A stretch of DNA of 47,282 nt from the IMG/VR virus record IMGVR_UViG_3300029145_000004, positions 1 to 47,282 of that record; one strand, written 5' to 3'. Each line of letters starts with the position of its first letter. The first letter of the stretch is position 1. This stretch comes from a virus (lineage: Duplodnaviria; Caudoviricetes). The notes under the pieces are model-generated. The model saw only the letters and a program-made list of their open reading frames with translations, had not been told where the DNA came from and did no database searches. Shown here piece after piece: positions 1 to 47,282 of the stretch. The position numbers and the translations under genes were made by a program.

Positions 1-8
1 GTTTCCCA

Positions 9-106
9 GTCACTACTGTGGTGGTAGAAGAACCTGCACCTGCTCCAGTACACTGGAATCTAGAGATTTCTGCTGTAACGGCTGTATTCATTATGGCTTG
101 TTTGTT
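9..106 (+). repeat. Terminal direct repeat of the contig (circular assembly overlap), identical to 47185..47282
   Basis: 98-nt exact match gtcactactgtgg...ggcttgtttgtt at both ends; an ORF reads through the junction. Confidence 0.95.
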
Positions 107-136
107 GTCTCTCATCATTGGTGGTTTGGTGAACTT

Positions 137-367
137 ATGAAACTCTCTTGGCCTGACCTTACGTTAGAGCCAATAAACTTGTACAACCTGCCAGCGCAAT
201 TCTGGCAGGAAGCAAGTGCTCTGACAGAGAAGGATGTGATGGATAAGCTGAAAGAAATGCCTGAGATTGATGTATTAGAAATCTTAGACATAACTACAGA
301 AGACTTAGTGGATAGGTTTCAGGATAAGATAGAAGAACGGAGGGACTATTTTGAAGAGGACCTTTAA
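137..367 (+). CDS. Acidic hypothetical phage protein
   Basis: ATG at 137 overlaps the TGA of the junction-spanning ORF (ATGA); C-terminal motif DVLEILDITTEDLVDRFQDKIEE. Confidence 0.7.
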   Translation: MKLSWPDLTLEPINLYNLPAQFWQEASALTEKDVMDKLKEMPEIDVLEILDITTEDLVDRFQDKIEERRDYFEEDL

Positions 368-1061
368 GGTATTAGATCATGGTTTTGTTACCTTAAGAAA
401 TGTATCTGGTCCCACTAGGAGAATAGATCAAGAGTTTGATGCTGATGATACAGATCCAGCTAACTCAGCAAGAATGAGTTTCGATCTAACTGATTCTGAT
501 AGGACTAGAGAAGATGATTTAAAGCTGTGTAACTATCTAATGAAACACTGGCATACCACACCAACAGAGATGGTAGAGATATGGTTAGAGATGAAACTAC
601 CTATCTTCATTGCTAGACAATTTGTTAGACATAGAACAGCCACTATTAATGAGGTATCAGGTAGATATGTTACATTACCTGAAGAATGGTATATACCTGA
701 TGTAGTAGGTGGAAAAGCTAAGAGCAATAAGCAGGGTCAAGAGGATAATCTGAACGAAGAAATTCAACTGTACTTCAGAGAAGATCTGAATAATAGTTGC
801 AGAGACTCGTATTCTTTGTATAAGTATTATATACACCAAGGTGTAGCTCCAGAGCACGCACGTATATTTTTGCATCTGAATCACTATACTCATTGGCTAT
901 GGAAGCAGGATTTACACAACATGATGCACTTCTTATCTCTAAGAATGGATGAGCATGCACAAGTAGAAGCTAGGAGATATGCTAATGTGATATACAACCT
1001 TCTTAAAGAAGTGTTACCTGAAACTATGAAGCTATTTGAAAAATACAGGATGTATAAATGA
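351..1061 (+). CDS. thyX: Flavin-dependent thymidylate synthase
   Basis: ThyX motif RQFVRHRTATINEVSGRY; VLDHGFVTL N-terminus; PEHARIFL and HAQVEAR motifs. Confidence 0.95.
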   Translation: MKRTFKVLDHGFVTLRNVSGPTRRIDQEFDADDTDPANSARMSFDLTDSDRTREDDLKLCNYLMKHWHTTPTEMVEIWLEMKLPIFIARQFVRHRTATINEVSGRYVTLPEEWYIPDVVGGKAKSNKQGQEDNLNEEIQLYFREDLNNSCRDSYSLYKYYIHQGVAPEHARIFLHLNHYTHWLWKQDLHNMMHFLSLRMDEHAQVEARRYANVIYNLLKEVLPETMKLFEKYRMYK

Positions 1062-1414
1062 ACATACCAGAAAATATTTATGCAACAACCAAGAACATAA
1101 TTTCTTGGGGATATGATACAAACATCATAGGAGGATCTACAGCTAAAGACCAGTTATGTAAACTTATACAGGAAGTAGGAGAGGTATCAGACGCTATCTG
1201 TAAAGATGATAGAGAAAACCTCATTAAAGAAATAGGAGATATGTACGTAATACTTTCTATTCTTTGTGAGATGCATGACATCTCCCTACCTGAATGCGCT
1301 GAGGCTGCTTATAAGAAGATTAGCACTAGACAAGGAGTTATGTTCGATGGAGTGTTTATAAAGAGCACTGATCCTGAATATTCAGATATATTAAAGAAAC
1401 TAGGAAGAGAATAG
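1058..1414 (+). CDS. MazG-like nucleotide pyrophosphohydrolase
   Basis: KLIQEVGEVSDAI...KEIGD (ExxE...ExxD) all-alpha NTP-PPase motif. Confidence 0.85.
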   Translation: MNIPENIYATTKNIISWGYDTNIIGGSTAKDQLCKLIQEVGEVSDAICKDDRENLIKEIGDMYVILSILCEMHDISLPECAEAAYKKISTRQGVMFDGVFIKSTDPEYSDILKKLGRE

Positions 1415-2422
1415 ATGGATTTATATCAACAAGTAATACATAAGAGCAGGTATGCTAGATATACAGATGAACATAAGCGTAGAGAGTCGTGGGAAGACAC
1501 AGTTGAGAGGTTAATAACCTACCTCTCCAGTAAAATAGACTTCTCTGCTAGTGAGTCTTGGCCTTACTACAAGGATGATCTAAAGAAGGCTATACTAAAC
1601 CTAGAAGTAATGCCTAGTATGCGTCTTTTAATGACTGCTGGGGAGGCTGTAGAACGTGAGAACATAGCAGCTTACAATTGTTCTTACTTAGCTATTAATA
1701 ACAAGAGAGCCTTCTCTGAAGCGCTGTACATTCTAATGTGTGGTACTGGTGTAGGATTCTCCTGTGAAAGACAGGAAGTAGCAAAGCTGCCTACAATACC
1801 AGAGAAATTGGAGAAAGTAGATGACGTCATTGTGGTATCAGATAGTAAAAGAGGATGGGCGGTTGCATTTAAAAAGCTACTGTCAAGCCTGTGGGAAGGA
1901 GAGATCCCAAAAGTTGACTACTCTAGAGTTAGACAAGCTGGAGCACGTCTTAAGACTTTCGGTGGAAGGGCATCTGGTCCCGACCCTTTGCGGAGATTGT
2001 TTACATTCACAGAAAAGACCTTCAGAGGCGCAGCAGGAAGAAAATTAACATCTCTAGAAGTACATGACTTAATGTGTATGATTGGAGAGATTGTTGTGGT
2101 TGGTGGTGTAAGACGTAGTGCTCTTATTAGCCTTTCTAATCTCTCTGACAAACGTATGCAGAATGCTAAGACAGGGGAATGGTGGACAGACAATCCGCAA
2201 CGTGGTTTAGCTAACAACTCTGCTGTGTATACAGAAAAACCAGACATGGAAACATTCATGGAGGAGTGGCTCTCCCTGGTTAAGAGTAAGAGTGGAGAAC
2301 GTGGTATATTTAGTAGAATAGCTTCTCAGAAGCAAGCAGCTAAATATGGTTTACGTAGTCCTGATTTAGACTACGGAACCAATCCTTGTTCTGAAATTAT
2401 CTTACGAGATAAACAATTCTGT
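1415..2422 (+). CDS. nrdJ: Class II (adenosylcobalamin-dependent) ribonucleotide reductase, exon 1
   Basis: PSMR, YNCSY, GTGVGFS, GGVRRSALISL, TNPCSEI motifs; ends at QFC at the intron 5' splice site. Confidence 0.93.
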
Positions 2423-2606
2423 TAGAAATGGCAGAAGTAAAATCGTGTGAATTCAGTGGACACCCAGAACGGGCAATACTGAGCCAAGCCGGAAACGGAA
2501 GGTGCAACGACTATCCGAAAGGAGTACACTCAAGTGAGTGGAAGCGCACGACACACTGTAAGTGTGATGATATAGTCTAAGCTGCATAGGAATATGCAGA
2601 TGGGTA

Positions 2607-2635
2607 TTGACTCCTACTATGAATTATGTTAATAT
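2607..2635 (+). promoter_or_regulatory. Intron-internal sigma70-like promoter for the homing endonuclease
   Basis: TTGACT-N17-TAATAT, 27 nt upstream of ATG 2663. Confidence 0.55.
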
Positions 2636-2662
2636 ATGTTAATTACATAATTAGGAGTTGTA

Positions 2663-3112
2663 ATGGAAAAGAATAGACAAGGGAATTTTGTTAGTGAAAC
2701 TCATAGAGAATGTACCAATTGTAGTACTATTTTCGAGAAGACTAGCAAGATGACTTTATGCAAGAACTGTAATAGTAGTAGAGTTAAGAGTATGACCCCT
2801 GAATGGAAAATGCATCAGAGAGCTAAGGTTAGAGCAAAAGAAGAAGGTCGTAGCTTTAACATCTTAGTATCTGACGTTGTTATCCCAGACACTTGTCCAG
2901 TATTAGGTATAAAACTTAATATGAATTCTGGTAGATCAGGAGCATACCCTAACTCTCCCTCTTTAGATAGAACTGATAATTCTATAGGCTATGAGAAGCA
3001 TAATGTACAAGTTATCTCACAAGCCGCTAACAGAATGAAAGGTCAGGCTACTAATAAGGAATTGCATTTATTTGCCCAATGGATTCTTAAACATGTCCCT
3101 GCTACAGATTAA
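2663..3112 (+). CDS. Intron-encoded His-Me finger (HNH-like) homing endonuclease
   Basis: CxxC/CxxC zinc motif, CPVLG, SLDRTDNSIGYEKHNVQVISQAANRMK; AGGAG RBS; lies in the intron P9 region. Confidence 0.85.
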   Translation: MEKNRQGNFVSETHRECTNCSTIFEKTSKMTLCKNCNSSRVKSMTPEWKMHQRAKVRAKEEGRSFNILVSDVVIPDTCPVLGIKLNMNSGRSGAYPNSPSLDRTDNSIGYEKHNVQVISQAANRMKGQATNKELHLFAQWILKHVPATD

Positions 3113-3134
3113 CGACCTGTCGTGAATATAACTG

Positions 3135-4013
3135 AATTTAACAGAGGTAGTTGTACGCTCTACAGATTCCTTTGAAGATTTGAAGCGTAAAGTAGAACTT
3201 GCTACAATATTAGGAACTATACAGAGTAGCTTAACAGACTTCGGATTTCTCTCTGAAGAATGGAAAAGAAACACTGAAGAAGAACGCTTGCTAGGCGTGT
3301 CATTAACTGGTATAATGGACCATGTAGATTTAAGTATAGATGATGAATATCTAACTAATAATTTAGAGGCGTTACGTGAGCATGCGAGAGAAGTTAATAC
3401 ACGATGGGCTAATGTTCTTGGCATACCTGTCTCTTCTAGCATCACTTGTGTTAAACCCTCAGGTACTGTTAGTCAGTTGGTTAATAGCGCTAGTGGTATA
3501 CATAGTAGGCACAGTTCGTTTTATATCAGACGTATAAGGATGGATAAGAAAGACCCTGTTTATTCGTTCTTAAAAGAGAAGGGTGTACCTGTAGAAGATG
3601 AGGCACATAGACCAGACAGTACAGCGGTGTTTAGCTTCCCTATTAAGGCTCCAGAAGGGGCTATATGTAGAAACGATAGAACAGCTATAGAACAGCTTGA
3701 ATTGTGGCTCATATACCAGAGGCATTGGTGTGAACATAAACCTTCTATAACTGTCTCTGTTAAGGAGAATGAATGGATGGAAGTAGGTGCATGGGTGTAT
3801 AAACACTTTGATGAAATGAGTGGAGTGTCTTTCCTTCCTTTCTCAGATCATACATACCAGCAGGCCCCCTATGAAGATATAGAGGAGGAAACCTACAATA
3901 AACTGGTAGCTCAAATGCCTACAGACATTAAGTGGGAAGAGCTAATTGAAGAAGATGATGCTACAGAAGGAGCACAGCAGTTAGCCTGTGTTTCAGGGAG
4001 TTGTGAAATATGA
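3135..4013 (+). CDS. nrdJ: Class II ribonucleotide reductase, exon 2 (spliced protein ~628 aa)
   Basis: NLTEV, ITCVKPSGTVSQL, WCEHKPSIT, QAPYE; C-terminal redox pair CVSGSC; in frame with ORF 3180..4013. Confidence 0.93.
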   Translation, partial: NLTEVVVRSTDSFEDLKRKVELATILGTIQSSLTDFGFLSEEWKRNTEEERLLGVSLTGIMDHVDLSIDDEYLTNNLEALREHAREVNTRWANVLGIPVSSSITCVKPSGTVSQLVNSASGIHSRHSSFYIRRIRMDKKDPVYSFLKEKGVPVEDEAHRPDSTAVFSFPIKAPEGAICRNDRTAIEQLELWLIYQRHWCEHKPSITVSVKENEWMEVGAWVYKHFDEMSGVSFLPFSDHTYQQAPYEDIEEETYNKLVAQMPTDIKWEELIEEDDATEGAQQLACVSGSCEI

Positions 4014-4216
4014 GTGAAGAGATGATGGTGGGAGGAGACATAGAGGAAATATTTGAAGCTATTGTCTCTGAAATGGAAGGGGAAGGTATGGACTTTAAGG
4101 AAGAGGTGGGATTCTTTCAAGTAGAGATTCCTAACAGATCAGACCTATCCTTCACTGTCTATGTAGTAGACAAGAAAACAGAAGATATGTTCACTAATGT
4201 GGAGGGATTACATTGA
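4010..4216 (+). CDS. Acidic hypothetical protein
   Basis: ATGA-coupled to nrdJ; very D/E rich. Confidence 0.65.
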   Translation: MSEEMMVGGDIEEIFEAIVSEMEGEGMDFKEEVGFFQVEIPNRSDLSFTVYVVDKKTEDMFTNVEGLH

Positions 4217-4485
4217 GTTTATCTGAAGACCATAAGGAATATATGGAGAGTTTGGTTAATAAACCTTCCCATTACAACCAAGGTGATATAGAATGTATAG
4301 ATGCTATTAAAGCTGCTACTAAAGGTAAACTAGGGATAGAAGCAGCATGTGTAGCTAATGTCATTAAATATCTCTGGAGATATGAAGTTAAAGGTACACC
4401 AGTAGTTGATGCTAAGAAAGCTAGATGGTATTTGAACAAACTAATAGACGAACTAGAGGAAGTATATGGACAAAACACTAAGTGA
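4213..4485 (+). CDS. DUF3310 / T7 gp1.7-like protein
   Basis: VNKPSHYNQGDIECIDAI...NVIKYLWRY...DAKKARWYL signature. Confidence 0.85.
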   Translation: MSLSEDHKEYMESLVNKPSHYNQGDIECIDAIKAATKGKLGIEAACVANVIKYLWRYEVKGTPVVDAKKARWYLNKLIDELEEVYGQNTK

Positions 4486-4678
4486 TGTTGTGAAGAGAGA
4501 GCAGGAATCTCCTCTCGAAGAGGAATATTATGAGAAGCTATACAAGATAGAAGGAGTACCTGGAAAGGTGTTTAGATTTATCTCTTCTGATAGAGACAGC
4601 ATATTATTTGCTCCCTTCTCTAAAGAAGATGGTAGATATTGGATTGAAAATAACCCTAAGAAAGTGAGAATGCTATGA
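4466..4678 (+). CDS. Hypothetical protein
   Basis: GAGGA RBS, overlaps neighbours. Confidence 0.6.
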   Translation: MDKTLSDVVKREQESPLEEEYYEKLYKIEGVPGKVFRFISSDRDSILFAPFSKEDGRYWIENNPKKVRML

Positions 4679-4899
4679 AAACTATTACTAAGTATAACCC
4701 TAAGTTCAACTGCTGGTATGAGTTTAATCCTGTCAGAGAAGAGATAGTTAATATGACAGAAGTGTTACGAGCATTAGTGAATCACTCAGATAGAGTGCTC
4801 ATTCACTTGAATGAAGAAGCTGTAGACTATGAAGCTGAATATGAATACATGCTAGATAAACTAGACAGCATTATGTATCCTAACCTCAATGTCTATTAA
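4675..4899 (+). CDS. Hypothetical protein, last gene of the + arm
   Basis: ATGA coupling with the upstream ORF. Confidence 0.6.
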   Translation: MKTITKYNPKFNCWYEFNPVREEIVNMTEVLRALVNHSDRVLIHLNEEAVDYEAEYEYMLDKLDSIMYPNLNVY

Positions 4900-4908
4900 A
4901 TAGCTTCT

Positions 4909-4960
4909 AAGGGGTTTACACGGGCTTTTAATTACTTTCCCGGCCTAATGTATACCCCTT
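4909..4960. terminator. Imperfect long hairpin at the convergence of the two arms (putative bidirectional terminator)
   Basis: aaggggtttaca...tgtatacccctt inverted repeat between convergent ORFs. Confidence 0.5.
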
Positions 4961-4976
4961 CCCTTTTAACTCCCTT

Positions 4977-5258
4977 CTAGAGCTTCTTATTCGATTCTCT
5001 AATGTAGTTCTCAATATTACGAACAGATTCACCAATACTTCCCACCATCTCCCTTAAGTCACTCTTCAGTGATTCTATTTTATCATCGTGTTCCTTTCTA
5101 GTTATATACAGCCTAGCATCTTCTACACGATGTTCATGTAGCCCTTGTTCCAATTTATCTACCCTATTATATATTCTCTTCACTAAAAACATCAATAATG
5201 TAGAGATAGCTGAGAAGAGTCCCAGTCCTATCTCCAGTGCATACTCTACGAACATCAT
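4977..5258 (-). CDS. Single-TM coiled-coil membrane protein (holin-like)
   Basis: N-terminal hydrophobic helix followed by a charged coiled coil; last gene of the virion arm. Confidence 0.55.
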   Translation of the reverse strand: MMFVEYALEIGLGLFSAISTLLMFLVKRIYNRVDKLEQGLHEHRVEDARLYITRKEHDDKIESLKSDLREMVGSIGESVRNIENYIRESNKKL

Positions 5259-7675
5259 GCTTCTCCTAGTAACATCTTGGCTTCTCTTTCCCTTCGTTTA
5301 ATCAAACCTCTGTTCTCTTTCAGTTCACCTGTACTAGGATCTCTTACTTTATTATGTCTTAACATAATTTCAGCAGCTGTTTCAAGTTCTCCTTTATTAA
5401 CTGCATTGATTATGTCTTTACCTGATTGATCCCATATAGCAGGTCCAAGGTTAAACTCAAAGGAAGCTAAAGCAGCCATCTGTTCTTCTGTAAGAGAAGT
5501 GTTTAACTTGTCCTTAAATGATGAGTGATTTTGTATTTGAGTTTCTAGCTCTCTTTCTGCCTGATCTCTAGATATAGTGTCTCCTAATTTAACAGGCTGT
5601 CCATTTAGTGTAGTAAATCCATAACCAATAGTAGGTACTCCAGCTTGGTCTAGATAGGCATTCTCTCTAAACCCTTCCTCACTCTTAATTAGCTCTGTAA
5701 CTCCTTCAGGTGCTCTGTTTAGTTTCTGTCTTCTAGTGTCTATAGCATTACGAACATCTTCTACAGAACCACCAGAATAGATGTCAGCTAATAGATCTGA
5801 AGCTTGAGGTACACTCATTCCAAATAAAGTAGATTTAAACTTGATGAGGTCATTATACTTTCTACCAAACCTATTGTTAAATTGTTTAAGAAGCTCTCTA
5901 TCTTTAGGTGTGTCACCGTTAGTGAAGAATTGTAATGTACCGTTAGGCAACACTCTAGGTCTAATAGTTACACCCTGTTCTCTAGCGGAGTTAAGGAACC
6001 TGTTCCTATCTGGCTCTAACACACTGGCTTGTTTAACTCCTAGTTCCACTAGCTGAGCCTTAGTGGCGTCTGTAGCATTCTCTAGATGTTTTCTATTAGA
6101 AGGATCTCCTATCTTATGAATGATGTCTGTCATAGCTTTAAAAGCTGTGCCAGGAGCCTTACCTATGTTATTATCTATAACTTCTACAGCACTATTCACC
6201 ATCTTCTCGAAGTCAGTAGCTACCTTATTACCTGGGTTAGTTATGTCTTCAGGTACACTTCCTTTAAGAGCGGAGTCCAGCATGTTAGCCATGTCAGAAG
6301 TCTGTCCATCCGTACTCTCTAAAGACCTAGACAAGCTAGGACTGTTAACAGCACCTAAGAGCAAGTTCTCAAACATAGGAGTAAAGCTATCTTGCATATG
6401 AGGCTGTCTCTGGAACAAACTAGCGTTCTGTACCCAAGGGGACATTAGATTGGCTACACGAGCCATCTCAGGATTAAATCCTCCTTGTTGAACCTGTCTC
6501 TGCCATTGGTTTTGAATAACAGACATCTGGTTCTTAGCTATATTAGCTGCTTCTTCTCCATTAGATGCTGTCTCTAATGTCTTAGCTAAATTCTCCATAG
6601 AGCCTAGCCAGTTGTCTCTGAAATCTTTAAACTCAGGAGTGTTGGTTATAGATGCTTTCCTACCCATCTCATTAATCTCTGCTCTCTTCATAGTTAAGAT
6701 TTGATTAACCTGAAGCTTAGCGTTAGTGAGATCAGAAGCTTTCATCTCAGGAGAGAATAGGCCGGTCACTTCCTGAGAGAATTCGTTATAGGAACCTACA
6801 CCAGTAAACCTACCATGCTGACGTAAGAGAGACAAACCTTCCTCTTGAGACATTGTGTCCTTAGCCTCTCTAAGTCTCTTACCTTCTTCCCATGCCACTT
6901 CCTGTTGTCTGAATGTGTTAAGCTGTAACTCCAGTTGATCTGTAGGAGTGTTAAAGTCAAAAGGTAGATTAGCCTTGTCAAGCTGCTTTATAGCTCTATC
7001 ACGTCTAGCCGTGTCTTCTTGAGCATCAGCAGCTACAAGTTTGTCATGTAGACGTAGACGTTCTCTAGCACCAGACAGGTTAAGAGTGGCTTCTGCATGA
7101 GCAGTGAGTTCTCCAATGAGTCCTGGACGTTTAGCAATAGCCCTACGTAAGGCTTCTCTGGTTCTAATCTCAAATTCATCAAGAGACATAGCACCAGAAC
7201 GTTCTGCCTTCTTAAGCCTATTAGTGATGTCAGCAAACTCAGGAGCCAAAGCATCAACAGACTCCTTAGCTCCTAGTTCATCGTCTATAAACTCCTTCTT
7301 ACGTTCAGCTACATTAAGGTCTACAGAAGCATCTTCAAACCTACTCCTTTGTTCCTCATTAAACCCTTCTTGTCTAGTTTCAGTAGCTAGGTCAAACTCA
7401 TCTAGAATGTCCTTCTCAAGATTAGCTTTAGCTATTCCTTCATCAACATCTAGAGCAAATTGGCCTAGTCCTCGTATAGCACCTGAGATTCCTTCAGCTC
7501 CACGAGCAGCAGCCTCTCCACGGAATATACCACTTCTGTCTACTACGCCTTGACGAGAGAAGCTAGCTGCTTGTAAGTCAGGACCAGAAAGAGATCCCCC
7601 TGTATTTGTTGTTGTGGGCTTACGCCCAACACTGTCCACCATTATTCTTTCTCCACTAATTGAGAGTTTTCCCAC
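5255..7675 (-). CDS. Internal virion (ejection) protein with C-terminal GH24 lysozyme domain
   Basis: LIKSEEGFRENAYLDQAGVPTIGYG (E-x8-D-x5-T triad), ALASFEFNLG, GLIKRREREA. Confidence 0.85.
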   Translation of the reverse strand: MGKLSISGERIMVDSVGRKPTTTNTGGSLSGPDLQAASFSRQGVVDRSGIFRGEAAARGAEGISGAIRGLGQFALDVDEGIAKANLEKDILDEFDLATETRQEGFNEEQRSRFEDASVDLNVAERKKEFIDDELGAKESVDALAPEFADITNRLKKAERSGAMSLDEFEIRTREALRRAIAKRPGLIGELTAHAEATLNLSGARERLRLHDKLVAADAQEDTARRDRAIKQLDKANLPFDFNTPTDQLELQLNTFRQQEVAWEEGKRLREAKDTMSQEEGLSLLRQHGRFTGVGSYNEFSQEVTGLFSPEMKASDLTNAKLQVNQILTMKRAEINEMGRKASITNTPEFKDFRDNWLGSMENLAKTLETASNGEEAANIAKNQMSVIQNQWQRQVQQGGFNPEMARVANLMSPWVQNASLFQRQPHMQDSFTPMFENLLLGAVNSPSLSRSLESTDGQTSDMANMLDSALKGSVPEDITNPGNKVATDFEKMVNSAVEVIDNNIGKAPGTAFKAMTDIIHKIGDPSNRKHLENATDATKAQLVELGVKQASVLEPDRNRFLNSAREQGVTIRPRVLPNGTLQFFTNGDTPKDRELLKQFNNRFGRKYNDLIKFKSTLFGMSVPQASDLLADIYSGGSVEDVRNAIDTRRQKLNRAPEGVTELIKSEEGFRENAYLDQAGVPTIGYGFTTLNGQPVKLGDTISRDQAERELETQIQNHSSFKDKLNTSLTEEQMAALASFEFNLGPAIWDQSGKDIINAVNKGELETAAEIMLRHNKVRDPSTGELKENRGLIKRREREAKMLLGEA

Positions 7676-10600
7676 AACTCTACTACACGTTTATCACCTT
7701 CATTACGTGTAGCACTTTCTCTAAAGATTCTAATCATCTCTTTATGTTTCTCATTGTTAATATTTTTATGCATTTGAAACAAGCTTCTATACAAGTCTTG
7801 CTTGATGGTTCCTTTCTTAAACTCCTCATCTAGCTTAGCTTCAACATTCCTTTTAACTTCAGGGATGTCCTGCTTCTCTACAGAGAGTTCTATCATCTCG
7901 TTTAAACGAGCTACAGCTATTGGATAGTCGGGTTTACCTATCAATCTCTCCATTTTAACAAAGCGTTCAAACACCTCATTGGATACATCAGAGATGTGTT
8001 GTGTACGTTGCTTGTCTAGATCTATGATATCCCACATTCTTGCTTCTTCTCTAGTGGTAATACCTATCTTCTGAAAGAATATTTCTCCTTCAGTTACAGA
8101 AGCGCCATACCTAGTACCATACTTAGTTACCTTGTCGTTATACTGACGCATAGCAACAGCTTTGCCGTAGTTGTTAAAGAGGCTAGCTGTCTCTGACAGC
8201 CCTCTGGCTGCTAGTACAAGCTTCTCTTCACTATCTATAGTGTCAGCATTCCATAAACTCTTAATGTCTGTTACAGCCTTAGTGAAACTATCTAGGGCTT
8301 GCGGACCTGGGAATCTAGGGTTTTGTTTGTTGTTGTCAGTGAAACCAGATAAGTTAACCAACATCTCATAGAGAGGGAAGTTATCAGGAATAGGAGTCAT
8401 AGCTTTAGACATTGCTATATCACTTCTTCCAGGTAAACTTCCCTTGAATGTATCTCCTACTATCTCCCACTTGGTGTCAGGATCAGCAAACCATACGTCT
8501 ATAGAAGTGTTAGTTAGAGCATCAGAGATGCCTCCCTTCATTTCATTATACGCCTGTTTTGTTTCATCAGAAGCAAACTTATCTACCACTTCATCCATGT
8601 ATGTGAGACCTACAGCACCCATAGGAAGTCCATAAGCACCATATAACACCATACGAGCAGAAGCTAGCTTAACCTTCTCCTTAGGAGTTAGGGTTTTACT
8701 AGAAAGAAGCTGCATAAATCCTTTCTGTTGTACAGCCATAAACTGGAAGACAACACCAAGAGCACCATTCTGAAAAGGCATAGCACCTGCTCTACCAATC
8801 ATGCTGTGGTTAATATCCCAGCTATCGGCAGTGATACGAGCTATGTTATCAGGAGTGTTCCAATCTTTTCCAGGATTATTATTCTGCCATCTGTCTCTAG
8901 CATACAACCAGGTACCTATGTTATTAGCCATCTCAGCAGGAGTATATCCAACACTCTTACCTATACGGCCAGGAGCAGAGACAGCATTAGTAGTGACATC
9001 TATAGTGCTTCTAGCTAAAGAAGGATCTATTTGAAATCCTGCTTGTTGCCATGCTCCATATAGCACTTGGTTTAAGTCAACAGCTTGTGGCAAACCACTA
9101 TTATAAATAGCATCCACTGTAGCATCAAAGTCTTTAGGGTCCATACGAGAAGCTTTCTTAGCTGCTTCATATGCTGCCTTACCAAACCCCTCTCTACCTC
9201 TCATATGCGGAGCACGAGAAACTACAGCAGCTATAACAGAAGGTATTTCTGTAGGACTTCTAGAAGCATAAGTAGGACTAATAACATTTAGCTCCAACAG
9301 TTGTTGAGGCTGTACAATCCATTGCTTAGGAGGATTCATGTAGATGAACAAGTGAGAAGCTAAGCTCTTTGTAAGTCTTACAGGTAAGTTACCTTGTTTA
9401 CCTACAGTTCTTAACATATCTGCTGTCTGAGGACCAGCAAATTTAATGTCCTCCATAACATTAGCTATGTTATTGAACGTAGATCTCCATACCCTATCTC
9501 CAAATGTCTGAGAATAGTTCATCTCCTTATATTGCTCTAAGAGGCGTTGTGCAACTTTAAACCTCTTAAGATCTTCAGGACCACTAGCAGGCTTCTGCCT
9601 TAATGCTGTAACATCACTAGGGAAGTTCTTAGTTCCATTAACTACAGGAATAAACTCATCAGCAAACTTCATGAAGTCTTTCTCAAAAGACTCTTTGAAA
9701 GGCTGCCATGCTTTCATTCTAGTGAGTGTTCTAGTGGTGTCTGCAAAAGCTTCTAGAGGATCTTCCAGTCTAGAAAATCCATGTATAGTAGGTAGTCTTT
9801 CTCCTCTCTTACGTATGTTATTAGTTGTGTCTCTATATAGTTTATAGGCTTGTAAAGAAGCATCTCCTGTATTCTCTGTAGCTTCTCTAGACTTCAGAGT
9901 ACCTTCAGGAAATTCAGATTTAAGCTGCTCTATAAATCTATCAGCCTCTTCCTTAGTTCTACCTGCTCCTACTGTTTTAACATGCTCATCCAGAGCAACC
10001 CCTGTAACAGCCTTACCATCTACTGTTAGTTTGTTAGGAGTGAAATCAATAAACCAAGCTTCTTTATTTCTACGAGGAATCCACCCTTCTACTTTAGGGA
10101 GAGTTCTTGTAGGAAGCTTAGCAAGTCTTTGCTCACCTCTAAGAATAGCATGGTTGTATATTCTATCTCCCACTTTAATAGGCTCATTAATCTTAACTAC
10201 ACTTAACCCATCTAAGTCTCTAGGCGTAGGCATAGAATTAGATTGAGAGAAATCCCACACTTCTCTAGGGAGCTCGGCTCCTTCGTCTAATACTTTACCA
10301 TAACCAAGAAGAACACCATCACCATCATAGATACCTTGGAAGCCTTGTCCTTCTAAACCATCTCTATGAACCTTATTAGCTAATTCATAAGCATAATCTG
10401 CACCACGCTTATAAGAGTAATAAGACTTAGCTAGACTCTCTAGTTCCTTTTGTTTTAAACCAGGAAACTCTATAGCCAATTCATCAGGAGTAAAGAACCT
10501 CTGTGTTTCTTGCGTTTCATTCATCAACTTAGACAACTCTCTCTTATGAGGAGTATCTAATATTTCCTTACGAATCAAAGAGAAAAAGGCTGCCTCATCT

Positions 10601-13600
10601 CTGTTAGCTTTCAACTCAGCTAAGAAACCCACCTTAGCTACATCAGGATCACCTTTCATAGTGTTAGGGAATATCCAGCTACCTAGTCTACTACGAGTTA
10701 TAGCACCTGTAGGAATACCTAATACCTTACTATCCATGCTATGGTCATTGAACATCCAACGATTTATATGATCGAAGTCTTTAGACCATTGTTGTTCTAC
10801 CCAGTGTGTGCCATTACGTTCTACAACTCGTGTTTGAGAAGAAGGGTCTAATTCTTTAAGCTGTTTAGCAGCTGCTTCAGCATCACTAGAAGTTGTCCAA
10901 CCGTAGTTGTTATTTCTTCCATACGTAGCTATCCCCTCGGCTCTATTCCTACCGATGTGAACTGTACTATTAGCTTGATTGTATTGACCTATTCCACTTT
11001 CTCTGAAAGCTTTTAGGAATTTAGTAATGTCTTCTGCTCGTTGTACATCTCCTGCATTATCCAGAAGGTTAACACCTGGATCTTTAATTATCTGTCTAAA
11101 CTCTTCATCCTGTTTAACTAAGTGTTTAGCTACATTAGGAAAGGTTTCTTCTAAAGCAATGTCTAGTTTAGGAAGAACATCATCAGCTATAAGTTCTCCT
11201 TTAGTTGTTCCCATAGACATAGCTGTGTTTTCTGTAGCGTCTTGTATAGCCTCTATATGCCTGTTAGCTGCTTCAACAGGGTTTGCCCTAGCCATTACCC
11301 CTGCTGGGCTATTAGGATTGACGCTAGGCCGTGTAACACGCGTTAAAGAGGCTACATCGAATATAGTAGGAACACTATGTACTCCTTTGATATATCCATT
11401 CTTAGAAGCATTCATAAGAGTGGCTAAGTCAGCAGAAACTGGTATAACTTCCATACCATTAGCTCTCATGACATTATAGTCAATATCTGTGAGTTCTGTA
11501 GCACCTCCTGCGACAGGTCTCTTAACCTTTCTTGTTCTAGAGGTTCTAGTGAGAGCATCTGCCATTCCTTTAGCTACAGCATCAAATAACTCACTATCAC
11601 TAAGACCTTTTACATCTATATTGTTATCCTTTGCCATAGTGCGTAGCACAGCATCATTGCTATCTTTAAGCATCATTTTAGCATCATCTATATCCTTTTG
11701 CCTTATAGGGAGAGCTTCTTCTACCTCTTCTAGTTCTGGTTTAGCTGAAACAAAGTTACCTTGCTTATCTACCTTAACTTCCTTAACTTCAACCTTCTTC
11801 TTAGCTACAAACTCTTTATCAGCTTGTTTAAACTGAGGAGTATTTTCAATGCGAGCAGCCCTCTCTGCCATGCCATTAGACACTACAGATAACAGGTCTT
11901 TAGAAGGAACGTCTTTAACTTCCATTCCTAAGCTATTACCAATCATACGTAGCTGTGTTTCACTCTTACCTTCTAATAGTTGTCTGGCTTCTGCTACAGC
12001 ACCACTAGATTCAGGACGAGCAGACGGAGTGATGCCTTCTGCTATAGCACTAGCATTAGGGTGTGCCATCTTATCAGACACTACATCTAGTAGTTTAGGC
12101 CCTTTAAGGCCTTCTACATTCAGTTTAAATCTCTTACCTAATGTGCGTAATTCATCCTCAGACTTATTCCTTAATATCTTCTTAGCTTCTTTAAAGGAGT
12201 TGTCTTTAATGATGGCAGGGAATTGACTGTCTACCTTAGCAGGGTCTAAGAGAATAACTCTATTACCTTTGTCTGCTAGTTCTTTAGGTTGGTCAAACAC
12301 CTTCTCATTAGCTTTCTTCTGTAGAGTGGAATAACTCTCTCCTGCTTTAGCTAGGAAAGGGTCTACCTGATTCTTAATGCTAACTTTAGGAATGTCTGTA
12401 ACAGGTACAGTGGCATCTACTACATCATCAGTAGCATTAACTACATTATCACTGCCTGTAGGTGTGTGGTCTGGTCTTACAATGTCATCTGTCTTAGTAG
12501 CTATTGTATCCGTAGAGTCTACAATGTTTCCTTGGAAGGGAGGCTGTTTAGCGCCCGCAGTGAATCCGGGCAAACCTGAACCATCATATGTAGTATACCA
12601 TTTAACACCCTTAACAGGGTTTCTAAAGAAAGCAGCTGCACCACTAGCACCTAAGAAACCAGCTATATCTCCAGCGGCTTGTGCTAGAGGATCTTGTGCT
12701 CCTAGTTCTATAGTTTCCTGGAAGGCAAGCCACTTCTGCATGTCTGTACCAGGAATGTCTTCTAAACTATCCAGAGTTGTTTTTAATATCTCTCTCTTAC
12801 CCTCTGGCGTAGATTGGTCGTACAGGTCTGCAACCTTCTTAGCCAAACTACCACTAAACAAAAAGTTCCTAGGAATATCTAGGATTTCTGCATCTAGAGG
12901 CTGAGAAACAAAGTCAGCTATATCTATTAGCTTTTCGGCGAAAGCTGTATCCTTTAGAAGTGGACCTACAGCAGCCCTTACCATAGTGTTAAGCGTACCA
13001 CCTTCTTTAAACAGGTCTTCATTAGTGACCTGTACACCTAAGTCAGCAGCACTTCTAGCTATCCTTATAGCATGTAAATCTACAGGACTCAAAACCTCCA
13101 TAGCTAACCCAGCGGTGGCTGTAGTAGCAGAGAGATTTTGTTGTTTACCAAAGGCAGTTTTGATTTGTTGTACTTCGTCTGCTGCATTTAAATTATCTTC
13201 TATCTTATCAAGGAAGAGTTCTTGTGCCATTACATCCTGCTCACTTACAGGGATGTCTTCCTCTCCAGTGAAGGGAATGTCTTTAGATGCAGTTTCTTGC
13301 ACATATTGATCTTTAAGATTGTTGCTGTTGAATAGTCCGTCTTTATAATTACGAACAACAGTGGTCTTAGTGTCAATATCTATGGAAGGATCTTGAATGA
13401 TGTCAACAGTGGCTTCTCTGTTTGTAAACTCCTGTATTTCAGACCAACGAGACAAAGCCTCCTCATAAGAAGGATTTGTACCATTCATCTGTAAGTCTTC
13501 AGCTATAGTGAAGCTATCAGAAACAGGGTCATCAGAAGACAGCTGTGCTGTATAGAAAGCATTCTCTGTAGCCATGTGATTAGGAACAGAGCGTTGTAGT

Positions 13601-13644
13601 GATGCATCTTCTGGTACTTCAAAATCTTCGTTGAATTCTGTCAT
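7642..13644 (-). CDS. Large internal virion (ejection) protein, 2000 aa
   Basis: Size and position in the podovirus internal-protein block; three internal ~45-aa helical repeats. Confidence 0.7.
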   Translation of the reverse strand: MTEFNEDFEVPEDASLQRSVPNHMATENAFYTAQLSSDDPVSDSFTIAEDLQMNGTNPSYEEALSRWSEIQEFTNREATVDIIQDPSIDIDTKTTVVRNYKDGLFNSNNLKDQYVQETASKDIPFTGEEDIPVSEQDVMAQELFLDKIEDNLNAADEVQQIKTAFGKQQNLSATTATAGLAMEVLSPVDLHAIRIARSAADLGVQVTNEDLFKEGGTLNTMVRAAVGPLLKDTAFAEKLIDIADFVSQPLDAEILDIPRNFLFSGSLAKKVADLYDQSTPEGKREILKTTLDSLEDIPGTDMQKWLAFQETIELGAQDPLAQAAGDIAGFLGASGAAAFFRNPVKGVKWYTTYDGSGLPGFTAGAKQPPFQGNIVDSTDTIATKTDDIVRPDHTPTGSDNVVNATDDVVDATVPVTDIPKVSIKNQVDPFLAKAGESYSTLQKKANEKVFDQPKELADKGNRVILLDPAKVDSQFPAIIKDNSFKEAKKILRNKSEDELRTLGKRFKLNVEGLKGPKLLDVVSDKMAHPNASAIAEGITPSARPESSGAVAEARQLLEGKSETQLRMIGNSLGMEVKDVPSKDLLSVVSNGMAERAARIENTPQFKQADKEFVAKKKVEVKEVKVDKQGNFVSAKPELEEVEEALPIRQKDIDDAKMMLKDSNDAVLRTMAKDNNIDVKGLSDSELFDAVAKGMADALTRTSRTRKVKRPVAGGATELTDIDYNVMRANGMEVIPVSADLATLMNASKNGYIKGVHSVPTIFDVASLTRVTRPSVNPNSPAGVMARANPVEAANRHIEAIQDATENTAMSMGTTKGELIADDVLPKLDIALEETFPNVAKHLVKQDEEFRQIIKDPGVNLLDNAGDVQRAEDITKFLKAFRESGIGQYNQANSTVHIGRNRAEGIATYGRNNNYGWTTSSDAEAAAKQLKELDPSSQTRVVERNGTHWVEQQWSKDFDHINRWMFNDHSMDSKVLGIPTGAITRSRLGSWIFPNTMKGDPDVAKVGFLAELKANRDEAAFFSLIRKEILDTPHKRELSKLMNETQETQRFFTPDELAIEFPGLKQKELESLAKSYYSYKRGADYAYELANKVHRDGLEGQGFQGIYDGDGVLLGYGKVLDEGAELPREVWDFSQSNSMPTPRDLDGLSVVKINEPIKVGDRIYNHAILRGEQRLAKLPTRTLPKVEGWIPRRNKEAWFIDFTPNKLTVDGKAVTGVALDEHVKTVGAGRTKEEADRFIEQLKSEFPEGTLKSREATENTGDASLQAYKLYRDTTNNIRKRGERLPTIHGFSRLEDPLEAFADTTRTLTRMKAWQPFKESFEKDFMKFADEFIPVVNGTKNFPSDVTALRQKPASGPEDLKRFKVAQRLLEQYKEMNYSQTFGDRVWRSTFNNIANVMEDIKFAGPQTADMLRTVGKQGNLPVRLTKSLASHLFIYMNPPKQWIVQPQQLLELNVISPTYASRSPTEIPSVIAAVVSRAPHMRGREGFGKAAYEAAKKASRMDPKDFDATVDAIYNSGLPQAVDLNQVLYGAWQQAGFQIDPSLARSTIDVTTNAVSAPGRIGKSVGYTPAEMANNIGTWLYARDRWQNNNPGKDWNTPDNIARITADSWDINHSMIGRAGAMPFQNGALGVVFQFMAVQQKGFMQLLSSKTLTPKEKVKLASARMVLYGAYGLPMGAVGLTYMDEVVDKFASDETKQAYNEMKGGISDALTNTSIDVWFADPDTKWEIVGDTFKGSLPGRSDIAMSKAMTPIPDNFPLYEMLVNLSGFTDNNKQNPRFPGPQALDSFTKAVTDIKSLWNADTIDSEEKLVLAARGLSETASLFNNYGKAVAMRQYNDKVTKYGTRYGASVTEGEIFFQKIGITTREEARMWDIIDLDKQRTQHISDVSNEVFERFVKMERLIGKPDYPIAVARLNEMIELSVEKQDIPEVKRNVEAKLDEEFKKGTIKQDLYRSLFQMHKNINNEKHKEMIRIFRESATRNEGDKRVVELWENSQLVEKE

Positions 13645-13646
13645 TT

Positions 13647-14156
13647 TTACCTACTGAATATATTACCACCACCAAGAGAGGTGAAACCACCTGCTCTGTC
13701 AAATACGCTTTGTCCTAAGTCACCTATAGACTGGAACACTTGTTGTTTAGCTTGTATCTGTCTGCTCTTACCTTCTAGCCGAGCTATCTCAGATTGCTGT
13801 TGTCCAGCTATTTCATTCTGTGTACTTATAGCTTGCCCAAAGCCCTGGGCCTCATTGATTTGTCCTATGTTCTGTCCAAATTGACTTCCTAGAGAACCAA
13901 GAGCACCAGCTACAGCAGAGGAACCTGTAGCTCCTGCATTAGCAGCAGAGGAGAGGGCAGCAGCTCTTCTTAGCCTAAGTTCTCTAAGCTGTTGTCTACG
14001 CTCCTTACGAGCACCTACATCAGCCCTCACCTGTTCTATTCTTTGTCTCTCTTGTTCAGCAGCAGCTTGTTTCTCTGCGGCAGCTGCCTGCCTCTTTGCT
14101 ATCTTCTTTTGTTTCTTAGAAGCAGAGATGTTTGTTATAGCGCTTAAAACTCCCAT
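13647..14156 (-). CDS. Internal virion protein (T7 gp14-like position)
   Basis: Ala/Gly/Gln-rich coiled coil; first of three ejection proteins. Confidence 0.65.
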   Translation of the reverse strand: MGVLSAITNISASKKQKKIAKRQAAAAEKQAAAEQERQRIEQVRADVGARKERRQQLRELRLRRAAALSSAANAGATGSSAVAGALGSLGSQFGQNIGQINEAQGFGQAISTQNEIAGQQQSEIARLEGKSRQIQAKQQVFQSIGDLGQSVFDRAGGFTSLGGGNIFSR

Positions 14157-14158
14157 GA

Positions 14159-14503
14159 CTACCTATCCCCTTCAAATATATTTTCAATGCGTTGTGGAGC
14201 GTTCTGATGCGTTTTAGAAGCATACATGAGAAGCTTGTTACCTCTGAATCTCAAACCTGTGTCGTTAAAGCCAAACATCTTAATTAGTTTCTCTTCTTTA
14301 CTGCTAGGAGGGATGGCGTATATGTCTCTATAAGACAAGAGAAGCCTTGGACAAATAATGTTATGCCAAAGTTCCCTATAATACTTAACTTTAGACACAC
14401 TCCATGCATATATCTCCCAATGAATAAATACACCTTCTATGAAGTGTTCTACCTCGTTTTCTATCCAAAGACATCCGTCTTCAGTTTCTATAAGTTTTTT
14501 CAT
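14159..14503 (-). CDS. GNAT-fold / T7 gp13-like assembly protein
   Basis: Position between nozzle and ejection proteins; KLIKMFGF motif; likely start at MKKLIE. Confidence 0.5.
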   Translation of the reverse strand: MKKLIETEDGCLWIENEVEHFIEGVFIHWEIYAWSVSKVKYYRELWHNIICPRLLLSYRDIYAIPPSSKEEKLIKMFGFNDTGLRFRGNKLLMYASKTHQNAPQRIENIFEGDR

Positions 14504-14511
14504 TATTGTTG

Positions 14512-14540
14512 TTGACAAAAGAGTAAAAGTATGCTATAAT
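14512..14540 (+). promoter_or_regulatory. Consensus sigma70 promoter, antisense to the structural operon
   Basis: TTGACA-N17-TATAAT with extended -10 TGn. Confidence 0.85.
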
Positions 14541-14544
14541 ATAT

Positions 14545-14643
14545 TCTTTCTTTTAAAGACGCTTTGCGTCAAGTTTTCTTTTTAGGGTGAAGTTTATTAA
14601 ATATACATAAGAAGCTGTGAACAAACACAGCTTCTATATATTA
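14545..14643 (+). ncRNA. Putative small RNA copy A (U-rich, two hairpins)
   Basis: Downstream of the consensus promoter; hairpins 14558-14570 and 14610-14635; homologous to copy B at 36984-37087. Confidence 0.6.
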
Positions 14644-14644
14644 A

Positions 14645-15436
14645 TTAAGGTTCATCATTTCTATATCCTAATATACCCCATCCAAGTAATATTAAGTCTT
14701 TACCATCTTCTGCTAAAAATCTTAGATTTAATGCTCTTCCTCTTCCTCTTAGTTTATTCTTAGTTATGATAACATCAGGACCATAATCAAATGTATCTCC
14801 AGCAGAAGGACTAGCTGCTTTAGGAAGAAACAATCTATAAGCTTGAAACTGACTTCCTATCTTCCCTTGTGCATCTGTAACAGCGAAGTCCCACCTAGCT
14901 GTAGTTAAACAGCTTGAAGGTCTTATAGCAGTTACTACTCCATCTACTAAGCTATACACCTCTTCTGTTCTCTTACAATATATCATTATGTATATAGCTT
15001 GTTTCATTCTCATCATATCCCCACCTAAGTCTCTTCCTGTGACTAGATAGGCATCGAAGTCAAATCCATCTGTGTTATATGATTCCCAGTCCTTGAAGTT
15101 AAAGCTCTTATACTCAGAGAGAGTTATGTCTGTTCCCTGTGTAGAGAGAAACTTAAACTTCTCTCTTCTTGTTTCTGCTGTTCTATTTGATGTTATGAAT
15201 CCATCCACAGTGACAGTGTTACCACTCCCATCTACTACTATGTCTCCATCATCGTCTAGAACAGTGAGTTCCACAGCTTCTTTAACAAGCTTGCCTATAG
15301 GAATGTAGTCATGCACTCTAGGAGCACTAGCATCTGAAGCATGACCAAAGTCATACACATAGAATGCTCCCAAGGTTAAGTCTAACACCATCTCCTTGTT
15401 ATAGCTTGTAGGGAAATTACTTTCTGTACTAGCCAT
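14645..15436 (-). CDS. Tail tubular protein B (nozzle), C-terminal part
   Basis: YNKEMVLDLTLGAFY; TKNKLRGRGRALNLRF..EDGKDLILLGW C-terminal nozzle motif. Confidence 0.7.
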   Translation of the reverse strand: MASTESNFPTSYNKEMVLDLTLGAFYVYDFGHASDASAPRVHDYIPIGKLVKEAVELTVLDDDGDIVVDGSGNTVTVDGFITSNRTAETRREKFKFLSTQGTDITLSEYKSFNFKDWESYNTDGFDFDAYLVTGRDLGGDMMRMKQAIYIMIYCKRTEEVYSLVDGVVTAIRPSSCLTTARWDFAVTDAQGKIGSQFQAYRLFLPKAASPSAGDTFDYGPDVIITKNKLRGRGRALNLRFLAEDGKDLILLGWGILGYRNDEP

Positions 15437-15437
15437 C

Positions 15438-18110
15438 TTATGTCACCCTTATAGCAAGTCCCTTTATAGCATCAGTACCAGATATAGTTCTATATGCTAA
15501 ATATAACACACCATTACCTAGATGAGTTACTTCAGGGTGTCTTTCAAATAATGTAGCTGTCTCTAAACTAGTAGAAGAAGATAGAGTAGCTGGATCTCCT
15601 AAACTATAGTTTGCTAGTGTTAATGTTTGAGGAGAACCTTCCTCTATATATATACCCCATAGAGAACCATTATAAACAACACTAGTATTATACATATTAG
15701 TTTCAGACAAGGTAGGAGTTGTAAAGAATGTAGCTGCCTCAATATCCACATCAGTACTATTAGCTGCAAGCTTGTAAACTACAATACCATCCTCGTTAGA
15801 AACTGAGGCATTACTTATAACACCAGTACCAAAGCATATAGCTCTAGTACTGTTAAATGGTTGTATATCAGGTATTAAACTTTGTACAGCAGTAGTACCA
15901 GCAGGAAAGTCTCCAAATACAGGTCCAGTAGACTCAGTATTAAGTGTTATAGTAACATCACTAATAGAGAAAGATGAGCTACTTTGTGTATTACTTCCTG
16001 ATGTCATATCAGCATACATACCAAAGGTAGTAGTTAGCATACACACCTTAGTGTTAAGATGGTTCTGAGAGGAAGTAGACACCACTGTTCCAAAGGAAAT
16101 AGTAGATCCTACTACCTTAACTACCTGCATACTACCTACACCATTAGTTAGATTTCTACTTCTAACTACTATTCTCTCACTATCTATAGGAGCAGTTCTA
16201 AGCTGAGCAGTTTGTGTTAAGGGACCAAACACACTATTAATAACAGAAGCACTACCAACTGTAGGAGTACTACCTGAAAAAGTTATTAGTCTAGCCTTAG
16301 TTTCGCTAGAAGTCTCAGAGGTTATCAATACTATTCTATTGTCAGAGAGTCGCTCTGCTGTCCATCCCCTAGCTCCCCCATTAATACCCGTGTCTACTAG
16401 TTCTACTTCAGTGTCCAGGGTAACTGCTAAAGTAGTTGTATCTATAGTTGATACTTGATAATATATCCTTCTTACATTAGTATCTGAATATACAGTGAAT
16501 GCTACTGTATTGCTTACAGCAATTGTTTCAGGCTCTCTACGTCCAGAAGGACCAGCTACTGGTTCTCCTATTTCAAATACAGGAGGAGCAGGAGCAGGTA
16601 TGTCTAGAACATTATCACTAAACAAGTTAAATAGCCATCTAATACTATTAGTGCTTACATCGTAATATGCCTTAACTCCTCTCTTAGTGAAATCAGGCAG
16701 TGTATTAAAAGCACTCTGTATGGTGTTTAATGTAATATTAACTGTATCATATCCTGTACCAAGCTGATTAGGAGTCATAGTGAATATACCATCTGTTCCC
16801 CAGAAGTATATAATACCATTAGCATCGAGTATAGACTCTCTAGCTATAACACCTATGTTTGATACTTTGTTTACCTGGAAGCTAGTAGCTCTAAAGCCTC
16901 CCTCATCCCCTCTAATCTCCCATACACCGTTCTCAGCAAACACAAGTATGCTACCCTGTGTGTTCTGTATTTTAACTATGTTAGAAGCCTCTGTGATGAA
17001 TATAACACCACCATCTGTATCTACTAGTTCACTGTCATTAGGAGAAGTAGGATCTGCCTCTTGGTAGCATTTAACTAAATCAGCATCACTACTAGCTACC
17101 TGAGAGAACAATACAGCACCAGACAACTTGGGAGATACATCTCTCCCCTCTAGCTTACTGTTAATTCCAGAGTAGAAGAGTCTTCCACCCATAGAAGCAA
17201 CAGTAGAGACTCTACGAACCTCTCTATCAGTTGTAGGCATTGTAAGACCTGTAAGAGTCTCTCTAGAGTTTCCTCTATTATACAAGTCTATTATGTAATG
17301 TCCTCTAGCTGCTCTTCCTATATCAAAGCTATTTCTTTCTAGGGTAGTAGCATCATACTTATCTACGTCTGCATCTGTTACATCTGCAATCTTACCTAAT
17401 GACCATGTATCACTATTAGAAGGATATTTACCTAAAGCATTAAATGTTTCTGTTAATACTTCAGCACCATTCTTTGTTACAATGTTAGTGTTCCACCCTT
17501 GGTTCCTGAGATTATATTCATGAGCATCCGTCAGAGCCGTAGGTCTTTCACTAACATCCAATCCATCAGTAACACCATACAAATCTCTAATCTCTAGTCT
17601 AGCTGTATCCCATGAGATAGTGTCTGTGTCTCCATCATAATATAAGATGAAGGGAGTGTCTAGCCCAGAGGATACAACTATTAAATTGTTATTGATTAGA
17701 GCAAAATCAAAGATAGCTGTGTTATCTATCACAGAGGATGCTGTAGAAGCATCAAAAGCATTCCCACTGTTTAATACATTATCAGAAGGATTCTCTGTAA
17801 ACAGGTCAATGAAATAAAGCTTTGTGCCTATTTGAATAACACCTATTTCTACGTCAGTGAAACCACTAGGTGTAGGCCATACAAAGGCACGTTGTCTAGA
17901 TGCAGCTAATTGTTCAGCAGTTTGTCCAGTAGGTTGTAGAGCGTAGGAGTCCTCATAGTCTAAACCAAGCCTACGTTCTCTAGTACCATCTCTTTTTAAC
18001 TTCATATTAACTTCATCAAGGGAAGCTCCCTCTGGGAAGTTTAAAGGGCTTGCTTCTGTTATATAGCCCTTTACAAAGTTATTTACCTGTGTATCACCTT
18101 TTTGTGGCAT
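15438..18110 (-). CDS. Tail tubular protein B (nozzle), N-terminal part fused to a ~390-aa beta-rich extension
   Basis: NNFVKGYITEASPLNFP, RRLGLDYE, YNLRNQGW, CYQEADPT, DTDGGVI motifs; PAPAPP linker then an S/T-rich domain. Confidence 0.75.
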   Translation of the reverse strand: MPQKGDTQVNNFVKGYITEASPLNFPEGASLDEVNMKLKRDGTRERRLGLDYEDSYALQPTGQTAEQLAASRQRAFVWPTPSGFTDVEIGVIQIGTKLYFIDLFTENPSDNVLNSGNAFDASTASSVIDNTAIFDFALINNNLIVVSSGLDTPFILYYDGDTDTISWDTARLEIRDLYGVTDGLDVSERPTALTDAHEYNLRNQGWNTNIVTKNGAEVLTETFNALGKYPSNSDTWSLGKIADVTDADVDKYDATTLERNSFDIGRAARGHYIIDLYNRGNSRETLTGLTMPTTDREVRRVSTVASMGGRLFYSGINSKLEGRDVSPKLSGAVLFSQVASSDADLVKCYQEADPTSPNDSELVDTDGGVIFITEASNIVKIQNTQGSILVFAENGVWEIRGDEGGFRATSFQVNKVSNIGVIARESILDANGIIYFWGTDGIFTMTPNQLGTGYDTVNITLNTIQSAFNTLPDFTKRGVKAYYDVSTNSIRWLFNLFSDNVLDIPAPAPPVFEIGEPVAGPSGRREPETIAVSNTVAFTVYSDTNVRRIYYQVSTIDTTTLAVTLDTEVELVDTGINGGARGWTAERLSDNRIVLITSETSSETKARLITFSGSTPTVGSASVINSVFGPLTQTAQLRTAPIDSERIVVRSRNLTNGVGSMQVVKVVGSTISFGTVVSTSSQNHLNTKVCMLTTTFGMYADMTSGSNTQSSSSFSISDVTITLNTESTGPVFGDFPAGTTAVQSLIPDIQPFNSTRAICFGTGVISNASVSNEDGIVVYKLAANSTDVDIEAATFFTTPTLSETNMYNTSVVYNGSLWGIYIEEGSPQTLTLANYSLGDPATLSSSTSLETATLFERHPEVTHLGNGVLYLAYRTISGTDAIKGLAIRVT

Positions 18111-18113
18111 AAT

Positions 18114-18344
18114 TTATTTCTTATAGTCTTCAGGGTTTAGTTCTGGTTTATATCGTTTGCTCTTCTTATCTTCCATCTTGTCGAGATAAGTATTAATCGT
18201 ATTCATAGCGAATGAGTGATTAGTCCATGTACCACTAAGTTCATCAGGAAGCTGTCCACCACCTTTAAACCTAGCTTTAACTCCAAACCCTTCACTATAT
18301 AATTCTATCTCTTTTCCGTTAGGTGTCACCATATTACTCATCAT
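18114..18344 (-). CDS. Small hypothetical protein in the tail module
   Basis: FKGGGQLPDELSGTWT motif; coupled to neighbours. Confidence 0.65.
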   Translation of the reverse strand: MMSNMVTPNGKEIELYSEGFGVKARFKGGGQLPDELSGTWTNHSFAMNTINTYLDKMEDKKSKRYKPELNPEDYKK

Positions 18345-18562
18345 TTACCTTTAACAGCTTTATCTACAGCTTTATTAATTTGTCTACTACGACCAGATAG
18401 TAGCTTACGTGCTCTCTCAGCCATACCAGAACCAAGACTAGCCACCTTCTTCTTTGTTTGCTTCTTATCTGACTTACTAGACTTACGTGCAGCTTCTCTT
18501 GATCTACGTGCTTCTATAGCAGCTTGTACACGAGGGTCTTTACTAGATACCTTACCTGCCAT
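18341..18562 (-). CDS. Small highly basic protein
   Basis: K/R/A/S-rich 73 aa; GAGGA RBS. Confidence 0.65.
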   Translation of the reverse strand: MAGKVSSKDPRVQAAIEARRSREAARKSSKSDKKQTKKKVASLGSGMAERARKLLSGRSRQINKAVDKAVKGK

Positions 18563-18564
18563 GA

Positions 18565-18717
18565 TTATTTCCTCTTAGGTTTACGTTTAGGAATTGATTT
18601 ACATATCTTCATACACTTCTCTACTTCCTTCATCACCCTAGTGGCCTCGGGCGACCTGGCTCTCTTTATATTCCTCTTAGAGATGCCAAACTCTTCTAAC
18701 TGTTTATCAGTTGCCAT
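18565..18717 (-). CDS. Small basic protein (50 aa, below the ORF-track cutoff)
   Basis: MATDKQLEEFGISKRNIKRAR...KRKPKRK; AAGG RBS; fills the gap exactly. Confidence 0.6.
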   Translation of the reverse strand: MATDKQLEEFGISKRNIKRARSPEATRVMKEVEKCMKICKSIPKRKPKRK

Positions 18718-18735
18718 GCTGTATACCTTGCTTAG

Positions 18736-19512
18736 TTATTTCTTACCTGGTCTTCCGTAGTTTGGATATTTAATTCCCATTCCATTTGAGTTCTTCCAAG
18801 CTTCCTGGCTCATCCTACGCCTTTGTGTATTAGCCATCTGCTCTGCTTTTGGATTACCTTCTTTACTTATTAAGGCAAAGGCTGTAGTTTTACATTCAGC
18901 TAAGAAATAAGAGAATGCATCTATAGGTAAGTCAAATACGAAAGAATTAGTCTCTGTAACTGTAGGATACACCTTACCTCTACACTGTGTTTTTGTTGTA
19001 AGAAGGCTTGTGCTATCTACAGCAGAGTCATATGCGTCGAAAACCACAACACTGTCGTTGAAACTAGTCCAATAAAAAGGTGCTCTGTCGTTATATATGT
19101 TTAGAGGGATACTACTAGTATCTGTGACAACATCTATATTTGTTGCAGAGCTATCACGCACATCTATGACATCCATAAACTCTTTTGGTTCCAGATATCT
19201 AATATCTATATACTTAGCTTTAGACTCTCCAGATTTAATGACATTATACTTGATGTATTGGAAGTCCATAACATCAGAAGGTATAGTCATATGGGTAGGA
19301 GTAGAAGATCCAGTTTGTGTAAGCTGGAACATCTCATACAGCTGAGGCCAGTCCTTCCCATCTATTATGTGGTAATACACCTCCTTAACCACTCTAGTAA
19401 TCATACTAGATACTTGAGTTTGATGAAGTGTATAGATTAGTTCTTGATTACCAGGACCATTAAGATCTTGATGTATACTATCTACAATTTCTAAATATGT
19501 ACTAAGAGGCAT
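18736..19512 (-). CDS. Tail tubular protein A / adaptor, paralog 2
   Basis: YYHIIDGKDWP..TPTHMTIP..YIKYN..YWTSFND..VFDAYD; position after the capsid genes. Confidence 0.75.
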   Translation of the reverse strand: MPLSTYLEIVDSIHQDLNGPGNQELIYTLHQTQVSSMITRVVKEVYYHIIDGKDWPQLYEMFQLTQTGSSTPTHMTIPSDVMDFQYIKYNVIKSGESKAKYIDIRYLEPKEFMDVIDVRDSSATNIDVVTDTSSIPLNIYNDRAPFYWTSFNDSVVVFDAYDSAVDSTSLLTTKTQCRGKVYPTVTETNSFVFDLPIDAFSYFLAECKTTAFALISKEGNPKAEQMANTQRRRMSQEAWKNSNGMGIKYPNYGRPGKK

Positions 19513-20269
19513 TGTTGTCGTCTCCTCTGTTATTGCTTCCTTGTGCTAATGCTTGTAATCCTCTATCTATTATAGGATAGTTCTTACGGCCTTTCCAACC
19601 AGCCTCTAGTTGATTTGCTCTAAGCGTATTAGCATAGAAGTCAGCTTTAGGATTGGAAGCTTGTTTCAACACCAAGAAGGCCGTGCTCTTAGCATCTTCT
19701 AGGAGAAGGTTAAACATATCTACAGGAAGAGTGGGGGTGAATGTACCATCGTCATCTGTCCAAGAAGGATAGACCTGTCCATAACCTTGTGTGTTAGCTG
19801 TAGCCAAGAAACTCTCTGTACCACTCGTGTATGAATCAAACACTACCCTACGTTCTTGGAATATAGTGTAGTAGGTGGGGTCTGCATCATTTATAATCTT
19901 TAATGTTATCCCTGAGCTATCTGTCTCAGCATCTACGTTAGCGTCTCCTGTATTACGAACATCCAATGTGTTCATAAACTTCTGAGGCTCTAGGTAGCTT
20001 GTAAGTGTTCCGTTATATTTAATGTATTTAAGTCTTGTCACTGTAGCAGGCAGAGTCATCTCCGTAGGAGTGTTAGCATCTGTCTCCACCACTTGAAACA
20101 TATTAAACAGGAAAGGCCATTCCCTGCTGTCAATTATCTTGAAATAGGTTTTCTTTATTATCTCTACTACTTGTCTACTTTCTTCTGTGTCTGTTATGGC
20201 ATCAACAGGATCTGAATCCATATCATTCAGAATGTCATCAACCATCTGAGCTACTGTCATTATAGCCAT
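19502..20269 (-). CDS. Tail tubular protein A / adaptor, paralog 1
   Basis: MVDDILNDMDSDPVDAITDTEESRQV N-terminus; alignable by eye to 18736..19512. Confidence 0.75.
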   Translation of the reverse strand: MAIMTVAQMVDDILNDMDSDPVDAITDTEESRQVVEIIKKTYFKIIDSREWPFLFNMFQVVETDANTPTEMTLPATVTRLKYIKYNGTLTSYLEPQKFMNTLDVRNTGDANVDAETDSSGITLKIINDADPTYYTIFQERRVVFDSYTSGTESFLATANTQGYGQVYPSWTDDDGTFTPTLPVDMFNLLLEDAKSTAFLVLKQASNPKADFYANTLRANQLEAGWKGRKNYPIIDRGLQALAQGSNNRGDDNNAS

Positions 20270-20278
20270 ATTCTTTCC

Positions 20279-20752
20279 TTATGATACATCTATAGTGAAG
20301 GTTATACCTAAGTTAACATTGTTAGTGGATGCTCCATTTGAAATCATCTCTATAGCTTGATCTGCCGTGATAGTGTTATTAGCTGTAGGAGTAGCACTAT
20401 CTATATCTCCTGCTGCACTACCGGATTGTGTAATAGTTATACCACCATTAGTTATAGGAGTACCACCAATCTCGAAGGACATAACACAATCAGCAGAAGC
20501 TATAGCACCACTTAATACAGTTTGTATTTTCGTTATGGTTCCTGCTATACCAGGTATAACCCATTGAGAAGAAGCTGTAGAAATGTTATTAAATCTGTAA
20601 TGTAGGAATATCTTATTAGAATTATTTATAGCTGTCCATGCTCCACTACCAGCACCATCAGCAATATATACCTCTCCCGAGTTAGCAGAGGCTACTCCCT
20701 TTGGTTCGTGTAAATCACTTCCTGTCAATGAAGAGTGTGCTACGTTTGCCAT
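20279..20752 (-). CDS. Virion structural protein (minor head/fibre)
   Basis: HSSLTGSDLHEPKG..GEVYIADGAGSGAW N-terminal motif; beta-rich. Confidence 0.6.
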   Translation of the reverse strand: MANVAHSSLTGSDLHEPKGVASANSGEVYIADGAGSGAWTAINNSNKIFLHYRFNNISTASSQWVIPGIAGTITKIQTVLSGAIASADCVMSFEIGGTPITNGGITITQSGSAAGDIDSATPTANNTITADQAIEMISNGASTNNVNLGITFTIDVS

Positions 20753-20763
20753 ACTTTCTCCTA

Positions 20764-20786
20764 AGAGGAGGGCTAAATGCCCTCCT
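20764..20786 (-). terminator. Stem-loop (putative intrinsic terminator/attenuator)
   Basis: ggagggc-5 nt-gccctcc stem, intergenic, short pyrimidine tail on -. Confidence 0.5.
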
Positions 20787-20790
20787 TTTG

Positions 20791-21180
20791 TTAAATTACA
20801 TCCATAACTACAAAGTTAATGACATCAGCAGCGTCATTAGCTGTAGAAGCATGGAGGTTAGTGACAGTTATATCAAAACTACCAGCAGCAACAGCACTTA
20901 CAAATACGAAAGGTGTACCTGCTCCACCTGAAGCATGAGACACCAACACAACAGACTTAGCCGTAACATAGCTGTTATTCACCGTGAAGGTAGCTTCAGC
21001 AGCCGCAGCTAAAGAAGCATCATCCGTAGTAATTTGGCCAGCAGTGGCGTTAAGAGTTACATCAGTTGTACGATTTGTTAGCTGTGTTACAGTAGCAGTT
21101 TCTCCAGGGACTGCTGTAAAGATTTTAGCCTCTAGCTCCAATCCTCGCATGTCCATAGACTTGCTATTAGGTAATGCCAT
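20791..21180 (-). CDS. Virion structural protein (beta-rich)
   Basis: T/A/V-rich; AGGAG RBS before MALPNSK. Confidence 0.65.
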   Translation of the reverse strand: MALPNSKSMDMRGLELEAKIFTAVPGETATVTQLTNRTTDVTLNATAGQITTDDASLAAAAEATFTVNNSYVTAKSVVLVSHASGGAGTPFVFVSAVAAGSFDITVTNLHASTANDAADVINFVVMDVI

Positions 21181-21196
21181 ATCTTTCTCCTTATTA

Positions 21197-21217
21197 GAGG
21201 GGAGCAATTAGCTCCCC
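21197..21217 (-). terminator. Stem-loop after the capsid/decoration genes
   Basis: aggggagc-5 nt-gctcccct perfect 8-bp stem. Confidence 0.55.
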
Positions 21218-21225
21218 TATGACAA

Positions 21226-21735
21226 TTATGCAGGCTGAGGATTAGGAAGGATGTATTCTACCAACACTTCAGCGCGACCTGTTAACAAATCATCTACAGA
21301 AGGTGTAACTACTAATTCACCAGCAGCAGAGCCAATCGTTTTATTAATCAGAGCAGCAGGAGTACCTGAGTTGCCTCGGATAATACTGTTAACAACAGCA
21401 ATGGTTGTTTGGGTTGCCTGAGCAGCCGTAATCAAGCCATCGTTGTCAATTTCCGTACCATCAGCTTGTTGTAGACCAATAGTTAGGTCTGTCGTAGTAG
21501 AGGTTGAAGTGAAAGCCGTTATAATGCGTAAACGAGCAGAGTAAATAGTAGAGTTTGCTGGAATAGACAAACCCATATTTGTAGTGTCTGCATCAGGGAG
21601 TTCATCATAATCGAACACCCATTTAGCTACTTTAACATTATCAAGGCTAGTATGGTTACTACCATATTTACCAGTAGTTTCACGTGCGCCATAGTTTTTA
21701 GTAACGCCACGAATCAGTTGTGTTTCTAATGCCAT
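21226..21735 (-). CDS. Capsid decoration/cement protein (putative)
   Basis: Directly after the major capsid gene; AGGAG RBS; jelly-roll-like beta pattern. Confidence 0.6.
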   Translation of the reverse strand: MALETQLIRGVTKNYGARETTGKYGSNHTSLDNVKVAKWVFDYDELPDADTTNMGLSIPANSTIYSARLRIITAFTSTSTTTDLTIGLQQADGTEIDNDGLITAAQATQTTIAVVNSIIRGNSGTPAALINKTIGSAAGELVVTPSVDDLLTGRAEVLVEYILPNPQPA

Positions 21736-21761
21736 GTTATTTCTCCTTAGTGTATATTAGC

Positions 21762-22751
21762 TTAAGAACGGTTTGTAGGATGAACCCAAATAACACCAAG
21801 GCTATCTGAACGTTGACCACCAAAACCGAAACGGCTAACAGCTTGGAATTTATCTTTACGCTCGTTATGCTCACGCCAACCTTCAACACCTGGTTGTTGT
21901 CTCCATGCATGCATAACAGGCTTGGTTTGATCGTCAGCAATGCTCATGAAGATACATGCTTTATCACCAATCTCAGCCGTGTCATTTGCCAAGCTGTAGG
22001 TAGAAGCGTTCAAGGCCTCCGTAGCAGTTTTAGCAGGAAGGCGGGTAGAAGTCCATACATCCCAGCCATAGACATTAGTAACAAATTTATGATTGCGAGA
22101 GAAACCAGTTTGTACCAAACCTTCAAACATTGGGTTGTTAGAAACATTAACTATGTTGGTAAGAGTACCAAGAGTTAAAGCAACTACAGGAGGAACAATA
22201 GCTACACGACCTTCAGCAGGTACATCTGCTTCATCAAAAGCAAACTGCATGTATGCCATATCTTCAAGAGTCATAACACGATTGGTTGCGCCAGATCCAC
22301 CAGCAACCCAGCGATGAGGAACACCATTGACCAAGTTAACATTAGCAACTGTTTGTATGCTATTCGCAGCCGTAGCTAAGAAACGAGTTTCGTGATGTTG
22401 AGCAAACGCACGAGTAGACTCCATAGCACGTTGACCCATCAAGGTGTCAATTTGGCTACCATCTAAGCGCAGGTCATCAGACACTGCCCATGCATCACCT
22501 ACATAATCAGCAATGGTTAATGTAACATTACCAGTGTCGATAGGGTTGAAAGTGAGAGGAACATCTTCTGCTGCTTCTTGAAGAGTTACATCACCAATGG
22601 TTTTAATGTTAAGAGTTGTGCCTTTCTGGAAGTCAGAGACATCACGCCAGAAGATTTCTGGAAGCAGAAAAGGCTCCAAGTTCTCAATGATAAACTGAGA
22701 ATATTGTTGGGCTTCAATGAAAGCCGTTGTATTACTTGTAAGTTGAGTCAT
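21762..22751 (-). CDS. Major capsid protein
   Basis: 329 aa after the scaffold; FIEAQQYS..GTTLNIKTIG..RFGFGGQR pattern. Confidence 0.85.
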   Translation of the reverse strand: MTQLTSNTTAFIEAQQYSQFIIENLEPFLLPEIFWRDVSDFQKGTTLNIKTIGDVTLQEAAEDVPLTFNPIDTGNVTLTIADYVGDAWAVSDDLRLDGSQIDTLMGQRAMESTRAFAQHHETRFLATAANSIQTVANVNLVNGVPHRWVAGGSGATNRVMTLEDMAYMQFAFDEADVPAEGRVAIVPPVVALTLGTLTNIVNVSNNPMFEGLVQTGFSRNHKFVTNVYGWDVWTSTRLPAKTATEALNASTYSLANDTAEIGDKACIFMSIADDQTKPVMHAWRQQPGVEGWREHNERKDKFQAVSRFGFGGQRSDSLGVIWVHPTNRS

Positions 22752-22756
22752 TTATA

Positions 22757-23506
22757 TTATCCTTGCAATTTTTGTTTAACAATTTCACCAGCTTTGCGCC
22801 ATCCCTCAGCCAACTCCTTAGAATTAGCATAAGTACTTACACGACAATTAAGCTGATCTGTTTTAGGTGCATTAGCACTCAAAGCTTGTGTATTAACACT
22901 TCCATCAATACTTGCGTATGCTGTTCTTTGTTTCTGAGCACCTACACCAGCCATCTTCAACACTGCTTGAGGTGATTTAGCTGCCATAGCATTTAATTCA
23001 TCAAAAGACAATCCAGTTTCCTTAGAGAGGTTTTCATACATACTAGCTGCTTTATCTCCATAAGTATTACCAAACTGTTCTTTAAATGCTTTTAAATTGT
23101 CAGAAGCAATTTGTTGCTTAGAACGCATATCAAGTTGACGATTTACTATCTCAGACAATACTTGCTCATTGACTTCAACTCCTTGGCTTGTGGGCTTCTG
23201 TTGGTCAGTCTCTCTGCTTCGTATTTCTTGTAAAACCTCTTCTGCTGATTTACGCTTACCTAGTTCAGCTTCTAACTCTGCAATTTTTTGTTGTTGAGTC
23301 TGAATGTGACTTTGAGCATTCGGAAATGCCTTATAAACTTCGTCTACAGAAGAATACTTCTTACCTGGCCCTACCCAATCAGCTAATTCTGGTGGAACAG
23401 CTGGTGCTTGTGGAACAGGATTTGATTCAGCAAGTGGTTGTGTTCCTGCTTGATTTTGTGGAGCATCTGCTCCTTGTCCGTTAAAAATGTTTTGTTCTTC
23501 ACTCAT
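22757..23506 (-). CDS. Scaffolding protein
   Basis: Q/A/E-rich coiled coil between portal and capsid; VGPGKKY motif. Confidence 0.75.
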   Translation of the reverse strand: MSEEQNIFNGQGADAPQNQAGTQPLAESNPVPQAPAVPPELADWVGPGKKYSSVDEVYKAFPNAQSHIQTQQQKIAELEAELGKRKSAEEVLQEIRSRETDQQKPTSQGVEVNEQVLSEIVNRQLDMRSKQQIASDNLKAFKEQFGNTYGDKAASMYENLSKETGLSFDELNAMAAKSPQAVLKMAGVGAQKQRTAYASIDGSVNTQALSANAPKTDQLNCRVSTYANSKELAEGWRKAGEIVKQKLQG

Positions 23507-23696
23507 TAGGAATAACCTTTAATAATTTTCTTAATCTTTTCTTACCACCCAGGTTAGAGGCTTGGTAATAAGGCCAAGCACTCTTAGAGAAGGCTTCAGA
23601 AGAAAGCTCCTCACGTTCAATTAGGTCTATTTCTTTCTGTATAAACTCTCTTATTTCACGTACAGCCTCCTCCTTTGTCTTTCCTTTAAAGTCCAA
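23499..23696 (-). CDS. Small protein between portal and scaffold
   Basis: AWPYYQA..GGKK motif; overlaps neighbours. Confidence 0.7.
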   Translation of the reverse strand: MDFKGKTKEEAVREIREFIQKEIDLIEREELSSEAFSKSAWPYYQASNLGGKKRLRKLLKVIPNE

Positions 23697-25455
23697 GATT
23701 TTCCTCCACAGGAGCAGTGGCTTCTGTCTCTAAGTCTATCTGTCCTTGTTGAACTAAACTCTGTGTTTCTTTATCTTCTATAACACCTATGTTCTCTCTA
23801 AACAGCTTATACTTCTCTAGTCCCATAACTTCTTCAAGCATAGTGAACATAGCTACTCTAGATGTATGGTTGTTAAGCATAGCTGCTATAGGACTACTAA
23901 ATATACCATTCAGGTTCTGTATTAGCTGTGCTCTAGCAGCAAAGTGTCTAGCACCCATGGGTCTAATCTTACCTTTAGCCGTTATATCTTCTTTAGTGAT
24001 TGTTATGAAGTCTTCTACACCAAAGTCTTCATCTAGAATACGAACAGTGTCTGTAACATCTATATTACGTCTACCGCTCTCTAGGAACAGGTTCATAACT
24101 GGTTCTAGAAGATGTACTTCAAACTTACGTGTTTTACTATTAAAGATACGACCTGCATTATTCTCTAATGTTTGTACTTCAAAAGCTGTTTTCTCTCCTG
24201 GAGTACGAATACCCATAGCTTGCTTAGGAGCACCTGCCATTTCTTCCATTAGGTTAAGTAAATAGGCTATTTCGTTATTTACTTGGAAAGCAGCAGGATT
24301 AGGAGGCATAGGAACTACATCACCATCTTCTGGTATATGTATATCCGCATTAGGTGCCCATTCAAAGGGCTGTACCTCACCTATAATCTTTCTAGGAGGA
24401 CGGATAGTGAAGTCCATTGCATCAGCTTTAAGGTTTTCTAGATGATCTAGTCTATATTGCATACCAACTAAATTATCTAATGGTCCCATAGCCCACAGGT
24501 TATCAGGTCTATCCCTCCAGCCTACATGTACCTTATTACTTCTACCTAACCAATTAGGATTGTCTACAACCCTTAATATCTTATCTCCATCAGCTATGGT
24601 GATTAACTTATTCTCGTGTAGAACATCCTTGTGGCTATCATACCAGGTTCCTTCAAACTCTAAGAGTTCTACTAACCCACTACCTAGATATTCAGAGAGT
24701 GTACCAAACCCGTCAGCTATATAGCCCTCAGCTTTATCTATATCTTCCATCTTGAAGACAGAGATTTGTCTACGAGTATCTACAATGTTGTTTACTACTT
24801 CTTCATCAAACTCGAGGTCTGGCCTTTCTTTTATTTCTTTCTTTAGCTCACCGATTGACTTCAGATATCTAGTGAACTTAGGAGCCTTGTCATATGAAGG
24901 AGCAGTAGGATCGAATACATGATCGTAAGGTGATATACGTCTAACTTTAGGACCAATGTATGTAGCTTCCTCGTCACCCGTAACAGCATCATTATGTTTC
25001 TCCTCTACCCAAATAACTTCTGCAAAGGCATTTCCATAATCAATGTAGTCATATATCAAGTCAGACATAACATTAATTATACCTGAAGAGATGGCTTTAT
25101 TTTTTGTGTAGGCTTCTATAGCCTTACGTTTTCCTTTCTCTGTGGCATTACTATCATCACCAACCCACACTAACCAATCTTCATTAGGGAAGAGAGCATC
25201 CATGTAGTTAGCATGAAGGTTATCTCTAATCTGTGCTAGTTTAGGGATAGTGGTTTTATTATTCCAGGGAAGTGTACTATTTGTAGTTGTAGACGTATCC
25301 GTAGCAAAGATGTATTTATAGAGTTCTTTCCACTCCTGTATCTTCTGAAACTTCTGTATACGCCATCTATCATACACCTGAGACAGTTCTCTAGCTAAGG
25401 AGTCAGATCCTTTAGCGTCTATAATACTCTGTAGTTCTACCACCTTCTCAGTCAT
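23686..25455 (-). CDS. Portal protein
   Basis: ~590 aa after TerL; LPWNNKTTIPKL, RPDNLWAMGPLDNLVGMQYRLDHLEN, GIRTPGEKTAFEV. Confidence 0.9.
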   Translation of the reverse strand: MTEKVVELQSIIDAKGSDSLARELSQVYDRWRIQKFQKIQEWKELYKYIFATDTSTTTNSTLPWNNKTTIPKLAQIRDNLHANYMDALFPNEDWLVWVGDDSNATEKGKRKAIEAYTKNKAISSGIINVMSDLIYDYIDYGNAFAEVIWVEEKHNDAVTGDEEATYIGPKVRRISPYDHVFDPTAPSYDKAPKFTRYLKSIGELKKEIKERPDLEFDEEVVNNIVDTRRQISVFKMEDIDKAEGYIADGFGTLSEYLGSGLVELLEFEGTWYDSHKDVLHENKLITIADGDKILRVVDNPNWLGRSNKVHVGWRDRPDNLWAMGPLDNLVGMQYRLDHLENLKADAMDFTIRPPRKIIGEVQPFEWAPNADIHIPEDGDVVPMPPNPAAFQVNNEIAYLLNLMEEMAGAPKQAMGIRTPGEKTAFEVQTLENNAGRIFNSKTRKFEVHLLEPVMNLFLESGRRNIDVTDTVRILDEDFGVEDFITITKEDITAKGKIRPMGARHFAARAQLIQNLNGIFSSPIAAMLNNHTSRVAMFTMLEEVMGLEKYKLFRENIGVIEDKETQSLVQQGQIDLETEATAPVEENLGL

Positions 25456-27005
25456 ATACAACCCCCGAATCTACTGTGATAGAGTACATTACTCACTTTA
25501 GGTTTATCCTGCATATAAGTCCTTATTGGAGCCTTAGCTATAGTTATAGCATTAGCTAGTGCATCTTTAATATCATCATGTGGAGGACGTGCCATAATTA
25601 GTTCTTCTTCTAAGCTCTGGCAATTACCTCCTTTATAATGCCAAATACTCTGGTTACTATACCTAGGCTCTAGCACTGCATTAATCCGTTCTTCCTTAGC
25701 ACCTTCGGTTCTAGTAGGTCTATACTCATCTATAGAGAGAGGTATACCATTTCTCTTAATGTAGTCGTTTCTTAAACTCTCTACTATTACTTTCTGTGCT
25801 ACAGACACCTCAGCTCTAATCTTTCTAAACCCCCACTTAGAGAAGGCTGCTAATATGTGATCATAATAGACAGACATCTTAGTTGTCTTAAACCTGTCTA
25901 TCTCTAGGACGTAGTAGTTATGTTCACTATCTATTCCAACAATTACTAGAGCAGTGTAATCAGCTTTAGATGAAAGAGAGTAGGCAAAATCGATTGCTGC
26001 ATAAACCTTTAGCTTCCTTCCCATGAAGGTCCAGTCACCCATATCATTCTGCTCTAGATTTCTCCTCTCGTAATATTGAAAGGAACTTCTGTCAACAGCA
26101 CTCTCACCACTAGCGTTAGGGTTATTGTAATACTGAGCATAAAACTGCAGCATGTTAAGAGAATATTGTGCTTTCTTCCTAGCTAGAATATTCTGATCAA
26201 AACCAAACCACTTACCATCATATCTCTGTTGACGAGGCCAGAGGTATTCTCCAGTACCATCACCAACATCTTCAACTTGCCTTTCAAATACTTCATACAG
26301 TTCTTCTTCAGAAAGAAGCTCTCCTTCTTTCCCAAAGAATTCCACTTTCATGCCCTGTAGATCTTGGTATAAATCATTAGGATCATAACGAGTTCCTACA
26401 ATCCACTCTCTAGCTTCAGCACCCTCAATGGAGGAGAGAAGTGAATATTGTCCTCTCACCTTCTCTCGGCCCTCATTGGTGTATGCATTTTCCTTGACAA
26501 CAACGTCATCAAGTACAGCTATATCACAGTGCATACCAGTGATACCAGTTGTGAGACCAGCCGTGAATATTGACGGATCTCGAATAGCTTCTTTCTCTCT
26601 AAGAGGATGATCAACAGCTATCTCATTCTCTGTCCATTTCTTCCGCTTACCTTCTTCTTCATTAACCATCTCAGGCCAATACTTTCTATACTTCTTACTA
26701 GTGAGAATGTCCTTAATAAAGGACAGCTGTTTAATCGCTAGATTTGCTGTAGAGGATATGTACAGTACACGTAGTGTAGGATCTCTTGTAAGTTCCCAAG
26801 CCACTCTATATGCCACCATAGCGCTCTTAGCATGATCTCGTGGAAGGAGAACTAGTTGATGGCTCTTACCATCTGGTCTACACCACCATTCTATAAGCTC
26901 TTCATGAATAGCACCTAACAATCTTTGAGGATGCACTAGCTTTATGAAACTCACTAAGCTGTTCTCTGCTTCCTCTCTGATAAGTTGTATGTTAGTTTTG
27001 CTCAT
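25452..27005 (-). CDS. terL: Terminase large subunit
   Basis: LLPRDHAKS Walker A variant, IAVLDDVV Walker B, IVGTRY, AAIDFA..ADYTA and HDDIKDA nuclease motifs. Confidence 0.92.
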   Translation of the reverse strand: MSKTNIQLIREEAENSLVSFIKLVHPQRLLGAIHEELIEWWCRPDGKSHQLVLLPRDHAKSAMVAYRVAWELTRDPTLRVLYISSTANLAIKQLSFIKDILTSKKYRKYWPEMVNEEEGKRKKWTENEIAVDHPLREKEAIRDPSIFTAGLTTGITGMHCDIAVLDDVVVKENAYTNEGREKVRGQYSLLSSIEGAEAREWIVGTRYDPNDLYQDLQGMKVEFFGKEGELLSEEELYEVFERQVEDVGDGTGEYLWPRQQRYDGKWFGFDQNILARKKAQYSLNMLQFYAQYYNNPNASGESAVDRSSFQYYERRNLEQNDMGDWTFMGRKLKVYAAIDFAYSLSSKADYTALVIVGIDSEHNYYVLEIDRFKTTKMSVYYDHILAAFSKWGFRKIRAEVSVAQKVIVESLRNDYIKRNGIPLSIDEYRPTRTEGAKEERINAVLEPRYSNQSIWHYKGGNCQSLEEELIMARPPHDDIKDALANAITIAKAPIRTYMQDKPKVSNVLYHSRFGGCI

Positions 27006-27459
27006 ATATTTTTTGTTCTTGTTCTATCCATTCCTTAGCTATATTACTTTCTAATATTCCTTCTGAGCCTTTTCTAGCGAGTTCTTGAACCTCTGCTCTA
27101 TATCTTGCAATTGCAGAAGCAAGCTCTTCTCTTTCAAAACAGGCTTCTCCAGGATTTCTGGAGGACTTGGGAACGGAGGGCATGAGACTGGGGATATTGT
27201 TTCGCAACCGCTTAATAGTATTATTAAGGCCGCTAAGCTCCACTTGATATTTTTCATTTAAGTATTCTTCCGTCTTCTTACTATTTAACTTAAGTAGTTC
27301 TATCTTTTGTTTCTGTACAGCAGAAAGTGCTTTAGCTGTTTCCTTATAGTCTTCTAGCTTATCCATCTTTATTTTACCAAAGAAGATGGTAATACCACAT
27401 CCCACTATAACCAGAAGAAGAGCAGCTATTATATAGTCTTTAATCTGTAGGCTTATCAT
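26992..27459 (-). CDS. Inner-membrane spanin (Rz-like)
   Basis: N-terminal TM helix plus coiled coil; follows the holin; contains a nested lipoprotein gene. Confidence 0.8.
   Translation of the reverse strand: MISLQIKDYIIAALLLVIVGCGITIFFGKIKMDKLEDYKETAKALSAVQKQKIELLKLNSKKTEEYLNEKYQVELSGLNNTIKRLRNNIPSLMPSVPKSSRNPGEACFEREELASAIARYRAEVQELARKGSEGILESNIAKEWIEQEQKIYEQN
27051..27257 (-). CDS. Outer-membrane spanin lipoprotein (Rz1-like), fully nested in the i-spanin
   Basis: Signal peptide with lipobox LSGC, then Pro-rich CPPFPSPP. Confidence 0.8.
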   Translation of the reverse strand: MKNIKWSLAALIILLSGCETISPVSCPPFPSPPEILEKPVLKEKSLLLQLQDIEQRFKNSLEKAQKEY

Positions 27460-27703
27460 TATGTCTGGATTCCCAGTACATCTTAAATGTACTTCTAGTT
27501 AATATTGTCAGAGGAGCAAATATAGCAGTAATTACTGCTGCTACATGTATCAAATGGTCAGGAGAGGCCTCTAGAGCCTCTGTAGCGTATTTAAATGCCC
27601 AGTGGGTAGTGATACCTATCATATAGATGTTTAAGAGCACTACGAGCTTTCTGAAGGGCTGTACAATGCCAAACAGAGTTTCTTGTCTCATTAGCCGAAC
27701 CAA
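27440..27703 (-). CDS. Holin (two TM helices)
   Basis: Two hydrophobic helices; between endolysin and spanins. Confidence 0.65.
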   Translation of the reverse strand: MVRLMRQETLFGIVQPFRKLVVLLNIYMIGITTHWAFKYATEALEASPDHLIHVAAVITAIFAPLTILTRSTFKMYWESRHNDKPTD

Positions 27704-28050
27704 CGTACTTTTTCGTCTCTGATGTCTACGTGAGTGAAGGTATCATAGCTACCTAATCCACCAGACCAATGCTTCAAGTATTCCTGTACTTCTTTAGGAG
27801 ACATACCATCTACCACTATATCAGCAGCCATACCTAGAATGTGGAAGCTGTTGGGTGATCCACCAATCCTAGCATTATGTTGTATTGATCTATATCCAGA
27901 GGTTACACGAATAGGCTTGCCTAGAAGATCTCTTAATAGTTGAAGTCTATTAGCTACGTTACGTAGATTACGTACTACCTCTACAGAAGGAGGTATAGTG
28001 TCTCCAAGAGAGAGGAACTCATCTAATATGAAGTTCTGTGTTAATTTCAT
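27691..28050 (-). CDS. Endolysin, peptidase M15A family
   Basis: TSGYRS..HN..GG...SFH..GMAADI...HVDIR zinc-peptidase motifs. Confidence 0.88.
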   Translation of the reverse strand: MKLTQNFILDEFLSLGDTIPPSVEVVRNLRNVANRLQLLRDLLGKPIRVTSGYRSIQHNARIGGSPNSFHILGMAADIVVDGMSPKEVQEYLKHWSGGLGSYDTFTHVDIRDEKVRWFG

Positions 28051-28445
28051 TTCTTTTCCTTAGCTTGTTTCCTAGCTCTATTCACTCTCTCTACTCTACG
28101 CTTCTGTACATTCCTAGCGTTCTTCTGTCTTTCTGCTCTATTTACTTTTTGCTCCGCCTCGAATTTAGCAGAGCCTATTTTTTTACCTATACCCGTCTTA
28201 CTTTCAATAGCTTTTCCTGCTGCAAACCCTAACCCAAAAGCCCCGCCTACTCCACCAGCTACTCTAGCTGCTAATCGACCAGCCACAGGAGCAGCTCTAC
28301 TTATCGCTGCTAGGACCCCTTCTGCCCCTGCCGCAGCAGCGGCTTTCTTAGGATTATTACGAACCTTATCTGTAGCTTTCTTAATAGACTTACCTGCTTT
28401 AGTAGCTAGTTGATCTCTTTTCTTCTTAAGTTTTCCTAGTGGCAC
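28047..28445 (-). CDS. Highly basic Lys/Ala/Gly-rich protein
   Basis: Basic termini around a Gly/Ala hydrophobic core; AGGAG RBS. Confidence 0.65.
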   Translation of the reverse strand: MPLGKLKKKRDQLATKAGKSIKKATDKVRNNPKKAAAAAGAEGVLAAISRAAPVAGRLAARVAGGVGGAFGLGFAAGKAIESKTGIGKKIGSAKFEAEQKVNRAERQKNARNVQKRRVERVNRARKQAKEKK

Positions 28446-28713
28446 TTTTAGCTCTCCTTTTCATCCTATTAGCTTCTTTATTAGCATTAGCTTTACGAGA
28501 AACTACCCTTAAATTACTCTTGTCGTTAGAGCCTCCATTAACCAACTCTTTCTTGTGGTCCACCACCCTAGGATCTCCAGCTTTTAATCCCATCTTCCTA
28601 CGCGCTCTATTCCTAGCTGCTCTAGCTTTCTTCCTAGTGGGTTTCTCTGCTAAACGTTCCTTAACAAAGTCACGCTTTCCATTTGTCATCATCGGCATTA
28701 GGTGATACCCCAC
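28426..28713 (-). CDS. Small basic HNH-motif protein
   Basis: VVDHKKELVNGGSNDKSNLRVVSRKAN; real start probably at an internal ATG near 28695. Confidence 0.7.
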   Translation of the reverse strand: MGYHLMPMMTNGKRDFVKERLAEKPTRKKARAARNRARRKMGLKAGDPRVVDHKKELVNGGSNDKSNLRVVSRKANANKEANRMKRRAKSATRKT

Positions 28714-29558
28714 TTAGTGATGCATGCATTCATTATATTAGTGAGAGCCGTGTCAGATAATCTGTAGTTAAACATAATTATCTCTCCAACCTCACCCTGC
28801 ATATGAAAAGCTGTGCCCGTGTTATTATCTGCATTACGTCTAGCACCTATTAAAACATCTACAGCATTAGACCCATTTAACAAACTCTTAGTGTCTTCTA
28901 AGACTCCATTATGAAACACTGTCTGATCATCATCATTAGAGTTAGTAGATGTGATGGCTACTACCCCACTAGGATTAGTGGAGGTGAAAGCAAATGCACC
29001 ACCTAGAACAAAGTTCATTCTACTAGTTCCGTAGAACATATAAAACTGTCTATTAGCAGGAGTAGCTCCTGCCTTACCGAAGATAGCACCAGCAGTGACT
29101 TTATAAACCCCTATGATAGTCATGTGGTCCTGTGTAGCTACTAGATTTAGACTAGAAGGTTGACCTATATTCAGGAAGTGACTAGAAGCTGCTGTAAAGG
29201 CTATGGTGTTTAAACTATTAATAGTTGTGCCACCCGTTACTGGCCTGTTAGCCCCAGTACCTGTAGCATCATTACCTTCTGGACTCTTATCAGCCCAAAC
29301 ATCTACAGCACCAGCTGTATCCGTAATAGTTGTTTCATCACTACTATCTAACCAGAGTACATTACCTGGAAGAGTGTCAGGAGTTAGCAGAGGAGTTAAC
29401 ACACCATCCCATCTATTAATTAAGTCTCCTAACGTAGCTCTTGGGGCGTCTATAAACTTATCTCTTAAATATCTGAAGAGAATGTCGTTATACTGAACAC
29501 CATAGCCGTAGGTTCTCCCAAAAGATATTACAGCATCGTTAGTTGGTAATTTCGTCAT
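28698..29558 (-). CDS. LamG/concanavalin A-like virion protein
   Basis: LWLDSSD..VDVWADKS..IGAR..GEVGEIIMFNYRLS pattern. Confidence 0.7.
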   Translation of the reverse strand: MTKLPTNDAVISFGRTYGYGVQYNDILFRYLRDKFIDAPRATLGDLINRWDGVLTPLLTPDTLPGNVLWLDSSDETTITDTAGAVDVWADKSPEGNDATGTGANRPVTGGTTINSLNTIAFTAASSHFLNIGQPSSLNLVATQDHMTIIGVYKVTAGAIFGKAGATPANRQFYMFYGTSRMNFVLGGAFAFTSTNPSGVVAITSTNSNDDDQTVFHNGVLEDTKSLLNGSNAVDVLIGARRNADNNTGTAFHMQGEVGEIIMFNYRLSDTALTNIMNACITKWGIT

Positions 29559-31561
29559 TAGGTATCCGAGTAAATATTATTAAATTCTTTACTTATAGTA
29601 ATTCTAGTAGATGTCTTCCTACTAATAGTGGACGTTGTGTTATTTCCTACAAAGTTTCCTACCGTGCTTGTATTGGTGTCATTCTGATGAACTAAGGTAG
29701 CATTACTATTGCTAGCAAGGAAGTCATTAAAAGAGACACTATCTAACACTACACCACCAGTAACTTTAATGAAATACCTACAATAGTCAGTGTCTATACT
29801 GTTATAGCTTATAGAAGCATTAGTGGTTATAGAGAAGATGTCTCCAGAAGATTTATGAGCATTACTGCCTATAACATCATTCCTATTAGCTGTCCACTTA
29901 CTTCCTGTTTCTCCCCACAGAGAGAACACTGCTCTACCACCACCTACAGGATTTAATATAGTGTTCTTACTACAAACCCCTACACCATCAGCGAAGAGAT
30001 AACCTGATATCTTAGAGACTGTTGTAGCAAAGTCATCACACTCAATTAGGTTGTTCTCTACAACAATCTTAGAAGCACCTCTAAAGAGGCTTATATTGCC
30101 TCCTACACCAGAGAAAGTGTTTCCTCTTATTATAGCTTTGCTATTCTTTCTTATCTCTGCATGAGTAGGTCTGATACCTATCGTAGCATTCACTGAATAA
30201 GCATTACCAAAGTTACCAGAGAACACTGAGTTAAGGAGGTGCATTTCATAACTGTCACTTCCCCATTCAACTCCAGCACCTGCTGCTACGCCAGTTATCC
30301 TGCAATTTTCTACATATGAATATCTAGCTCTACAATGAACAGAAGCTCTTCCTTCTATCTGACATCCTACCACTCTGAATAGAATACAATCAGCATGAGA
30401 AGAGATAGACTGGCTTTCCATCTGACCTATAAAATTATAATAGGTTATGTCTCTTTGTCCTTGTGTGGCATCAAAGCTATGCCATCCTCTACGTCCTTGC
30501 CCAGCAAATACACGAGAGTAGCAACAGAACGTGTGCATAACACTATAACCAAAACTAGGAGCAGCATCTGCATCTGTAGAAGGGTCTGCACCATGTCTTT
30601 CACAGATGGGATCATAATGTGTATCACCAGAGCAGAGACGTATTTCTATACCTCTGCGAAGAGGATTGATGAACCTCTGTCCACGAAAAACTGCTAGGTT
30701 TATCTCACTAACCTCTAGTGCTCTAGAACATCTCTCTCTTATGTCCCAAGTACCTCCTATAAACTCAACCTTTTGGGCTGTCTTATAAACATGTACCTCT
30801 GGTAGTCCTACTCCGCCTTCTGCTTGGTGCAAGGCTCCTGTGAAGTCACATAGTAGAGAAGCATCTAGGTATATCCTACTACCTACAACACTACTCACCC
30901 GTGCAGGCTCTTGTGTCTTATTCTTGTTAGCTTGCTTCTGAAACTTCTCATTGCTCACTAATACTAGCAAGTCTCCTTCCTCTATACCTGAAGGATTTGA
31001 TACATCAATGAACACAGCTCCTTTAAGAGCATCACTAGCTAACGTTGTAACGCTTTCAGCTACAGCCCTTTCATTAGCTTTATTAGTTCTACCATTACGT
31101 CTCCCTCTTATCTGAAGGAACAGCTTAGTGGTGTCTTCTTGTGCAGGAATGAAGGTTGCTCCAGACCAATCTAAAGTTGTGTCGTCTGACACGTTCCAGC
31201 TTGTTTCTAAATCTATTCTAAACTTCCCATTAGCTATTAACTTCTTAGGAGGACTCTGCTCTGCTAACACCTCCATAGCCTTAGAGAAAGCTATTGTATC
31301 ATTTGCAAAACCATCTCCTACGGCTCCAAATGCTTTAACGTTAAATCCATTATCACTGGGGAGTACATACAAAGGCACTCCCCCTCTAGTTTTCACGTGA
31401 TAATCTGTAGCGTCGAGAGCAGCTTCTTTATAAGCAAATCTCTCACGCTTAGTGTTCCACACTGTTCCCTCTCCTAAAGGAGGGGCTACACTGTCTAATA
31501 AATCTAAAGCTGTCTCAAAGGTTTCTTGTGTAGAGAAGAAGAGATTTCCTCTCGCTATCAT
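29558..31561 (-). CDS. Tailspike / pectate-lyase-like beta-helix depolymerase
   Basis: NVKAFGAVGDGFANDTIAF beta-helix cap motif, followed by N/C-ladder repeats. Confidence 0.8.
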   Translation of the reverse strand: MIARGNLFFSTQETFETALDLLDSVAPPLGEGTVWNTKRERFAYKEAALDATDYHVKTRGGVPLYVLPSDNGFNVKAFGAVGDGFANDTIAFSKAMEVLAEQSPPKKLIANGKFRIDLETSWNVSDDTTLDWSGATFIPAQEDTTKLFLQIRGRRNGRTNKANERAVAESVTTLASDALKGAVFIDVSNPSGIEEGDLLVLVSNEKFQKQANKNKTQEPARVSSVVGSRIYLDASLLCDFTGALHQAEGGVGLPEVHVYKTAQKVEFIGGTWDIRERCSRALEVSEINLAVFRGQRFINPLRRGIEIRLCSGDTHYDPICERHGADPSTDADAAPSFGYSVMHTFCCYSRVFAGQGRRGWHSFDATQGQRDITYYNFIGQMESQSISSHADCILFRVVGCQIEGRASVHCRARYSYVENCRITGVAAGAGVEWGSDSYEMHLLNSVFSGNFGNAYSVNATIGIRPTHAEIRKNSKAIIRGNTFSGVGGNISLFRGASKIVVENNLIECDDFATTVSKISGYLFADGVGVCSKNTILNPVGGGRAVFSLWGETGSKWTANRNDVIGSNAHKSSGDIFSITTNASISYNSIDTDYCRYFIKVTGGVVLDSVSFNDFLASNSNATLVHQNDTNTSTVGNFVGNNTTSTISRKTSTRITISKEFNNIYSDT

Positions 31562-32106
31562 TTAACAGCCTTTAAGCCAAGTCTTTGCATATCATCTGCA
31601 TATTCATTACTTGTATCCACTTCTCTCTTAAGAGCAGCTTCCTTCTCAAGCTTAGAAGGTCTTCCCTTCGTAGCCTTATCTGCATACCCTTTCTCAGCTA
31701 AATACTTAGCAGCTTGCATTCTATTCTTGTCCTCTTCATCATTTGCCATAGCAACTATAGCAGCAATGCTTTTACACTTATGTTTAGTTTCTAGTTCTTC
31801 CTTCCAACCCTCAATGATGGGCTTAAGAATGGGAGAAGCTTGTAACCTCAACCAATGTTCCCATCCACCAAGAATAGTTTCTGCAAACTCATATTCATAA
31901 CCAGGTACATGAGGATATTCCAGATATATTTTCTTCAAACTCTTACAGCCTCTATGATCATGACTCTTAGTTGTGAACATAGGCTTCTCAGGAACCCCTG
32001 TGTTAAACTCAAAGAAAAGGCCCGTAGTAAACCATTTATTTCTCTTATCTTTGAAAGGGGAATTATTAGTGTTCGCTAGAAATGGATGTGGAGTATCTTC
32101 TGACAT
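31558..32106 (-). CDS. Putative terminase small subunit
   Basis: First gene of the virion arm; EYEFAETILGGWEHW, AAKYLAEKGY, KGRPSK; GAGG RBS. Confidence 0.55.
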   Translation of the reverse strand: MSEDTPHPFLANTNNSPFKDKRNKWFTTGLFFEFNTGVPEKPMFTTKSHDHRGCKSLKKIYLEYPHVPGYEYEFAETILGGWEHWLRLQASPILKPIIEGWKEELETKHKCKSIAAIVAMANDEEDKNRMQAAKYLAEKGYADKATKGRPSKLEKEAALKREVDTSNEYADDMQRLGLKAVK

Positions 32107-32874
32107 AATATATTGATTTATTTAGAGGTGTGTTTATTGAAGGCATAGAGGAGCCATTTTCCCTTTGATAGTAGTTATTACTTGTAGTAGTAATACTAGT
32201 AGTCTATCTCACAACTTATATTATTCATATAAGCAAGGTACTCATCCTTCCCTTTGGACTAACGTCTACATGTAAGCAATCCTCAAGGCTTCCCCATGTC
32301 ATACATGCAATAGTAGCAGTTTCTTAAACTGTTTATAACCACATTCAAGTAAAATGTGTATCAAAGGACTAGGTTGTCAGGCTTGGACAGAGCCTAGATT
32401 TATGTTGTCTTTGACATTATAACATAAGGTTTAGTTCCCTAAGTATATTAAATTATTTATAGACCCTTGAAAATGAATAATTTTTATGAGAAAATTTTTA
32501 GTTGCATTGCAATGAAAGCAGTGGACCCCCTAACCCCCTGCCTGGCCCTTTGTCACACAACACCTTTCTCTATTCTGAACATCGTGACCGGCTTTATGCT
32601 AATAATGCTATCCGACTTTCTAGTACATTTGTCCTAGTTACTCTCAGAGTCAGTAGTGATCCTCAGAGTTAGTATTGTTTCCAAATATTCTACAATGTAG
32701 TGCCATACTCTATAACACTTTGTAACCACTGATTATTGCTCTCACCTAATACAATAGTATCCCTCTCTTCTAATGTATAGGACAAAACCAGAACATATTT
32801 AGTACTAATGTACTATTTACTTTTCCTGGAATGAGACGATAATGTTCTCATGAGCAACGCAAACGGAGAACGAA

Positions 32875-33024
32875 ATGGATATGATGCAAATATTAATAGA
32901 ACTGGACAAGCAAAGAGAGAATGACCCAGAGAGACGTAAAATTCTAGAGGCAGAATATTCAAACGAATATTGCGAAGAAGCAGAGACATTTGAAACAGAG
33001 ACAGATTTAGAATTTGGCGAATAA
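32875..33024 (+). CDS. First early ORF, 49-aa very acidic protein
   Basis: GGAG RBS; MDMMQILIELD...ETETDLEFGE; 17 of 49 residues are D/E. Confidence 0.6.
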   Translation: MDMMQILIELDKQRENDPERRKILEAEYSNEYCEEAETFETETDLEFGE

Positions 33025-33044
33025 CACAATAGGAGAGCATAAAA

Positions 33045-33188
33045 ATGAATACACTAATAAACAGCGCAGCATTTGCTTGGGTATTTTCGGGTATAGTTTT
33101 GGGTAGTGTTGGAATGTACGCTTGGCATGTTGCATATGTTCTACACACAACGGGTAGTGAATTAATAAAACTCTTGTTAGGAGTTTAA
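33045..33188 (+). CDS. Small membrane protein (47 aa)
   Basis: AGGAG RBS; hydrophobic MNTLINSAAFAWVFSGIVLGSVGMYAW. Confidence 0.6.
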   Translation: MNTLINSAAFAWVFSGIVLGSVGMYAWHVAYVLHTTGSELIKLLLGV

Positions 33189-33215
33189 CGAGTAACATAA
33201 TTCTTGTAAAAAGTT

Positions 33216-33247
33216 CTAAAGGTTTCTTGTCTTGTGTCGTTAACATA
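33216..33247 (+). promoter_or_regulatory. Sigma28-like early promoter 1
   Basis: cTAAA-N15-GTCGTTAA-cata. Confidence 0.6.
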
Positions 33248-33295
33248 GATGTAAGGCAAGAAACAAACAATAATCCATACACGGGAGATAAGGAA

Positions 33296-33601
33296 ATGAA
33301 CAAAACAACTTTATATTTTGCAGAAAAAAGAAACGTGTTCTTAGTGGAAGATTTCCTTGATGCAGATAAAAGTGAGTTAGCTGCAGAAATCCTTGAAGGT
33401 GTAGCAAAAGGACAAAAAACAGGGACAACGATTGAAGTTTATGCAGGTGAAAACGATTGTGAATGGTATGTTAGATATATAAGAGAAGGGGAAGGCTATC
33501 GGTATGCCGGTCATATCTCAGGGGAAGATTACCCCGCATTCATTGCAAACGAAAAAGCTTTTAGAGATTTCATAGATGATTTTTCAAAAGTCTACGCTTA
33601 A
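33296..33601 (+). CDS. Early hypothetical protein (101 aa, acidic)
   Basis: GGAG/AAGGA RBS before ATG 33296. Confidence 0.7.
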   Translation: MNKTTLYFAEKRNVFLVEDFLDADKSELAAEILEGVAKGQKTGTTIEVYAGENDCEWYVRYIREGEGYRYAGHISGEDYPAFIANEKAFRDFIDDFSKVYA

Positions 33602-33612
33602 ACAAAACAGCA

Positions 33613-33666
33613 AATGTTCTGACGAGTCTTTAAGAGACGAAACAAGGCTTCGGCCTTGTCAACATT
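33613..33666 (+). ncRNA. Type I hammerhead ribozyme
   Basis: Stem I aatgtt/aacatt; core CUGACGA; stem II gtct/agac; GAAA; stem III caaggc-UUCG-gccttg; GUC cleavage after C33660. Confidence 0.9.
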
Positions 33667-33675
33667 AAAAATGTT

Positions 33676-33707
33676 CTAAAGATAACGACAAAGAAGTCGT
33701 TAACATA
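33676..33707 (+). promoter_or_regulatory. Sigma28-like early promoter 2
   Basis: cTAAA-N15-GTCGTTAA-cata. Confidence 0.6.
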
Positions 33708-33739
33708 AATAGTAGTAACAACACATAGGGGAATGTAAA

Positions 33740-33910
33740 ATGGACAACACCAGACACGATAGACAGAATATAAACAGTCGTTATGCTAAGATACACATGG
33801 CAAGACGCCTTAAAAACACCTTGACAGATTTATATGTTGAGGGTAAGGTGGCAAACTACATAACAACGGTTCATAAGTATAACACATTGATAAAGGAGCT
33901 ACAATCATGA
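33740..33910 (+). CDS. Small early protein (56 aa)
   Basis: AGGGG RBS; ATGA overlap with the next ORF. Confidence 0.6.
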   Translation: MDNTRHDRQNINSRYAKIHMARRLKNTLTDLYVEGKVANYITTVHKYNTLIKELQS

Positions 33911-34086
33911 ACTTTTACACTCTACAAAGCATGCAGACAGGTAAATATATTAACAACCTCTTTGCTCATGGACATAACGCTGTCTTTAGAGCAGGTAATA
34001 CAAACGAGTGTTACACGTGGTATAGTTTGGAGTCGGTCACGCTCGAGAAGATGAGACACAACAAATGCATCATTGTAAAATTATAA
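33907..34086 (+). CDS. Small early protein (59 aa)
   Basis: AGGAG RBS; ATGA coupling. Confidence 0.6.
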   Translation: MNFYTLQSMQTGKYINNLFAHGHNAVFRAGNTNECYTWYSLESVTLEKMRHNKCIIVKL

Positions 34087-34111
34087 ACAACACATAACAG
34101 GAGATATTAAA

Positions 34112-34276
34112 ATGAACACATTCGGATTAAACACATACATTATAGTGGTTGGGGATGACACATACACTTTCCAAGGCTATCGCCATCAACTGGCAGACTT
34201 CATGCGAGAACTAGCATGGGACTTAGGTTATGATGGGTTCTATAAGAAGGGTGTGAAAATTTACACAAAAAGCTAA
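34112..34276 (+). CDS. Small early protein (54 aa)
   Basis: AGGAG RBS; MNTFGLNTYIIVVGDD. Confidence 0.6.
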   Translation: MNTFGLNTYIIVVGDDTYTFQGYRHQLADFMRELAWDLGYDGFYKKGVKIYTKS

Positions 34277-34304
34277 AGTTTTAAAATGACACTCCGTTAT
34301 CATA
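34273..34304 (+). promoter_or_regulatory. Sigma28-like early promoter 3
   Basis: cTAAAGTTT-N11-TCCGTTAT-cata. Confidence 0.55.
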
Positions 34305-34723
34305 AGTATAGGCTGGAGTGACGATGAAACAAAGGCCGGTCACGCCTGCCACGAACACAACAGCAAACGTTTAGGGGAATAAGATGATTAATAAAGATAA
34401 GTTTGTAATACTCAGCAAACGCACTAAATGCCAACAGATGGGTAATGGATATATAATAATGCACATGTGTCTAATGTTTCTTGTTTATTATTTCGTAGTA
34501 TGAGGGGAGTTATAGAGGTGGTGATAGGTTTTACTCTGATATATACATATCTATTTATAATGTGAGGTGTTAAAATGAGTGACATAAGAACAGCACAGCT
34601 AGTGAATGAATTAGAAGAGTTAAAGCGTAAGGTGTGGGAACAGGAAATAATCATAACTAAGTATGAAAAGGATATGCAGGCAATTGGTGAAGTATTAAAC
34701 AACATCTTAGGAGATTCCTTTAA

Positions 34724-34921
34724 ATGAAAACTTCACATAGCTCCAGTTTTATGAGTACCTGGCAACCACTAACAGGTAAGCTGGATAAGCAAGTAGTTAC
34801 CAGTGCGAAGGCTATTGCTGTTAGACATAACAATGGTAATACAGCTATAAAAGAGACAACAAAAGATACATTGTGGCAATATGACCTAAGCATCATCATC
34901 AAGGAATATAAGGTGTTGTAA
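34724..34921 (+). CDS. Early hypothetical protein
   Basis: AGGAG RBS; within a tightly packed small-ORF cluster. Confidence 0.55.
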   Translation: MKTSHSSSFMSTWQPLTGKLDKQVVTSAKAIAVRHNNGNTAIKETTKDTLWQYDLSIIIKEYKVL

Positions 34922-35087
34922 TGAAGATATACATGGCTAGATTTTTAACCACTACAAACAAAAAGATTATGGGGGTTATAGCTTCTTCTTCTTATGATGA
35001 GGCATATCTTCTGGCAATGAACAGTGTTATGTATATGGAACCTGGTACAGAATTTGAAATAGTTAAATTTACAGAAGAGGTGACGAA

Positions 35088-35363
35088 ATGATTTTTCCAG
35101 AGAGACACGGGTTGAGTTGGACGAATGATGAAATATACCAAGTTATAAGAGAATATAAGGCCGGTCACGGGATAAAATATTTAGCTGATAAACATAAAAG
35201 GACAATTAGATCTATAGAATATCTTCTTCATAAAGAAATAGGTACAGAAACTTCTGATATAGTAATAAATGAAATTAACTTTACTGAGGCTATTAATGTA
35301 GCTAGGAGAATAGTTTTTAATAAGATAGAATTAAATTGTATGTTAAAAGGAGTAGAGAGATGA
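35088..35363 (+). CDS. Putative helix-turn-helix DNA-binding protein
   Basis: GLSWTNDE...IKYLADKHKRTIRSIEYLL resembles a Myb/GcrA-like HTH; GAGGTG RBS. Confidence 0.5.
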   Translation: MIFPERHGLSWTNDEIYQVIREYKAGHGIKYLADKHKRTIRSIEYLLHKEIGTETSDIVINEINFTEAINVARRIVFNKIELNCMLKGVER

Positions 35364-35533
35364 GTAGATGTAGAGCGTGCAATGTTATATTAAACAATGA
35401 AGAGCAAAGCTTGGTGTATGAATTTGGTGGAACTATTGAACTATGCACTGATTGCTTAAAAGAAAGTGAGATAGGTGTTAGTATTTTAGAAGATGACTTG
35501 TATACAAACTTAGATTATTATGAGGTAGACTAA
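35360..35533 (+). CDS. Small zinc-finger protein
   Basis: CRAC...CTDC; AGGAG RBS before ATG 35360. Confidence 0.6.
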   Translation: MSRCRACNVILNNEEQSLVYEFGGTIELCTDCLKESEIGVSILEDDLYTNLDYYEVD

Positions 35534-35535
35534 AT

Positions 35536-36288
35536 GTGGGAAATAGTTATGTTGTTAGTCAAGAGCGCTGTCCTAAATGTAGTGAAATGGGCAAGGACCA
35601 ATCAGGAGACAATCTCGCTGTGTATTCAGACAGTCACAGGTATTGCTTTGGTTGCGGCTACTACAGGAGTGGGAATGTTTCTTATGTTTCACGTGATGCA
35701 GCTGCATTAGAAAAGAGACACAAAGTGTCATTACCAGAAGATTGCAACACCGATTACACACAGCAGGAATTAAACTGGGTAGCACAATACGATCTTTGCA
35801 GATCTTCCCTTCTAAAGTATAACGTGTTGCATAGTGATAAGGGAATACGCATTAATAGGAAAGGGGAATTAGTAGAGATAGAGCATGTTCTAATCTTCCC
35901 TGTATTCGATGATGGATTGCTAGGCTATCAAGCTAGAACCTTTATAGAAGATGTTCCTAAGTGGATAGGTAGAGGTAAGTGGGTGGATATATACAACATA
36001 CTACCTGGAAGTAAAACACTCGTGTTAACAGAGGATATAGTGTCTGCTATTAAGGTTAACATGGCCGGTCACGCTTCGATGCCAGTGTATGGAAGCACCA
36101 TTAAGAATAGATTTGAGAGGCTTTACAAGCTGGGGTATAGGGATGTTATAATATGGCTTGACCCTGACATGCACACGAAGGTTATAAGGGAAGTTAAGTA
36201 TGCAAAGGGATTAAGCACTAGGATAGTGTTCTCTAACAAAGACCCTAAATGTTATACTTTAAACGAAATAAGAGGATTTTTAAAATGA
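35536..36288 (+). CDS. DNA primase (zinc ribbon plus TOPRIM)
   Basis: CPKC..DNLAVYSDSHRYCFGC; LVLTEDIVSAIKV; WLDPD; KDPK. Confidence 0.88.
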   Translation: MGNSYVVSQERCPKCSEMGKDQSGDNLAVYSDSHRYCFGCGYYRSGNVSYVSRDAAALEKRHKVSLPEDCNTDYTQQELNWVAQYDLCRSSLLKYNVLHSDKGIRINRKGELVEIEHVLIFPVFDDGLLGYQARTFIEDVPKWIGRGKWVDIYNILPGSKTLVLTEDIVSAIKVNMAGHASMPVYGSTIKNRFERLYKLGYRDVIIWLDPDMHTKVIREVKYAKGLSTRIVFSNKDPKCYTLNEIRGFLK

Positions 36289-36289
36289 T

Positions 36290-36562
36290 ATGGACAATAA
36301 ACGAACAGCAGCGATAACATTAATATTGTTTAGCTTAACAGATATGATTAACACATTAACAGTGATAGAGCGGGGAGGGTTGGAACTCAATCCAATAATG
36401 GATTATTATTTGTCAATAGGAATTGAAGCATTTATATTAATTAAATTGTTCTTAACCTTTGGATGTGTACATATAATATATAAATATTCTAGTACAAATA
36501 TACTATTGACATTATCAGCTTTATACTTTATATTAATTTCTTATCAATTTTATATACTTTAG
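36290..36562 (+). CDS. Membrane protein (DUF5658-like)
   Basis: D..T....GGLELNPIM....K motif with three TM helices. Confidence 0.6.
   Translation: MDNKRTAAITLILFSLTDMINTLTVIERGGLELNPIMDYYLSIGIEAFILIKLFLTFGCVHIIYKYSSTNILLTLSALYFILISYQFYIL
36506..36534 (+). promoter_or_regulatory. Sigma70-like promoter
   Basis: TTGACA-N17-TATATT. Confidence 0.5.
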
Positions 36563-36570
36563 AGGCTATT

Positions 36571-36777
36571 ATGACAAATATAGAAATCAGAGAAATTACC
36601 CATAATGATACTATATGGTATAGACCATATATAGATGGAAAAAGATGTGCACAAATAGCTGAAACATATGATATGGCAATGCTATTAGCATTAGGTATAA
36701 AATACGATGGAGTAAATAGTCAATTCGGGAAAATGTCATCGAGAATGCTTAATATAAACTCAGTTTGGGGTGAATAA
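36571..36777 (+). CDS. Hypothetical protein
   Basis: GAGG RBS; packed ORF. Confidence 0.6.
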   Translation: MTNIEIREITHNDTIWYRPYIDGKRCAQIAETYDMAMLLALGIKYDGVNSQFGKMSSRMLNINSVWGE

Positions 36778-36779
36778 TT

Positions 36780-36983
36780 ATGTCTTACACAACAGAAACC
36801 ATAGCAGAGGAAGTATTCAATACAGGTAGATTTGAATATGCTGATGAGATGTGTTCAATTTCTACACAAGACTTTCACTCACAAGAAACCCTATTTGGGT
36901 TTGAAGATAATACATACATTATATATAATCATACAGTAGGAAGGTTTTCTTCTTATGGTCCTATGGACCAATTAACTAAGTAG
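36780..36983 (+). CDS. Hypothetical protein
   Basis: GGGGTG RBS; packed ORF. Confidence 0.6.
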   Translation: MSYTTETIAEEVFNTGRFEYADEMCSISTQDFHSQETLFGFEDNTYIIYNHTVGRFSSYGPMDQLTK

Positions 36984-37087
36984 TAATATATAGAAGCTGT
37001 CCTTTGTTGTACAGCTTCTTAATAATAAATAACTTCAACCCAAGAAAGAAAAAGAAATAATAAATTATTTCTAAAAAGAAAGAAGTA
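36984..37087 (-). ncRNA. Putative small RNA copy B (homolog of 14545..14643)
   Basis: Same order of motifs: ttctttctttt, hairpin, ttttcttt..gggttgaagtt, aagaagctgt-loop-acagcttctatatatt. Confidence 0.6.
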
Positions 37088-37090
37088 TAT

Positions 37091-37119
37091 ATTTTAGCAT
37101 ATTTTAGAGGAGTTGTCAA
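37091..37119 (-). promoter_or_regulatory. Sigma70 promoter, antisense to the replication operon
   Basis: On - strand TTGACA-N17-TAAAAT with extended -10 TGn. Confidence 0.8.
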
Positions 37120-37122
37120 TAG

Positions 37123-37395
37123 GTGATGGATATAAAAGAGAAGATAAAACAGCGTAGGTCACAGATGTTAATTCATTCCTACTTATATTATAAACTTAAC
37201 ACTAGCATAGTGTCTGATTATACTTATGATGGGTGGGCTAAAGAACTTGTATATTTACACAAAGAATGTTATTATATTAACTTCTACGACGATGTATTTA
37301 AAGACTGGGATGGTAGTACAGGTTACCATCTTCCCTATGACAGCTGGGTTATAGGGCAAGCCACAAGGATATTAAAATACCACAATGAACATTAA
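37123..37395 (+). CDS. Stand-alone protein resembling NAD-dependent DNA ligase domain Ia
   Basis: HSYLYY.....IVSDYTYD..AKELVYL matches the LigA N-terminal HxxxYY...ISDxEYD motif. Confidence 0.65.
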   Translation: MMDIKEKIKQRRSQMLIHSYLYYKLNTSIVSDYTYDGWAKELVYLHKECYYINFYDDVFKDWDGSTGYHLPYDSWVIGQATRILKYHNEH

Positions 37396-38545
37396 TTTAC
37401 AGGTAATAAAAGGACTACTTAACAAAGAGGCATACGAAAAATATGCTCATTGGATAAACCCTGATGATACATTAAAGAAGCATTATGACCTATTAGGGGC
37501 TATACATGACTCAAAAGAAGGGGATATAACCTTAGATGAATATCTTCTATTAGCAAATCAGAAGGGTCTTACCTTCTTGGAAGAGCTAAGGGATGTAGAA
37601 GTCGGTCATGAAGCCCTCTCAGAACTCATCAGAATTGAATCTGAGCGCTCTTTTTGTTATTCCCTAGGGTTGATATGCATGGAAGCATTTGAAGGCCGTA
37701 AAACGCTTTCTGACGTGTCTGAGATGTATACAAAACTATCTGACCTAGAGAAGAGAGAGAAGATAGAGTTTATAACAGACAGTTTTGAGGAATTAGCAGA
37801 ATCTGTACACAGGGATGCAGGTATAAAATGGAGACTCCCTTCTTTACAGCAGGCACTAGGTAGTTTAAACAAAGGAGACTTTGGATTCATCTTCGCAAGA
37901 CCTGAAACAGGTAAAACTACCTTCCTAGCAAGTGAGATAAGCTACTTTGTAGAGCAGGTTGAAGGTCCGGTGTTATGGTTTAACAACGAAGAAAGGGGAG
38001 ATAAGGTAAAAACCAGGGTGTGTCAAGCTAATTTAGGCTTGTCAATAGAAGATATGTTCTCAAATTTACTAGAAAACGAGAAAATATACTTGACAAACAC
38101 TAAAAGTTTAGTTAAAATATATGACAGAGGATTCATTCACAAACGTGAAGTAGAAAGAATTGTGAAAGAACTAAACCCTTCTCTAATTGTCTTTGATCAG
38201 ATAGATAAGATTAAGGGGTTTAAGGGTGATAGAGAAGACTTAAGACTAGGAGCCATCTACATATGGGCTAGAGAGTTAGCTAAGGAACATTGCCCTATCA
38301 TAGGTGTATCACAAGCCGCAGCTTCTGGAGAGAATAAACGCTGGCTTGAAATGGATGATGTAGCAAAGAGTAAGACAGAGAAGGCAGCAGAGGCTGATTT
38401 CATTATAGGAATAGGTAAGCGTCACGACGTGGGAGAAGAAGAAACACGATTCTTACACATCATTAAGAATAAATTAACAGGGGTTCATGCAAGAATAACC
38501 TGTAGAATTGACGCTAAGATAGCTAGATATAAGGACATAACATGA
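37385..38545 (+). CDS. Replicative SF4 (DnaB/T7 gp4-like) helicase
   Basis: ARPETGKTT Walker A, NNEE, IVFDQ, IGVSQA, EADFIIGIG, KNK. Confidence 0.9.
   Translation: MNINLQVIKGLLNKEAYEKYAHWINPDDTLKKHYDLLGAIHDSKEGDITLDEYLLLANQKGLTFLEELRDVEVGHEALSELIRIESERSFCYSLGLICMEAFEGRKTLSDVSEMYTKLSDLEKREKIEFITDSFEELAESVHRDAGIKWRLPSLQQALGSLNKGDFGFIFARPETGKTTFLASEISYFVEQVEGPVLWFNNEERGDKVKTRVCQANLGLSIEDMFSNLLENEKIYLTNTKSLVKIYDRGFIHKREVERIVKELNPSLIVFDQIDKIKGFKGDREDLRLGAIYIWARELAKEHCPIIGVSQAAASGENKRWLEMDDVAKSKTEKAAEADFIIGIGKRHDVGEEETRFLHIIKNKLTGVHARITCRIDAKIARYKDIT
38090..38118 (+). promoter_or_regulatory. Sigma70-like promoter inside the helicase gene
   Basis: TTGACA-N17-TAAAAT. Confidence 0.5.
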
Positions 38546-38775
38546 GTTGGAACTACCGCATTGTAGAGAAAATAGAGAAAGAGACGGGATATACTTGGCA
38601 AGGAATTTTTGAGGTGTATTACGTAGATGGGGAACCTGCAGCAGTTTCACAGGAGGCTATTCCTATTCAATGGGAAGTAGGAGAGAATGCACATCATATA
38701 CTTACACAAATACGGGAAGCTTTTAACCATCCTGTGTTATATTTTGATGATTTCAACAACAAAGAGGTATTTTAA
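38542..38775 (+). CDS. Hypothetical phage protein
   Basis: MSWNYRIV..GIFEVYY motif; ATGA coupling. Confidence 0.7.
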   Translation: MSWNYRIVEKIEKETGYTWQGIFEVYYVDGEPAAVSQEAIPIQWEVGENAHHILTQIREAFNHPVLYFDDFNNKEVF

Positions 38776-39066
38776 ATGAGACATAAACACGCAGATATGA
38801 TTATTGAATGGGCTGAAACAGGTAAACCTGTCGAAGTTAAGTCAGTTGGCGGTAATCTTTGGCTACTAACACAAAAACCAGATTGGGTAGATTATCTTGA
38901 ATACCGATTCAAACCTGAAGTAGTTAAGTATAGATCTGCCTTGTTCAAGTATAAAAGTGGATTAGCTGTAGAATCAGCCTGTGACCCTGATATGGTAGAG
39001 ATATTCCATACATTGGATGAGTTTGTTAGATGGATAGACACAGAGTGGCAAGAGGTGGAGGTATGA
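38776..39066 (+). CDS. Hypothetical phage protein
   Basis: HKHADMIIEWA..P.W....EYRFKP motif. Confidence 0.7.
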   Translation: MRHKHADMIIEWAETGKPVEVKSVGGNLWLLTQKPDWVDYLEYRFKPEVVKYRSALFKYKSGLAVESACDPDMVEIFHTLDEFVRWIDTEWQEVEV

Positions 39067-39380
39067 AGGTAGAGATAGAAGTAGATGTTCCTAAAGGGTG
39101 GAAGGTGGTAGCTTATAGAGCGCCTCTCTATGGTGAGAATATCCTAAATGAGGAGGGACGTGCAGAAAAAATACTAGAGAGAGGCTGCGATATAAGTTGT
39201 CTTATCTTAGAAAGGGATAAAGAACGCATACGTGTTTTCCATAAAATGGAAACAGACTACCCATTAAAAGGAGACTTTATTTCTGAGGGAGATAGTCTAA
39301 TAAGATGGGAACATAAAGACTTCACAGCTCTTAAAAAAGAGATATGGAAAGAAATAACGGAGGAAGAAAATGAACATTAG
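39063..39380 (+). CDS. Hypothetical protein
   Basis: GGAGG RBS before ATG 39063. Confidence 0.6.
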   Translation: MKVEIEVDVPKGWKVVAYRAPLYGENILNEEGRAEKILERGCDISCLILERDKERIRVFHKMETDYPLKGDFISEGDSLIRWEHKDFTALKKEIWKEITEEENEH

Positions 39381-39603
39381 TAGATTTACAATATTTATGT
39401 TAGGACTTACAATTATAGGACTAGGGTATTTAGTGACAGATTGTTTAACTAGTCACCACGAAGAACCTCTTCCTGTGTTTAAGGATAGAAACATTATACG
39501 AGTGAGTAATGAGACGGTCACGGAGATGTGTTTTGAGATTAGCCCCACCATCATTAAATGCATCCGTTCAGATGGAACGAGTAGAACAATATTGAAGATA
39601 TGA
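39370..39603 (+). CDS. Single-TM hypothetical protein
   Basis: GGAGG RBS; N-terminal TM helix. Confidence 0.6.
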   Translation: MNISRFTIFMLGLTIIGLGYLVTDCLTSHHEEPLPVFKDRNIIRVSNETVTEMCFEISPTIIKCIRSDGTSRTILKI

Positions 39604-40157
39604 ACATATTAACTCTTGATGTAGAGAACACGATGTATAAGCATCAAGTTAAGAATGAGGAAGGGAAATATAACTCTAAGGATAGAGAAGGAGGTGCAGC
39701 GTCTCTTCCTCAATTCTTGGTGCAAACAGGTTTAAAGTGGAAACACAAAGAAAAAGCAGAAATAGTTAGACATATTTGTAATAAGGAGTATAATAGGAAG
39801 TATATACAAAACCAGATAGATGATGCTGATTTAATTGTAGGGTTTAACATCAAGCATGATTTGTTATGGTTAAAGCGTATAGAAATAGACATATCAAACA
39901 TTAAGGTGTGGGATTGTCAAATAGCAGAATGGCTGCTAAACTCTCAGAACATCTTAGGAAAGAACAGCCTTAATGATGCGTGTGAGAGGCATGGCTTGCC
40001 ACCTAAACTAGATATTATAGAGAACGACTACTGGTCTAAAGGAATAGATACAGACGAGATACCAGCAGATGTTTTAGCTGAATATTTAGAGGGGGATCTG
40101 GATAGGCCAGAGAGAGTATTCTTAAAACAATGTGAATTATTTGAGGTGAAGTTATGA
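39600..40157 (+). CDS. DNA polymerase A fragment 1: 3'-5' exonuclease domain
   Basis: ExoI LDVE, ExoII GFNIKHD, ExoIII YLEGD. Confidence 0.85.
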   Translation: MNILTLDVENTMYKHQVKNEEGKYNSKDREGGAASLPQFLVQTGLKWKHKEKAEIVRHICNKEYNRKYIQNQIDDADLIVGFNIKHDLLWLKRIEIDISNIKVWDCQIAEWLLNSQNILGKNSLNDACERHGLPPKLDIIENDYWSKGIDTDEIPADVLAEYLEGDLDRPERVFLKQCELFEVKL

Positions 40158-40456
40158 AGAAGGTACTAATAAACATATGTTATGGTGTATTTGGTTTATC
40201 GAAAGAAGTGTATGACATCTTAGGTCTGGATAGTAATCATGGAGATATCTATCCAGAAGACTTAGGCTATAATACAGAAGAGAAGATGCGAGCTGATAAA
40301 ACCTTGATAGCAGCTGTTGAAAAGGTCGGTTTGAAAGAGTCTTCAGGGGAATATGCAGAATTAAAGATAGTTGAAATACCTGATGATGTAGAATTTACTA
40401 TAGAAGAGTATGATGGGTTGGAGTGGATAGCAGAAAAACATAGAACATGGGAGTAG
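40154..40456 (+). CDS. Hypothetical phage protein inserted within the polA locus
   Basis: INICYGVFGLS..LKIVEIPDDVEFTIEEYDGLEWIAEKHRTW. Confidence 0.75.
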   Translation: MKKVLINICYGVFGLSKEVYDILGLDSNHGDIYPEDLGYNTEEKMRADKTLIAAVEKVGLKESSGEYAELKIVEIPDDVEFTIEEYDGLEWIAEKHRTWE

Positions 40457-40459
40457 TAT

Positions 40460-40618
40460 ATGGAAGTTTACATAGTATTATCTTATGCGGGTGACTTTTG
40501 GTGGCCTAGTGAAGTTTATAAAGATAGACAGGATGCTATAGAATTTATTAAAGAGTGCCAAGAAAATATACAGTATAGAAATTATAAATTTAAGATAATA
40601 GAGAAAACGGCATGGTAG
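40460..40618 (+). CDS. Small hypothetical protein (52 aa)
   Basis: GGAG RBS; fills the gap. Confidence 0.5.
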   Translation: MEVYIVLSYAGDFWWPSEVYKDRQDAIEFIKECQENIQYRNYKFKIIEKTAW

Positions 40619-40764
40619 ATAGAATAGAAAATGCACAAGAGAACGTAGCAGAATGTAGAAAACTTATAGAAGAACTATTGAAGGAATATAATTGTAGACT
40701 AGCCAGAGGCTATGACAGTGTTGTCCTTTATGACAATGAGTTTAATTATAAGGAATATCTTTAA
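40612..40764 (+). CDS. Small hypothetical protein (50 aa)
   Basis: Overlaps the previous stop and ends just before the polA fragment 2 GTG. Confidence 0.45.
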   Translation: MVDRIENAQENVAECRKLIEELLKEYNCRLARGYDSVVLYDNEFNYKEYL

Positions 40765-40765
40765 T

Positions 40766-41455
40766 GTGGAAAAACTTTATCGCTTGTTCCGCTTACAATG
40801 TGAGGACTTGCTTGTTCTCACTGAAATGGAGTATAATGGAATGCTCTTCGACACTAAAGGAGCATTACAAGAAGCTAACCAATTGGAGGATAGACTGGAT
40901 GAACTTTCTTTACAATTTAAAACATTGGTGCATAACCACGCTGTTGATATTAATAGTGGTAAACATATTTCTGCTGTGCTTTACGGTGGTGTTATTGAAG
41001 AAACTGTTAGAGTTGCTTGTGGAGTTTACAAATCTGGTAATAGAAGGGGTGAGGTCAAGTATAGAAATGAAAAACTTAAGCACACCTTTGAGAGACTTGT
41101 GGAGCCGCTTGATAAAACTGAAACGAAGCGTAGTAAAACACTAGTGGAAGAGGGCAAGAAAACTTCATCTTCTGAATGGAGTGTTAAAGAGGATGTACTA
41201 AAGAAGCTGAAGGCTAAGAAGTTTTGCAAACAGTTAATAGCTATTATACTAGAATATAGAGAGTTATATAAGCTAAAGAGTACATACCTGGAAGGATGGA
41301 GTAATTTAATTACATTTAAAGGATGGAATAAAGATATGATTTACGGTAAACTTAATCAATGCAATGTAGTGACTGGAAGACTTAGCAGTAATAAACCAAA
41401 TTTGCAAAATTGTGATAAAAAAACAAAGAGGTACTTAATATCTAGATATGACTAA
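40766..41455 (+). CDS. DNA polymerase A fragment 2 (thumb region)
   Basis: LTEMEYNGMLFD, INSGKHISAVLY, KLKSTY, VTGRLSSNKPNLQN; AAGGA RBS before GTG 40766. Confidence 0.85.
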   Translation: MEKLYRLFRLQCEDLLVLTEMEYNGMLFDTKGALQEANQLEDRLDELSLQFKTLVHNHAVDINSGKHISAVLYGGVIEETVRVACGVYKSGNRRGEVKYRNEKLKHTFERLVEPLDKTETKRSKTLVEEGKKTSSSEWSVKEDVLKKLKAKKFCKQLIAIILEYRELYKLKSTYLEGWSNLITFKGWNKDMIYGKLNQCNVVTGRLSSNKPNLQNCDKKTKRYLISRYD

Positions 41456-41918
41456 TGAAACTTATTATCAGAGGAATAAACATAAATGGATTAGAGATAC
41501 TGAGGATAAAAAAGAGAGACACAGACAATTAGTAAGAGAGAGTGCAGCTAGGCATAGAGGTAAAAGAGATAAAAAATCTAGAGAATGGAACAGCAAAAAC
41601 TACAATAGGGTTTTATTTGGACAGGCTAGGAGGAGTAGCAAGGTTAGGGGCTTAGCTTTTAATCTTTCTCTTGAAGATATTATAATCCCTGAGTTATGCC
41701 CCTATTTAGAAATACCGCTGACAGCTATACAGGGGCAAGGTATAGTTTGGTCTAATGCCTCTATAGATAGAATAGATAATTCTAAAGGGTATATAAAAGG
41801 AAATATAATGATTTGTTCTAGACTAGCTAATTCAATGAAACAACATGCAACTATAGAAGAAGTCTTAAGGTTTTCTAAGAATGCTATTAATATCTTTAAA
41901 GATTATGTCAATAGTTAA
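41448..41918 (+). CDS. Free-standing His-Me finger homing endonuclease inside polA
   Basis: CPYLEIPL..SIDRIDNSKGYIKGNIMICSRLANSMK. Confidence 0.85.
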   Translation: MTNETYYQRNKHKWIRDTEDKKERHRQLVRESAARHRGKRDKKSREWNSKNYNRVLFGQARRSSKVRGLAFNLSLEDIIIPELCPYLEIPLTAIQGQGIVWSNASIDRIDNSKGYIKGNIMICSRLANSMKQHATIEEVLRFSKNAINIFKDYVNS

Positions 41919-42606
41919 TGTAGATATACGAAGTCTAGAGATATACGTAGCTGCTTGGTTATCTCAGGATAGAGTCCTTCTTAAAGAACTTTTATCTGGA
42001 GAAGATCCTCATGGAAATAACCAGAGAGATTTTAATTTACCAGATAGACTCATAGCTAAAGTATTGATTTTCCGAATAATTTATGGGGGCACTGAATATG
42101 GGTTTGTTAATGACTCTGACTTCACTAGGGTGTCTACCTCCAAGAACTATTGGAGAGGTGTTATAGATAAGTTCTACTCTAAGTATAGAGGTATTGCTTC
42201 TTGGCATGATGGGCTATTACAAGAGGTGGGTAGAACAGGTAAGATAGTAACTCCCTTCGGGAGAGTGTTTAACTACGGAAGGAAAGAGAATGGAGACTTG
42301 CCAGCTTCTGCTATAAAGAACTACATTGTTCAAGGTACAGGGGCAGACATAGTAGCAATGGCTAGAGTGTCTATGTTCAAGCGATGGAAGAAGAGTGGTA
42401 TAGAAGGGAAATTAATAAATACTGTGCATGACAGCATTGTGATTGATTGTCCTTCTAAAGAAGTAGACAAGGTTGTAGCATTAACAAACGAAGTGTTTAG
42501 AGATCTACCGGGAAACATTAACAAGATGTTTGGGGTGGATTTCAACCTACCTGTGAAGGTAGAGATAGCAGTAGGACCAAATCAGAAAGACTTAAAGGAG
42601 TTATAA
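41905..42606 (+). CDS. DNA polymerase A fragment 3 (palm/fingers, motifs A-C)
   Basis: Motif A VNVDIRSLE, motif B RLIAKVLIFRIIYG, NYIVQGTGAD, motif C TVHDSIV. Confidence 0.88.
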   Translation: MSIVNVDIRSLEIYVAAWLSQDRVLLKELLSGEDPHGNNQRDFNLPDRLIAKVLIFRIIYGGTEYGFVNDSDFTRVSTSKNYWRGVIDKFYSKYRGIASWHDGLLQEVGRTGKIVTPFGRVFNYGRKENGDLPASAIKNYIVQGTGADIVAMARVSMFKRWKKSGIEGKLINTVHDSIVIDCPSKEVDKVVALTNEVFRDLPGNINKMFGVDFNLPVKVEIAVGPNQKDLKEL

Positions 42607-42809
42607 TGAAGCACACTAGAGAAGAGGTAGTAAAGATACTTTCTATAATTTTTTCAGTAGAAAATGGAGAGAACTTATCTGTTAGGGAGTTATGTAGCAG
42701 AGCTACATCGAGTAGGAATAAAGATTCATTATATGGTATGAATCTAGCTTTAGTATCATATCTATCAAAAGTGGTAGATGACTTGTTAGAAGATAGTAAA
42801 AAGGCGTGA
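42606..42809 (+). CDS. Hypothetical protein
   Basis: AGGAG RBS; TAATG coupling. Confidence 0.6.
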   Translation: MKHTREEVVKILSIIFSVENGENLSVRELCSRATSSRNKDSLYGMNLALVSYLSKVVDDLLEDSKKA

Positions 42810-42834
42810 CATAGGGGTATATTTGTAGTAGAAT
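42806..42834 (+). promoter_or_regulatory. Sigma70-like promoter upstream of the HNH/SSB genes
   Basis: GTGACA-N17-TAGAAT. Confidence 0.45.
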
Positions 42835-42874
42835 ATCATTTTTAAACATAAGGATAGAAACAAATGCAGATAAC

Positions 42875-43336
42875 ATGGATCTAGATTATTATAAGGAGAA
42901 ATTTCATAATAAATATGAGATAATAACGGAGACCGGGTGTTGGATATGGACAGGTAATATAAATCATTGGGGATATGGTATGATGTGGAGTACCTCTGGT
43001 AAAGTTAGAGCTCATAGAGTATCATACGCTCTTCATTATGATGACTTTGATCCTAATAAACTTATCTTACATTCTTGTGATGTGCCCTGTTGTGTTAATC
43101 CTAGTCACTTAAGACAAGGAACTCAGGCAGATAATATGAGGGATGTAGCGAATAGATGTAGAAGTGGCCTTATTAGAGGTAAGGCTAATAGGTCTAGTTT
43201 ATCTGTAAGAGATGTTAACCTTATTAGAATCCTTTATAAGGTTTCCGGTTTACAACAGAAAGACCTAGCTGTAATGTATGACGTAGATCAGTCAGTAATA
43301 AGTAAGATTATAAACTTTAAAATATGGAATAAATGA
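42875..43336 (+). CDS. HNH homing endonuclease with C-terminal HTH
   Basis: GCWIWTG..GYG..AHRVSY..ILHSCDVPCCVNPSHL..GTQADNMRD. Confidence 0.9.
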   Translation: MDLDYYKEKFHNKYEIITETGCWIWTGNINHWGYGMMWSTSGKVRAHRVSYALHYDDFDPNKLILHSCDVPCCVNPSHLRQGTQADNMRDVANRCRSGLIRGKANRSSLSVRDVNLIRILYKVSGLQQKDLAVMYDVDQSVISKIINFKIWNK

Positions 43337-43902
43337 TGATTATAACAGGAACAGTAGTATCAGTAGAACGTGATGTAGATATTCCTAAGAAGGCTGGAGG
43401 TAGTTATGTAGGTACTCGATTAACCTATCGAGATAGCCAAGGAAGTTTAAAGGAGCAAAATTGGCATCCTAACGGACTTAAATATAACCATGCTGTGCGT
43501 AACACTGTAGAAGAATTAGAAGCAGGTGAGAAGTTCACTATGACTAAGGAAAAGAATGATAAAGATCACTGGGATGTTAAAACCTTAATTAAAGGGGTAG
43601 TTGCTTCTGGAGAAGCACCTGCCAAGCCGCAAGGACAGCCTTATACGAAACCAGCAGGTAATAGTGGCGGTGGAGGTAATTGGCCTACAGCTGAGGAGCG
43701 TAAAGCTACACAAACACACATTATTAGACAGAACAGCATCACTAATGCTGTAAACTTTGTGTCACAAACAGCACAGAAGAAAGATCAAACAGTAGCAACG
43801 GTGTTGCAAGTAGCTGCTCAGTTTGAAGCTTTTGTTCTCACTGGTGACACTGGTGATATGAATGGTTTGGTGAGTGATGATTTAGACACTGGTATTGATT
43901 GA
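43333..43902 (+). CDS. Putative single-stranded DNA-binding protein
   Basis: OB-like N-terminus, G/P-rich linker, acidic tail; sits between polA and the exonuclease. Confidence 0.55.
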   Translation: MMIITGTVVSVERDVDIPKKAGGSYVGTRLTYRDSQGSLKEQNWHPNGLKYNHAVRNTVEELEAGEKFTMTKEKNDKDHWDVKTLIKGVVASGEAPAKPQGQPYTKPAGNSGGGGNWPTAEERKATQTHIIRQNSITNAVNFVSQTAQKKDQTVATVLQVAAQFEAFVLTGDTGDMNGLVSDDLDTGID

Positions 43903-44606
43903 TGCTTGCTCTCGTAGACGCAGATACCCCAGTTGTGTCATCTGCTAAGTCTGCTCAATATAAGGAGTTATTTGTAGCAACATCTAGACTAGATAAAACT
44001 ATAGATAACATCCTGTCTAATAGCGGGTGTACTTCTTATAAACTGTTTGTATCTGGAGGGAAAAATTTCCGTAAGGAAATAGATCACCTCTATAAAGCTA
44101 ACAGACCTACAGAGCCTATTAAATGGCGTAGAGAGTGTCATGAACACTTGATAAAGAAGTGGGGAGCTATAGAGACAGATGGATATGAAGCTGATGATGC
44201 TGTAGGATGTGAACAGAGATATGATGGCTCCACTATCATTTGTGGGATAGATAAAGACTTGATTATGATATCAGGGCTTCATTATCAATGGCCAATAGTA
44301 AGAGGCGGTCACGTAGTGAGGGAAGAACTGTTTCACGATATAACCCCTGAAGAAGGTATTAGGAAGTTCTTTATACAAGCCTTAACAGGGGATACTACGG
44401 ATAACATCTTTGGTATTAAGGGAGTTGGTCCTGTAAAAGCAGAGAAGCTTTTATCTGAGTGTAAAACAGAAGAAGAGATGTACGAAGTAGTGAAGGATCA
44501 ATATGGAGAAGGTGCTGAGGGATTGTTACATAAAAACTTAGATCTTCTATGGATATGGAGAGAGTATGGTATTACATACTCCATTAAACGTGAAATATAT
44601 TCTTAA
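43899..44606 (+). CDS. 5'-3' exonuclease / RNase H (T7 gp6/FEN-like)
   Basis: LVDAD, NFR, YKANR, EADD, DKDL, GDTTDNIFGIKGVGPVKA. Confidence 0.9.
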   Translation: MMLALVDADTPVVSSAKSAQYKELFVATSRLDKTIDNILSNSGCTSYKLFVSGGKNFRKEIDHLYKANRPTEPIKWRRECHEHLIKKWGAIETDGYEADDAVGCEQRYDGSTIICGIDKDLIMISGLHYQWPIVRGGHVVREELFHDITPEEGIRKFFIQALTGDTTDNIFGIKGVGPVKAEKLLSECKTEEEMYEVVKDQYGEGAEGLLHKNLDLLWIWREYGITYSIKREIYS

Positions 44607-44615
44607 GGACAGTAT

Positions 44616-44891
44616 ATGAAAAAAGTATTAGCATTCGTATTTGTAGTATCTATGTTGTTTTCTAGTGTTGGTAGCGCAGCTACTTGTACTGGAGACTATC
44701 ACATTTTTAAAGCATTCATTAATGTGAATGGTCAATATCAGTTTTATCGAAACTACCTTAGTGCTGAGGCTGTAATTAATGACGTACAAGCTAATCCTTC
44801 TATTAGTGGAAAGGTAACTAGTCAAGATGCTTCTTGTGATAAAATCACTACATGGCTCTTCGCTAATGGAGATTTCTGGTTAGTTCGTTAA
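44616..44891 (+). CDS. Exported protein with a cleavable signal peptide
   Basis: MKKVLAFVFVVSMLFSSVGSA|AT; two Cys in the mature part. Confidence 0.65.
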   Translation: MKKVLAFVFVVSMLFSSVGSAATCTGDYHIFKAFINVNGQYQFYRNYLSAEAVINDVQANPSISGKVTSQDASCDKITTWLFANGDFWLVR

Positions 44892-45259
44892 TGAAGTCCC
44901 CTGTCCCTGAATGGACAGACGCAAGGTTTAAGTCTTTTATAATCTCTGCTTTGAGAGGGTCTTTTAGGAGGTACCCTCCTAAGCAGCAGTGTATAGAGAA
45001 TGCCTACACTACTACTAAGATTAATCCTAAAACTGGTAGGAAGTGTAAGCACTATTTATGTAATGAATGTAAAGTGGACTATCCTAGGAAAGAAGTGGTA
45101 GCTGATCACATAAAACCAATTGTAGATCCAAAGAAAGGGTTTATAGACTTTAACACATGGATAGAGAGAGCCTTCATAGCCTTGAAGGGCTTCCAGTGTT
45201 TATGTGTAGGTTGTCACAAACTTAAGTCTGCCGAAGAACGAAAGAAAAGGAAAAAATGA
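44891..45259 (+). CDS. HNH endonuclease
   Basis: CNEC..VADHIKPIV..QCLCVGCHKLKS. Confidence 0.8.
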   Translation: MKSPVPEWTDARFKSFIISALRGSFRRYPPKQQCIENAYTTTKINPKTGRKCKHYLCNECKVDYPRKEVVADHIKPIVDPKKGFIDFNTWIERAFIALKGFQCLCVGCHKLKSAEERKKRKK

Positions 45260-46020
45260 CTAGACACATTTATATATCTGATCCGCAAATAAAGCCAGGT
45301 AGAGATACAGCGTTCCTTAATGCTATAGGAAACTATTGTGCAGATAAGAAACCTGATTCCATAATTCTAGCAGGTGACTTCGCTGACATGCCCTCTCTCT
45401 CCTTATATGACGTAGGTAAGAAGAGTTTTGAGGGGAGAACATATAAAGCTGACATAGATAGTGTTCATGCCGGTATGGATGTTCTTATGTCTCCTATTAA
45501 CAATGAAATAAATAGGATAAGGAAGAACAAAAAGAAGCAATGGAAACCTCGTCTTGTACTCACTCTTGGTAATCATGAGCATAGAATTAATAGAGCCATA
45601 GACCTAGACAGAAAGTTAGACGGGCTTATCTCCATTGATGACTTGAAATATGAGAGTTGGGGTTGGGAAGTTGTTCCTTTCTTGGAACCAATTAACATTG
45701 ATGGGGTCTTATACTCCCATTATTTTACATCAGGGGAAATGGGGAGAGCTATATCGTCAGCTAGACAAATTCTACTGAAGAAACATATGTCCTGTGTTGC
45801 AGGACACAAACAGGGAAGAGATGTCTCATATGACAAGAGAGGAGACGGAAGACAGATAACAGCTATTATAGCAGGTAGTAGCTATCCTGATGATGAGGAA
45901 TATCTAGATCATCAGTCCAATAAACATTGGAGAGGTATAGTTCTTCTAAACTCTGTTACAGACGGGCAGTTTGATGAATGCTTTATAAGTACAGAGTATC
46001 TACTTAGAAAATGGTTATGA
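45256..46020 (+). CDS. Calcineurin-like metallophosphoesterase
   Basis: ISDPQ, GDFAD, LGNHE, SH, GHKQ motifs. Confidence 0.85.
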   Translation: MTRHIYISDPQIKPGRDTAFLNAIGNYCADKKPDSIILAGDFADMPSLSLYDVGKKSFEGRTYKADIDSVHAGMDVLMSPINNEINRIRKNKKKQWKPRLVLTLGNHEHRINRAIDLDRKLDGLISIDDLKYESWGWEVVPFLEPINIDGVLYSHYFTSGEMGRAISSARQILLKKHMSCVAGHKQGRDVSYDKRGDGRQITAIIAGSSYPDDEEYLDHQSNKHWRGIVLLNSVTDGQFDECFISTEYLLRKWL

Positions 46021-46454
46021 AGATGTGCCCTGGATGTAAAGTAGAAAAGGTATACTCTGAGTATCATAAGAACAGAGCTGCAAAAGATGGATTACAATAT
46101 CATTGTAAAGATTGTAGAAGGATAATAGAGAAGAAATCTCCAAAGAAGTTGGCTAGAGATAGAGCGAGGTACCATAACAATAAAGCTCAGTATTTAAATT
46201 CTACATACCTTAGGATGTATTCAATTTCACTAGATGAGTACAATTTACTATTAGAGAAACAGAATAATGTTTGTGCTATATGTAAGGGTACTTGTTCTAG
46301 CGGAAGAAGGTTAGCAGTAGACCATGATCATGTCACAAATGAAGTAAGAGGTCTTCTTTGTGGTAATTGTAATACAGGTCTAGGTAACTTTAAAGATAAC
46401 ATTGATCTTTTGAGTGAAGCTCAAAACTATCTATTGAGGAAATATGACAGCTAG
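46011..46454 (+). CDS. Endonuclease VII-family nuclease (probable homing endonuclease)
   Basis: QNNVCAIC..LAVDHDH..VRGLLCGNCNTGLG. Confidence 0.88.
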   Translation: MVMKMCPGCKVEKVYSEYHKNRAAKDGLQYHCKDCRRIIEKKSPKKLARDRARYHNNKAQYLNSTYLRMYSISLDEYNLLLEKQNNVCAICKGTCSSGRRLAVDHDHVTNEVRGLLCGNCNTGLGNFKDNIDLLSEAQNYLLRKYDS

Positions 46455-47112
46455 AAGCAGTGTAGTAAAAATTGAACACCTAGCAACTATGGAACCTCTT
46501 ACAGACAATCAGCAGGAGTTCTTCTCCTCGTATAATGAAAAGGATGTTTTACTTCTACATGGTTGTGCTGGAACAGGTAAGACGGCTATATCTGTATACA
46601 AAGCCCTAGAAACTGTATTAGACAAAGGGAATGTATACAACAGAGTTGTTCTTGTGAGATCTGCTGTCCCTGCCAGGGAAATAGGACATCTTCCAGGAGA
46701 CTTGGAAGAGAAAGGGATGGTGTATGAATCACCTTATATATCTCTATGTAATGATTTATTAAGTAGAGGGGATGGGTATATTAGACTTAAGGAACAGAAG
46801 CATTTAACCTTCTGTCTCTCTTCTTACCTGCGAGGTATTACTCTAGATAATAGCATTATAGTGGTGGATGAGATACAGAACATGAACTATGTAGAACTGT
46901 ACACCATTATGACTAGGATAGGTATTGATAGTAAGATAGTGTTCTGTGGTGATACAAAACAGAATGATATTAACGGTAAATCAGGTCTTGACAAATTCAT
47001 GAGAGTGTTAGATAATATGCCTTCTGCTTGTCACATTGAATTTACTATTGATGATATTGTGAGAAGTGACTTAGTGAAAGAATTTTTAATTGCAGAGAGT
47101 AAAATAGGATAA
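46444..47112 (+). CDS. phoH: PhoH-like ATPase
   Basis: PLTDNQ, GCAGTGKT, IGHLPGDLEEK, YLRGITLD, DEIQN, GDTKQND, DIVRS. Confidence 0.92.
   Translation: MTARSSVVKIEHLATMEPLTDNQQEFFSSYNEKDVLLLHGCAGTGKTAISVYKALETVLDKGNVYNRVVLVRSAVPAREIGHLPGDLEEKGMVYESPYISLCNDLLSRGDGYIRLKEQKHLTFCLSSYLRGITLDNSIIVVDEIQNMNYVELYTIMTRIGIDSKIVFCGDTKQNDINGKSGLDKFMRVLDNMPSACHIEFTIDDIVRSDLVKEFLIAESKIG
46988..47016 (+). promoter_or_regulatory. Sigma70-like promoter upstream of the thyX/nrdJ block (across the junction)
   Basis: TTGACA-N17-GATAAT. Confidence 0.45.
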
Positions 47113-47115
47113 ATT

Positions 47116-47282
47116 ATGAAAGAATATATTATGTTGGTTGGTGAATGCATTTGGGCTGTTTTTACTAGTGAATTTGATACTAGCGTCACTACTGTGGTGG
47201 TAGAAGAACCTGCACCTGCTCCAGTACACTGGAATCTAGAGATTTCTGCTGTAACGGCTGTATTCATTATGGCTTGTTTGTT
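47116..47282 (+). CDS. Membrane protein spanning the circular junction (continues to TGA at 138-140)
   Basis: MKEYIMLVGE...VFIMACLLSLIIGGLVNL; AGGA RBS; C-terminal TM helix. Confidence 0.65.
   Translation, partial: MKEYIMLVGECIWAVFTSEFDTSVTTVVVEEPAPAPVHWNLEISAVTAVFIMACL
47185..47282 (+). repeat. Second copy of the terminal overlap
   Basis: Identical to 9..106. Confidence 0.95.

Follow-up and report, generated by a model that had tools for sequence, protein, structure and literature searches.

What is made, or opened, at a phage promoter that points against the operon around it and leads into non-coding DNA? This question is raised by two similar cassettes in a 47,282-nt phage record with terminal overlap, which was analysed as a whole and is called the window in the following. 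A sequence-only reading of the same DNA had described them as a duplicated antisense small-RNA cassette and had proposed a decoy for a host protein, a primer or R-loop RNA, or a convergent-transcription brake as its role. Comparison with relatives indicates that both cassettes are real and under selection and that they represent an apparently undescribed, promoter-coupled element of triplex type. Among the roles proposed earlier, the primer or R-loop RNA is the one favoured by the evidence.

Anatomy of the Two Cassettes

Copy A is located on the plus strand, antisense to the late operon, in the gap that separates the stop codon of a tail-appendage gene (14645) from the following ATG (14503). 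Its sigma70-type promoter (14512–14540) is composed of TTGACA (14512–14517), a 17-nt spacer with a TG extension (14532–14533) and TATAAT (14535–14540), and it is the sole site reaching 12/12 consensus positions among the 19 sites of the window that score at least 10/12 with a 17-nt spacer. At about +1 follows a first pyrimidine tract (arm 1, 14544–14554), the predicted Hoogsteen strand, and then a loop (14555–14573) consisting of the 5-bp hairpin 1, GACGC-TTT-GCGTC (14558–14570), with 3-nt spacers. Arm 2 (14574–14583), the predicted Watson-Crick strand on the purine template, mirrors arm 1 over 8 exact nt (9/10). The second T tract is followed by AGGGTGAAGTT and an A/T linker; the GGGTGAAG motif and this A/T-rich linker span 14584–14609 and lead to the 10-bp hairpin 2 (14610–14635).

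Copy B runs on the minus strand from 37119 to 36984, between the stop codon of a 67-aa ORF (36983) and a ligase-like gene (37123). Its promoter (TTGACA-17-TAAAAT with TG extension, 37091–37119, 11/12) overlaps a GAGGAG upstream of the ligase-like gene. Arm 1, TTCTTTCTTTTT (37073–37084), is separated from arm 2, TTTTTCTTTCTT (37042–37053), by a loop (37053–37072) with an 8-bp hairpin closed by TTTA, the last T of the loop being common to arm 2; this hairpin has A/T in all pairs but one and is weak (-4.1 kcal/mol). Arm 2 is an exact 12-nt mirror of arm 1, and the two form the top-scoring pyrimidine mirror in the window. The GGGTTGAAG motif with an A/T linker (37020–37041) and hairpin 2 with a 9-bp shared stem (36992–37019) complete the cassette. 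Each copy comes after a stop codon, opposes its operon and faces the inferred genome-end region.

The two copies share 75% similarity over query positions 27–144 (E=2e-12), bearing out the earlier description of one architecture on opposite strands and supporting, at the level of sequence, a selected, non-coding, promoter-bearing element. The motif GGGTTGA(A/T)G after arm 2 is present in copies A and B and in three relatives (G002:2870, L009 and L378). The promoter had been called perfect, which applies to copy A and not to copy B with its TAAAAT. The absence of an ORF stands with the qualification that a 47-codon TTG ORF overlaps copy B on the same strand and begins within the -35 box. The element was likewise right to be assigned to no known family: an Rfam search of the whole window returned only a group I intron at the gathering threshold, neither cassette had a match up to E=1, and blastn searches of cultured phages with the region and with copy A gave no matches or short promoter-level ones only.

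The earlier reading had also proposed an RNA of about 95 nt. A defined RNA of this length is not supported, since hairpin 2 lacks a U-tract in cassette direction and its sequence was not found in the relatives, several of which carry other hairpins after an A/T stretch; hairpin 2 is called a terminator only on the opposite, late mRNA (minus) strand of copy A and not in copy B. A search with the hairpin-2 pattern gave two matches compared with 0 in 100 shuffles, and four matches in viral contigs were all unrelated (4/4). A CRISPR-repeat mimic was considered and dropped, there being no Rfam match and no conservation of hairpin 2. In copy A the loop and arm 2 together, i.e., hairpin 1 followed by the U-rich tract, resemble an intrinsic terminator and were flagged as such, and as hairpin 2 is without a U-tract a stop near +40 is likelier than a 95-nt RNA.

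Mirror Symmetry of the Pyrimidine Tracts

The mirror-image relation of the two T-rich tracts, which the earlier reading did not contain, is the conserved core of the element as judged from the sequence comparisons: a pyrimidine mirror repeat starting at about +1, and not hairpin 1. When viral contigs were scanned for the promoter and the first T-rich tract, six loci were obtained, and the second tract mirrors the first in 6/6. Pooling the viral-contig scan with a metagenome scan (116 stretches), in which only the promoter and arm 1 were specified, resulted in 90 distinct loci; an exact mirror 10-mer within 50 nt is present in 12 of these, representing about seven lineages, compared with a direct copy in 0/90. 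Over 45 two-C permutations the median for the 90 loci is 0, and the other frequent permutations are the same arm in a shifted frame. Less restrictive scans were less clean: a looser viral scan gave the mirror in 5/75 and the direct repeat in 2/75, a 3'-anchored scan gave 14 matches with two true members only, a relaxed promoter scan (at least 120 of about 890 stretches) gave mostly chance matches and added L244/L281 and the doubtful L146/147 and L238, and a genome scan gave three matches, one real (L550, a phage contig in a MAG) and two doubtful.

Across 17 representatives, arm 1 starts 3–9 nt after the -10 box in 17/17, the arms are exact over 8–15 nt, and the inner T runs are equal on both arms (4–8). 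Differences outside the search pattern are mirror-compensatory, with CC/CC in L410 and CTC/CTC in L440, and the close relatives L403 and L325 differ by a C shift that is mirror-compensatory as well. An arm-swap permutation (206 vs. 95.7 ± 12, 0/20000) was set aside as evidence for being partly circular, because the choice of loop ends favoured the largest possible mirror and some of the rows were related to one another.

That the tracts are non-functional low-complexity sequence is very improbable and largely excluded already. The regions are A/T-rich and (TTTC)n runs are self-mirroring, and one member with a loop of 1–3 nt (G002:2870) could be a degenerate run of this kind; against this reading stand the background of the window, where 1/3778 81-mers has a comparable mirror, the restriction of the mirror to copies A and B among the 19 promoter-like sites, the direct-repeat control, the fixed distance to the -10 box and the hairpin register.

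This register concerns the position of the loop between the arms. Among the representatives the loop is 1–6 nt or a 5–12-bp hairpin of unrelated sequence, and its variability in size and sequence makes hairpin 1 a linker and not the core. The proposed selection on hairpin 1 and its U-rich loop was thus not upheld: the loops of relatives read GAAA, AAAC, GTTA or TTAATT, or the hairpin is replaced by a spacer of 1–6 nt. Measured from the inner C to the hairpin axis, an anchor that is independent of the mirror fit, the 5' side exceeds the 3' side by 1 nt in six of the seven hairpin-bearing cassettes, copy A being the exception. Such an extra 5' base is expected if the 5' arm folds back to become the third strand of a triplex, as arm 2 would continue the hairpin helix and arm 1 would require a linker to reach the major groove. 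Another variable hairpin, flanked by a GCGAGG...CGAGCT motif, was noted 60–150 nt after arm 2 in L007, L009, L012 and L550; GCGAGG also occurs after an A/T tract in phage QDWS535.

A parallel triplex on one purine strand needs mirror symmetry of its two pyrimidine strands, and the mirror repeat is predicted to form such a triple helix with the template. A same-strand purine partner of more than 8 nt within 300 nt downstream is absent in 16/17 representatives (longest 5–8 nt), and the 12-nt purine targets are found nowhere else in this genome, so that the partner must be the template. The remaining representative, L147 (640–791), has a 12-nt same-strand purine partner downstream, possibly as a variant of the intrastrand-triplex type. 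Of the hybrid triplexes compared in one study, the r(Py)-d(Pu).r(Py) form was the most stable, and its authors anticipate it solely in connection with R-loops formed by transcription (PMC11897885). With arms of 8–15 nt carrying 1–4 C, the triplex would need protonated C.

A U-rich small RNA that acts in trans, binding a host protein or clamping an A-rich RNA elsewhere, is improbable in our view. The strong promoter in front of no ORF, the presence of two copies and the folding z-scores of the cassette strands (-3.3 and -2.3) would suit it; however, the opposite strands fold better (-5.4 and -4.4), a defined 3' end is missing, the genome offers no second purine target, and the arms differ between close relatives. 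As the arms also differ between the two copies while mirror symmetry is kept, a decoy for a fixed host target, as suggested earlier, finds no support.

Genome Context and Addresses in Relatives

The phage is Zobellviridae-like as far as its sequence tells. It has a genome of two gene arms, with replication genes on the plus strand and virion genes on the minus strand, T7-like replication genes without an RNA polymerase, and capsid and terminase relatives; the capsid protein is 63–67% identical to those of MW202697 and of the Methylophilales phages MEP401 and MEP402, the latter two being classed as Zobellviridae. Copy B adjoins the replication genes, between the DNA primase gene (35536–36288, plus strand, PHROG 47/239) upstream and the DnaB-like helicase gene (37385–38545, plus strand, PHROG 19) downstream. 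The replication arm also encodes a family A polymerase in three pieces and a 5'-3' exonuclease; neither an RNA polymerase nor an initiator family was found among the 60 proteins scanned. The first late gene (31558–32106, minus strand, phrog_8035), for which Pfam gave no significant family, is by its position probably the small terminase (TerS-like) gene. The non-coding gap at about 32.1–32.9 kb is likely the genome-end region, as the terminal repeats of cobaviruses have the same position and begin with a G+C-rich part (PMC6775973) and as contigs break there: DNA contigs of run X1 end at 32526/32577, a weak indication, this run possibly being the source sample. Within it lies a C-rich motif (32523–32547) that both copies appear to face. 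The GC skew merely tracks gene direction, and no tRNA or tmRNA was found in the window. Searches for close relatives by protein gave one distant locus in one search and none in another.

Several interrupted or variable genes were observed alongside. A class II ribonucleotide reductase gene is split by a group I intron (Rfam RF00028, 81 bits, 2358–2599), and an endonuclease ORF lies beside the intron (2663–3112). The family A DNA polymerase (39600–42606) is spread over three ORFs, with a 100-aa ORF and an endonuclease ORF (41448–41918) in between, no intron being found there at the Rfam threshold; the split polymerase is also seen in relatives. The genome carries at least six HNH/endonuclease VII genes. 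The tail appendage family phrog_8094 is divided into two ORFs (14645–18110, profile positions 4–516 and 519–766), the first with about 400 extra residues. A 272-nt stretch (35087–35360) is skipped in contigs of runs X3 and X4 with loss of a 91-aa ORF, indicating a strain-variable gene. In the relative L012 a sub-threshold group I intron match (1410–1634, E=2.6e-05) immediately precedes an HNH ORF, which in turn lies upstream of the terminase ORF.

Most members of the cassette family are located directly upstream of, and antisense to, TerS-like and large terminase (TerL) genes and face the genome end (L007/8/10, L009, L011/403/422/438/325, L012, L307 and L550), and several of these contigs end 100–440 nt downstream of the cassette. 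Two cassettes in opposed orientation are present in the complete relative G002: the first lies upstream of the terminase genes, and the second separates the primase-helicase (with a methyltransferase) from the polymerase genes and, like copy B, leads into GGGTTGAAG. The complete phage G011 has one copy. Copy A, 18 kb inside the late operon, occupies an address seen in no relative.

These addresses could point to a packaging or terminal-repeat signal, in which an outward promoter and a triplex-stabilised pause would mark the concatemer junction for terminase. T7 RNA polymerase is known to pause at the concatemer junction to start packaging (PMC3276506), and an outward promoter precedes the right terminal repeat of phage ICBM2 by about 385 nt, which together with the terminase-side position and the nearby contig ends would favour this function. 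However, the present phage is without a copy near its first late gene; the distance to the inferred end is about 4.6 and 18 kb for its two copies and about 11 kb for the second cassette of the complete relative (G002:2870), making packaging unlikely overall.

An antisense brake or insulator was also among the earlier proposals: a promoter that traps polymerase would dampen opposing read-through, and hairpin 2 would end the incoming mRNA. Both copies do follow directly on a stop codon and run antisense to the operon in which they lie, and hairpin 2 of copy A scores as a late-strand terminator. Yet this would leave the mirror covariation unexplained, and the promoters of most relatives point off genes and into the non-coding end region; we therefore consider a brake more improbable than a trans-acting RNA.

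The cassette is absent from 15 annotated Zobellviridae-type genomes (0/139 promoter-like sites), QDWS535 and MW202796 likewise having none, so that it is not a universal origin of the family. Three phages without it (QDWS535, MW202796 and MW202697) have pure A/T tracts, with longest runs of 33–137 nt, as their two 100-bp windows of lowest computed stability; one tract precedes the TerS-like gene and the other lies where primase and helicase meet. A consensus promoter lies directly upstream of 4/6 of these tracts in the three annotated relatives; at the primase-helicase junction it points with the genes, whereas that of copy B points against them. In MEP401, ICBM1 and ICBM2 the least stable window is near the TerS-like gene and a second site is not clear. 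In the present genome it is the primase-helicase interval that contains the two windows of lowest stability, one at 36472 and the other at copy B; among 100-bp windows, copy B ranks at the 99.8th and copy A at the 97.4th percentile of melting ease. Both kinds of address are thus occupied by an A/T tract in some phages and by a promoter with mirror cassette in others, suggesting a common role in DNA opening. Long TA-repeat tracts, candidate unwinding elements, occur in pairs ahead of the TerS-like gene and at the primase-helicase boundary in L582 (48349–48455 and 31672–31777), L583 (18638 and 13772) and L135 (35444 and 1749), three annotated phages that include the cultured Alcaligenes phage QDWS535.

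Candidate Origin Function and Known Triplex Systems

The favoured reading, ranked above a DNA-only switch, packaging, a trans-acting RNA and an antisense brake, is that the cassette is a transcription-driven, triplex-stabilised unwinding and priming site, i.e., a replication origin, although we hold it tentatively and at somewhat less than even chances. Host RNA polymerase would make a short U-rich transcript from the cassette promoter and would pause or stop in arm 2, at a hairpin with U-tract or at a U-tract alone. Arm 2 would remain Watson-Crick paired to the purine template strand, and arm 1, already free, would fold back parallel into the major groove with U.A-U and C+.G-C triads, the clamp rescuing an otherwise weak rU:dA hybrid. 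The RNA 3' end and the displaced strand might then be left beside the A/T-rich stretch for the T7-like polymerase, helicase and primase, and two opposed copies might prime the two strands. The specific step in which the nascent transcript forms an r(Py)-d(Pu).r(Py) fold-back clamp on the template, giving a persistent R-loop whose 3' end primes replication, is a more doubtful proposition than the origin as such. Counting against an origin are the degenerate copy A (8 exact nt, symmetric register, 97th percentile of melting), the single copy of G011 and the position of most members by terminase genes, which fits packaging too.

T4 R-loop origins and ColE1 are examples of transcription-primed origins, and a T7-type origin has an easily unwound A/T-rich region next to a promoter. 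Every T7 origin contains a promoter, the secondary origin phiOR included (PMC8373140), and since the phages studied here must use the host polymerase, a transcription-driven origin is favoured. Like the primary and phiOR origins of T7 (PMC8373140), the cassette accompanies a polymerase, primase and helicase of T7 type, can be present more than once in a genome and has one phiOR-like address, and its promoter is followed by an A/T-rich stretch that may open easily. It differs in that its promoter is of the host sigma70 type, with the consensus present in both copies, and not of the phage-polymerase type, no RNA polymerase family having been found among the 60 scanned proteins, and in that a pyrimidine triplex clamp would keep the hybrid in place, a device that we have not seen described for the origins of T7, T4 or ColE1. 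It may work like T7-type origins without being a member. How replication starts in T7-like phages without an RNA polymerase of their own is not addressed in the available parts of the cobavirus paper (PMC6775973).

In a DNA-only alternative, promoter opening and negative supercoiling would flip the mirror repeat into H-DNA, the RNA being incidental, and the exposed single-stranded DNA would load helicase or throttle the promoter; its variant with the same origin role is indistinguishable here. A homopyrimidine mirror is the defining H-motif (PMC11667243), and such a mirror is found in copy B (12/12), copy A (9/10) and the relatives (9–15 exact). Its interchange with A/T tracts points to DNA melting, and the hairpin stems are almost all Watson-Crick paired. 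Loops such as TTT, TTTA and GTTA suit DNA. Moreover, promoter-less mirrors occur in relatives (G002:12976, G004:8128 and G003:12286), and 39 distinct matches with arms scoring at least 14 are present among the 120 promoter-free loci listed of about 1700. On the other side, H-DNA at neutral pH wants longer arms than 8–15 nt, arm 1 is pinned to the start site, and by the register asymmetry it is the 5' arm that serves as third strand, whereas in H-DNA the 3'-arm isoform usually dominates. A purine-sense mirror occurs at just 1/279 strong promoters in the fetched loci, which is a weak count because the loci were picked on pyrimidine patterns. Taken together, a DNA-only switch is unlikely, if less so than packaging. 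The cassette has pyrimidine mirror arms around a loop and a coupling to transcription in common with H-motifs; it deviates by short arms pinned to a phage sigma70 start site, by a loop that is often a hairpin, and by its U-rich transcript, the known R-loop/H-loop bias being for purine RNA (PMC11667243). The word 'phage' is absent from the main text of this review (PMC11667243).

A promoter-free scan for one arm pair extends the picture to about 1700 estimated stretches in IMG/VR, of which at least 120 were listed. Among the matches listed, 0/122 have a promoter scoring at least 10/12 and a third have long near-perfect arms, up to 29 nt exact; among the neighbours of 26 such loci are terminase genes, holin-NinG/Erf junctions, a primase and an O-like initiator gene, the mirror of L014 lying within the initiator gene itself. 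The lambda origin has a self-mirror purine tract after iteron 4. This wider class and the lambda tract are related in form to the cassette, a common function being only a candidate. Long near-perfect pyrimidine mirrors in other phages (L014–L133) have loops such as ACCT, ACTC and GGTTC. A promoter-less pyrimidine mirror with an ATATA loop (L527:12949–12976 in G002, L579:8128 in G004) is kept 1.5–1.7 kb downstream of the terminase-side cassette in both genomes, and G003 has another promoter-less mirror on the opposite strand (12286).

Other triplex systems are related to a lesser or greater degree. The BoxC, PIT and TM-ECO motifs have mirror-related strands, triplex rules and an occurrence in prokaryotic DNA in common with the cassette, and are described with all three strands on one strand, loops of 1–6 nt and no promoter activity (PMC4666352); the cassette, in contrast, is without a same-strand purine strand in 16/17 cases and its promoter is apparently obligatory, which places it outside this group. 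An ENE has a U-rich internal loop closed by two stems and an A-rich tract in the same RNA. In ENE/MALAT1-type RNA triple helices, as predicted for the cassette, two U-rich strands clamp an A-rich strand, whereas the cassette has no conserved outer stem (alignment A2) and no A-rich tract in its transcript and is thus no member. The r(Py)-d(Pu).r(Py) hybrid triplex corresponds exactly to its predicted geometry; it was studied with synthetic oligonucleotides, and in the accessible parts of that paper no natural example is mentioned, its existence being put forward as a possibility that awaits verification (PMC11897885). Blockage of T7 polymerase by preformed purine-motif triplexes has been reported and does not decide the case of the cassette (PMC4538819). 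No description of phage mirror elements of this kind was found in the literature searched, subscription journals lying outside its coverage. Mirror covariation is invisible to covariance-model screens, which may explain the absence of the element from Rfam.

With about 45 nt and built-in mirror-compensatory mutants, the cassette makes the questions of origin and triplex formation testable in vitro, and it would be categorically new if the RNA clamp is shown. If the clamp reading is true, the cassette would be one branch of a much larger undescribed set of phage pyrimidine mirror elements and would represent a new class of phage origin, used by T7-supergroup phages that lack an RNA polymerase.
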